DNA of 64,000 nucleotides from Paragordius varius (taxonomy: Eukaryota; Animalia; Nematomorpha), in contig OZ176052.1 in assembly GCA_964247055.1 (NCBI GenBank), positions 7,502,001 through 7,566,000 of the forward strand, written 5' to 3'. The notes beneath the pieces are model-generated. The model ran no database searches and was not told the DNA's origin. It saw only the letters and a list, made by a program, of their open reading frames with translations. The position numbers and the translations under genes were made by a program. How positions within the stretch are numbered: position 1 is the stretch's first letter; each line of letters opens with the position of its first letter. Shown here one piece after another: positions 1-64,000 of the stretch.

Positions 1-155
1 ACAGACATATAAGTTGCTTCATTGCACAGTCATCTTTTAAACTTTATTAGTCAATCAATTTATTAGTAAGTTATTTATTCTACTGTGTAAGTGCATTCAT
101 TATAAAATATGAATTTTTATAATTGGTATTTATATGTTTTTGAATTTAAATTTAG

Positions 156-3100
156 GGATTACGGGGAATGTTAGTATAGATGCTAATGGTGATAGGTATA
201 CGGATTACTCCTTGTGGGACCTAAATCCGGTTACGGGGCGTTTTCAAGTATATTTTATTGTAAATTTAAAATTATAACAAAACCTAAATGTAAAAAAATG
301 TAAGAAAATAATGCAACCTTATGTTAATGCTTAAAGACCGTAATTAATTTTCGAAACGGTTAAAACCAATCAAGATAAAAAATTTTGCCATATGCATTAG
401 TATATGTACCATAAATATTTATATGTTCCATATTAGGTAGTGTTAAATTATTATGGGAAAGATAATTCTTTGGTTGAAGTGCCCAACAAAACTATTCATT
501 GGGCCGGAGGTCGGACTTCCGCTCCTTTAGATCAACCCGTTTGTGGATTCGATGGTAGCTTATGCAAGAAAAAGGGTAATCCATATTATATTTTTTATTA
601 TCCTTTTTTTTGAAAAAGTTTAAACGAATCTATTTTTCGTTTTAAAACAGAATTTCCCAAATACGCCATTATTATCACATTTTTGGGATCACTCGTTTTC
701 ATTCTCATGATCCTATCATTATTCATATATCGCCGGTACCGGATAGAATCGGAATTGGGTAATATGAAATGGCGCATAGATTGGGATGATTTGATGTTCC
801 AAAATTTCTTGCAGCCCAAGGATAACAAAAAGTTTGGGAGTAATTGGAGTCTCAATCGATTAGGGTTGGATGATACTAAAAGTAAAAAGTCACGTTTACG
901 TGGTAATATTCCTCACAAAAAACGATCTCATCGTTTGCACGGGTATCTGAAAGGAACACCTTCAAATCATTTATATTCCCCGAGTGGTCCATTAACCCAT
1001 CATCTCTCTTTCGCATCAACTAAATGTTTGAGTCCTGTTCAAGGAGTTAACACCGAAGATGAAATGGAAAATAACCGTTTAGGTCTTGTCGGCGCAGTCG
1101 TCAAAAAGGGTAGGGAGGAGCGACTTAAAAAACGTTCGCTGGAATATTCTTCGGATACGGCTCTGAGTGAAAGTATGTTTAATGATGACAGTGGTGATAG
1201 CAATAGCTCATCAACACAAATGAAAGTTCACAAAAACAGTGATTCACACGAACAACAGGATCCACTTCTCTCTTTTTACCGAAGGCGTTATTCTCAACCC
1301 CCTAACCATCATCAACAACAAGGACAAAATCATCATTTTAGTTTAACTAATGCTTTGCATCGCGGATCTAATTTTTTCCACTTACACGATAGTTCAGCCC
1401 ATGCAACAGTTAATTCAACATTCAATGATGTTGAACCCAAAAAGAAAAAATCCAGCATGAGGAATCGACTTTTGTCAAGTATGACATCATTTATTTTTTT
1501 AAAATCATTATTTAACTTAAAAAAATCTTTATGAATGTTGTTAGTGTTAATATTTATAATTTTTTTGAAGTTTAAGATTTGTTTATGTCCAACAAAAAAC
1601 TACATAAAAGCAAGTTTCGCTGTGTTTTATATATAATACTTTTTGATTAACTGCACTTCGAGCCAAATCAACTACTGTAGACCTATTATGTCAAAGATGT
1701 ATTATATAATAATCGATATTTTACACAATAAATATATGGTATTAGAAATTGATCCACAATATTACAATCGGTACAGTAAGATATCTAAATTATCAAAAAT
1801 AACGAGCGAAGAATTGGAAAAATTGCATAGGCATCATCATCAAAGCCACAAGAAGAGTTCAGATTCAACCTGGTATGCAGGTTTGACCTCGTTTTAGTTT
1901 TTAACCCATAGATTTAGCAAGGAATTGGGAATGGATTACATCCGTTCGTATTGCATACTACAAAAGTGTCCCTGTTATCTTAAAACCGGTTGTTATGAAA
2001 AAAAAGATTGAGATTACACGTTCAATGTTAATGGAAATAAAGATACGCAAAGACTTGCAAAATGATTACATAACAAGGTAATTTTTGGCCTCTAAAGTAG
2101 GGCAGTTCCGTAGGGCTTCGCGGGCCGCATTTGTAAAATACATGGGCATTAATAAATATTTTATTAGATTTTAAACACAAGACACTGTAAAAATCAAACA
2201 CATATAACTGCTATTTATTTTACCAATTTTCGCTAGTTTGACAACATTTAGAATAAGAAATATCAATTTTACCAGGTTTCATAACTAGCATATTTATGCA
2301 AATTTTTTTGGTAAATTATCAAATTTTTGCCGTCCGTGTTGGACACCTCTACTTCAAAATAAAATAATTGAGAATATACTACGACAATATTTTTTTGCTA
2401 TCTTCTAAAACGTTTGGTGACATTAATTGATATAAAATATTAGATTTATCGGAGCATGCTTAGAAAACGTAAATCCTCTCCATAATTGTTTGGTAATGGA
2501 GTATTGTCAAAAGGGTAGTTTGAAGGATATTTTGGAAAACACAAAATTACAACTCGATTGGATGTTTCGTTATTCTTTAATGCATGATTTGACGAAAGTA
2601 TTGTATAATTCAATGTTTAAACGCATATTAAGTAACAAACAATCTTCTTGTTAACTGTTTTTTAATCTTACAGGGCATGTGTTTTTTGCACAATGGTGAA
2701 ATAAAATCTCACGGTAACCTGAAATCAACTAATTGTTTGGTTGATTCCCGATTTGTGCTCAAAATAACGGATTTCGGTTTGCACACTTTACGCCCAAATA
2801 TGGATGAGTTCTACAAAGGGTCCGACGAATTTTATGAAAGTTTGATATACACATATTTGTATAATATTTTAATATAGTTAATATACATTTCTTATTGTAT
2901 ATCAGGAAAATTATGGTCAGCTCCAGAAATACTCAGGGTATCAGATCCACCACCTGGGGGCACCCAAAAGGGAGATGTTTATTCATTTGCCATCATTATG
3001 CAAGAAATTGTGTTGCGCAAAGGAACATTCTACCTTGGAGAGGACTCAAATTTTAGTGTACATGGTATGGAATAGATTGCTTTATATCAAATTCGAAACT

Positions 3101-6100
3101 TATTTTATGGTGTAAAATAGTTAGCTAAAATTCAATATTGTTAAACTCCTTGAAATAAAAATTGAATGATATGGAAATATTTTGGCATTATGTCTCAAAT
3201 GAGAAAATTAAAATTGGGCCAAATTATAAGAGTAATGTATTTTTGGCCAATCCTACTATGGAAAACATTTAAATTTACTCCATTGCTCAATTAATAATTA
3301 GATTTGTGGATATCAAGAGACATGATTTTATGATGTCAAATTCAAACCAACTAAAAAACCAAAAAACATCCTAAAATTAAAATTATTGATATTTCCTAAA
3401 TAGATTGTAATTTCCATATTTCCTATTTAGATATTTATCAACGGGTTAAAGCGGGTTATAATCTTAACATTCCACACTATTTTCGACCAACCTTAGCCGG
3501 AGCAGAATGTGATCAACAAGTTATAAAGTTAATTGAAAAATGTTGGAGCGAGGAACCAGTGGAACGTATGGACTTCAATTCTATACGGCTTATAATACGG
3601 CGTATCAATAAGTATATTTTTTAAATGCTTTATTACACTACAAAATTATTTTTTTTTCAATTTATAATTAATTTTTGTGATTAAATGTTTTTGACTGAAT
3701 ATTTTTATTTAAACGGCTGTCTTTAAGTAAATTATTAACTATATATTCCTGTATAACAATAACACATTTAAGCTGTATATGTCAGATATTTAATTTAGTG
3801 GTTAAACCTCAAAAGTTGTCATATATCACAATTTCGGTCAACCAACTAACCTAACTAACTAATTTATATTGTGTTAAATTGAATAGAGAAAATGAAAGTG
3901 ACAATATTTTGGACAATTTATTGTCTCGCATGGAACATTATGCAAACAATTTGGAGAATTTGGTTGAACAACGAACCGCAGATTATCTGGAGCAAAAACG
4001 GAAAGCCGAAGAGGTCTTGTATCAATTGTTACCCAAGTATATTACATTAAAATTTTCTAACTTTTTTTAATTGCATCAATTAAGTTAGTTATGTTGAATT
4101 TTATCAATTTTTATACAATAATAGTATTATATAGACTAATTAATCAACAACTTTTGAAAATAAAAATAGATCAGTTGCCGTGCAACTTATCCGAGGAGAA
4201 TCAGTTACGGCAGAATCTTTCGACTGCGTTTCCATTTATTTTAGCGATATTGTGGGATTTACCTCTTTATCTGCTAGCAGTACACCAATGCAAGTAAACA
4301 TTTAAATTGTTTTTTCGTTAAATATTTTCTTAGTATCGTTTTAATTAAATTTGTAAAAATCATTTAGGATTTTGTTATACTTAAACATATAATTTGTAGG
4401 TTGTTGATTTGTTAAACGATCTCTACACCTGTTTTGATTCAACCATTGGAAACTTTGATGTGTACAAGGTATTATATTTTTTTAAAATTGACCTTATTTT
4501 TTCTCGATATATTGGTATATAGATATATTTTAGTTAAAATCGGCTTATTGCCTACGATACCGTGTTTACATTTTGAAATTTATAATGTTAAAATTTCCTA
4601 ATTTTATACTTAAATTGCATAAGTTTATTTCACACAACAATCATGACCCTACCTGCTGCATGTCACAAAATAAAAGACTATTTTTTCTACACATTATTTA
4701 TCCATGATATTTTTATTAAATAAAATACATGTAATTAATAAAATGCTGAAACGTTATTACAAAATCGTACAAATCTAGTGTTGATCTTTTCATTAAAAAA
4801 CTATACTTTAAAAAAAATAAGAGTCACTTTATCGTAGTTGAAATATAAATATTTATTTTAGGTGGAGACTATTGGCGATGCATATATGGTGGTGTCAGGA
4901 TTGCCTAAACGGTTACCCAACGAAAAACATGCTAAAGAAATCGCTTCTATGGCTTTAGCCCTTCAAATGGCCGTTAGTTCATTCACTATTCGGCACCGAC
5001 CTTATGAAAAACTTATACTACGGATAGGATTACATTCTGGTACCATATATTATTCTATTATTATACTTTTTAACAATATAAATATTTATTTGAAATTTGT
5101 ATTTGCACTATACCCTTTTAATATAAAACTGTATAAAATCTCTCTATATATTGCAATTAAAGGTCCTTGTGTTGCTGGAGTAGTTGGTTTAAAAATGCCC
5201 AGATATTGTTTATTTGGAGACACGGTAAATACAGCTTCTCGGATGGAATCCACAGGAGAACGTAAATTTTAATTTATAACATCGATCATTATAAAAGAAA
5301 ACTTCTAATTTTAAATTGATTAATTATCTGGAAAATACCCTATCATTTAAAACTTAAATATCTGATTCAATGAAATTCATTTATATTTTATGAAAATTGG
5401 TCTAAAAATTTAAATTAATTTTACAGGCTTTAATAAAATAGTACATATCAATATCTATTCAGCGCTTAAATAATGTAATTTATGAAACTGGGGCTCCTTG
5501 ATTTGATTACATATAAGGCATGCCATATTACGATTTATTTTTGTATAAATTTAGCTAACAAAATCCACATTAGTTCATATCTGAAAGACTTGATAGCACC
5601 TTTGGACCTGTTTGAAGTCGAACTACGAGGCGAAGTAGATGTCAAAGTATGCTCTTAACTATTTTTTTCGATTCAACGATTCAAGGCATATACCAATTAA
5701 TTTATTATGGATTAGGGCAAAGGAAAGTTAACCACATACTGGCTTTTGGGCTATCATGATAAAACGACCCCGCTCATAAATGGTAATGTAGTAGAAAATA
5801 ATGAGGATAACGAGAGTAAACGCTATAAATTACGCAAAAACAGTCAAAAAATGCGTAAAATTAGTATTCCACATGAACCACTCCCCCTCAGATCTGATGT
5901 TGAAATACCGGAACCTCAGTTAGATCCCATTCCATCTTACTTGACCGAACCGTCAGATAAGACAAATAGTTCTTCATCCACAACAATTAGCAATAATAAT
6001 ATACCAAACGCATTTAAGGATATAAACATAATAAATCCGATCGAAAATTCTGAAATAGCCAGAAACCGTAAAGATAATCTCCACAGACGCCAAGAAATGA

Positions 6101-7484
6101 TTTCAACGTATGGAACACCCCCTTCTTCACCCTCAAATATAGAAAAATTGAACATTGCAGACAATAATATTCCATCATTATCTCCATTTTCCCGACCACC
6201 GGCGAATATATGTGATGTTACGAACCATGACTCAAATATCTGTGATCTTCCAACTTCAAAAAATGATGGTATATTGTATATATTTAGCTTAAGAGGGGTG
6301 ATGGGTTAATTAAGAAGGATGCCGGACTCTTACACCGTGTCTGCTTTGCTCCAGAGTTAAACCACATATTTTTTAATCATCAGTCCGTCCTGGGCAGGCA
6401 AGAGTGTTAAAACTTCATGTGTCCTTAATACAATTTGAGCCAAAATAGACATTATTTTAACAGAGGTTTCCAACACAAATGGCTTCTGGGCCGCATATTT
6501 GCCCCAACCCCGGTGGGCTGCTGTAATATATATGGGCATTTATAATTGATTTCTTAGAACTCTAAAACGCGTACACAATAACAATTTTTATTGTACTTCT
6601 TGCCAATTAAATATATTTATTTAGAAAAATTATTTAAGAAAACTGTTTTACCAAGATATAGTAAACATATTTTCGCAAATTATGGATTTCTAAATTTTTC
6701 GCGGGCCGCGGGCCTCGTGTTGGAAGCCCCTGCTCTAAACTAAAAGGTTTATTCTAAGGTAAAATTATATATAAGATTATATTATTGACCAATAGTATCT
6801 ATTGTTTTTATGTAAAAAGCAATAAATGACACCAATTCTGTTCCTACAAATGTCCTCAACCACGACCCAACGAACCAATTAATTGAACCCAAAACTATTG
6901 AAGAGGATAAAAAGAAAGAAGAACTTTTACTCAGAGATCAAGAGTTGTTAAAATACAACATATCATCACCAAAACTACATGATTCCACCTTAGATCCCTT
7001 GTTTGTAAATAAAGGTCATTCTTTCCATCAAAAACGATTAGGAACTTCGACAAAAAATTTATATAATTCAATGTCAGGAAAAGCTAAAAATATATTTGGA
7101 TCTACCCTATCTCTCCTCGCCAACAATACAAGTGGAAACACTTTGGCTTCTAAAAATGCTTCATCACCAAATTCGGCTGGCGATGGATCTTATCGAAAAA
7201 GTCCAATAAATACTCCAAAATTTTTCAAATTTCCAAGTTTGTCGAATAATATAAATCATTTATCTAATATACATACAACGAATCATGGTAACTATAAATC
7301 TGATGAAGGGAAAACATTAATCGAATCTCCTCACGAAACAGATGCAAATGAAGATGGTGAACAAAAAACAAAAACTATTCCTAACAAAGAGGATGTATCC
7401 CCTACTAAAGAGGAAAAGAAATCGAACCCTTATCAAAAACAATATTTTGCTAAACCATTCCCCAAAAAAACTGGTGCCGGTTAA
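156..7484 (+). CDS. Receptor-type (NPR-like) transmembrane guanylyl cyclase; 5' part lies outside the window; multi-exon
   Basis: Spliced exons give, in order: the end of the extracellular domain ([23 protein letters not shown]; HWAGG...[14 protein letters not shown]), a TM helix ([25 protein letters not shown]), a kinase-homology domain (FIGAC...[12 protein letters not shown]; [24 protein letters not shown]; KLWSAPE; [10 protein letters not shown]), the coiled-coil hinge ([20 protein letters not shown]) and a cyclase domain with guanylyl-specific residues ([17 protein letters not shown]; [19 protein letters not shown]). The last exon, 6820-7484, is in phase with the donor at 6269. Confidence 0.95.
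2098..2351. mobile_element. Degenerate hAT (Buster-like) MITE in a guanylyl cyclase intron
   Basis: Left end TAGGGCAGTTCC, right end GTGTTGGACACCTCTA. It has the subterminal GCGGGCCGCA motif shared with the copies at 6461, 36087 and 58360. Flanking 8-mers CTCTAAAG/CTTCAAAA match at 5/8. Confidence 0.55.
6293..6436 (+). mobile_element. tRNA-derived SINE copy
   Basis: Head GAGGGGTGATGG...GCCGGACTCTTACACC...CCAGAGTTAAACC. The body (GGCAAGAGTGTTAAAACTTCATGTGTCCTTAATACAATTT) is homologous to the reverse complement of 59959-60068, and the head is homologous to 48660-48714. Confidence 0.6.
6461..6732. mobile_element. hAT (Buster-like) MITE, 272 bp
   Basis: 16-bp TIRs CAGAGGTTTCCAACAC / GTGTTGGAAGCCCCTG (14/16 match) and GGGCCGC subterminal motifs. 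The right flank CTCTAAAC fits the Buster nnnTAnnn target; the left TSD is not conserved. Confidence 0.75.
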
Positions 7485-8181
7485 TTTTATTCTAGTCCTA
7501 AAAAAAGATGTTTTGAAACAACAGAGTTAGCTGCATTTATGCTAAATATTATAAATCCATAAACGGCAAATGTATAAATTTTAAAGATCATCATCAACAT
7601 ATATTAAATTATAAGATGATTTTAAATAAGCATTTTATCAAATATATATTTTACATATTTTATAGTTCAATAAATTATTTGACGATATTTTAATCTTTTG
7701 TGAAACTTTTTTATTGGAATTTATTTCGTCAAACAAACATTTCTACCATAATATTAAAAAAATTATGTAAAAACCTTCCTAACCACTAATATTAATTCTT
7801 TAAAGATATAATTAACGTCCGCTGAAATGAAAATTTTTAACACAATATTTGATGAATTTTTTGATTAGTGAGGTCGGAATTCAGTGTTACAAAATATATT
7901 AAGGGTGTTTTTTAAATAAATTTATTAATTGCACACTAAAAAATATTATCATACAGTATCAAAAAAGTTCATACAATGTTTATAAATGATTTACATGCAC
8001 CCCTATATATTGTATAAAAATGTAGTAATATATGCATTATATGTAGGTTTATATTCGATTTTTGATCTTGATAAACAATGAAATCTAAAAAATAATATAA
8101 AAAATTAAATTAAATAATGAGAAAAACTAAATAAGATATTAGAATGAGATAAATTTTACCACATTTTAATATATAGTATCT

Positions 8182-11100
8182 TTAACTGATTGGACGATCA
8201 GCTATCGTAAATATCTGGTTTAAACGTTTTAGTTGTGATTCATTAAGCTGTCCAAACATTTGCATCGATAAATTAGGATCTCGTTTTTGTAATTCTAATA
8301 TAATATGATTAAGATATCATTGTGTTGTATCCTATCATTATTATGTAAATCATTTATGTTAATATGATATTAAAAATGTAAATCTCTCTTTTATCCAATA
8401 TTTCTCTATCAAAAGAAGAATATTAATTGAATACAAAATATATTTTGACAAAAAGTGTGAATTTCAGTATTCTTTTTGGCAAAGAGTTTCTAAACGACTC
8501 AAAATATCACATTTTTTTTATTATTTTTATAAATCGCACATAAATTTGGCAAATATTGTATAAAAAATTATTTAAATTTGTTATTAGAGTGTAAATAATA
8601 ATGTATAAGTAAAAATGTAGTTTTTACCCTGAATACTTTGCTTGAAAAGAACGAATTCATTTATTTTAGTATCGTCATCGACGAGGCAAGTAAATGAATC
8701 CAAACCAGTCATATCAAAGTCCTCATCATCTTCATATTCATCCTCAACTTCTGAATCGTTTTCAATGGGTTCATCCAAGTTCTATAAGTTAAATATCATT
8801 CATTATTTTGTAAATATGTAATATAGAGTAAGGAAATATAACATTTTAATCTATATATTTATAAAAATGAAAAATGCTGGCTTTGTGATCTGTTTCCGGA
8901 AAACCGGTAAACCCATTCAAATCCAAATATGGAAAAAATATAATCATTAATGAATGCCCCGACAATAGCTTCGCCCTTTTTTTGAATTAGTCCCCCAGTT
9001 CGGGCCCACCCCGTGTAAAAAACGGTTTTTTTTAAAAACAGAAATCCACAAAAATCGTGTCTTTGAGACAATTTTCCGGAGAACGTGTTGGACCATTAAA
9101 TTTCAAATATAATTTTTGTTTAGTTATTTTCGATTGCGCCGAACATAGTCGGCGCGCGTTTTTAATTTAGGCCCTCTTTTTACCCGCTCCCCCCGTAAAA
9201 TGCCATTTTTTTCAAAAAACAAAGTCCACAAAAATAATTTTTTAAATCTATTTTTCCCTAAGTAAACAATAAATTAGTATGAATGCACCGTTTTAAAATT
9301 CCTATGAGATCATACCTATTAAATAATGTTTCGAAATAATCCACATATGTGGATCATTTTATTGTCCCTTTTTTCAAAGAGCCTCGGGCTGCGTAGCAGC
9401 ACGAGATTTACGCTAGTATTTTATATATATTATAAATAAACCAATTATTTTATGGATGATTTAAAGCATGTACATAAATTGGCAAAATTAATAGACTAGT
9501 TGAAAAAAGGTATGGTCTAACTCTAATGGGTTAGTATTTTTTGTAATATTTTGCATAAAGGCTTAATTATTTTTTAGTATTTTCTCTTCAGTAAAATATA
9601 TTCCAATGCTCTTTCAATATGGTAGAAAACTTTATTTGAAGATGTTGACCGAATAGTAATATTTTAAAAATGTCAAAGTATTTAGTTTGAATTCTGTAAG
9701 CGTTGCCCTAGTTATATAACATTAATTGGCTAAAGCATAAAAAACAAATCGATAGATTTATATTTTGGCGTATCATAGATCCATGGATATAGTTTATCAT
9801 TATATTAAATTTGCCTAATCAAAATCGTAGCCTAATTTATAGAATTCATAACTCAAACCCACCCAAAATTGTTAAAAACAATAAGAGTATGTACAGATTA
9901 GATGAGCTATGCATGATATTTCCTCTAATCAATGGCCGAACCAAATTTTAATCGAAGGCCTATAAAGTTTTGAAAATTTTAATCTTCAACAATTTTAGTA
10001 TGATTCCACCAAACAGCTAAAACCTAAAGGATGTTCATTCAGCGCAATTATTAACGCTATTATGGACGTATACCACGCTTAATTTCTATAAACTACTGGG
10101 TGCAAAATGCCAGTACCTATAAGCCCAAAAAACGAACGAGTGGGAAATGTATTACGATTCAATAGCTCTCATACAAAACAAGTTGACAAAAACCGCATCC
10201 GACAGTTGATAGACTAAATAGTGAGTGATAAGATATTATATATATTTAAAAGTGTCTTAGAGAGAATTATTCAAGTAAAGCAAGTAATTTTTTTTGAATT
10301 AAATATGTAAGAAGAAAGAAAATAAACTACTTGTGCCTTGCCATATTCCTCATTCATACCATGATCTCCAGCTGAAATATCGTCATTTGCCGCCTAAATT
10401 TTTGTATTATAAACGATGTTTTAAGTAATGTTTAGTTGAAAGTTCAAAACTCATTTTAAAACTTTTATAACTTAAATTTGGGGAATATTCTTAAATTTAA
10501 TATTATAAGCCAAAATAAAAATTTAGCCATGAGTCAAAAAAACTAACATTTTTCCTCAATTTGATAATTTTTGCTTTAATAATTTATTAATAGTTGACAT
10601 ACTTTGATTAATAAAATGCTTAATAAATTATTACTAATGTCATTAAAATGATAAATTTATTTTATTGCAATTGTATGCAATAAAAAAATCTCATAATGAA
10701 ATCTGAATATTTACGATATGAATATTAGATAGCTGTCAGGGCTAAAATTCGCAAATTTGATCGTACACATTAATGTATTAGATAAATGGTTTTTAACAAA
10801 AAAAAATTATGAAGAATTTCCAGTTTCTAAAATTTTTAAAATGTTTTTACCGAAGGTGCTACAGCTTCCAAATAACGTTTACGGTTTGTGTCCACATCAT
10901 CTTCATCATCATTCAACGGTTCTAAAACGCAAAAAAGTAAAAAAATTCTACCAATTATAATTACTAGATTAGCATTTATTACGATTTTATTATAAATTTA
11001 TTAAAAATAGTAAATTACATAGAGAAAAATTTAGTCTTATTTCAAAATTTAAATAATGTCGTCGATGTATATGAATAATCTACTGTTTCAATTGCATATG

Positions 11101-14100
11101 GATTGCGAATAAATAGTTTAGATTTGTATTTTAAATTAAACATGGAAAAAAATATATCAGACACTCATTTATGAATACCTACCCTGATCAAGAATGATGA
11201 TAAATATTTTTATATTACTTAGCATCAAAAGCCAATACTATAATTTATACTTGTAGATGCGAAATTTTACACGTATGAAACAGTGTTTTCTAAAACACAA
11301 TTTTGATGTGAGCATATCAAAAGTATTATTATATTATAGCTATTAATATAAATTTGATTTGATATCGTTTGATAAATTAAATAGGTGACTATCTCAACTA
11401 TTATATAATATGGTATATGTAGAATTAATAAAAATAAAAAGTTATATATTGATTTGAATTAAACAATATAGTTCAATTTAAGTTGAAACTTGTTATTGTT
11501 TATCTCATAGATTACGTATTTTATTAAATTAGCTTTACAAAGTTAAAGGATTTTTTTTAAAACTAATAATAATTAACTGGATGCTTATCATTAGATAGTT
11601 ATAAATAAAAAACTATTTCGTATCCATTTTAGATAAAATAAACACTGTCAAAAGTAAGTTTGGGATAAAAATTTCTTAAAGCAGCAGCACACATGAATGC
11701 AATGCAAAGAAGAACGCAAATTAAGCCAAACTTACCTTTCAAATAAACCAGGATTTTTAATACACCATATACGAATAATATAAAATTTGTTTTATTAAAA
11801 TTATAATATAGAATCTTGCTGAATAAACATCTAAATATATTGATAGTCTCCAAGGATAACAACATTTAATCTCAATTAATAATCAACCATATAAAAGTTA
11901 TATTGAAAAATTAATTTTGGATTTTTATTTGGTATTTTCAATAAAATTAATTAATTATATTATACCTTTTAAATCTTGGGGCGTAATATCGTCATCACTA
12001 TCCGGGTCATAATCTTCAATATCCTCATCAGCTTCTCCGTCTTGATCTTCCCAAGAGGATTCACTTTGTTCACTTTTCTTACGCGCTACACACACAAAAA
12101 AGACAAAAATTAAAATAAAGTAAAATTTGTGTTTGTTTTTTGTTAACACCAATTTTTTGAGATTCTGCCTAGTATATATATATATATATATATATAAGCT
12201 TAATGTTCATTTATTATATATATATATATAAGCTTAATGTTCATTTAAAATAAGGTGCATTTTACCTGAAATCGATATAAAATTCAATATCAATATTTTT
12301 AAGTGATGTGATTTAAAATTATTACTGGTAAAATTTAAATACATAAATCTTCTAAAGATTAATATTCAGCATATGAAATGTGTATTGCTTATAATATCAG
12401 TAACATCAATTATTTAAAAATATAGTAAAAGTTAATTTCATTACATTGTTTTAGTTTGTTGAGTTCTTCCAATTGTGTCAGGCATCCACGCATCATTTTT
12501 TGCCCATATTTAATCATGAAGGGAGTTAACAATGGTTGAATATCAGTCGGCATATTTAGCATAGAAGATAGAGCGAGAACGCAAACTTTATTATCATGAA
12601 TACTAAAATTTGTATATAGGTATAAAATATTTTAAAAATATTCATTATCTAAAAAATATTATAGTACAATAATATAATCATATGGAAACATTAAAAATAA
12701 AAGACTTATATTTTTTTAACCTTGAGTTACTAAAATCAATCGATTTGCGAAATAAAAAAAGAAATGATTGGTGGTAACACAATCAATTACAAATTTCAAT
12801 ATTATAATCATATAGGTTAATGGTGAAAAGTTTAATCTTTTTATTTATGTATTGTCTTTTCAATCAATGTGGTATATATCTTTACCCATTATAAAAACCC
12901 GTCTTAATTTGTCCAAACCAATGAATAATGAAAAGTTCTAATGCCGCTGTTGAGGGATCGATCGTCTTTATTTTATTATTGTTACCATCACCATTTTTAT
13001 TATTGGCATTTGTATTATTCACTTTTCCAGCCATGTAATTTCTTAAAAACGTTATTTGTTCAGGTGTACCATCAGTACACTGTTCGGGTGATATGGAAAG
13101 AAAGGCTTTTAGTGTTAAACTTGGATTGAGAAATAGGCATGCTAGCACAACCAAGGTATGCATTTGAGCATTCGTTTCGGTCATGTGATAACCATCATCC
13201 TCTGCAAAAATAATTGGTTATTAAAAAAAGTATTATGAGACAAATATTATAAATTTTAAAATATAAACAACTAAAATACAGTAAAAACTGATATTATACG
13301 GACAAAACGTGAAAATATAAAGACAAATATGTTTTCAACCATACTTTTTAAATAATGTTTAATATAACACATTGTTTTAAATGGCAAAGTGTAAAATAGA
13401 GATATATATCACTAACACAATAATTTTATATTTTACAATTGTAACTAAATAGCTTATATAAGAAAAATTAAGGTTTTGAAAAAGCATGGTTGTCTTTTAG
13501 ATATAAATATTTGTCATTATATTTTTACGTTTTGTCCGTATATTTTCAATTTTTACTAAAATAGAACAAATGGTTAAAATCGTTAGTTTCAATTAAAGTG
13601 CAGCAAACGTTTTACAGAATATCAATTTTATGGTAAGAAATAACGTAATATAAACCTTCATCCATACCGTTTTTGACTCCGTTTTCTTTAATACCTTTAT
13701 ATAAACAAAAAAATAAAAAAATAAACTTTTAGGCTTATTAACGCTATAAACTAAGGTGGGGTTTTCAAAAAAGCTATACAAACTTTGTTTGATGTCAATC
13801 TCCTATCTTTATGTTATAGTTTAATTTATGAAATAAAAACTTTCAAAAGAATACCAAATTGCATGTAATTTATTACTCTCTCATTTAATTCACAACCTTA
13901 ATTGGTTAATATAGTTGTGTAAAGTTAAGGATGCAAAACGCAATAGTTGTTAAATGGACTGTGAATTGCATATAAAAGCTGCTTGGTTAAAAACCCAACC
14001 CTGGTATAAATTAAACGTAATTTAAATAAATTTCACCATTAGTAATGATTTCACGAGCATCTTTGATGGGTTGATTTTCAATTTTTGTCTCATTTTTGTT

Positions 14101-17100
14101 TTGGAATTTGCTTACAATGTATTTCAGCAAAGGTGGCATAACCAATTCCAAAGATAGCGGTATTAACTGTTCGAAATAGAAAACCAATTAGTTTACCAAA
14201 AATTTTAAATTTATACATGTACAATTTATGATTTAATCATACCTGATCTTTTTGGTTACTACATTGATATAGTAATATCTCCAAAAATTTTAGGGCGTGC
14301 ATTTCAATATCTTCATCTTTATCGCTATCCTGCATAACCTAATTTTTTCATATTTATCATAAAAATAAAATGGTATATAGTATAAATTTCATTAATATTT
14401 ATCTCAAATATTTAATGAAATTATACCCCCTTGCACATGTTAAAAAAGAGCAGTAACCGATTGGGATCTGATAAAAAGGCTGGGGTATCCAACGTAACAT
14501 AATTATGTAGAATTGAAAACAGCTCTAATAAAAAAAATATTTAACATTATATTGCCAGTAGAAAAAAAATTCAAAATCTTTAGCGTGTAAATAAATAAAT
14601 TTATCCACAAAATTAAAAATTTAATATATCATTCCAAAATTAATTCCTATAATTTTAAAATTAAAATTTGTAGAATATATTTCAATCCACATTTTCATGT
14701 ATTTACTAAAACATTTTTAAAAATATTAGTTTTCATCTCTCAAAAGCAAAATTAAATGAAACTTTCTTAGCAAAGAATAAAAATTAATCATATAAAATGT
14801 GGGTAATAAATATTTTTATGAACATACAAGACAAGTCCAGGAAACAAAAAAATTATATAGCAATAAATGAGCCGTCGCAAAATGCATTAATGTCATAGAA
14901 TAAGTACAATAAAAACAATAATAAAAATTGCTCGCAAAATGTTAAATTTAACTTTAAGTAAATTTAACTTTAAGAATAACAAAAAATAAGCTAAAAGAAA
15001 CAACCATCTATAAGAGATAAAAAAAATTATAAAAGATATAATAAAAAGTCCATGATGCCTACCTGTAAAATAAGATAACTTATCCTTGGTGAATATGGTT
15101 AAGTAGAATGGTAAAAGTTCCCAAGCCGGGCCCGGTATAGTTTGACAAGTTAGGGCAAAAGCCAAACTTATGACTTCATCATAGTAATCTGATGTATAAT
15201 AACAAAATATATTGCAAACATTAGCTAAAAAATGTTATAAAAAGGTAGAATATAAAATTATTTCAATTGCAAGCAATAAATATAAATTTTCGTCGTTTTA
15301 GAGATATGCAATTTACACACTAAATTATAAAATTGACGAAAAATAAATCATATAATTCTTTAAACACCAAATTAAAAGGCCTAATATGGTTCTTTACTGT
15401 ATCAGAACCTCAAAAATCTTATATATTTTATAATAATTTCAAAAATTAAAACGAACCTTCTTCACTTTCCGGATCTGTATGATATTTAACCATAACAAGT
15501 TTGATAATTTCAACGACTTTCCCTGATATCGCGCAAATTGCCTATATATGGAATAAAATAAAAACGTGTCAAAATTTATTTAGAGTTAATCCATATTTAT
15601 AACCAAATAATTTTATCAAACCAAAATTATAAAAAGTTTATGAATAAATTAAAGAACCTCTTTATTTTCCTCGAGAATATCTACGAGTGTTTCAACCAAT
15701 TCAAGCATACCACTCACAAACATTCTGGATTCATCATCGTCTTTGGATATTTCAGCACCTTGTAGGATAGTGAACTATGATATTTATTAAATATTAACTA
15801 AATAGAATAAAAATTTTATCAAAATTTCTGGTAAGCTAAAAGCAATAAAATAAAATTAAAGCTCATATTTTCGTTCCACATTAACAATTCAGAATTATTT
15901 TAGACGTTTTACCTAAAAACTTTATTGTCAAAAAATTATTACAAGTTAAATATGTTAGTAACGAAAATATATCATACCGAATGTTGTAACATTTCAACTA
16001 TCAGTGGTTTTATTTCTTCGGTATAAATGCATATAAATTTTTTCATAATCATGGTCATATCTTCACTTTGTACTTGTCGTATGATATTTAACAATTCTAT
16101 CAAAAAAATTTGAAACAAATCATTCAGACAATTATTTATATTAAAATTTAAATATAATTAAATATATATATTGTACCTGATAATATCTCTTTGAGATTGG
16201 GTAGGAGTGCGTTTTTTGCTATATAGAAAAAATATATTTATAATATGCAAAGTGTGTATGGATTTATAATATAAAACATTTCATATATTTAAAATAAATA
16301 TTTCGTTTATGATTTATAAAAATAAAATTTTAGCTTTGCAACAAATGTAAAATATTTTGTTTTAATATGCGACAATATAATAGAATTTACTTTGAAAATA
16401 AAAAAAATCTGGTATAATTTATTTTGCACAAACAAACATTTTTTATAGTTTTAATATAAACAGCAAATAAAAAGAAAGATATTTAACACAATTTTACAAA
16501 AATTAAATCATTAAATTAGAAAAATCAAAAATATAAAATATACCATTGTCACTCCGCATAGCCAGGGATTTTAATGCATTAGCACATTCAACCTTGACAG
16601 GGAGATCGGGATCATTAAGCAACAATTTTTGTAGGACAATCAACATATTTTGTAAGTCATCCGGTTTTTCCCATTTTATTTTGCGATATTGATAAATCAT
16701 CCAACAGGCCTAAAATTGGGGTTTGATTTAAAATATTTTAAGTTTTGAAAAATTTCGTTAAAAAAGTTTATATATTTTTAATTAGCCATTAATTAAACCA
16801 ATGTCAAATTTATTAATTTTGATATAGTTTTTGAATTTCTAAACATAACAAGTTAAATGCAAAAAGTTTGTATTTAGTGATTAACTATAAGAATACATGT
16901 TTCCTTTTAGTTGCTATAAAGAAGTACAATTAATTACTCGCGACACAATCAAAAAAGAAATGTCATACTTTAAACCCGAAAACAACTTCATGTAATTTTT
17001 TAAGACAAACTTTAAAAAATGTAAACATTATATCTATATTAATCCTGAGATATTAAATCTAAAAAACTATATATAAATAAGTAAATTTCATGACATACAC

Positions 17101-19430
17101 GAGCGCGTAAAAATCCTTTGGGGTGTGTTAGCAAGGGGAAAACCAAATTTGTCATCATGAAAGTTATGGGCGACCAATCCACAATATCAGGTGATATTAT
17201 TTCATCATCCATTTCCTCATTTTGTTCCGCTTTTTGATTGATGACTCCATTCATTCCCTAAATTTTTGATAAAAAAAAATTTTTAAGCATAAAATTATGA
17301 ATTAATTAATATATGGTAGGATTATTCACGTAATAAGATAAAAGTATTATTATTATGATAAATCTTTAATTAGAGGTAGGTGGTATGATGAATAATAAAA
17401 AAGTTAATATATAAATGTATTCTTTATAGCTCTTCTCAAATTATTTACAACAATAAATATGAATTTGTTAATTTTATAAAATAAAAATACGAATTTTATG
17501 CAATGATATTTTAATCAAGGAATTAATGATAAAATAATATTATGCAAAATAAAGTTTTTTTGGAGACGCAAAAAGCGAATTAATACGATCATTTATCGAA
17601 AAAAATTATAAATAAATTATAGGAAAATTTAAAGTTAATAATAATTTAGTCTGTTGTTATTGTACACCCCCATATAAAAATAACATTTTTGATCGTCAAT
17701 AAAATTTAAGAATAACCTTGTGAGGATTGTGTTGCTTAACCGCATTGGTATATAAGTTGAGGATGAGTGTTTCACCCAAATACCCTAACATAGTTAACCA
17801 TCCATCAATTTCTCGAAAATTATTTTCCATACTGGCATCCGATGTAAACGATTGTTGAGCCTAAAAATATTGCAGGAGTATAAATTTTAAAACAATTATA
17901 TATTTGGTTTTTTATGATTCAAGTAATGTCTGACCGATGGTTATAAATGCGTTTACGACATGACCGCTAATAAAATAAATAAATATATATAGATATATAT
18001 ATAGAAGTATAGAATTTGATCAAAAGAAAAAAATTATCGCTTTTTTTATTATTATTATTTACATAAATAATTTTTATTTTATTTATATCTGATTAATTAT
18101 GAACGTTAACAACTGTATCCCAAGAGGTTAAACCAATTATTCTACCGTAAAAATTTGAATTATAAAGACAATAAAAAGTAAAAAATATAAAGAAAAACCA
18201 TAACTTTTAACCTTAAATTTTTTATATATCAACTATCATCTGTTGCGAACCAAGGAATATATATAATTGATAGCACATGTTTTATGAATCCCAATCGTAG
18301 AGAGAACAAATCATGGATCAAAAAAAATGGTTTTGTTGGAAAAAAAATATTTTACATTATATTTTCTTAATAATTTTACTCTTACAGTATTGTTTAACTG
18401 GTTAAAGGCCTAACGCAACCCCATTTATAATTACATAAAATATATGCAGACAGTGGACCTCCTCACACCATAATAATCCTGATTGTGGAAATATACGGTT
18501 ATTATCCGTTTAAATTTTTTTGTTTAAAATGTTAAATTAAATTAATATATAATTATATCTTATAGTCATTTAAAAATTAAAAATATTCATTTTAATTTTA
18601 TTTTTGGCTCATTACGAAGCTTCCATAATGCCCACAAATTAGTAAGTTTAAGGAAAGGTGTTTTCAACATTGAACGAGTATAACCTATAAATTTGGACCT
18701 TATTTCTAAATTGGAAAAAAGCATGATGTTCAGCACGGGCTTAACATATAGAGACGTGGTCTATTCAAAAACATAAAAAGTTGGTATTAATAAAATATTA
18801 ACTGTAAAGCTGGTAGCCGTTAACGTGTATAATTGTTGCAAAGTAGCGACACAATGTTGCACGGTTTCTTGTAAAATACCTTTGCGTTTTGAACAAACAG
18901 TATGGAGAAAATCTTTGGCTCCAGTTATGGGTGAACCGAATTCTTCGTAAATATCTAAAATACAATTCATGTATTATTATCATTTGTTACAACACGTATT
19001 TAAATGGAAAAAACATTTACTAAATATAGAGTCATAAATGTTTTTGTGCGACCTTAATGTAAAAAATAATTATTCTGATTTTTTACGCGCACTATTTTTT
19101 GGGCGGTTGCATGAACAAATAGGTTAAAACGCCTTGTGTAAAAATAATTTTTTAGGTTTTTTACTTCAAAAATTTTTTTCTGAGGGAATCTTTACTGATA
19201 TAATTTTTTTAATGTCGACTAAAAATATGTACAATTGTTAATTTAAGAGTTGTTTATCTTTAATAGTGATCACAAAAAAGGTTTGACGGTATGTTATTAA
19301 ATAGAAAATATGCATACCAAATTTATTTCGTATGTATTCAATCGGTTCATTTTCCCATAACTCTTCATCCTCATCGGTTGGTTTTAAGAGTTTGAATACA
19401 ATTTCTTTAATTAAAACCTACATGTGAAAC

Positions 19431-19463
<33 letters not shown>

Positions 19464-22172
19464 CATATATGTTTTATATAATGTTTCACTATTTATGGAA
19501 AATAAAGATTTTAATGTCTTACCGATATATGTGGTTTTATCAACACCCAATTATATGATTGAACCATACTAAAAATAATATGTAGAGTTAGAATTAAAAT
19601 TTTAAAATATTGGAGGTTATTCTGCCTGTTTGTAACAAAAACATTTTATATTTGTATAAATCATTTAAGTTTAAAACTATAAATTGAAAAACCCATTGGT
19701 AATTATTAAGCTGATATAGTACAATATTATGCTTAATTAAAGCAAATATTAAAACCTCTCAGTAAGATATTCGAAACAAAACTGTAACACTCGTGGTGAC
19801 ACATAATTGTTTTGTCGATAAAAATCCAAATATTTCAATATGGTTTCAATAATAGGACCTAAAAATATTAGATATAATATATATAAAATTAAAATAATTA
19901 AAGAGGATATATGTTTAATTAAATATAATTAATGTTTTTTATTAGGCGATATTTGAAAAAATACTAGAAAATGTTGTCATGAAATATTGAGCAAATTCTT
20001 TGTAATCCTTGCTGGCTATCGCAGGAGAACCATATCTAACAAATTTGAATAATATATATTTTATTAAAATATTACTTACTTTAAAATAAGGTTTAAAGGA
20101 AATTTGATTTAATGCAACCCAAGTCGCAAAAATTTAAAAATATACAATTCAATTCAATTAAATTGCAAATTGTATTTTGTATTCAATATTTCAAAGACTT
20201 TAAGGTAATTAATTATTCGAAAATATGGATAATTTAAATTTGTGATACAAAAAATTGTACAATAAAACAATTACAAATTATATTTTTTTTATTAAAATAT
20301 GTAAATTAAATATCAACCGTTCACAAAAGCGACAAAGTATATGCATAATCCATTTTTTGCATTTCCACCAAATGCATCCGGCCTTCTCATCGTCATCCTC
20401 CAGGCTATTAACACTCTACATACATATAAAAATTGTAAATACAATAATCAAATTTGTAAAATTTTTACGAATAAAAAAATAGCATTTTTAAGGATGGATT
20501 CATTATAACATGTCATTTTAAGTTTAAAAAATGATTTATTCTTAAATATGCTTTATGAATTAGGAATAATAAAGTGTAATTTTCCAAATAATAACTCATT
20601 TCCATACAAAAAGAATCAAAATATTCATATGATAATTAACAATATTTCTCCTTTCCTAAACTAAAACTTTAACGAATATATTTTTTCGATTATTAGGAAT
20701 AACCAGATATCTATTAATATAAAAAAACCTGAGGTATTGGTACATTTAAGGAAGCCAAAAATATTTGCATCCAAGTTGATATCGATGCAGGATTAATAAG
20801 AAACGGAGGCATCTGAAACTAAATATAAGAAAATAAAAAAAGTATAAATAATTTATCTGCATTTGATAATCATATTTGTGTCAAAATACCCTTTTTAGTA
20901 TTATAAATCATTACAAATTTTAGGCTCTGAAATCTTATTTACACCAAAATGCAATCAAATAAAAATTCAAAGATAATAATGAATTGTCAATATAATAAAT
21001 ATTGAAAACCTGAGTTGCGCAATAAAATGTTTTGAAAATGTGTTTTTGTATATTGACAGATGATTCGCCTGAATCTGGAATCAAGAAATTAAATTTTTCC
21101 ACCAAAATTGGTGACAGTTTGGCAAAGCAATCATTCAATGGTGCACGACTAATTGACTTTTTGTATCTATACATAATCAACATGAACAAAATAATTAAAT
21201 TTCATAAATGTGATACTTTATAATGAAGTTTAACTAAATTTTGTTTTCATGCACTGAAAACTTTATCCGGTAAATTTGTCAAATAAATTTAAGGAAAACA
21301 ATTTCAATCTTTAAACTCGGATGTATTTAAGACCGTGGGAAACGCTTTTAAAAATGTATTTTACCATTAAAATAAAACATTAAATAATATGCGGAATAAA
21401 TGTAATATTGTGAATATTTACCTATTTTAACAGCCGTATAATTTGGTTAGGAAAATTTGTTTTTTGATAACTCATTTAAATTTTCTCTAGTTAATGGTAA
21501 TAGATGTGTGTGCATTTAAAAGCGGTAATACCGATTATTTTTTAACCCGTTAAAAACTCATCAATTTATTCAATAATGTATGTTATAATGATGATAAAAA
21601 ATTATTAATTCTTACTCGTAATTTTTTACAATTTGATGCAAGCACTCCAATCCTCCTATTAGTATTGCATGATTGTTTCCCTTCAAAATATTTTCCAGTT
21701 TTGGCACTAATTTGGGATAGTGTGTTAGATATTCGTGCTTAATTATTGTATAAAACGCGACACTTAATTGAGACCTGTTAATTTATAATAAAAGTTTTAA
21801 CCTTAATAATTCAGGGATATGAATTATAGCTTCAACAATATTATCTTTAATAACTGATTTATCTGCATCATTTATAGGCACAATTTTGTCAGTCTTTGAA
21901 TGGTTAACCAATATATTCCATTTCTTGGTCACAAAATTTTTAAAGTATATTGAGGCTAAATTGTTTATTAAACATCTAACCTGCTTGACGTATAGCCATA
22001 TCCAGTCCATCAGACAAAATTATTTGAAAGACTATTTGGGGAAAACCAGGATGTTCGGACATCTGTAACATGATATATTAAACAATACCTCTTGAAGTTG
22101 TTTTTCTGCAGCATCTTTTTGGTTCGGATCCAAAGTCATTTTGAATAAATTTAAAACGATTTCGTTGTTCAT
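8182..22172 (-). CDS. IPO7: Importin-7 (importin-beta family, IPO7/IPO8 group), about 30 exons
   Basis: The spliced translation begins MNNEIVLNLFKMTLDPNQKDAAEKQLQE|MSEHPGFPQIVFQIILSDGLDMAIRQA|ASIYFKNFVTKKW. It contains the IPO7/8 signatures [79 protein letters not shown] and IHDNKVCVLAL, followed by the acidic C-terminal tract. Stop at 8182-8184; a further short terminal exon cannot be excluded. Confidence 0.93.
8850..9416 (+). mobile_element. Non-autonomous Helitron, 567 bp, complete short form, in an IPO7 intron
   Basis: Starts TCTATATATTTATAAAA after A8849 and ends CTAG before T9417 (A|T target, no TSD). The 3' hairpin CTCG-G-GCTGC-GTA-GCAGC-A-CGAG lies 8 nt before CTAG. There is an internal palindrome ATCCACATATGTGGAT. 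Close copies occur at 27657, 53520 and 62298. Confidence 0.9.
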
Positions 22173-22249
22173 GCTTAAGGTTTGTGTAACAGCCGGATCA
22201 CTGCGAAAAATATGAATGCGTGGAAAGAATGAACCTATCTTTTCGGACC

Positions 22250-22941
22250 ATGCTTGATGCTAGCGTTTATATTTTTTTCCTAAATTTTTATCTAACCGTT
22301 TTATATATGTCTATCATTGTCAATACATTTCAAGTTTTTTTACTTTAATATTTAGATTGTAAATTATTTTTATTGCTTGAAAAATTTATATAGCCATTTA
22401 ATATATTCATCATTTTGCAATATAATTATTTCAACCATACTGCTTATTAAATTTCACACAAACTCCGACAATAAAACCAATATATCTGCAACATTAGTTT
22501 TGACTTTACAATTTTGTGCAATCTTTTTACCGATCATTGAGGGCTCAAAAAATCTCCATAAAATTAGAAAAATTATTTTTCTAATTGTTTTTTTACTATT
22601 GATCTCATACATTATTTGCAAAGATATTGATGTATTAATTGATATATTTTAGGGTACTTCACTCGGGCCACATATTGATCCTCTTTCATATTATTTTGAT
22701 ACAATGGCGTTTTTACCCTTATTAATATGTGCATTTATAATCAAGAAAAAATTAAATTGTACAAAAATATCACCCATCATAGCTCAATTTTTTACGTTAA
22801 AAATTTAAATTAATATCTAGAATCTTAAAAAATATATATTATTTATTAGCTGCCATGGGTTGGTTTGCATTCACGAACCTTAAAGGTTTTTATCAAAGGA
22901 AGATTAATAAGTATGCATGAATTTTAAACTATAATTTCTAA
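22250..22941 (+). CDS. Orphan multi-pass membrane protein (about 200 aa), divergent from IPO7
   Basis: ATG at 22250. Removing GT-AG introns 22334-22355 (22 nt), 22632-22652 (21 nt, contains the in-frame stop) and 22796-22820 (25 nt) gives one open frame: MLDASVYIFFLNFYLTVLYMSIIVNTFQ|IVNYFYCLKN...ICKDID|GTSLGPHIDPLSYYFDTMAFLPLLICAF...QFFT|ILKNIYYLLAAMGWFAFTNLKGFYQGRL. Several hydrophobic segments. The 3' end is uncertain (22941, or 22959 with a 33-nt intron). I recognise no family. Confidence 0.65.
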
Positions 22942-23770
22942 GATCCATTATCGTTGTAAACAAAAGAGATTCTTTGAATAAAATTTATTTATTTTGAGTT
23001 TTGGTAAAAGATAGTAAACTAATTTGTATTCGCGGGCGTATTTAACAAATTTAGTTTATCTTCCAAATAAAAGTTTAATAGTCCTTATCTTAACGGTTTT
23101 TGTCCATAAAATTTTGAATGAATAATAATTTTCGCCTTAAAAAACTCCTTGAACTTTATGAAATCCAATGTAAGAGTATTATATAGTATATTAATATTTA
23201 ACTGCCTTAAAAAAACCCTATACGAACTTATTATTAAAAAATAGTATTTTAAGATAAATGATATAATTTTACTAAGATATTTGATTAATTAAATGTTTCA
23301 TTTGTTTTTTTAAATTTTTCACGGGCCATAAAGTTTTTTTAAAGGGCCGTGTGTTGGATTCTGTACTAAACAGCTATATTATTGGTTATAAGGGAAATTG
23401 ATATGTAGAAAAATTAAAATGTGTGTTTTTTTATTTTAAAAATTAAATTTTTATCCCTATTATATAGACCCATATCAATAATATGGCTTCTTTAACTAAA
23501 TACAAAAGTTTAAAATATGTGTCAATAAAAATTATGTTTTTTATGTTTTAAAATTAAAAATATAATTTATCAAAATTAATTAGAGTTCTTATTTTTAATA
23601 ATCAGACTACCATACATTATTCTCTAGTTTTTAATATAAAAAGGTTTTAATTAAGTTTTTTGGCTTTACTTTATTATTTTATTTCATACAAATAACTAAA
23701 ATAATTCAAAGATTACCCTTTAATATACTATATATGTCAAAGGAATATTCTGATATCATTAATATTTTTT

Positions 23771-25481
23771 ATGATACCTAGCAATACTATATCATCCACT
23801 ATGGCAGAAGCTAAAAATCAAAAGAATTTAACAACATGCTGTGAGGAGACAACCATGTCATATGAAATTTCATTTATCAGTCGTGATTTTGACATTATAA
23901 TAAATCTGATTATTTGTTTAATATTGTTTGGTGTGTTTCTTTGTCACATACCCTTCATAGCCATTTGGATATATTGGTAATTTTACAAAATTGCTAAAAA
24001 AGCATATTATGTGGTTTTTGATTTTGATTTAATTTTTAAATTATCTACACGGGTAGTTATTTTTTAATAAAAAGATTTATAAAATAAAAATATTGGAAAA
24101 TATATTGCGTTTCTTACTTAAAACATATTAATATTAATTTTTAGCATGATCGCTTAAATATGGTATGGCATCAAAATTTAAAAAAAATTGTTTTTTTAGC
24201 TATACTCAAAAAATACATCATTTTGGCTATTTATTTAGGGTATATTTAAAATACTTTTAACTTTTTTACCAATTTTTTTTAAACTTTTTTTTTCTAGGAA
24301 AGAAAAAATGAATTACAAAAAGGAAGAACTACCTGTACATACAGATAGTAAAATTTTGTCATCTCAATTTTTAGGCGATCCGAATGACGATGATTGCGAT
24401 CTTGATTTGGAGGAAAAAAATATGTTAATAAATGGAGTTAACTTACCCGGTATGTTATAAAGATTTTTCCAGTTCTGTCTCCAGCAATACAATATATTTT
24501 GGAACAGTTTTTATAATAAGACCCATTCTATTTTATACGGTCCAGATTTAATTTCTCAAATATCGAAATAGAAAATAAAATGTCAACTTTACCCCAACCA
24601 TGACTCTCAAAATTACCATAAAGTTCCGAAATGGGCCACTTTTATTTAAGTTTTATAGTGAAAATAGTTTATACAAATTAATGTATTACTATCAATTTAA
24701 TTTAAATGTCTAATAAACTCAGAGATATTAAACCTTTGCATAAATTGTGCTTATTATATCACAACATTTGTGGAATTTTTTTCACAAATTATTTTAGGTT
24801 GAGGAGGCTCTAATGCATATTGATTGAAAAATAAATGAAGTTGTTCTTTATTTGACGCTACTTTAGATTTTTTGGAATGCATATCACTGATGTGATTCAC
24901 AACTGCCAATAAATAATATTTTACTTATCGCGATATGTAAACACCTTTGAAATTGATATTTTTTACACCATTTTAAAATTACTCTGTTAACCATACATAA
25001 TTTAGATTTTTCGACACAATATCAATATTTACCACCATCTTATATGTATCCCTTGGCTTTAGTACATCCATTACGTACTGAAAACACAAATAATAACGTT
25101 GACCAAAAAATTTCAACGTGTCATAGGTCAACTTCAGCATCACTTGAATCCATAAGGATTCAAAAACGAAGAAATGCTTATAATCGAAATGTTCTCCGAG
25201 GTTACAAACATAATTATTATCGGAATTCTACGCGTTCGTTGATGCTTACCACACCTTCCTATGATCATCGATCTTCGCAACACTATAAATCCGATCAATT
25301 TATTGATGAGGACAATACAAATAAAATTTTCCAAATACCAATACGGCATTCATTTAACGTTGTTCCAATCACAACAACTCATACACGAGCTCAACACATA
25401 TTTGACCAGAGGCGAATGATTAGACAGTATTATAAGAATCTCAGAAAGAAAAAATCAAAAAAACATTGCCATAACAATTAA
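23771..25481 (+). CDS. Orphan single-pass membrane protein with a low-complexity cytoplasmic tail (3 exons)
   Basis: Exons of about 23771-23976, 24237-24389 and 25005-25481 join in phase (IWIY-W|KEKMNYKK...NLP|DFSTQYQYLPPSYMYP...). One hydrophobic segment: IIINLIICLILFGVFLCHIPFIAIWIYW. Confidence 0.6.
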
Positions 25482-27297
25482 ATTACGCATGAATCTAGTC
25501 ATACTTTGTTTCAAATGAAGAATCTCAATTAAATTTAACATAAAGTATGTTAACTTATCTAAGTATATAAAATGATTAAATAAATTTTTAAATACTATTG
25601 TTTCATCTTTTTATAATTTTATATAGGTAAGAGCCCATAGGTTTGATAGATTTAAAATAGGCCATATTCCCTTTAAGAGAAAAATAAAAAATTATCATTT
25701 ATGCTAAGGTTAGACCCCTTTTTCAAGCACTTATAAATATATAAAAGGGGTTTCTACCCCTGAAATTGAAAAAAAATTGAATTAACCCCAAATTTTCCAA
25801 CTTTTTTGTTGCGTTCTCCAAACTGAAAACTGTAGTGTGCAAAATATTATTTAAGTTATAAGCGTATTTTTCGCACAAGAGGTCGGAAGAAAAGAGAGTA
25901 TATAGCACTCCAAGTTTATTGGATTCAAAAGTTTTAAACTTTTAAGCGCCTGATTCTAAATATGGTGTTTTAAAGTTAACTCTATAGTAAAATTATATAT
26001 ATCATGGCCAATTGTTTAGTATTAATTTATACGGTTTGGGATACTTAAATTTGTATATAAATTTAATAATGGGCTTTCACCATGCGAAAAAATGGCGCTC
26101 AAACGCCGGAAAAGAGAAAAATACCAAAACCGAAATGCTTCAAACAGAAAACTTGTAGTAAACCTAAATTTTTTATTTAAATAATAATAATATTAATAAT
26201 AGGTATGCAAGGAAATGAAAGAGAGTCCAATAATTTTAAAATCTATAAAAATATATCATTACTCCAAGTGGGCATGTGTGGCCAAAATATTTACGACGAG
26301 TTAAAAACCAATAAACATGTTTGCATACAAAGGTTTTAGCACAAAGCTTAAGTTTATAAATTTTGGTCGAAGTTTTGACCATAAATTTAGTCCCAACAAC
26401 GCTTTTTGTAAAAAAATCAAAAATTATTAGGTGATTTGACTTTTACACATACATATAATATTTTTATTGATATAAAAAATTTTCAAACGAAAAAATACAA
26501 TTGAAATACGGATACAGCTGTTGAGCAAGTTTCGGTTATTGACATTTATATCTCTTGCATGTATGACTTTGGCCCGAATCTGATCATTCATATTATTTGA
26601 GCCTTTAAAAACTTGCAAAAGGGCCCTAAAATTTTACACACTATGTAAATATTACTATGCAGGTGAAATTTATTTTAATTCATTGGTTGATATTTTTAAA
26701 AGCAGTATAACTATTAAAGATGTAAATTATATTAAAACCTATTTCACCTATCTCACTTAAGACTATTTTTAGTTATATGCACTAATAATAATATAAATAC
26801 ATTAGTAAGCTACTTTAGAGGTTATATCATTAGGATCAATACTCGTTAAGTTTAAATATTTTTATGTCGGTAGGAAAATAATTTGCCTCAGGATTAGCAT
26901 ATACAAAGATTTTTTTACAACGGCTTTGTAAAACTATTACGTATCAATCATGATACAAAAGTTTATTTTACAAATATGTAACCGCCTAATAATTTAGTAC
27001 AATTAAAAACTTCGAGCGCCAACGGTTTTTTGGGACAGGTGTAAGCATTGACTCTCTGATTGATATAAAACTTTCTGTGTTTTATAAATAGTTGATTTAA
27101 CAACCTTTAATAATTATTTTTTGCTATAAATAAGTGAATTAGTAGATTATGAATAAGCAAAAATAAATTTATTAAAAAAATCACAAAATCTAAGATGCCC
27201 TATTTTTTAAATAATATAATAAATTAACCAACAATTATTGTGATTTAAAACGCTTAATCCAGTATCACTCCTTATGAATGAGGTCAGTTATGGTCTC

Positions 27298-27527
27298 CAA
27301 AGGCGTAGCTTGCATTTCTGGCGCCCGGTGCATGAATCTGTAATGCATTTTAAAAAATAATCAAATTCAAACCGTACTCATAAATGGGTGATTTTTTATG
27401 CATTATTTAATATAATAACTTTCAAATACCTATTTTTTAAAATAATATTAAAATTTTTTCCGACGCCCCTTTAACTATGGCGCTCGGCGCATCAGCCTCC
27501 CTTCCCCCTCTCTTAGCTACGCCCCTG
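27298..27527. mobile_element. hAT MITE (CAGGGGCGTAGC type), 230 bp
   Basis: TIRs CAAAGGCGTAGCT / AGCTACGCCCCTG. 8-bp TSD ATGGTCTC / ATGGTCCC (7/8). A related fragment lies at about 59386-59452. Confidence 0.8.
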
Positions 27528-27656
27528 ATGGTCCCAACCAACAAATACCACCCATAGTATTTTCGGAACACAAACATTAAAATGAGTTTTAAGCAAACAA
27601 TTAAAATAAATCTAAACAAACCAATTTTTAACTTTAAGTTAAAGTTATATAACAAT

Positions 27657-28433
27657 CATAGCGTAAATCTCGTGCTACGCAGCCCGAGGAAGTCCTTCGG
27701 ACTTCTGGGGTGGGGGGGCTATTTGAAAAAGGGACAATAAAATTATCCACATATGTGGATTATTTTGAAACATTATTTAATAGCTAAGATCTCATAGGAA
27801 TTTCAAAACGGTGCATTCATACTAACATATTATTTACTTGAGCGAAAAATAGATTCAAAAATTACTTTTTTTTGAAAAAAATGGCATTTTACGGGGGGAG
27901 CGGGTAAAAAGAGGGCTAAATTAAAAAATCGAGCCGACTATGTTCGGCGCAATTGAAAATAAGTAAACAAAAATTATATTTGAAATTGAATGATCCAACG
28001 CGTTTTGGGGAAAATTGTCTCCAAGACACGATTTTTGTGGACTTGTTTTCAAAAAAGCCGTTTTTTACAGGGGTGGGCCTGAACTGGGGGCCTATAAAAA
28101 AAGGGCGTATATTGTCGGAGCATTCTTTAATGATTATATTTTTTCGACGTTTGGAATTGAATGGGTTACCGGTTTTCCGAAAACAGCACAAAGCCAGCAT
28201 TTTCCATACGACGGAGTTTTTAGCGGGCACCTCCTTACCCAGCAGCTATCATCAAAGAAACGCTTGACTAAATTTTACGCCTTTTAACAGGGAATACGTG
28301 GAATTTTTATTGAATTTTTACGGTCTCATACCTTGGGCGAAAAATGGATTCAAAATTTGGATTTGAATGGATCTACCGGGTTTTCGGAAACAGATCACAA
28401 AGCCATTACTTTCCATTTTTATAAATATATAGA
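27657..28433 (-). mobile_element. Non-autonomous Helitron, composite copy with a duplicated 5' segment
   Basis: Reverse-complement copy of 8850-9416. The 5' end TCTATATATTTAT is at 28433. The 3' hairpin has a 3-nt deletion and the CTAG is degenerate near 27657. The 5' segment occurs twice (about 28150-28205 and 28349-28433), separated by a block shared with 53010-53150 and 62690-62810. Confidence 0.85.
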
Positions 28434-28434
28434 T

Positions 28435-28718
28435 TATATACCAATTAAAGTTCAAATTCACCCTTGAACAATTTAATTCACCCTAAAATAAATTATGTGT
28501 TTTTAGATTAAAAATTACCTTATAATTTTAAAAATGAAATTTCGTTTAAAATTAATATAATACTGAAACAATAACAATAATAAACTATGCCATAAAAAAA
28601 TATTTTATATAATGTTGAGGTATATTAGGCCGAAAACACATTATTTTAGAGTGAATTTAAATTGTTAGAGGGTAAATTTGAATTGTTCGAGGGTGAATTT
28701 GATTGTAAATGGTATATA
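28435..28718. mobile_element. MITE-like inverted repeat with long imperfect TIRs and TA-rich flanks
   Basis: The left end TATATACCAATT...CAAATTCACCCTTGAACAATTT...CTAAAATAA is mirrored at the right end (TTATTTTAGAGTGAATTT...GAGGGTGAATTTG...AATGGTATATA). Confidence 0.55.
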
Positions 28719-30654
28719 TTTTTATCCCATGATACACCTAGTTTTTATTGGTTGTTTTTTGAATCGGTGATAGTCATGGCCCGTCAGACCCTACTCTATT
28801 TATAGAATATAGAATATATAATATATACCGGTAAATAATAATATCTTATTATCTTTACCTTTTTTAAGTGACCTTCTCGTACAATATATCTAAATATGAA
28901 TTAAATCAAAATAGGTAAATGGGGGTTGACCTTTCAAATATGTGCTAATATTTGTACCCACTTGTAACTTCGTCGTTATAACCTAATAGATAAATAAACA
29001 TCTATATATAATATTTTTCAAATATATATTATTTGATGACTTGTAAATTTTTTATATTTATATTTTACTTAATATCCGAATATGGATCATCTATTCGTTT
29101 AAACAGTAAGTTATTAAATAGCTCAAAAATTTTCAGCAAAAAATATATTTATAAATTTAATATTATTTCTATGTAACTATAGAAAATTATCCAAATTATA
29201 TTTAAAATGACTTGTAAACGCCTTATATAACGTAAAACAATTCAATATAAACCGATAATCCAAGTTTTGGAAATGTACTTTAAACCATTCTATACAAATA
29301 AGGCATATTTTCGATTCAAACTGAAAAAGTTTTATAATTAATTATGATAAAGATTAAAAACTAAAAATACTTCTAAAAAATTGTTAAGAATGCACATTCA
29401 TATTGACCAATTCACTTTTTGGCCAATTAATAATACACTATCGTATGAGAAAACATACAATAAATGGTTGAATTTATTTACTTTTTCCTATCTTGCAACA
29501 TTAATTTTGTTTATTTAATTATGGACAAAATTTGATCTATATCATACCTTACTCTATTACCTATTGGCCAACAATAACGTGAAATGGCCCACATAAATGT
29601 ACACAAACTTTGTCTCCAATAGACATTAGATAATAAACAAATTGTTTTTATCAATTTATAAAAATAAATTATATAATTGATTCACATTTTCGACCATCTA
29701 TGGGTCAAGATTTTCGGCCTGCATTTTCAATCTTTGGCGAAACATTGTATATTTGAGTTAACAGGTTTTTATCTTACGCTATCGAATAATTCCATACGGT
29801 ATGAGGTTTAGGGACAGGGTGTAACTTTTTCATGTTTTACAAATTAAACATTTATTTAATTTGCGATACCACCATTCTCCAAAAACATAATTAACACTGG
29901 GCCAGAAGGCGGATTTAATGAATCATGTGTTTATAAAAATAATTTGATTTGATTATGAATATATTAGGGGTTTAAATCCCAGAACACATCTGAAATTGAT
30001 TTTATCAAAAAAAATATTAAAAATATGACATTAAATGTTAAATTATTTTTGTACAATACATTGATAAAATATAAAGGTCACATATCAAGTTATTCTAAAA
30101 TTTACGCCAATAGTTGATCTATATTGGGTAAATAATTTATTTCACAATAATATCAATTTTTTAGAGGCTCGGTCAATAATTTTGTTAAATTTAATGATGC
30201 ATTGATTTTAAGTTTAGCTTGTGGCCAATAGCCTCGAATAATTGTAACAAAAATTGGGCATCCCATGATGTCAGCTTAAAATTCGACTCACAAATCAATC
30301 ATTATTCCAACTTTTTTCTACGGATGTGAAAGGTTGGACTTCAAAAAATCCAAATTTTCGCCCGATGGCATCTTTGGTAGTTGTTGAAAAAAACAAAAAT
30401 AAATAAAATTTAAGTTAAATGTGTGTATCAATAATTTAAATTGATATAATGGACAAAGAAAAGTATCACAAAAGAAACCGTTATAATCTCGAATGGCGCA
30501 TGTGACATAAATTTTATATAACACAAATATGTCTATTTTATTTTTCAACAAGTCCTGAGGATGCAATTGGCAAAAGTTTGAGTTTTTAATTAAAATTTTT
30601 TTATTTCCTACATTATTCTCGACGTTAATACGAATCTTATTTATAAAAATCCGA

Positions 30655-31005
30655 CCTACAGAAAACTCTTGCAAATAAAATGGACGGATAAAATAACTAA
30701 CAAGGCAATTTTAAATAAAATCAATCCCGATATGTCTTTGCTTGGAATGTCCATCCACACAAAACTATCCTACTTTGGCCACATTATAAGATCTAAATTG
30801 GAAAAATCCTTGATGTTGGGAAAAGTTAGTGGTACTTGTAAAAGGGGCCGAAGAAGGATAAGGTGGATGGACAATATTCTGCAAGAAACTAGCAAAACCT
30901 GGACAGAACTCAACATTAGAACTAAAAATCGCAACCTATGGAGAAGTTTTATTTACAAATTGCAAAAAGTCGAGCTCGACTGTAGCAATACACACACACA
31001 CATGT
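30655..31005 (+). mobile_element. 5'-truncated RTE-clade LINE, 3' fragment
   Basis: The ORF 30669-31013 carries the RTE C-terminal motifs WTDKITN, KLSYFGHIIRS, LMLGKVSG and KRGRRRIRWMDNI. It ends in a (CA)n microsatellite tail. Confidence 0.85.
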
Positions 31006-31387
31006 ATTCATAATTATGATATTTTATACTGCCCTGCATGTATATGTTGTGAGCTCGTGGTAAGGAACGACCTATTTATTTTAGCGATCAGCACTTATTG
31101 CATATTTATATGGGGTTTAACAAGATTTTGGATGATATAAATGCATCCATGGTTTTAGATCATTTTATAATCACCAATTCGAGCGCCTTAGGTAGCAGAA
31201 GTTTAGCAATAGCAATTTGCATAGATATGTGAATAGAGAAATTAAGCATAAAAGAAATTAACGGAATTGAAGGAGTCGACAAACAAAATTATTGATTTAA
31301 GCATAAACATTCTGAATAAATACGTTTTAGTTCAGGAGGGAATATTTATTTTATATAAGATTAACCAATAATTTTAAATAAAGTTAG

Positions 31388-34300
31388 CACCATAAATTCA
31401 ACAATTTGCGCATGTTTCGTGATACAGAAAACTCTAGTTATAAATTTTACTAACAATTGTATGGTCTTTACTATTTATAAAAACAGGCGATTGTCCCCGG
31501 CCTTGCGGAATATCTTTGGTAAGGCCGTTAGCTCCTTGTGGCAAAGTTTCTCAATACATAATAAATGGTAACGTTTCTCGAAAAGGGGCCTGGCCATGGC
31601 TGGTTTATATATTATTTTCTTTTTTGGAAAAGAATTAAATATATATATGTTTTATTGGATTTATTTTGCAAATAAAGTTCAAATTAAATAAAGAAAGGTA
31701 AATACCAATTTATTCTTTGTTAATTACCAAAAATTCAAAATATAGACTTTAATGAAAACATTTACCTAATTCATGTAAATGATTTTTATATAAAGAGTTT
31801 GCTAATTTTTTATTTATATGGATTTTCTTATATACTTTTTAGGTCAAAATTGAAGTTATTTGGTATGACGATAATTACCGCTATAAGAAACAGTGTGGGG
31901 GAGCTATTATATCCGATAATTATATTCTTACCGCTGGTCATTGCCTTTATCAAAAGTAGTATTTAATATTAATTATATTCTACACCCCTGTCATAATGAA
32001 CCAATTATGGAAAATACCAGGTGTTTTATAAGTTATTATTGGTTAAACTAAGTAAAGCAGACAGCGAATAGTAAGACGATTAATTTGATACAGATCTCAT
32101 TTTGTTCAGCCATCAAATTACAAACACGCATAGCTTGAGTTGACCGAAAACTAGTGTTTGTTTTAATCAATCAGTAATCATGTCTTGTGCCTGAAAAGAA
32201 CATTTGCGCATTGCCATCAAAAGATAAGGGCTGTTCAAAGTTATCGTTTATTAGTAGAAACATATGGTTAACATACCTTATTGAACCCATGTAAAACATG
32301 GTTTCGAATATTAAAAGTTTTGATTTTATGTGAAAGAATGTAGGCCCTCTGGTAAACAACAATATAAAAACGATTAAACCCAACAAAACTCAACGGCAAT
32401 TCAACGGCAATTGACAGAAACATTATATTTATTACAAAAAATCATCAATAGATGTTCAGACTAATGGGAGATACCAATCGGATGGGTTCCACACAATTTT
32501 ATGAACGTCAAATCGCAAAGTAACTGGTAATATACTACTTTAACCTCATGAAAAGATATCTTTTGCATCGAATTGGAACGAGTGATGAGAAATGGGTTTA
32601 TTTTGTGGGTCGGTTGAATAAAAAATAAGTATAACACATTTCTTGTTTTTCAACTAAAAAAATTAGTCCCTGTCTGTTTAGATGGTTTCTTTGGAATCAC
32701 CAAAGGATATTTCTCTTTTGAAAAACGAATGATATTTACAATTTTTTTCATTGTCTTATCTATCAGAACTTAGTTTGGCGCTTAAAAGATGAGCAACTTG
32801 ATATAGTAATTAAAAGGGCTGCCGGTATACTTAATCAGATCAGTGTAGATTCAATCTTCTGAATTTTAACACAGTAGGTTTAAAAAACTTATACTGCAGT
32901 AAGATGGAAGGTCTGAGTAGAGTTTTATATAGAATATTTGTTTTAAAACATGAAATATTATTTATGAAAAAACCGAAGTTGGACAAAGACATCTACAATG
33001 AAAAATGTGAGTTACAATGGCTTATCTTTGCGACATTCAAAATATTTAGTGAATTTTCAAATCAAATATCTTATTTTAAGAAAAAGTAAATATACAGATT
33101 TTATTTATATTGTTTCTATATTTTACAACATGGGAATTCTAATAAACTCTTCGATTCAATGGTATATCTAAATACCCTAGACTAAATTTAAATTAAATTT
33201 TCTAAAAAACTACTGAAGAAAACAGTCCCAATTTAAATTTATGCTTCCATCCTAATAAAAATTATTTAAAAGTCCAAAATATCTAAAAAAAATTTCGTTT
33301 TGAAAAAAAAGTTCCAACTACTTGGACGCCATTTATCTGCAAAAATTTTGCAAAATACCGGGTTTATTTAATTCTAACGTTAAAATTAAAGCTAATTATT
33401 TATTCAAATTACATCTAACATTGAAAAAAAATAGAAAAAGTGGTTAATTTTTTTATTATTTTTCAATTTAGCCAATGCACATATGTTGCGTTAACTTAAT
33501 TTTTACCTTTGGGTTTTACATTAAAAAAAGAAATATCTAGTATTTTTGAATTAATTTTTTTATATATTTCGGTTTATTGATGTTATATGAGTGCAAATTT
33601 TGCAATGGTTTCGATTCCTTCCATACTTTTAAAGTATTTAATCTTAAACAGGCCTGGGGTATCCAACCCCAATTTAAATCGAAGGACTGAAATGTATGTG
33701 TTGTATCCAAGTGTTAACTGAACTCAAATTAAGGTTACCATTTACATTTTTATCTAATGAGAATAAAATGGAAATAATTTGAAGATATTAAAAATTGCTT
33801 TCTTAAAACTCGTCGAAAATCCATGGTGTATATGTACCAAATATTAAGTACCTTGCGGAATTCGGTTTTGATCAGGCGCTTTGAAATATGTCTTAATTCG
33901 AAAATGGTTCCAATTTGATATGCCAAATATACTAAAATTAATAGAAGTTTACATTAATTTAAGTTTTATTACATATATTTTAATCTATCACGTGATAAGC
34001 CTAGTTCCAATTTATAACCATTAATTTTAGTTATTTGATCTCTATCCTAATAGTTGAACCCCATTTCCACATTGTATCGGTTATCATACAACCGATTTGG
34101 TTTTTTAAAGAAGCAATTATCTTAAATATTTTTGAACCATAAACATATATATTATTTTACTAATTTTTTGTAAATACTTCAGTATAAATAACTCGGTTAT
34201 GATGGATATATCGACTAATAATAACAGATATTAATTATTTATATCCATTTTATATAATCGAGAAATTAAGGGGACTCGAAGAATGTACTCGCTATTCTGC

Positions 34301-35038
34301 TTGTAAAATTCATATAAAATTTATCCTAGCATAATTATATTAATATTTTATAGCAATGTCAGTTTAGCGATGCGGAAAACAATAAAGATTTCAACAGAAA
34401 TCTCTTCAAAACCAATCAGAGTTAAATCCTATGTCCTTCATCCAAAACATCTTTTTTTAAAGCCAAAACATGATTTAGCTTTGATTCATGTTAAAGATGC
34501 ATTTAATATAAGCAAATCAAAATTTAATAAAGCTTGCCTCCCGAATGATTTTATGATAGGTCAACCAACAAATGAATGTTACATAGCTGGATATGGCCAT
34601 TTTAATCGTAATTCCCAAATATTATATCAAATAATAAAAAATACCATTTTTTAACAAATTTAAAGCTTTCAATTATCCACATTATGTTTAGGGACGGTTC
34701 CAGTCATGTCAGAACGAATCCGCGAAACTTGCATGAAATTCCAACATTATGAAGAATGCTCAACCCATAAATCCCTAACTGTCCCATTAAAAAATGCCAT
34801 TTACAACCGTCAATTGGGCTGTGGTTTACCCATGTCTTATGGACATACAGATAAGATGACTTACTGCGCAAAAGGGGATTCGGGAACTCCGATTGTATGT
34901 AAAGTTGGAAGCCAAATGCAAATACTGGGTGTTATGGCCAAAGGAGCTGTCAGAGAAATTTGTACTTTCGTTAACATTACTATGGTTGAAAATAATAGAT
35001 GGATCCATGAAACCTTGACTCATAACATTTTATCGTAA
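31388..35038 (+). CDS. S1 (trypsin/chymotrypsin-fold) serine protease; start codon not located
   Basis: Exons 31388-31458, 31487-31602, 31843-31955, 34354-34607 and 34692-35038 join in phase. Motifs: pro-peptide CG, activation site Y|IINGN, GAWPWL, CGGAIISDNYILTAGHC (His), HDLALI (Asp) and GDSGTP (Ser). Confidence 0.9.
32400..32800 (+). mobile_element. Decayed mariner transposase relic in a protease intron
   Basis: Broken frames retain GWVPHN (mariner WVPHEL motif, about 32480) and LHRIGTSDEKWVYF (mariner first catalytic Asp region, from 32563). The element boundaries are not defined. Confidence 0.7.
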
Positions 35039-35279
35039 CGGCAAATTAAGGAGTGCAATTCGATTATTTTGAGAATAAATAATTTACATTTTCTGACCAA
35101 TTGCCTATAACGGGTTAAAACGAATTAACAGCAAGCATAATTGGTCTTTTTGATTAAAAAACAGAATTTATTCTATTGCAATTGTTTTATCACATTTACG
35201 GAAGTAATATTGGTGGTAAGTTTTGAGTTGTTGTACAAAAATATAAAACTTTATGGACATATATGATTTCCAAAAACTA

Positions 35280-38200
35280 CTAATTACATTTCAATTGATC
35301 ACTAATATTGCTTAAGATATCATCGAAACAATTATTTGTCGTAGACGATTCGAACTCTGAGAAAAGATCATTAACTGAAAAATCATTATAGGCACCATTA
35401 TCTTGATCGTTGACATCATTTTCGTTTTCGAAAAACCAGTCCTTATTGTTATCCATCATAGCTTTGGCGGTAACAGCTCGGTTTTCTGTTTCAGAATCTA
35501 AAACAAAATTTGATAAAGAAATTCAAAACTCAAAAATCTGATTTCGCATTAATAGGTAAATTTTATAATAGTTAAGATATAATTTGATTTTTTCAATAAG
35601 CGCCTTACTCATAATGGGCTTGTGTATAATAATAAGTAGCGCTTTTATATGAATTAACTCATGCTTATTAGTTATTATAATGTATTGAAATGAAACAGTT
35701 AAAAGTATCGTCTAACTTCCCATTTACTAGTGAAATTTAAATATCTATATTTTAAGCCAAAAACATTTTAACTTTTTTCAAACTTCTGTACAATAATATA
35801 AAATACCACATAAAATTAAAAAAATAATTATTTTAATACTATTCCATTCGTGCATAAAGGACACAATTGGGGAGATTATGAAGCGCATCTACTCAATTGC
35901 ACAACGAATTCGAAAATTTATTACAATAATTTAATAATGGCAAAACATAAGAGTAAAAGACTAATATTTGTTATAAAGAAAACCATATTGATTATTGTAA
36001 TTTGAATATAAATTGGATCATAAGATATAATATTGAGTATTTTCATTGCTATTCTCTATTTCGCAACTCAATACAATAGTTTATACCAGGGGTGGCCCGC
36101 AAAAAATTTGAAAATCCATAAATTATAAATATAGGCTTAAAAATCTTGATAAAATTTATATTATTTACATAATAAATTTTTGTTAATAAATCTAACCAAG
36201 CGACAAGAACAAGAATTCGCTATATTGTGTTTGTGTTTTCCATTTTATGTTATTTAATAAATTCCTAATTACAGTATGCATTTTAATGTATGTTAAGTAA
36301 TTTTATTGCCTGCCAAAAAACATAAATGGTTTATCAAATGCGTAAAATACTGACCCACAAAATTATTTCGCAGTACACCTATGAAAGAGGATTGACGTGA
36401 GAATTAACATAGCTTTTGATTTGATGGATATTTTGTAATGTTAAATTTTGAGAATATTATAGGAATTTATGTTAACATTTGAAATATTGTTGATACGCAT
36501 TTAGATGAGGAATTTTGTGGGATTTTATCTTTGATAAATTAATAAATAGTAAAATACGTATTTTAAGATTTTTTATGTTTCCTAAATTTAATATTTTATA
36601 TTTTTCAACATGCTAAATACCTGTATTAATTAATATTGGTATTATAATTTTATTTAGTTGTTGTTATTAATTAAAAAAACACAGGTAAATACATATTTGT
36701 GAAAAATTAAATGGTATTTAGATATTTTTGTCTTTTATGTTTTGCATTGTTAATTATTGATAATTTTTAAGCATTTCAGACATTTTAATAAGGTAAAAAT
36801 TCCAGTTTTTAAATTTAGTCAAATTTATTTATTTTTTGTTTTTTTATTTAATATTACTATTTGTAATTAACTACTACATATTTTGGACATTTTAATAATT
36901 ACAGGTAAAAATTGCGGTTTTTAACAAATTTAGTAAAAATTTAGTTTTTTTTTGTTTTTTTAGGTTTTTCATTTTTAATTGTAATTAATTACTACATATT
37001 TTGGACATTTTAATAAATACAGGTAAAAATTGTGGTTTTTAACAAATTTAGTAAAATTTTAGTTTTTTTTGTTTTTTTAGGTTTTTCATTGTTAATTGTA
37101 ATTAATTACTATATATTTTGGACATTATGATAAATACAGATAAAAATTGCGGTTTTTAACAAATATAGTAAAAATTTAATTTTTTTTGTTTTTTAAGTTT
37201 TGCATTGTTAATTGTAATTAACTACTACATATTTTGGACATTTTAATAAATACAAGTAAAAATTGTGGTTTTCAACAAATTTAGTAAAAATTTAGTTTTT
37301 TTTTGTTTTTTTAGGTTTTTCATTGTTAATTGTAATTAATTACTATATATTTTGGACGTTATGATAGATACAGGTAAAAATTGCGGTTTTTAACAAATAT
37401 AGTAAAAATTTAGTTTTTTTTGTTTTTTAGGTTTTGCATTGTTAATTGTATTAACTACTACATATTTTGGACATTTTAATAAATACAAGTAAAAATAGTG
37501 GTTTTTAACAAATTTAATAAAAATTTAGTTTTTTTAGGTTTTTCATTGTTAATTGTAATTAATTACTATATATTTTGGACATTATGATAAATACAGGTAA
37601 TAATTGCGGTTTTTAACAAATATAGTAAAAACTTAGTTATTTTTGTTTTTTAGGTTTTGCATTGTTAATTGTAATTAACTACTGCATATTTTGGACATTT
37701 TAATAAATGCAAGTAAAAATAGTGGTTTTTAACAAATTTAGTAAAAATTTAGTTTTTTTTGTTTTTTTAGGTTTTTCATTGTTAATTGTAATTAATTACT
37801 ACATATTTTGGACATTATGATAAATACAGATAAAAATTGCGGTTTTTAACAAATAAATGTAACATTTTTTGTATTTTGTATCATTGTTATTTAATTAATT
37901 ACTAAATATTTTGGACATTTAAAAAACTGGTGTAAATTGCGGTTTTTAATAAATTAGTAAAATTTTAAATTTTTTGTTCAACCTTGCTAATTTATTTTGT
38001 CACTATATATTTGTGATACATTGATATATACAGGTAAAAATTACTATGATTTGCGGTTTTTTAAATTTTTTAAAATATTAGTTATTGTTTTACCATAACT
38101 AATATATTAAATATTAACATATCTGAGCAGGTAAAAATGCATGTTACGGTTTTATGTTTGACATTTTATTCCAAATCAACTATTTATATTTTAATAAACA

Positions 38201-41200
38201 CCTTATGTCATTAAAGATTGAAAATAAGATCAAAATATATAAAACATCTTTTAAAATATCTGAATATCGCCAAATATAAATAAATTTATTTAAATTATAA
38301 ATGTATAATTATACAAAATATTCATAATATTTGTTTGAAATTAATATTCTTCTTATTGATATTAATACAGGTAATTTATTTATATAATGATCTACGATGC
38401 GGTGTGCGTTCATGATGATCATATAGATTGAATAATAGTCTGATATGCAATAATTAAATGCAGATAATCCTGAAAATTTACCATAATTTTCTAGGTGGAT
38501 TCTATCAACTAAAATATAAGATAATTAATATATTAGAAAATTGATACCTGGATTCTAGAAGTATTTTCAACATAATTTTAAATATTGGGAGCTAAAACAT
38601 TCAAAGTTTGAAAGGAAACTCAATAAGCTTGACTTGGCTTTTTAACAACTAAATTTGCAAAAAAATATTTTCTTCATGATAAAAAATTCAAAAATGATAC
38701 TTTATGTTTTTTTCGTTCTACCATCCTAAACTATAAATATAAAAAACTATATGTTAGTGTTGCCTTGCTTAGTTTTTGGAGTGCTGTTGCATTCAAAGCT
38801 TTTAAAAATAAATATTTGTTTCTATTTTCTATTTGACGTCATTGGTATGGTGAAATCGTATAAGCCTTTTCATATTTATAGTTTAGGATAATAAAAAAAA
38901 ATAAAGTATCATTTTTGAATTTTTTATCATGAAGAAAATATTTTTTGTTCCCTTTTCAAACTTTGAATGTTTACCCAAAATTTAAAATTATGTTGAAAAT
39001 ACTTCTAGAATCCAGGTATCAATTTTCTAATATATTAATTATATTATATTTTAGTTGATAGAATCCACCTAGAAAATGATGGTAAATTTTCAGGATTATC
39101 TGCATTTATTATTGCATCTCAGACTATTATTCAATCTATATGATCATCATGAAAGCACACCGCATCGTAGATCAATTATATAAATAAATTACCTGTATTA
39201 ATATCAATAAGAAGAATGTTAATTTCAAACATAATATTATGAATATTTTGTATAATTATACATTTATAATTTAAATAAATTTATTTATATTTGGCGATAT
39301 TCAGATATTTTAAAAGATGTTTTATATATTTTGATCTTATTTTCAATCTTTAATGACATAAGGTGTTTATTAAAATATAAATAGTTGATTTGGAATAAAA
39401 TGTCAAACATAAAACCGTAACATGCATTTTTACCTGCTCAGATATGTTAACTATATTTAATATATTAGTTATGGTAAAACAATAACTAATATTTTAAAAA
39501 ATTTAAAAAACCGCAAATCATAGTAATTTTTACCTGTATATATCAATGTATCACAAATATATAGTGACAAAATAAATTAGCAAGGTTGAACAAAAAATTT
39601 AAAATTTTACTAATTTATTAAAAACCGCAATTTACACCAGTTTTTAAAATGTCCAAAATATTTAGTAATTAATTAAATAACAATGATACAAAATACAAAA
39701 AATGTTACATTTGAAATTTGTTAAAAACCACAATTTTTACCTGTATTTATCATAATGTCGAAAATATGTAGTAATTAATTACAATTAACAATGAAAAACC
39801 TAAAAAAACAAAAAAAAACTAAATTTTTACTAAATTTGTTAAAAACCACAATTTTTACTTGTATTTATTAAAATGTCCAAAATATGTAGTAGTTAATTAC
39901 AATTAACAATGCAAAACCTAAAAAACAAAAAAAAACTAAATTTTTACTAAATTTGTTAAAAACCGCAATTTTTACCTGTATTTATCATAATGTCCAAAAT
40001 ATATAGTAATTAATTACAATTAACAATGAAAAACCTAAAAAAACAAAAAAAAACTAAAATTTTACAATATTTGTTAAAAACCGCAATTTATACCTGTATT
40101 TATCATAATGTCCAAAATTATAGTATTTAATTACAATTAACAATGAAAAACCTAAAAAAACAAAAAAAACTAAATTTTTACTAAATTTGTTAAAAACCAC
40201 AATTTTTACCTGTATTTATTAAAATGTCCAAAATATGTAGTAATTAATTACAATTAACAATGAAAAACCTAAAAAAACAAAAAAAACTAAATTTTTACTA
40301 AATTTGTTAAAAACCGCAATTTTTACCTGTAATTATTAAAATGTCCAAAATATGTAGTAGTTAATTACAAATAGTAATATTAAATAAAAAAACAAAAAAT
40401 AAATAAATTTGACTAAATTTAAAAACTGGAATTTTTACCTTATTAAAATGTCTGAAATGCTTAAAAATTATCAATAATTAACAATGCAAAACATAAAAGA
40501 CAAAAATATCTAAATACTATTTAATTTTTCACAAATATGTATTTACCTGTGTTTTTTTAATTAATAACAACAACTAAATAAAATTATAATACCAATATTA
40601 ATTAATACAGGTATTTAGCATGTTGAAAAATATAAAATATTAAATTTAGGAAACATAAAAAATCTTAAAATACGTATTTTACTATTTATTAATTTATCAA
40701 AGATAAAATCCCACAAAATTCCTCATCTAAATGCGTATCAACAATATTTCAAATGTTAACATAAATTCCTATAATATTCTCAAAATTTAACATTACAAAA
40801 TATCCATCAAATCAAAAGCTATGTTAATTCTCACGTCAATCCTCTTTCATATGTGTACTGCGAAATAATTTTGTGGGTCAGTATTTTACGCATTTGATAA
40901 ACCATTTATGTTTTTTGGCAGGCAATAAAATTACTTAACATACATTAAAATGCATACTGTAATGCCCCTATGTATATATTTGAATGCGGCCCACGAAATC
41001 ATTTGTGTTGGGCACCCCTGGTTTATAGAATAAACACCTTCTCGCATGATGTTTTCGATAAATACCATTTAAAAAGGGTCATTATGTGTAAAAAAACAAG
41101 TCTTTTACTTTTTATATGTTTTGCTCCTATATTTCTAATTTTCTATAGCAATAAATTGTGGACTAAAATTAAAACCAAAATATTATTATTATATTACTCA

Positions 41201-44200
41201 CCAATATCTTGAAGGATATTTTCAAGGGCCACCTCGTATATTACGGGGTGACACCAAGCTTTAGACAAAATACTGGCATCAAGACTATCGCTTGTTTCAT
41301 TCATAATGATTTGAGACGCCATCGTTTTATCTGGCATAACAGGTAGGGAGAGGTCATCATCTTTGTCAAATTTATCGGAACTCAAAAATTCAAATTTGGA
41401 ATCTAATAAACAACATTGTTAACATATATACCTTAGCTTGATATTTTAATTGGAATTGAAAAAAAACTAAGTATATTAACGAAAGGGAAAGATTGTACAT
41501 AAAATTAATAAAAAATATTAGAGCTATAATTGTGGCTTAAAAAACAATGTATTAATTACATTGTAAATGTTTTCATAATATTTAGTATATTAAATGAATT
41601 AAAATCTATTTTAATGTTATCCCTTGTGATTTAGATGTGATATAATATATAAGGCTAAATTTATACCATTTGTCCCAGTGTTTACAGATTGGTTGGGTGA
41701 AACATTATCCGAAATATCAAGGATATTAAGGACATTATTATAAATCTGGTTCCAGGATTCTTCTGCCAACAAAGTTTGCTTGATTTGCAAAACTGTATCG
41801 AGAACACACTTTTTATAACATTCCTCCCTATTTCTCCCAATAGCCAAATTACAGATAGCAGGTGTAGTTTTCAATTCGTAGTACATTTTAAATGGAACTA
41901 TATCATACATGAATAGGAAAGTAAAATCAAAATATCTTATAATCCGTTAAATAAAACAAATTAGTGAGGGGTTTAAATTTTCACTAAAAATACTATACCA
42001 ATCATATGCATGGTTTTTAACGAGTGTTATTATGCATACTTTTAAAATTTTAAAATATTGTGTATAACACATAATTAGCGGGATATAACTCAAAAATATA
42101 AAATTGGAGCAAAAACAAGAAATTACGAAAATAAAAATAATTCAATATGATTTATATATAATACAATTCAAATCGGCTCCATTGACATGGTAATGTTTGG
42201 TTATTTTGATGTGTTGTTCTTCAGCAATGTTATTCATAATTTCCTCATACATTGTGATGTCAAGTTTATCAAAATCATTACTATCCATCCTTTCGTACCT
42301 TACAATGTCAAGAGTTTTTAAGCGTGTCAAAGTTGGTCCCAAATTCACAAATTCAAGGTACATCTATTTATTTGGGCGTCGCATATATTTAGCCAATCCG
42401 TTGGAAAAAAAGCGAAAAATAGGGAAATTTTAATATAAAAGAGTTATTTACAAATAATAAACCATTTATTATATTCAGAATTTAATGTCTGGCAAATGTG
42501 CAATACGCAAAAAGCTATTCAATAAAAACGATTGCGGATTTTTTCTCTCAAAAATCGATAATGATTAGCAATTGAAAGTTCATTTAAAAAATTTAATTGA
42601 TATATTTTGAAAGACAGATTGGAACTGCAATTATTAAAATAACATTTTAACCTAAGCAATAGAATACGATGAAAAGGAAAGTTCTAATATAAAAACATTT
42701 TTTTAGATTTTAGTAGTAAAATTACGCATATCCTTGAAAATCTTTTGATATTTTTATGCGTACTTGAATTTTATTATGTATGTATTATGATGACATATTT
42801 TTTATATTTTTAAATTCAAATAAATCACAATTTTTACATTCAAATTTAAAATTTAATACCGTTATATATATAGTAATAATTAATATATCTATTTAATGAT
42901 ATATTACATAATCTTTAGTATCGCTCGGGAACAATTTACTCGGAGATAATCCACGTTTTTTAGTCGTTTTTTGAACATTCTCCTATTCATAAAAATATTC
43001 AAGTTAGTGAATCAAATAAAAAAGGGATAATTAAAATTACATAATATAACCAAAAAAAACAAGCAAATTAAAAAAATACCTTTATCAATTCGTTTATAGG
43101 CATGACATTACAAGGGATAATATCAGTAATGGGCTTTTTCATCTATGATGATAGGAAATAATTATATGAAAACCAATTGTGACAGCACAAAAAACTATAT
43201 AAATAAAACTTTTTAATTCTTAATCTTAAACAAAAATTTTACCCATAATTTAATTAAAAGTTAATAAAAACTTACTTTTTCATCCTTAATTTCATTGGTG
43301 CCGGCAGTGGATTTATTGTTGGGTTTCTCATCCATATTTTCCCCCATAGATACGTCAACATTGCCTGCCAAAATGTGCAAATTTTCTTTCACGATTTTAA
43401 GCAAAGCGATTGCCGCTAACCTTTTAGCCGATTTCTTTGATTTGGCTTCCCCTGAAAAACAAAAAAAAATATTTTATTATTTAACAATGTTTTTGTTTGT
43501 TTTATAAACAAATGCCATAACATTGTTTGTTTTTAGCTTATTAGGGTTTCTAAGCCAAAAATAATAAAATTATATAACTAGCAAAATAAATTTTTGTATA
43601 AAATCAAATGGTTTTAATAAATTGCTAACATTGTGGTGCTAGTTTGAATAGCAAATCCAAAAAAGGGCAATAAAACGATAAATAGCCAACACAGTAAAAA
43701 ATGATATTAAGCTTAAATATTCGGATACACAAATAATTGATGATTAAACAAGTATTATACGATATTATTTGGGTGAATGAGAAATATATACATAATTATT
43801 AAATTACTATTGATATTTGTTTAATAAATGTTTTATTTTGCAGATTTAAAGGTTGGGTAAAAAGAGCAAAACTTTTGAAATGGTACGATATAAATATATT
43901 CTGCTAATCCAGATATATATTAAACATATAAGTATTTTATGATAAAACCAAATTTTACTGTGTAAGTAAAAACAACATGTTATTATTAATATATTATCCT
44001 ACCTTTTGTCGTAAACTCATTTATTTTGGCTTGAATGGTAAAGGTGCGTTCATGAGCCATTCCAAAAGCATCTATAAGCTCGTACTCTGGCGGTGTTATT
44101 TTGTTATTCAAGCAAATGTCCAGGAGTTCTCCGATAGGGTTATCTCTAAGGTGGGGTGGTTTGGATTCATCCTGCGCATATAATATAAAAACTCATTAAA

Positions 44201-45075
44201 TTTGTTGAATATACCTATATGTTTTCAACTACATTTTATTTTTAATTATCAATAATTTATTTGGCCATATAATTTATTTATAAAGACGGAAACGTAAATA
44301 CCCATAAATAAAAGCTATAAATATGCTATCAAGTGTTAATAAGAACAAAACAAGGGGTAGACTATCCTTGGAAAAATAATTTAAATATTTTAAATGGCCA
44401 AAAATATATCAAAATATATGTAAATTATTTGTATATTTTAATACTTGTATATAATTAAAATCAATGCAAATATTTTAAATTTTTTAAGTTATCAATCCAA
44501 TCATCTTGAAAAAGGTATTGATATAATTTATTATTTAAAAAAAGGTGTTTACTTCATATTCCATTTATTGTAAATTTTTTAAGGGCCATTAATAAGATAC
44601 CTTCGCAGCAAATTACATTTAAATTATAGAATGTTCGTTTAAACAAAATTTTATAGCACTTTATTTTTATATCGAAATAGTATAAAAATACTTAATTACA
44701 ATCAACTTTGTGTTTGTATAAAAAAGAATTAGATAAAACAAAATATATCCATCGAACGTATGCTAAAATGAATTCTTTTTAATTTTTTGATAAAAAATAT
44801 GTACCATTATCATAAAAAACAGTATAAATATGAGTTTAAAAAACAAATGATTTATAAAATTGAGTAGGCATTAATATGAATCTTTAAACGTGCCATTGCG
44901 GTGACAATATTTTAAACATAATTTAGGTTTTATATTGGTACAAAATAATTTATTTTACTTATTTACATAAAAAGACTTATATTATTTTTTATTTAGTATA
45001 CTACCATGTATCGAAAATTTTGGATATAGTTTATTTAGTAAATTTTACGAGAGTTTAAATTATTATTTTAACTAA

Positions 45076-45108
<33 letters not shown>

Positions 45109-47150
45109 TATAGGTTCGTTTTCCGTTATAGTGACATCTTCACCGAGTTTTGTAAATATTAGTTTATCACATTGTTCAGCGCTAGAAAATATAGACAAAA
45201 TTTATGAATAAAATCGAAATATTTTATCTGAATAAATCAGAAATCTAAAATCAACCAATTTTTTTGTTTACAAACATTCAAACGTAAACATTTGTATGCT
45301 ACCATAATTATAAACCCTTTAATTCAATATTATTTTTTAACACTTAAATACAACATATTCATTTGGGAACCCTAAGCCTGTTAAAAATCAAATATTTCCA
45401 AAAATATGGAACAAATTGTTCTTTGCAAAATTTTAAACTTATGGAACACTGATGCACCGAAATATAAAAAAAATTTATAACTTAATATTACTTAATTTAT
45501 AAATAAATACGATGATAAAAATTTAGCCAACATGACACATGCATAGGCTTAATATAAAAATAATGCAAATCCAACTTATTTCTGTTTATAATAATAATAG
45601 ATAAAACCTTTAATTTTAGCTTTAAAATTAAAATACGATATTTTGCAAAAATGTTGCAAAATAAATATGGCGTCGAAGCAGTTTGATATGGAGATTGTTT
45701 TCAAAACTTAATTTTATTTAAAAATTTTAGCTTTTTTTATAATTTCTATTATAATAAAATCAAAAATTAAAATTGAAACCGTCTTCCTTAGTAGTTTTTC
45801 AACTGTATTAATTTATGAAGTCTTTACGTACCCCAATTTGAATCGAAGTGTTAAAATAAAATAACTGTATCGAATTCGAAAAATTGCATTTATATATCAT
45901 TGATGTACCACAATAAAAAAAGAATTTATCATAAGCTTTGCCGCAATATCATATTAACTTCACTATGCTGACGACACTATACTGCTGTCTTTAGTGGAAA
46001 ACTAAAAAAACTCTTAGGTCTAACGATCAACTACAAAAAAACTAAAATTATGAATATAAACGCTCAGAATTATTACAACAATTTATCCTTAGCCAACCAA
46101 AAATCAAAGTAGTCTCCCAATACACTTATTTAGGCAGTCTTATTAATACTAAAAACAGCACCCCCGACATCAGAAGAAGAATAGGAATCGCTAAATCAAA
46201 AATGATAAATTATATAAACTATGGTCGTCACACGACATCAAACTCAAAACGAAAATCCGATTAGTTAAATCCCTAATATTTCCTAGCATGCTATACGCGT
46301 TAGAAAGTTGGACAATAAAAAAGGATGAAGAAAGCATTAACGCCTTCGAAATGTGGTGCTGGCGGAAGATACTACAAATCACCTGGAAAGACAAAATAAA
46401 GAACACAGTAATCCTTGACAAAATCAATCCCAAGATACACCTGATCGGCATGTGCCTTAAAATGTGTCATACTTTGGTCACATTACCAGAGCTAATGAAT
46501 TGGAATTCCAACTAATGACAGGCAAGGGGGTCGAAGGATCCAGGAAACGTGGACGCTGCAAGATGCGCTGGATTAAAAATAAGCAAAGAAACCAATCTTT
46601 CTTTACAACAGCTAACAGCACTCGCTTACAATCGAATAAACTGGACAAAATATACCTTCGAAAAAACAATAAATGGACAACGATCTTTGCTATATAATTA
46701 ACTTTAAGAGCTAAATTTAAAAAATGCGAATTCAGATATGATTAAAAATTTGCAATGTATTAAAGAATTAAAAATGCATTTTTATCGTATTAAAGCCGTA
46801 ACAAATAATAAAAGTTTGGTAGGGAATGGAATTAAATTATAAAGGTAAAATTAAAAATTACAGTTCAATAATTTTCGCCTTTAGATCAAACAATGGATGC
46901 TCAGACTCCGTCAATTCTGATATTTTAACTAACATATTCTGCGCCGCATTGTGACGAGCCAATTTTTTACTGGATCCATGGCCGATTGTAGATAAATTAG
47001 AAACTGAACAATCAAATATAAAATTATAATTTAATCGTTTGTCCTGAGACACCAAATTGTATTGGGGTGTATATCCTACAATAAAATTTTGAAATAACCT
47101 TTTTTTAAACAAAGTTCATGCAGAACACTTAAAGGAGTTTTGCTGCTCAT
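35280..47150 (-). CDS. TRBP/PACT/Loquacious-like dsRNA-binding protein with three dsRBDs and an acidic C-terminal extension
   Basis: Exon 1 is MSSKTPLSVLHELCLKK, followed by a 23-nt intron. dsRBD1: GYTPQYNLVSQ...FIFDCSVSNLSTIGHGSSKKLARHNAAQNML. dsRBD2: NPIGELLDICLNNKITPPEYELIDAFGMAHERTFTIQAKINEFTTKG|EAKSKKSAKRLAAIALL (exons at about 44180-43990 and 43462-43275). Type-B third domain: MNNIAEEQH...ELKTTPAICNLAIGRNREECYKKCVLDTVLQIK. The last exons, 41402-41202 and 35497-35280, join in phase; stop at 35280. Confidence 0.85.
36871..37920 (+). repeat. Tandem array of about 115-120-bp units in the left foldback arm (about 10 unit starts)
   Basis: Recurrent TACTA(C/T)ATATTTTGGACATT...GGTAAAAATTG(C/T)GGTTTTTAACAAAT at about 36871, 36989, 37108, 37223, 37340, 37455, 37563, 37678, 37797 and 37899. 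Confidence 0.9.
39640..40360 (-). repeat. Mirror-image tandem array in the right foldback arm (about 7 unit starts)
   Basis: AATGTC(C/G)AAAAT recurs at about 39648, 39753, 39872, 39989, 40107, 40222 and 40339. Confidence 0.9.
45940..46620 (+). pseudogene. Decayed RTE-clade LINE, RT and C-terminal fragment, inside an intron of the dsRBD gene
   Basis: TATGCTGACGAC (YADD) at about 45964, followed by frameshifted RTE motifs: LYALESWTIKK, INAFEMWCWRKILQITWKDK, YFGHITR, GSRKRGRCKMRW. Confidence 0.85.
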
Positions 47151-47176
47151 TTTTTGAGAAAATGCGTTCTTAACAG

Positions 47177-47922
47177 ATGTCTCAATGTATTGAATGCGGT
47201 GCGCAAAATTTTGAACCAATTTTCGTAGAGTTTTCTCCCGGGATAATAAAACTAAATAAATGTGTATTAATATATTTTTTATTTAGTATAAATGTCAGAA
47301 TTTTATTGATAAATATGTAGAATATGACAATACCCTCATATTGTTGGATTTACTACTTTTTAAAATCTCAGCATTTAGGCATCTTTTGTGGAATTTGTCT
47401 ATTAAAGTACATTATAATTAATTCATAGAATAATTGGAAATTTTTTATTATTTTATGCGTATTAGAAGCATTTGGAAATTTCATTAATGATTTTACAGCC
47501 ATAAATTTTGATGAAAAATTTTATTTATATCTTATAATTCATTTTATAAGTATATTTCTTTATAAATAACAGATAACATATTTTTAATAACCATCATATA
47601 CGGTCTCTTATTTTTACATAATAAGCCTATATCATTTGGCGATATATTTATGATATACACTCTTACAAGCTATGGAAAAATTATACCCTTCTTATTAGTT
47701 CCCTGGAATTATGCCCAAACAGAACTTCATTTCTTACTAATATATATTTTTATTCTTTTGTCAAACACAATAGGATTTTCTGGTATAATTTACAATTTTA
47801 TATTAACAGTTAAAATACATTTGGCAATATGGAAATCGGCACTTATTGTTGGAACTTCTTATTTAGTTGTTTATTTAACAAACAAAAAATTATTTGAAAT
47901 ATTAAATAGTTTTTATTATTAA
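47177..47922 (+). CDS. ARV1: ARV1 homolog (ER sterol/GPI homeostasis protein), 5 exons
   Basis: Spliced product: MSQCIECGAQNFEPIFVEFSPGIIKLNKC|YKCQNFIDKYVEYDNTLILLDLLLFKISAFRHLLWN (Arv1 homology domain, zinc-binding CxxC...CxxC and DKYxEYD), then TM segments including LTSYGKIIPFLLVPW. Introns are 47264-47286, 47407-47428, 47550-47572 and 47783-47809. Confidence 0.92.
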
Positions 47923-47962
47923 ATTCCTCCATATATATGCTGTATAAATTTTATTTTTAAAA

Positions 47963-48284
47963 CTATTTTTCCTTTGATTTAGCGGTCAAAACCTCTATCA
48001 AATTGGAACAATTCGTTAATATTAATGTGACGACCTTTTTATCCCAATACGCATTAATCCCTTTGAGAGTCATTGCGTTAAACATAACGATATTTTTGAT
48101 AAATATTTGGTTCATAATTTTTAACTGTAAATTTGGATAAATGTTGCAACACGTAAAATTTAAAATCGAGATTAATTAGTATAAAAAAAATACATAGATT
48201 GGAAAACCAATTTTTAGATATCAGTTGTTTAAAAGCGAGTAATTTTCTGACTCTTTGAAGTGATTTGGCCTTATAGTTCACCAT
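47963..48284 (-). CDS. Possible small two-exon gene (97 aa), convergent on ARV1
   Basis: The ORF from 48284, spliced over a putative 28-nt intron (48125-48152), continues in frame for 53 aa (LKIMNQIFIK...AKSKEK*). The donor is weak and I recognise no homology. Confidence 0.3.
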
Positions 48285-48659
48285 TTACACTCCAAATTTA
48301 CCCTTGAGCCTATCATATTTATCCTAAAAATAGATTATGTTTTTTTGGGCTAAAATAATTCACAGTTTAAATATATTGCTCGTATGTTTTTTTATGTTTT
48401 ATTACTCTATTTTGTTAAATTTAAAAAAATTATTAATAAAAATTATCAGTGAATAAAGGCTTTCAGTATTTTTTAATATTTTTAAAAAATAATCATTAAA
48501 CAAAATAACAGAAATAATTATTAACTATGCTGACAAATAATATTAATTATGATTTAATAGCTCAGACATATCATTTTTTTGATTTTAAAAATGTTATATC
48601 AGTTGCGTGTTATGCAACCTTTTTAATCTTAAAAACATTAATATCATTATTATTCCCTA

Positions 48660-48714
48660 GAGGCGTGATGGTATAGTAGGTAGGGCGCCGAACTCTTACA
48701 CTGGGTGCCAGAGA
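48660..48714 (+). mobile_element. tRNA-derived SINE head, 3'-truncated
   Basis: GAGGCGTGATGGTATAGTAGGTAGGGCGCCGAACTCTTACACTGGGTGCCAGAG contains an A-box-like TGGTATAGTAGGTAG and matches the copies at 6293 and 59959. Confidence 0.55.
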
Positions 48715-49743
48715 TTTCATTTTTATCATTATTACTAGCTAGATGACCCTGTAACGCTTCGTTGTGACGTAGTCTCACCGATAATTATTCTTAATAATTT
48801 GCAATAAATAGAGGTAATGGAGATAAAATAACGAAAAACATATTATAAAAATGTATAATTATTTTTTTATGGGTTTTTGCGTAAGCTCTAATATTGTTTA
48901 CTTGAAATTGACCATATTTAAACTCTCCCTTATGAAAGTTAATATATAACTATCATTGGATTTAATTTAAGATTTTTTACGAAATTATGGTTAAAAGTTT
49001 TATTTTGAAATTGAGTTCATACAGCTGAAATCATAGGATATAAAAAGTAACTCATTTTTGGTCCCATTTAAAGGAAAGAATGATATACAAATTCGCCAAA
49101 TGTGTTTAAACTGAACTCATATGTCTTCTTAAGTTTTTTAATCATCTCCATAACCACGCCATTTTTGTATGGCGTCTCAGTTTTAAACCGGTAGACCCTA
49201 CCCATTAACCCATATGAAAAAGCGCTGAGTTGAATTCTTTGCTTTTATAGGGCAAATATTAGGAATCATTTTTGATATCATCGTTTCATGGGGTTTTCTA
49301 AAAAATACCTTAACACTAAATAATCGTTTTGTGATGGCGTATTATCAGGGGCATAAAGGCCCCAAATTAACGGTTGATTAAAAAAGCACGACCTTAATTT
49401 TTATCCAGTTACGGGTAATATTTCAAGCTTTTAATGAACTCGTATAACTTCATAAATTTCTGTAAATTAGTTCCAAAACATCGCAATTTCTATATAGGGG
49501 CAGAGTTTTTGGCGGGTAGCTCCTTACCCAAAGGGTAAAAAAGCGTTGGACAAAATTTTTGTCTTTATTTGGGGAATATCTGGAATTATTGGATTCCATA
49601 TATTAGACACATAGGTTTTCGGAAATTTGGCTCCAAAGACATGCTGTATCGATATGGTGTCGCAGTTTTATGCAGGTAGCACCCTAACCAGGGGCGAAAA
49701 CAAAAAAACGCTCGATTAAAATTTTCGCCTTAATTGTAATATC

Positions 49744-52123
49744 TAAGGTGACCAGACGTCCCGCTTTTGGCGAAACAGTCCCGCTTTCTCACACTTTGCC
49801 CGCGTCCCGCTGCGTTTTTGAAATGTCCCGCTTTTTCACGATTATAAAAAAAAATTATTTATCCGTTTAAATTTTTTATCATTAGTTATCTTTAAAATCT
49901 ATATTAATTTTAAATTGAGATTTTTTATTTTTTAATTAAAATATTTATTTTTTTCGAATATATATCATATGATTATACATTTTGCTTTCTAATCCTACTG
50001 CCAACATTATCAAAATACAAATAAATACCAAAAATCAGCTTATACGTTTACTCCAGAAAATTAAGGTAATAAAATATTTTTTTATACTAATATTTTAGTT
50101 ATATTACCTGCCAACATTATCAAAAAGACAAATTAATACAACAAATCGGTAGCTTTTACGTTTACTCCAGAAAATTAAGGCAATATAATATTTTTTTTAT
50201 TATAATAGTTTAAAAATATGAGTATAAAAAGAGGTTGTAAATTCAAGGATGAATTAATGAAAGAATCCTTTTATAAAAAAAACGAAGAACGAATCATTTG
50301 TTAAATGTTTTCTATGCGAAGGGGAATTTACCCTAGCACATGGCTGCAAGCATGATATTACAAAGCATATGAAAACACAGAAACATAAACAATGTTTAGA
50401 TATGGCGGCATCATCTTACAAAATGAGCGATTTTAAACCGCTTTTGGAGAAAGTAGAAAAGAATGGACTAGCCGAATGCGTTTTATCTTTTCACGCCGTT
50501 AATCACAATCATTCCTTTAGATCTATGAAATGTACCTCACAGGTTATTCCTGCCCGTACAAAGGCTGAAGCCATTGTATGCAATGTCCTTTCGTCACATG
50601 CATTTTCTGAAATACAAAAAGATTTGCTGACTGATGTATCAAATCAGGAAACAAAATTATTTCCCAGTTTAATAAGATATATTGATCCAGAAACCGGAAT
50701 TTAATTAAAATTTATTTTATTTCTCTACCCGGTGTAAATTCCGACATAATTTTTACTTCAATAATGAATATTCTAGAAAAAAATAATGACAAAATCATCG
50801 CATGCGCTGTCAACACCAATACGAACCTCGGTAGAAAAGCAAGGAGGGGAACAAAAAATAATTTTTATAAATTAGCAGATAATCTTAATCAAAACATTAT
50901 TGACGTTGGGTGTGCAGCGCAAACGCTATTCAAACAGCTGCTGATTTGTTACCCCTAGATGTGAAAAATGTAGTTGTTAAAATATATTTCTAATTTTATA
51001 TACACGGTACGAGTTGAAACGCTTAAGGAATTCTGTGAAAATGCAGAAGTTCAATATCAAAAAATGCTTGGATATTGCAAAACTTGTTGGTTAGCTCTTC
51101 TGCCAGCTCTCGAAACAATTTTAAAAATATCCTTTAAAATCGTTTTTTTTTCACAGGACAAACTTTGGAAAAGTTTTTTAAAAGTGATTCTTCAAAAATA
51201 TGGTTAGAATTCCTACATAATCAAGCTTCTCTCTTTCAACATGTTATTAAATTGATAGAAGGTGACAAAAATTCGGGAATCGAAGTAGCCAATGAAGTTA
51301 GGAACCGGAAATTCTAATGTCAAGAAAGGTTAGAAAATAATTTTTATCAGTAACCATCCGCAATATTATAAATAAGTTAGAAAAACAAGGCTTAATAAAT
51401 CCCCAAGATATCCTGTACCATATAAAAATGTTTTATACAAGCTGTAGATCATTTGGAAGATTGGACGGTGCAATTCAATGAAATTGATCATTTTCATTGG
51501 AGAACATTAAAACCAGAATTTAATTGGTGCGATGTTCAAAAATCATTTGGTTACATCTGCATCTCCCGGAAATTCCCAAAAATAACCTTTCAGAAAATGA
51601 TCTTTTTTTAGAAGTATCATTAGTTACAAAATATATTAATAATGAAACACTTAAATTATGGACAACAGAAAAAAATACAATGGAAAAGAAATGGTTAGAA
51701 ATGTTTCATCATTTTGAAACAAACTATGTTCCATAAAATAATATTTTTAAATTGTGTAATTTGCACTATCTTTACTTGGAACCAACGCTGCTACTGAGCG
51801 CGTTTTTTCCACAGTAAATCAGGTCTGGACATCGGAAAAATTAAATTTAAATGTTAAAACTTTAAAGACCATTTTATCTGTCAAATATAATTTGACAAAT
51901 TCTTGTGAAGATTTCTACAATATTTTAAAAAATTATGACAATCTGCTAAAACGCATTCACTCAACCAAGGAATAAAATATTTTTTATATTTATAATGTAT
52001 TTGTGTTAAAAATAAATAAATATTACAATAAATTTTTTGTATAAAAATTTTTGGTACCCCCCTCCATGCCCCCCCTTTCTCTGATTTGTCCCGCTTTTTC
52101 CTTCAAAAAATCTGGTCACCTTA
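49744..52123 (+). mobile_element. hAT DNA transposon, 2380 bp, decayed
   Basis: TIRs TAAGGTGACCAGA / TCTGGTCACCTTA and repeated subterminal GTCCCGC motifs. The left 8-mer GTAATATC is echoed on the right as GTATC (TSD with a 3-nt deletion). An internal duplication of about 110 bp lies at about 49998-50185. Confidence 0.9.
50218..51975 (+). pseudogene. hAT transposase pseudogene
   Basis: Frameshifted fragments: an N-terminal BED-like zinc finger (KC..C..EF...HG...DI.KHMKTQKH), HSFRSMKC, YTVRVETLKEFC, KTCWLALLPALE, and the C-terminal hAT dimerisation motif GTNAATERVFS. Confidence 0.88.
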
Positions 52124-53529
52124 GTATCTGAAATCATGACTTATTCCATATGCCGTGGGTTTTCGAAAAATTGCCTCAAAACCAATAAGTCATTCTATGG
52201 TGGCGCATTTTTCAGTGAAAGGGCCTAATTAAGGGGTATATAAAAATCACTCTACTTAAATTTTTGCCTTGTAACGGGTAATATTTCAAGCCCTTGTTGA
52301 TCTCATATGGCTTGATAAGTTTACTAAAATTTGCCTCCAAAGCCACGCTGTATCGATATGGTTACGCAGTTGTAGGCGCCCCCTACCCAGAGGCCAATGT
52401 AAAAAAGAAGTTCGATAAAAATGTTTGCCTTTATAGGAGAATACCTGAAATCATCATGCATTCCATATGTTCTTAATAGTTTTTGGAAGAATGGCATCAA
52501 AACTGAATAATAATTGAATGATAGCGCATTTTTTAGGGCGTAAAGGGCCTAATTGACGGCTAATTTAAAAAACCGCTCGACTTCAATTTTTACCTTTTAC
52601 GGGAAATAATTCAGGCCCTCATCAAACTTATATGGCCTGATAAGTTTTCTGAAAATTAACTCCTAAACAACGCAATTTTGATAGTGCAGTTTTAGGCGGG
52701 TAGCTCCCTACCCACAGGCTGACACAAAAAAGTGCATTAAAATGTATACCTTTTTACGTAGAATTCCTGGAATCATGATTGATTCCATATGCATTCATTA
52801 GTTTTTGGAAAAAATGCTTCAAATTAAATGTTATTCTATGGTGGCGCATTTTTACAGGGCGTGGAGGGCCTAATTAACGGCTAAGTTTAAAAACCGCACG
52901 ACCTAAATTTTTGTCTTGCTACGGGTAATATTTTAAGCACCTAATGAACTCATATGGCCTGATAGGTTTTATGAAATTTAGCCCCAAAGGCCGCTATTTA
53001 GATGTGGCAAGCCAGTTTTTAGCGGGTATCTCCTTACCCAGCAGCCAATATAAAAAACGCACGACTAAAATTTTTGCCTGCTTAACAAGGAATACCTGGA
53101 ATCCTCATTGAATTTTTACGGTCTCATACCTTGGGGGAAAAATAGATATAAAAAAATTATTTTTGTGGACTTGTTTTTTTTAAAAAATGACATTTTACGG
53201 GGGGGAGCGGGTAAAAAGAGGGCCTAAATATAAAATGCTAGCCAACTATGTTCGGCGCAATCGAAAAAAAGTAAAAAAAAATATATTGAAGATCGAATGG
53301 TCCAACACGTTTTCCGGAAAGTTGTCTCAAAGACACGATTTTTTAACCCGTTTTTTACACGGGGTGTGCCCGAACTGGGGGCCTAATTCAAAAAAGGGCG
53401 AAGCTATTGTCGGGGCATTCATTAATGATTATATTTTTTCGACATTTGGATTTGAATGGGTCTACCGGTTTTCCGGAACAAATCACAAAGCCAGCATTTT
53501 CCATTTTATAAATATATAGATATAGATAT

Positions 53530-54083
53530 CCAATTTACTAAATTTGTTAAAAACCGCAATTTTTACCTGATTAAAATGTCTGAAATACTTAAAAATTATT
53601 AATAATTAACAATGCAAAACATAAAAGACAAAAATCTAAAATCTACTTAAATTTTCACAAATATATATTTACCTGTGTTTTTTTGATTAGTAATAACAAC
53701 TATATAAAATTATAATACCAATATTAATTAATACAGGTATTTAGCATGTTGAAAAATATTTATTATTTAGGAATAATTAACATAAAAAATCTTAAAATAC
53801 GTATTTTACTATTTATTAATTTATCAAAGATAAAAACCCACAAAACGCATCTAAATACGTAACAACAATATTACAAATGTTAACATAAATTGCTATGATA
53901 TTCCCAAAATTTTACATTACAAAATATCCATCAAAATAAAGCCTATGTTAATTCTCACGTCAATCCTCTTTCATATGTGTACTACGAAATAATTTCGTGG
54001 GTCAGTATTTTACGCAGTGGATAAACCATATATGTTTTTTGACTGGCAATAAAATTACTGAACATGCATTAAAATGCATACTG
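53530..54083. mobile_element. Solo, truncated terminus of the foldback family
   Basis: Diverged copy of the right-arm end (about 40290-40959), ending ATGCATACTG|TA at 54083. One repeat-bounded segment is deleted. It abuts the Helitron 5' end at 53520. Confidence 0.85.
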
Positions 54084-54089
54084 TATATT

Positions 54090-55690
54090 TAATCCATATC
54101 TCATATTTAAAAATTAGCTTTAAATTTTATTTTTATATCGTCGCGTATTTTACAGAAGATGGATTCCACACTGCGGCTTAAAAAAACCCACTTTTAATTT
54201 GTTATAGCCTCATAACTTAGACAAAATATGCTTAAAAATCTATTTTTGATGGCGGGATATTAATGTCAGTTTAGAGCGGATAAATAGTTTCTAAATAAAA
54301 ACGGCGCCTATGTTCGGCGCATTGCAAAAAAATTAAAGTTGAACGGGTCTACACTTTATTCGGAACCCTTATATGCCATTTTGCCGGGTTTTTATAAAAA
54401 CCACATTATTCACGTATGGGGCAAACTAATAGATTAATCCAAAAAAATGGTTCGACTTGTCGGCGCATTCATTGAATCAAAATGAATTTGAATGGGCCTA
54501 GACTTTGACCGCAAGTCGGCATTTTATATTTATTAGTATCTATACTCTATCACACGTCGTTGTAAAATAGTCAAGATGTAATTTTACATAAACAATAAAA
54601 TGGAGATAAAAAATTGGATATAAGATTATGAGTTGAAAGCTTGAAAATAAAAATATCTTTACCATTACTGCGCATGTTTTCTCATTATCATGCAAACGCT
54701 TAAAATATTAACACATAAAAGCTATCAGACAAAAATCTATAAAAAGTTTAATATTATCTCTAAATTTTTATCCAAAATGGGCCAAAAACAGATGTCGACT
54801 AGGCTCAGGGGCATTCAAAAATATTTTGTGCCTTTATCCTCCCGGAAAATTTTACGGATTTTTTAAATATTCATAAATATAGATATGGATAGTGAAGATG
54901 AAATTGGTTAAAAAAAATTGTTTTTTCGGGACATAGTTTTTTAGCAAAATAGATTTTAGAAGCGCGGCTAAACACAGCGGCTACAAAAAGCGCAAAATAA
55001 ACATTTTTTTCCATATAAAATATAACTCAAAGCATTGAATTGATATGTTTATATCGAATATTAACCTGAGAGCCATTTTGGTGATGCATTTTACAGAGGA
55101 TGAAGCTACTCCGCTACTTATTTAAAAAGGGCGGTGAGTCAAAAATTTTTCCATATGGGATATAACTAAGCATTATCTATTCCATATGTTCTCATGGCTT
55201 TTATGAAAGTTGATTCAGCCACTTTTTATATGGTGGCGTTTTAACATATGGTCGGGCCTTAAGCAGCGGCTATTTAAAAAAAGCGATGATTAAATTTTCA
55301 TAGTTAGAATACTAAAATTACCATTTATTTTTAAGCATAACTTGAACTAAAATTTGCTTCAAAATTTATATATTTTCACGGGAAGAGCTCTTAAATACAC
55401 GGGCATATAACGTGGTCCAAATATGAACGCCGCATTCGTAAAAATTATAAAAAAAATCCATATATATTTTAAAGGGAATGGTTTTCTAGGAGACTATCTC
55501 AAAAACACGATTTTTGGCTATTAATTTTTTAATCAATGTTTTCGCACACGGTGGGCTTACAACGAGGGGATTATTAAGTAGCCCGACTATAGTCATCGCA
55601 TTAAAAAATTTCCATTTTTTAATTAGATGGGCCTAGGCCTACACATTTCCGGAAAATCTCGAAGCCAATATTCTTATATTTATTATTCTT
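54090..55690 (-). repeat. Older, degenerate relatives of the Helitron family
   Basis: Recognisable remnants such as CCTATGTTCGGCGCATTG (54308), GTCGGCGCATTCATTGAAT...GAATTTGAATGGG (54460) and GGTGGCGTTTT/GCATTTTACAG repeat motifs. Boundaries are uncertain. Confidence 0.45.
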
Positions 55691-56281
55691 TTTTTAATCG
55701 GCCTTAGGTAGGGCTTCACCCCCAGTAAAAGGTATATAACGTGGTTTTTAAGCAAATTTTTGGATAAGTCAGGAGACCATATTGATTAGCTTTAGCTATT
55801 TCCAATATTAAAGCCAAAATATCCGTCTAGCGCTTTTTTAATAGCCATTGAGTATAATCAACCCTCTGAAAAAGGAGCCATTATATAAAAATAACTTGGC
55901 CTTAAAGTTCATTTTCGGATGTTAGAACCCTATATTGATTATATCATGGTTATAGCTATTTCTGGTGTAAAAATAAAAATCTTTATCCAGCGCTCTTCTT
56001 AGTTGTGGTATTGCTCCACCCTATGGTAAAAACCCCACCATATGAAAACGTGGATTCGATGCAAAATTCGTAGATAATATTTAGTTTTTTTTTATATTGA
56101 ATTTTGATATATTTATAAGGGATTTTTTCTCGCACATAAAATTATGCAACAAATATTCTAAAAACATTATACAATCACTAATGAATATTATTAGGTATTT
56201 TATCAAATATTGCATAGAATTGGAATTCATAATTTTTACAAAAATGTAATAATTTAATATGTGCATTTATATACAAATAGG

Positions 56282-57258
56282 TCATATTACTTCATCTTCA
56301 TTATCTCGTATTTTGGGTAAATTTAATGATGATTGTTTTTGTCGCCGCCGGCTGTTATTTTGATAAAAGGCTAAGGTTTGATTTAATTTAAGTTCGCGAA
56401 TCCCGCATTCGCGCAATTTTAACTTTAAATTTATTGAATCCTTTTTATATTTATCTATCGATTGATACAATGCCTGAGTTTTGTTTTTCAGTTCCTGTTG
56501 AAATTTTTGCGTGAGAGTTACCTTTAGGGTTCGTTTTTCGTTTTGCCAGCCTTTAGTATCACGTGTACGTAATTGTGTTAATTCGCCTACTTTAGCATGA
56601 TCTTTGGTTAAAGCTGCGGAACAGGTTTTTAATTTTTCCTCCAACGCGTTTTTACTTTTAATGCAATCATCAGACGATTTTTGTGATACATCACGTTCTC
56701 GCTCCACCAAACTTTTCAAACTCATCTTGAATGTAATATAAAATACATTATAAACAAAATGATGAGAAAAGTAAGCCTCAAAAGAGTTTTTTGCAGAGTT
56801 TGAATTATTCTACAAATACATGGAACCGGTTTCGAAATCGCATAATAAGAAGATGAATAGTATTCCTATTGCGATAATCATTATAGAGCCGATTTAAATA
56901 TATAAAAAAGAAACTAAAACCGATTCTGATTATCAGTACCGTTTTGAATCCAGTTACTTTTATCTTTGACAAAGGTAAATGCTGTTTAAAACTATATAAT
57001 TAGGATTAATCTATATATTACCCTTTGATCATACAGAATTTCCATTTGAGAATTCAAACTTCTTTTATCTGCCACACAATGGCGTACAAGCAATTTAAGT
57101 TCTTGAATTCTAAGGTATGCTTTTACGAAAGCCACCAAAAGTATGATTATACACACATAGTTTAAGGTTAATTGTGTACTGTGCGCTCGTATTCTATTTT
57201 TTCTGTGATTGAGTGTTCGCTTTTTATCATACATATTGATACTATCATCGCTTAACAT
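56282..57258 (-). CDS. Type II membrane coiled-coil protein resembling the GOLIM4 N-terminal region (2 exons, about 226 aa)
   Basis: First in-frame ATG at 57258; exons 57258-57022 and 56725-56282 join in phase 0. A basic N-tail is followed by one TM (YVCIIILLVAFVKAYL), then SLNSQMEILYDQR|MSLKSLVERER, which resembles GOLIM4 SLSAQLQVVYEHRSRLEKSLQKER as I recall it, then a heptad-rich region. Confidence 0.65.
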
Positions 57259-58359
57259 AATGCCGGTTTCATAAATGCATTTATTTCCACATAGACCCAA
57301 TAAAAGGTGTCGGAGTTATAGATGGTGCGAAATGGATATTAAAGGGTTGTCGGAATATATTTTAAATCTCTTTTGTCACGTTTCGAACTCCAAGAAGGGA
57401 GTTAGTTTTAATCATAGTCATTTTATTATTATGCCGTTAATATAGAAAAATAGAAAATTATTTTCATATTATACAGGTTAAAAGAATATCGAAAAAATTG
57501 GCAGTAAAAGAATTTTTGCCAACAAGTTAGTTTATATTGCGAAAAATACCGGACTATGTGTCAAATTGCTGGAACTATAAGGAAATATTCTATTTTATAA
57601 TACATCGGTTCCGCAGGACATGGCGATCACAGTATATATTATGGATAAGATATAAGGATGCAAAAATAACGAAAAATGGATATAATTAAATAAAAAAAAT
57701 CATAAATGTTAAACGTAACAAAATTTAAAACCAATTAACCAATTTACTCTCTAAATTACTTTGTTAAAAATAAATTACTTGTTTAAATTAAAGTATTATG
57801 CAAATAAATTTTTAACTTTATTACAAATATTTGAAAGCGTAAATTTAAGTTATTATTAACCGCAAAACATTTTGTAAATATTATATAGTGGTGATGTCCA
57901 AAGCCTTGCTCTCTCCAAAAGAGCTACCAATAAAATAATGAAAGTATAAAAATTTGATATTTTAAATGTGAATAATTTTTTAGGATAACTAATCAAAATA
58001 TCATATTTTTAATATAAAAATTTTATTAAAGTTACCTGGTAAAAATAAAATTTGGTTTTAATTTAATAAATTATCTGCTTTTATCGATGGAAAAGAATGA
58101 CGTATTAATACTATTTTTCATTATTATATTGTCAAATGAGGATAGATTCAAGCTATCACATTTGGGATTTTTCACTTTTGACAATAAAAAAAATAATTTT
58201 TGGATATCTCAAAACTAATATCACGGAAATAATAAATTTTTTATATACTCATTTTTATCGACTTAGAACGGTATCATTTTTGTTGAATCGAATCAAGATA
58301 TGTATTTTTCGGCATATTATTTGCGTCCACAGTGTTACAAGCTACAAGATTTATGTTTA

Positions 58360-58648
58360 AAGGGGGAATGTCCAACACATATGGCTTTGCGGGCCGCATT
58401 TTTAGAACAGCAGCCGCATTCGAAAAGTATATGGGCATTGACAAATATTTTAGTAGATTGTAAACAAAACTATTATTTATATTAACATTTTTGATAGTTC
58501 ATTGCCAATATTTGGAAAGATTTATTGAGAAAATTAGTTTAAGAAAATCAATTTTCCTACATTTTGTTAAATTTTGGATAAATTTTTAGCGGGCTGCAAA
58601 AATATTTTAAAGGGCCGCATGCGGCCCGCAGAGCCTTGAACAGCCCTG
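58360..58648. mobile_element. hAT (Buster-like) MITE
   Basis: Left end GGGGAATGTCCAACAC, GCGGGCCGCA motifs at both ends, right end CAGCCCTG. Same family as 2098, 6461 and 36087. The TSD is not clear. Confidence 0.6.
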
Positions 58649-59958
58649 GTTTGTGTGCGTGTTAAAAGCTGGTCGCTCTTAGCTTTATAAATAGGCTTTT
58701 TCCATCTCGGACGATCTTAGACTTTTGTTATTTAGGTAAGGGTAAGGCTTGTAACTGATTTAAGGATATCGAGCCACCGCTTTTTAAGGCGGTTTCTTTT
58801 GCGATACCGTTGACCAACCCAAGGAGAATGTTTTTCGCAGGGAATCGGATCGTAGAATGTGGCCTAGATATTTTAATTTCTTGTAGATTACCAGATCGTA
58901 AAGCAAAAATTCTGGTTTGATGAAGTTAAGTATTAGAGATGGCGGCTTTCCAGGAAAAACCGAAAATATTCCGGAAGAACTACATTTGATAGAGTTATAT
59001 AATATGATACCACATTAAAATAAATGCCCTCATGAAATACACATATTCAATATAAAATTGTACGGATTTTCATGGTGCTTTTGGTTATGAGTCATATGAA
59101 AAAGGATTTTACTTTCATAGTAATTGCCGCATATTGAAAAAGCAAAATTAGCCCATATTATGTTAAATTTAAATTTTGGTAAAGTTTTTAAAAATTTAAA
59201 AATTAAATCAAACTGTATTCAAAAACAATCTCCCACAGTTGAGGGGGTGGCCGGATTTTATATTTTTTAATTTTATTTCAAAACTATAGGTATTTCAAAG
59301 TTATTTTTTTAAATAAACATAAAACAATCACCCATTTATAATTGGTCATGACCACGGTTTGGATTTGATTATTTTTTTAATGCAAGGGTTGCATGGAGCG
59401 GAAGGGGCGCCCGAATTCCTGCACCGGGTGCCAGAAATGCTTTAGTTTTATATGTGGCATTAAATTTTAAACACAATAGGCTGTTTACTAAAATAAACGA
59501 ATAGCCTTAAAATATGTTTTAAAAGGATATATTTTGTTAATTTATAAGTTTCGACAAAATTATGTTAAACCGTATTTTTAATGAACAGTGTACCACCGTT
59601 TAGTAAAATTTTGTTAAGGCGTTTATGTTTTGTATCATTAGAGAAACGGTATAAAACACTCAAATATAATAATTAATTTATATGATTATACTGCTAAAAA
59701 TACCATAACCAAATAATGTCAGCCACAAATGTATATTTTTGAAACACATTTATAATTTATATGAAGAAGACTGGATTCCTAAATCGTAAATCAGAGATGA
59801 TAATCTTGAAAGGCATTTATTTAATGTTTCATATCATTAGAGAAATTTTTGTAAATTTTTTCCTACTTCCAAATGTCTTACGCTTTAACAAAATTGTTTT
59901 ATAAAAAATATACAGCTTAGAGCCTATTTTTTCTTTTTTTATTAAAGGGTAAGGACCT

Positions 59959-60068
59959 AAATTGTATTCGGACATGAGAAGGCTTTAACACTCGTCTGGC
60001 CAGGGCTGACAGTACTGTTGTAAAAATTCGGCAGTTCCGGGGTTTGAACTCTGGCACCCAGTGTAAGA
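59959..60068 (-). mobile_element. tRNA-derived SINE, 5'-truncated
   Basis: The minus strand reads TCTTACACTGGGTGCCAGAGTTCAAACCCCGG (B-box-like GTTCAAAC), then a body homologous to 6370-6436. Confidence 0.6.
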
Positions 60069-62297
60069 TACCATTTATAATATCACCAAATAATTTGATT
60101 TACATTGTACAATTATTTCAAGAAATGACTGGGATGCCTTACAGTACTGCTTTTTGAAATGATGAAATAATATTTCATATATAATAGTGTGCCAAACTTA
60201 AGGTCGTTCCAAATTCGAAAAAAATATGAGAAGTGAAATTAACTGAAAAAACCGTTTTTTTGCTATGAAATTTTCATTTATAAATCCGATTGAAACTTTG
60301 AAAATCAATAGGATATAGTAAGCTATTTAGTGTGTTCCAATATGCACCGGCATTTATATTAAAGCGTCTAAAACACTAGTCGACAAATTTAAACATTTTT
60401 GAGCACCACCACTCAAAATTTTAAATTATGACTAATTTCAGGGTTCCAAAACCGAATCTGAAAAAATTTTTGATCCCCCAATCTGAATTTTGAGATATTG
60501 TAGGTTTTTCAATTTTTCAAAAACAAGAGAAAATCGAGAGAAAATTTAATATAACTTTATAATAAATAGTTATTATATTATCATATTAATTTCATTTAAT
60601 AAAGCGTGTTAAACTCTATGTTTTGAATATAAATATGTCATTTAGATATCAGGGAGAAAAAAATAGTATGGATATAAACGTCAAAATTTAGTCTTTTTTT
60701 AAAGTTAATTTTAAACACGTATAAATTTATATAAAAAAAATACTAACCTTCTATGGTTTAAATCTTCGCAGATAGGCTATATTTATTTTGTTGGATTTTG
60801 TTATTTCTACTACTTATTAGCTACTTTCTCTCCGGTTGATTCTTACAAAAAATATTCTTACTTATACCTAGTGGATATTATTTATCTCTAAAATGATTGG
60901 CTGAATTTTATTTGAATTTCAGTTATGTTTGGCCTGGATTATGGAAATATACCATTATAATTTTATAAACTGCCATCATTGAACTTATCTAATCTTCTTA
61001 TCCGATTACATGGTCAAATCTGTCTAACTCTATTCTGTGAATTGGTTCATGTCATTTTTAGATTTTGCTGAAGCTACTACCTTATATTGAACCTGACTCC
61101 TACCGGGCTTTAATTACATTATTGTATACCTTTGCCATATCTGGCATGATTATAGGATTGGTTCGGAGATTTTTGCAAGGCTTATGCAAGCCACCGGGAT
61201 ATACCCACATACCATATATAAGCCCTTTTTGATTTTTAATACTCTTTGGCTCTTAGCAATATATTTTAATTCTATATTCTTGAAGTTTTATATCCTATTT
61301 TATTTAATACATATAATTTTTAATTAATATATCCTATAAATTGATATTTATTTATTGTATATTGTCGATTTCTTTGTCAATAACATTTTCTGCAGAGTCT
61401 TCGTTAATAAAATAATCTTCTGTAGTATCGTATACTGGGTCTGGTATATTTAAATCATTTTTGCTTTTTAGTTCTAAAATTATAATAAAAAACCTGGCTT
61501 TGGAATTCCACTTGTATTGACTTGCTCGTTTAAATATTTAAATATATGTGCACGAGGAATAATTGTTTTTTTAATATTAAATGCAAAATTTAAAATAAAA
61601 TTTTTAAAAGATCCTATTGGGGGCCTCAATTTTTGTTTTGTTTTGGCCTTTCCATGCCATTAGGTAACAGAAAATGCAAAAAATGGGGTGGTGCAAAACC
61701 TTGTTAACCAGTGAAATGCAAAAAAATTTTTTAAAACAATATTTATTATAAATTAAAATTTGTTTATGGAGGCTGTTAGATAGGTACTTAACTAAAGTAT
61801 CATGGTAAACGCTTATTTGCACATTAGCCTAATTTTTCTTGTGCGAAATCGGGCGTAAATCTTGCCTCAGGATATCACCCCCAGCTTAATTTGACCGTTT
61901 TAATATCTACACAACAAAAATACATACAAGGATAATAAAATTGACAATAAAAAAAATTTCTCACTTTTTCCTTATATGCTTAAAAACAATTTATTTACAT
62001 TATACGTGATCAAAATACAAACGAAAAATTCTAAATTCTTATCACTTATAACAATTATTATAATTATCATTGTTATCTATTTATTTTCCAAGTTTATTCT
62101 AGCTTTTATCAGTTTTTCTCATTCATTCAAAAAATGCACGAAATTACCTTAGTAAAATATTCCAATTCGAAATTCTTAGGATTCGTATCTTATTTTATTT
62201 CATTTTTATTAATTGATATATATTTATATATTTTTTTTTCTTTAATTATTATTATATTTTTGGTTAAAATTTTTGATTCTTTTTTAGATTATTATTA

Positions 62298-63004
62298 TCT
62301 ATATATTTATAAAAATGGAAAATGCTGGCTTTGTGATCTGGTACAGGAAACCGGTAGACCCAATCAAATCCAAATATCAAAAAAATATAATCATTAATAA
62401 ATGTCCCGACAAAAGCTTCGCCTTTTTTTGAATTCCCCAGTTCGGGCCCACTTCGTGTGAAAAACGGGTTTTTTTGAAAACAAAAGTCCACAAAAATCGT
62501 GTTTTTGAGCCAATATCCCGGGTGTTGGACCATTCAATTTCAAATATGATTTTTGTTTACTTATTTTCGATTGCGCCGAACATAGTCGAGTCACTTTTTT
62601 GATTTAGGTCCTCTTTTTACCCGCTCCCCCCGTAAAATGCCATTTTTTTCAAAAAAAAAGTCCACAAAAATATTTTTTTGATTGTATTTTTTTGTCCAAG
62701 GTATGAGACTGTAAAAATTCGAGAAGGATTTTTCGTAATGCCTGTTAAAAGGCAAAAATTTTAGTCAGGCGTTTCTTTGATGATAGCTGCTGAGTAAGGA
62801 GTATCTATCATATGTATAGCATGTTAAAAGATATATGGATATTAAAACATTATTTATGGTAATCTATATATTTATAAAAATGGAAAATGCTGGCTTTGTG
62901 ATCTACAGGAAAAACGGTAGACCCATTCAAATCCAAACTTCGAATTTCCCCCAGAAGTCCGAAGAACTTCCTCGGGCTGCGTAGCAGCACGAGATTCACG
63001 CTAG
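62298..63004 (+). mobile_element. Tandem/composite non-autonomous Helitron
   Basis: 5' end A|TCTATATATTTAT at 62298. A long-form body runs to about 62812. A second 5' end at 62863 begins a 142-bp internally deleted copy that ends with the intact hairpin and CTAG|T at 63004. Confidence 0.88.
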
Positions 63005-63117
63005 TTATTATTATATTTTTGGTTAAAATTTTTGATTCTTTTTTAGTTGCTTTACATATTAGTTACTATATATCTTAGTGTTTATTTTCATCTATATTAT
63101 TCTTCTTTATTGTATTT

Positions 63118-64000
63118 TTGTTTTTTATGAGTGTTTTTTGTAAGGCGTGCAGGCCAGACCCGGCCAGTCGCTGCACGGAGGTAGGGGCCAATAGGGATAA
63201 GGAAGGTTGTAGAATGTGTTTTGCCAGTATAAATGTTGGTTCGTTAAAAAGTAAGTTATATGATTTAGTTGAAACTATGAGGGTAAAAAAAGTAAATTTT
63301 TTGTGCATTCAGGAGACCAGATACCGTGGAAATGGTACTAAGACGTTAGAGGGTAATTAAAAAATGTTTTATTCAGGTTCTACGGATGGTTACTGTGGGG
63401 TTGCCATAATAGTGTGCCCAAGATTTTCCAATCAAGTAATTGAGGTTAGACGTGCTGACAGTAGAATCATAAGTGTCGACCTATTGTTAAATAAGAGGGT
63501 TTTTACTATATTTAGCGTTTATGCCCCCCAGATAGGTTTAACCAAACCGGAGAAAGATAAATTTTATGATTTGTTAGACGCAGAAATGACTTCATTAACG
63601 AAAGACAGAGAAATTATATTTTGTGGTGATTTCAACGGGCACGTGGGACAAAATAGGAGAGGTTTTGAGCCTTGGCACGGCGGAAAAGGTTACGGGGTTA
63701 TAAATGAAGAAGGGGCTAGTTTATTAAGATTTGCCCAATCTTATAACTTTGCTATAACAAATACTTTTTTTACGAAAAGGGATAGCCACTTAATTACCTA
63801 CGAAAGTGGAAATAAGAAGTCACAAATTGATTATATTCTAGTGCCACGAAAGTCTTTAAAGTTTGTTTTGGACTGCAAAGTGATACCTAACTTGCAGATT
63901 AGCACACAACACAATTTAATTATGTGTAAATATATGACAGATATACAATGCCAAAAAGCCTAAGCTTATAGCGCCGAAGGTAATTAAATGGGATTCTCTA
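63118..64000 (+). pseudogene. RTE-clade LINE, APE endonuclease domain, interrupted; runs off the window
   Basis: EEP motifs FASINVGSL, LCIQETRY, GVAIIV, FSVYAPQ, GDFNGHVG, ITNTFF and SQIDYIL. There is an in-frame stop at 63358-63360 and a stop/frameshift near 63961. Confidence 0.92.

Follow-up and report, generated by a model that had tools for sequence, protein, structure and literature searches.

In Drosophila, the target duplications of the elements FB and Galileo are 9 bp and 7 bp long respectively, and both elements belong to superfamilies other than Tc1/mariner. Self-regulation through RNA structure is exemplified by the Microprocessor, which cleaves hairpins in the DGCR8 mRNA, and by ADAR2, which edits its own pre-mRNA. 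Foldback, long-TIR non-autonomous derivatives of Tc1/mariner have been described in C. elegans as Tc7/CeleTc1, Tc6 and PALTA (PMC3814204), and the hpRNA endo-siRNA loci of Drosophila depend on Dcr-2 and Loqs-PD (PMC3890300, PMC10317233, PMC10292708). Here, a window of 64,000 nt from the horsehair worm Paragordius varius presents a hairpin that is probably an ordinary copy of a ~100-member non-coding foldback transposon family, inserted by chance into a TRBP/Loquacious-like gene, within what is likely its last intron, and giving rise at most to by-product dicing.

The original prediction described an inverted repeat of 4688 bp with arms of ~2.5 and 2.1 kb and a loop of ~120 nt, and this description is confirmed to the base (Table 1). 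The first bases of the element (36272-40959) are CAGTATGCATTTTAATG, and the terminus reads TA followed by CAGTATGCATTTTAATG in all family copies. In a gapped alignment the two arms share 98.4% identity across 2094 aligned columns, the left arm being longer by approximately three of the 117-nt subrepeats (116 + 222 nt). When the 5704-nt intron is folded as the transcribed strand with ViennaRNA, the structure has an energy of -3115 kcal/mol and joins the arms by 2068 pairs, in a stem that runs from an outermost pair 40959:36272 to an innermost pair 38867:38745 and whose longest perfect helix is 333 bp, while the central 761 nt of the element fold with a z-score of -48 relative to shuffles. Rfam gave no match over 34000-48000, the region holding the gene and the element. 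False inverted duplications are possible with long-read assemblers and the palindrome might accordingly be thought to stem from chimeric reads, but the precise family termini with their TA duplication, the position of the element inside a 14.4-Mb contig, the difference between the arms of three subrepeats and 33 substitutions and the recurrence of the architecture in about 100 other copies leave such an artefact a negligible probability.

Table 1. Positions of the foldback element and of the TRBP/Loqs-like gene model in the window.
Feature	Position	Strand	Remarks
Non-autonomous foldback DNA transposon	36272..40959	.	4688 bp, 20% GC, longest ORF <=71 codons
TA target-site duplication, left copy	36270..36271	.	
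TA target-site duplication, right copy	40960..40961	.	
Left arm	36272..38745	.	2474 nt
Right arm	38867..40959	.	2093 nt
Hairpin terminal loop	38746..38866	.	121 nt
117-bp tandem subrepeat array, left arm	36787..37978	.	~9-10 copies
117-bp tandem subrepeat array, right arm	39592..40440	.	~7 copies
Unpaired bulges in left arm	37174-37290, 37497-37721, 38620-38659		117 nt, 225 nt and 40 nt respectively
Solo truncated terminus, same foldback family	53532..54083	-	89.6% identical, ends ...CATACTG/TA
Exon E1, start codon	47099..47150	-	matches Gordionus orthologue (tblastn)
Intron 1	47076..47098	-	GT-AG, only 23 nt; removal restores LCLKKGYTPQYNL, identical to orthologue
Exon E2, dsRBD1	46862..47075	-	
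Exon E3, linker	45109..45181	-	73 nt; phase-2 acceptor and phase-0 donor, as E2 and E4 demand
Exon E4, dsRBD2 first half	44003..44171	-	
Exon E5, dsRBD2 second half and linker	43276..43451	-	
Exon E6, third domain first half	42165..42363	-	
Exon E7, second half of third, non-canonical dsRBD-like domain	41667..41897	-	
Exon E8, tail first part	41202..41402	-	donor G/GTGAGT
Proposed last intron (intron 8)	35498..41201	-	5704 nt, GT-AG, phase 1
Proposed last exon E9	35280..35497	-	72 codons and stop, acidic Asn-rich tail

Family termini adjoining TA number 211 in the genome (106 forward and 105 reverse, with at most three mismatches) against none for a control pattern, corresponding to about 105 elements dispersed across the genome. 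The terminal 533 nt are present in at least 40 copies, and the loop region at the centre of the element recurs in at least 40 copies besides this one, in each case with 85-98% identity. The full copies examined (n = 16) are 2.0-6.7 kb long, carry the 117-bp subrepeats and have arms that are 91-99% identical; all 16 are bordered by TA on both sides, and the longest open frame in each spans 44-117 codons, a nested foreign insertion in one copy aside. The element thereby shows the features of the foldback class: it consists mostly of long inverted arms separated by a short centre, the number of subrepeats varies between arms and between copies, and its many dispersed copies have target-site duplications but encode nothing of their own. 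Arm identity reaches at least 98.3% in three other copies, so that the intronic copy is not exceptional. Its two arms are 99.7% identical in the terminus, where the nearest other copy among the matches listed is 96% identical, and the age of the insertion is therefore inseparable from arm-to-arm conversion. The left flank of the insertion is unique except for the final 175 nt, part of an older ~180-nt repeat which, on reconstruction of the empty site, stops at the insertion point with no continuation across the element; no second haplotype copy of the insertion site is present. A further terminus of the family, originally placed at 53530-54083, is real and lies on the minus strand at 53532-54083, where it is solo and truncated, with no inverted partner found. 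An unrelated palindrome with 3.9-kb arms of 99.8% identity, situated 20 kb downstream of the element, is not a member of the family.

The TA target-site duplication and the CAGT-type terminal nucleotides are those of the Tc1/mariner (IS630-Tc1-mariner) superfamily, CAGT ends being typical of Tc1 and pogo. This combination points to mobilization in trans by a Tc1/mariner-type transposase. No autonomous partner that shares these termini and encodes a DDE/D transposase came to light in a non-exhaustive search. The 204-codon transposase frame carried by one copy, L014 (HTH_Tnp_IS630, E = 0.0011), was rejected as the autonomous partner, as it forms a nested Tc1-like insertion whose close relatives, L029-L031, are without the foldback termini.

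The host gene was predicted to be TRBP/PACT/Loqs-like, an identification borne out by Pfam, by solved structures and by an orthologue from another horsehair worm, Gordionus. The two canonical N-terminal dsRBDs of the TRBP/PACT/Loquacious type are present, and searched exon by exon they match Pfam dsrm (dsRBD1, 2.3e-7; dsRBD2, 5.8e-5 and 0.011), while the Gordionus protein matches it in two stretches (7.8e-24). Against solved structures the window dsRBD1 retrieves TARBP2 (5e-11), and the Gordionus protein retrieves Loqs (3e-22), TARBP2 (about 1e-20), Staufen (1e-12) and R2D2 (1.6e-8). Judged by these similarities, the closest characterized relatives of the gene are TRBP and Loqs, not Staufen, ADAR or R2D2. 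The orthologue, a 541-aa ‘tarbp2-like’ protein (P0003), is the only one detectable in an exhaustive protein search with exon E7 as query, the two other matches being repeat proteins and spurious; a subsequent word search with P0003 returned, besides itself, P0004, which is of the canonical Loqs/TRBP-like type, and the R2D2-like P0005, and the tail that follows the third domain is absent from both. The third region of P0003 resembles Staufen_C with an E value of 4.8e-4, which falls under the curated cut-off, and exon E7 alone has no match in the PDB. Exons E2 and E4-E7 are collinear with P0003 (z-scores 9-32), and E3 looks by eye like the linker of the orthologue. The complete model comprises nine exons, all with GT-AG borders and consistent phases, amounting to 1533 nt and 510 codons, and it is sound up to exon 8.

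Whether the element is intronic depends on exon 9, which likely belongs to the TRBP/Loqs-like gene. The intron borders are as first proposed, G/GTGAGT at 41202/41201 and ttttgttttag/ at 35498/35497, and the placement of the element in the last intron stands as regards splice sites, phase and open frame, whereas the homology of E9 to the tail of the orthologue is weak. It is this last point that gives some room to an alternative in which the gene ends at the stop codon 41196-41194, two codons past the E8 donor (...QDIGE and stop), the frame 35497-35280 is separate and the foldback is part of the 3′ flank. Taken by itself, the similarity of the tail to the orthologue is indeed insignificant (shuffle z-scores of 1.0 for E9 and 0.3 for E8), tblastn of the tail gives E = 2.8 and E9 has no Pfam match; E9 as sole query of a word search also had no hits, although a length filter kept full-length proteins out of that search and its outcome is uninformative. 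However, a consensus donor falls exactly where the frame ends, and the E9 acceptor combines a T-rich tract with the required phase 1 and 72 subsequent open codons, the best of 264 AG sites across 8.2 kb with one antisense exception. The orthologue runs ~119 residues beyond its third domain, so that a tail is to be expected in the window gene; E8 and E9 find their best local matches in the tail of the orthologue, and in the expected order (438-449 and 464-515), and the pair NKDWFFE/NQDWFFQ gives a BLASTP E value of 0.025 against the whole orthologue protein. E9 is moreover acidic and Ser/Asn-rich, in contrast to the Ile/Lys/Phe-rich chance frames around it. We consequently consider it unlikely that the element lies outside the gene. 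An AATAAA is found ~110 nt downstream of E9. The one AG site with a better frame than that of E9 is antisense to an exon of the neighbouring protease.

With exon 9 in the gene, a foldback copy would have landed in a last intron that formerly measured ~1 kb (about 1014 nt once the insertion is subtracted), either recently or with arms that have since homogenized one another, as those of other copies do, both of which would be compatible with their 98.4% identity. Transcription through to the last exon would copy both arms, and the intron would be expected to snap into a 2-kb AU-rich hairpin that draws its flanks together, so that the spliceosome would meet an intron of ~1 kb, the hairpin being thrown away with the lariat. 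Dicer processing, if any, would be a by-product common to every transcribed copy and not a circuit tied to the host gene; in this generic sense siRNA production from the hairpin is plausible. As a rough estimate, ~105 copies and a gene of 7.2 kb in 110.6 Mb would give a chance of about 0.7% for an insertion in the TRBP/Loqs-like gene, and roughly several percent for any one of a handful of small-RNA genes, which is unremarkable.

The Drosophila hpRNA loci and the self-regulation of DGCR8 or ADAR2 provide precedents for a hairpin with a function of its own, by which Dicer and its own cofactor would make siRNAs against the foldback family, or the protein would tune the inclusion of its own last exon. 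Provided that E9 is real, a single transcription unit contains both arms; their long duplex is almost perfect, its helices reaching the 333 bp noted above, and the genome encodes RNase III (two loci) and Argonaute/Piwi genes. As nematomorphs reportedly have no RdRP (PMC13650160), hairpins would be a natural source of dsRNA, and a truncated isoform is possible since the unspliced intron 8 stops the frame so soon after the donor. At 27% GC, however, chance alone would be expected to place such a stop there, nothing distinguishes the copy among the ~105, and the family is non-coding, so that there is no evident advantage in silencing it without an autonomous partner of shared sequence. The complementary sequences found are only other non-coding copies of the family, in place of the defined trans targets of an hpRNA. 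A six-frame search for an ADAR deaminase domain had no match, and neither did its control, so that this result carries no weight. Taken together, a functional hairpin locus seems very unlikely, and a feedback loop in which the protein acts on its own pre-mRNA would have a low prior. In its most explicit form, the capacity of the cell to handle dsRNA would influence how much of the full-length isoform with its tail is made: as the 2-kb duplex emerges, its binding or dicing by the complex of the protein itself would favour read-through of intron 8 or premature termination and a product that ends two codons past exon 8, a negative feedback made by a transposon; this we hold to be more improbable still. 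That the hairpin is specifically tied to the TRBP/Loqs-like gene is not supported, given ~105 copies of near-identical architecture, an arm identity within the range of the family and other kilobase palindromes nearby. The neutral recent insertion, which the original prediction had kept as a fallback, is the best-supported reading.

Understood as a neutral insertion, the locus provides a clean and well-delimited case of a TA-flanked foldback family of very large elements, in an animal genome that is AT-rich and little studied, and it indicates that kilobase hairpins are tolerated within introns, likely because a self-pairing insertion does not alter how far apart the splice sites effectively are. 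Its importance would be higher if this copy were to feed siRNAs or to modulate the C-terminal isoform of the putative Dicer cofactor. Where RNA-dependent RNA polymerase is missing, as is reported for this lineage (PMC13650160), endogenous dsRNA may come mainly from transposon hairpins.

The window gene resembles TRBP/PACT/Loquacious in combining the two canonical dsRBDs with a putative, divergent third domain and in its best solved-structure matches, Loqs-PD/PB and TARBP2; it differs, together with the Gordionus orthologue, in an extra tail of ~120-140 residues past the third domain, which matches no known family and is acidic in the window gene. With the Drosophila hpRNA loci the element shares a long intramolecular inverted repeat that is potentially contained in one RNA and potentially diced, but hpRNAs are defined by small RNAs and gene targets, whereas the Paragordius locus is a generic transposon copy whose only complementary targets are other non-coding copies. 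The logic originally proposed, a protein meeting a duplex in its own transcript, is that of DGCR8 and ADAR2, although the structures in those transcripts are short, conserved and experimentally shown, in contrast to a 4.7-kb insertion of a repeat family. Drosophila FB and Galileo are similar in their kilobase-scale inverted arms with tandem subrepeats, small centre and arm homogenization, and in an arm length that differs from copy to copy and from one arm of a copy to the other, while the TA duplication of all 16 Paragordius copies contrasts with the 9 bp of FB and the 7 bp of Galileo. The C. elegans families Tc7/CeleTc1, Tc6 and PALTA share with the Paragordius element the TA duplication, the CAGT terminus, the lack of coding capacity, the many copies and a sequence that is nearly all one long inverted repeat, from which the Paragordius element departs in arms of 2-2.5 kb, compared with a few hundred bases in C. 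elegans, and in the 117-bp tandem subrepeats that these arms contain.

The foldback at window positions 36272-40959, a non-coding, hairpin-shaped DNA transposon, has arms that fall within 36268-40963 by repeat finding and reverse-strand self-BLAST. Comparison with 12 other genomic copies fixed its ends: the element proper opens with CAGTATGCATTTTAATG at 36272 and closes at 40959 with the reverse complement of CAGTATGCATTTTAATG, TA adjoining either end. In a gapped alignment the two halves show 98.4% identity over 2094 aligned columns, the left arm exceeding the right by 116 and 222 nt, equivalent to some three copies of the 117-bp tandem subrepeat arrayed once in each arm. Folding of the entire proposed intron (5704 nt, transcribed strand) gave a predicted structure of -3115 kcal/mol with 2068 arm-to-arm pairs, from 40959:36272 outermost to 38867:38745 innermost. 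The arms thus measure 2474 and 2093 nt and enclose a 121-nt terminal loop; bulges of 117, 225 and 40 nt interrupt the stem, whose longest unbroken helix is 333 bp. Folded by itself, the central 761 nt scores z = -48 relative to shuffled sequences. The original prediction of a 4688-bp inverted repeat with arms of about 2.5 and 2.1 kb around a loop of about 120 nt is correct in all its figures by repeat search, alignment and fold. The second terminus that it proposed is also real (53532-54083, 89.6% identical), a solo truncated end without an inverted partner. Next to the left insertion point lies an older repeat, dispersed and about 180 nt long (36092-36266; 40 or more copies in the genome, 70-77% identical); it stops within a few bases of that point and is absent on the other side. 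Neither an empty site nor a second haplotype of the insertion was found in the assembly.

The foldback is a member of a large dispersed family. With up to three mismatches allowed, a search of the assembly (110.6 Mb, 44 contigs) found 106 forward and 105 reverse occurrences of its terminal 33-mer including TA and none of the reversed control, while its terminal 533 nt and its centre each have at least 40 other genomic matches at 85-98% identity. Fifteen further full copies (2.0-6.7 kb) were sampled; TA flanks both sides in all 15, GC content is about 20-24% and arm identity 91-99%, and all but one (L014) lack an open frame longer than 117 codons. The arms of the intronic copy are 99.7% identical across the outer 673 nt, the nearest other copy being 96% identical, and in other family copies the variants specific to one copy occur in both of its arms; these data agree with overwriting of one arm by the other. 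Over their full length, the arms of the intronic copy are no more alike than those of copies L013, L017 and L021. No known RNA family was found by Rfam across window 34000-48000. TA duplication together with a CAGT terminus is a signature of the Tc1/mariner/pogo group. Foldback-shaped, non-autonomous derivatives of this group with long TIRs are known in C. elegans and elsewhere (PMC3814204), and the Paragordius element resembles them in its TA duplication and CAGT terminus.

In the exceptional copy, L014, a frame of 204 codons contains the motif SPQLNPIENF and weakly matches an IS630/Tc1 helix-turn-helix, and was considered as the autonomous partner. The frame was rejected as a nested, foreign Tc1-like insertion because it splits the foldback sequence at position 92/93 and its close relatives elsewhere in the genome lack foldback termini. 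About 100 related transposase fragments occur genome-wide, among them some whose frames, about 340 codons long, are intact. No autonomous partner with family sequence was found among the open frames of the fetched copies or the L014 relatives. An unrelated palindrome (L032/L033, G000:C3:7586217-7594269) lies about 20 kb past the window end, with pieces of Tc1-like transposase, inverted relative to each other, in its 3.9-kb arms (99.8% identity, spacer of about 257 nt); the palindrome has no sequence in common with the foldback family. Kilobase palindromes are a local commonplace around the window.

The model of the host gene was built on the minus strand from splice sites and phases read off the sequence, which gave nine exons with GT-AG introns throughout, consistent phases and 1533 nt of coding sequence (510 codons plus stop). 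With Pfam run exon by exon finding dsrm domains, and with TARBP2 and Loquacious as the closest solved relatives, TRBP/PACT/Loqs-like is a fair label for it; TARBP2 is the best solved relative of the first dsRBD (5e-11). An exhaustive protein search with E7 returned a single true orthologue, P0003 (541 aa), which a word search lists under Gordionus sp. (Nematomorpha), both as an unnamed product and as 'RISC-loading complex subunit tarbp2-like'. Against solved structures P0003 matches Loquacious (3e-22) and TARBP2 (about 1e-20), with Staufen and R2D2 behind, and its third region has a sub-threshold Staufen_C match. E2 and E4-E7 are collinear with P0003 (shuffle z-scores 9-32), and E1 matches it by tblastn. 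The first intron (47076-47098, minus strand), GT-AG and only 23 nt long, lies inside the first dsRBD; its excision gives LCLKKGYTPQYNL, and since P0003 reads identically across the same position, the comparison validates this ultra-short intron as real at the level of sequence. The other introns span 0.2-5.7 kb, and in intron 2 the plus strand at 46194-46700 holds what appears by eye, from the frames MLYALESWTIKKDEE..., to be a reverse-transcriptase-type retroelement fragment. Gordionus DNA has 26.9% GC and many DNA transposons (10.1101/2023.06.26.546503), and the window is similar at about 27% GC.

Coordinates of the dsRBD gene exons and of repeat and transposase features
Feature	Position	Strand	Remark
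E1	47150-47099	minus	exon of dsRBD gene
E2	47075-46862	minus	Pfam dsrm 2.3e-7
E3	45181-45109	minus	exon of dsRBD gene
E4	44171-44003	minus	Pfam dsrm 5.8e-5
E5	43451-43276	minus	Pfam dsrm 0.011
E6	42363-42165	minus	exon of dsRBD gene
E7	41897-41667	minus	query of exhaustive protein search
E8	41402-41202	minus	first part of tail
E9	35497-35280	minus	proposed last exon
117-bp tandem subrepeat arrays	36787-37978 and 39592-40440		one per foldback arm
Tc1/IS630-like transposase remnant in L014	L014 785-1635 = G000:C8:1402484-1403334		HTH_Tnp_IS630, SPQLNPIENF

The intronic position of the foldback, in the proposed last intron (35498-41201), depends on E9. E8 ends G|GTGAGT and, read unspliced, meets a stop two codons on; the E9 acceptor, ttttgttttag, lies immediately before 35497, has the phase that E8 demands (phase 1) and is followed by 72 open codons. 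Of the 264 AG sites over the next 8.2 kb, one other opens an equally long frame, which runs antisense to a coding exon of a convergent trypsin-like gene. Since P0003 runs on for about 119 residues past the third domain, a tail is to be expected; E8 and E9 have their best local alignments within this P0003 tail, in the right order (438-449 and 464-515). E9 and this tail share NKDWFFE/NQDWFFQ (BLASTP E = 0.025 when all of P0003 is compared), and nowhere in the 64-kb window does the P0003 tail match better by tblastn than at 35540-35304 (E = 2.8, not significant); nor are the shuffle scores significant singly (z = 1.0 for E9, 0.3 for E8). E9 is single-copy genome-wide. Taken as sequence comparisons, these observations make it likely that E9 belongs to the dsRBD gene, in which case every pre-mRNA reaching the last exon would by geometry hold both arms. 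Whereas canonical TRBP, PACT and Loqs-PB stop right after the third domain, the dsRBD gene (E8 plus E9) and P0003 (423-541) continue into a tail of 120-140 residues, acidic in the former, with a common N-x-D-W-F-F motif and no Pfam family match. The trypsin-like serine protease gene (last exons at 34370-35038, plus strand; GDSGTP motif by eye) is convergent with the dsRBD gene, about 240 nt separating the two stop codons.

Insertion of a foldback transposon into the last intron, with splicing little changed, is the most likely mechanism and one that we consider probable. A TA-targeting element mobilised in trans would have entered a 1-kb last intron (about 1014 nt without the foldback), and its arm similarity may have been kept by youth, intra-element conversion or both. 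The inverted-repeat structure and the family are established from the sequence; we infer that the foldback is transcribed through, folds in vivo and leaves splicing unharmed: the RNA would pair with itself, the stem starting at the exact termini and drawing the intron flanks (242 and 774 nt) together, so that splicing would proceed much as before and such insertions would be tolerated. No feature was found that distinguishes the intronic copy from its approximately 105 relatives, nor any specific tie between it and the dsRBD gene. As a rough estimate, 105 copies × 7.2 kb of pre-insertion gene span / 110.6 Mb would give a chance of about 0.7% for this gene, and perhaps several percent for any member of a small set of small-RNA genes; such odds are unremarkable among thousands of observations on one genome.

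The alternative that the dsRBD protein enters an autoregulatory loop with its own pre-mRNA hairpin is very improbable, attractive as the analogy is to DGCR8 and ADAR2, which self-regulate. Silencing of the family would appear to have no obvious beneficiary, since the family is non-coding and no sequence-sharing partner was found. Genome-wide six-frame Pfam scans, of limited sensitivity exon by exon, identified two Piwi-domain loci (C2:3.353-3.356 Mb and C1:12.319-12.328 Mb) and two RNase III loci (C4:9.147-9.149 Mb and C4:7.780-7.782 Mb), which suggests a small RNA-silencing gene set; an ADAR-type deaminase had no match genome-wide, but the control likewise matched nowhere. Nematomorphs lack RdRP according to a published survey (PMC13650160), so hairpins and convergent transcripts would be natural sources of dsRNA. 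On the model of Drosophila hpRNA loci (PMC3890300, PMC10317233), the hairpin could plausibly be diced, whether excised or nascent, and the same would hold for all transcribed foldback copies.
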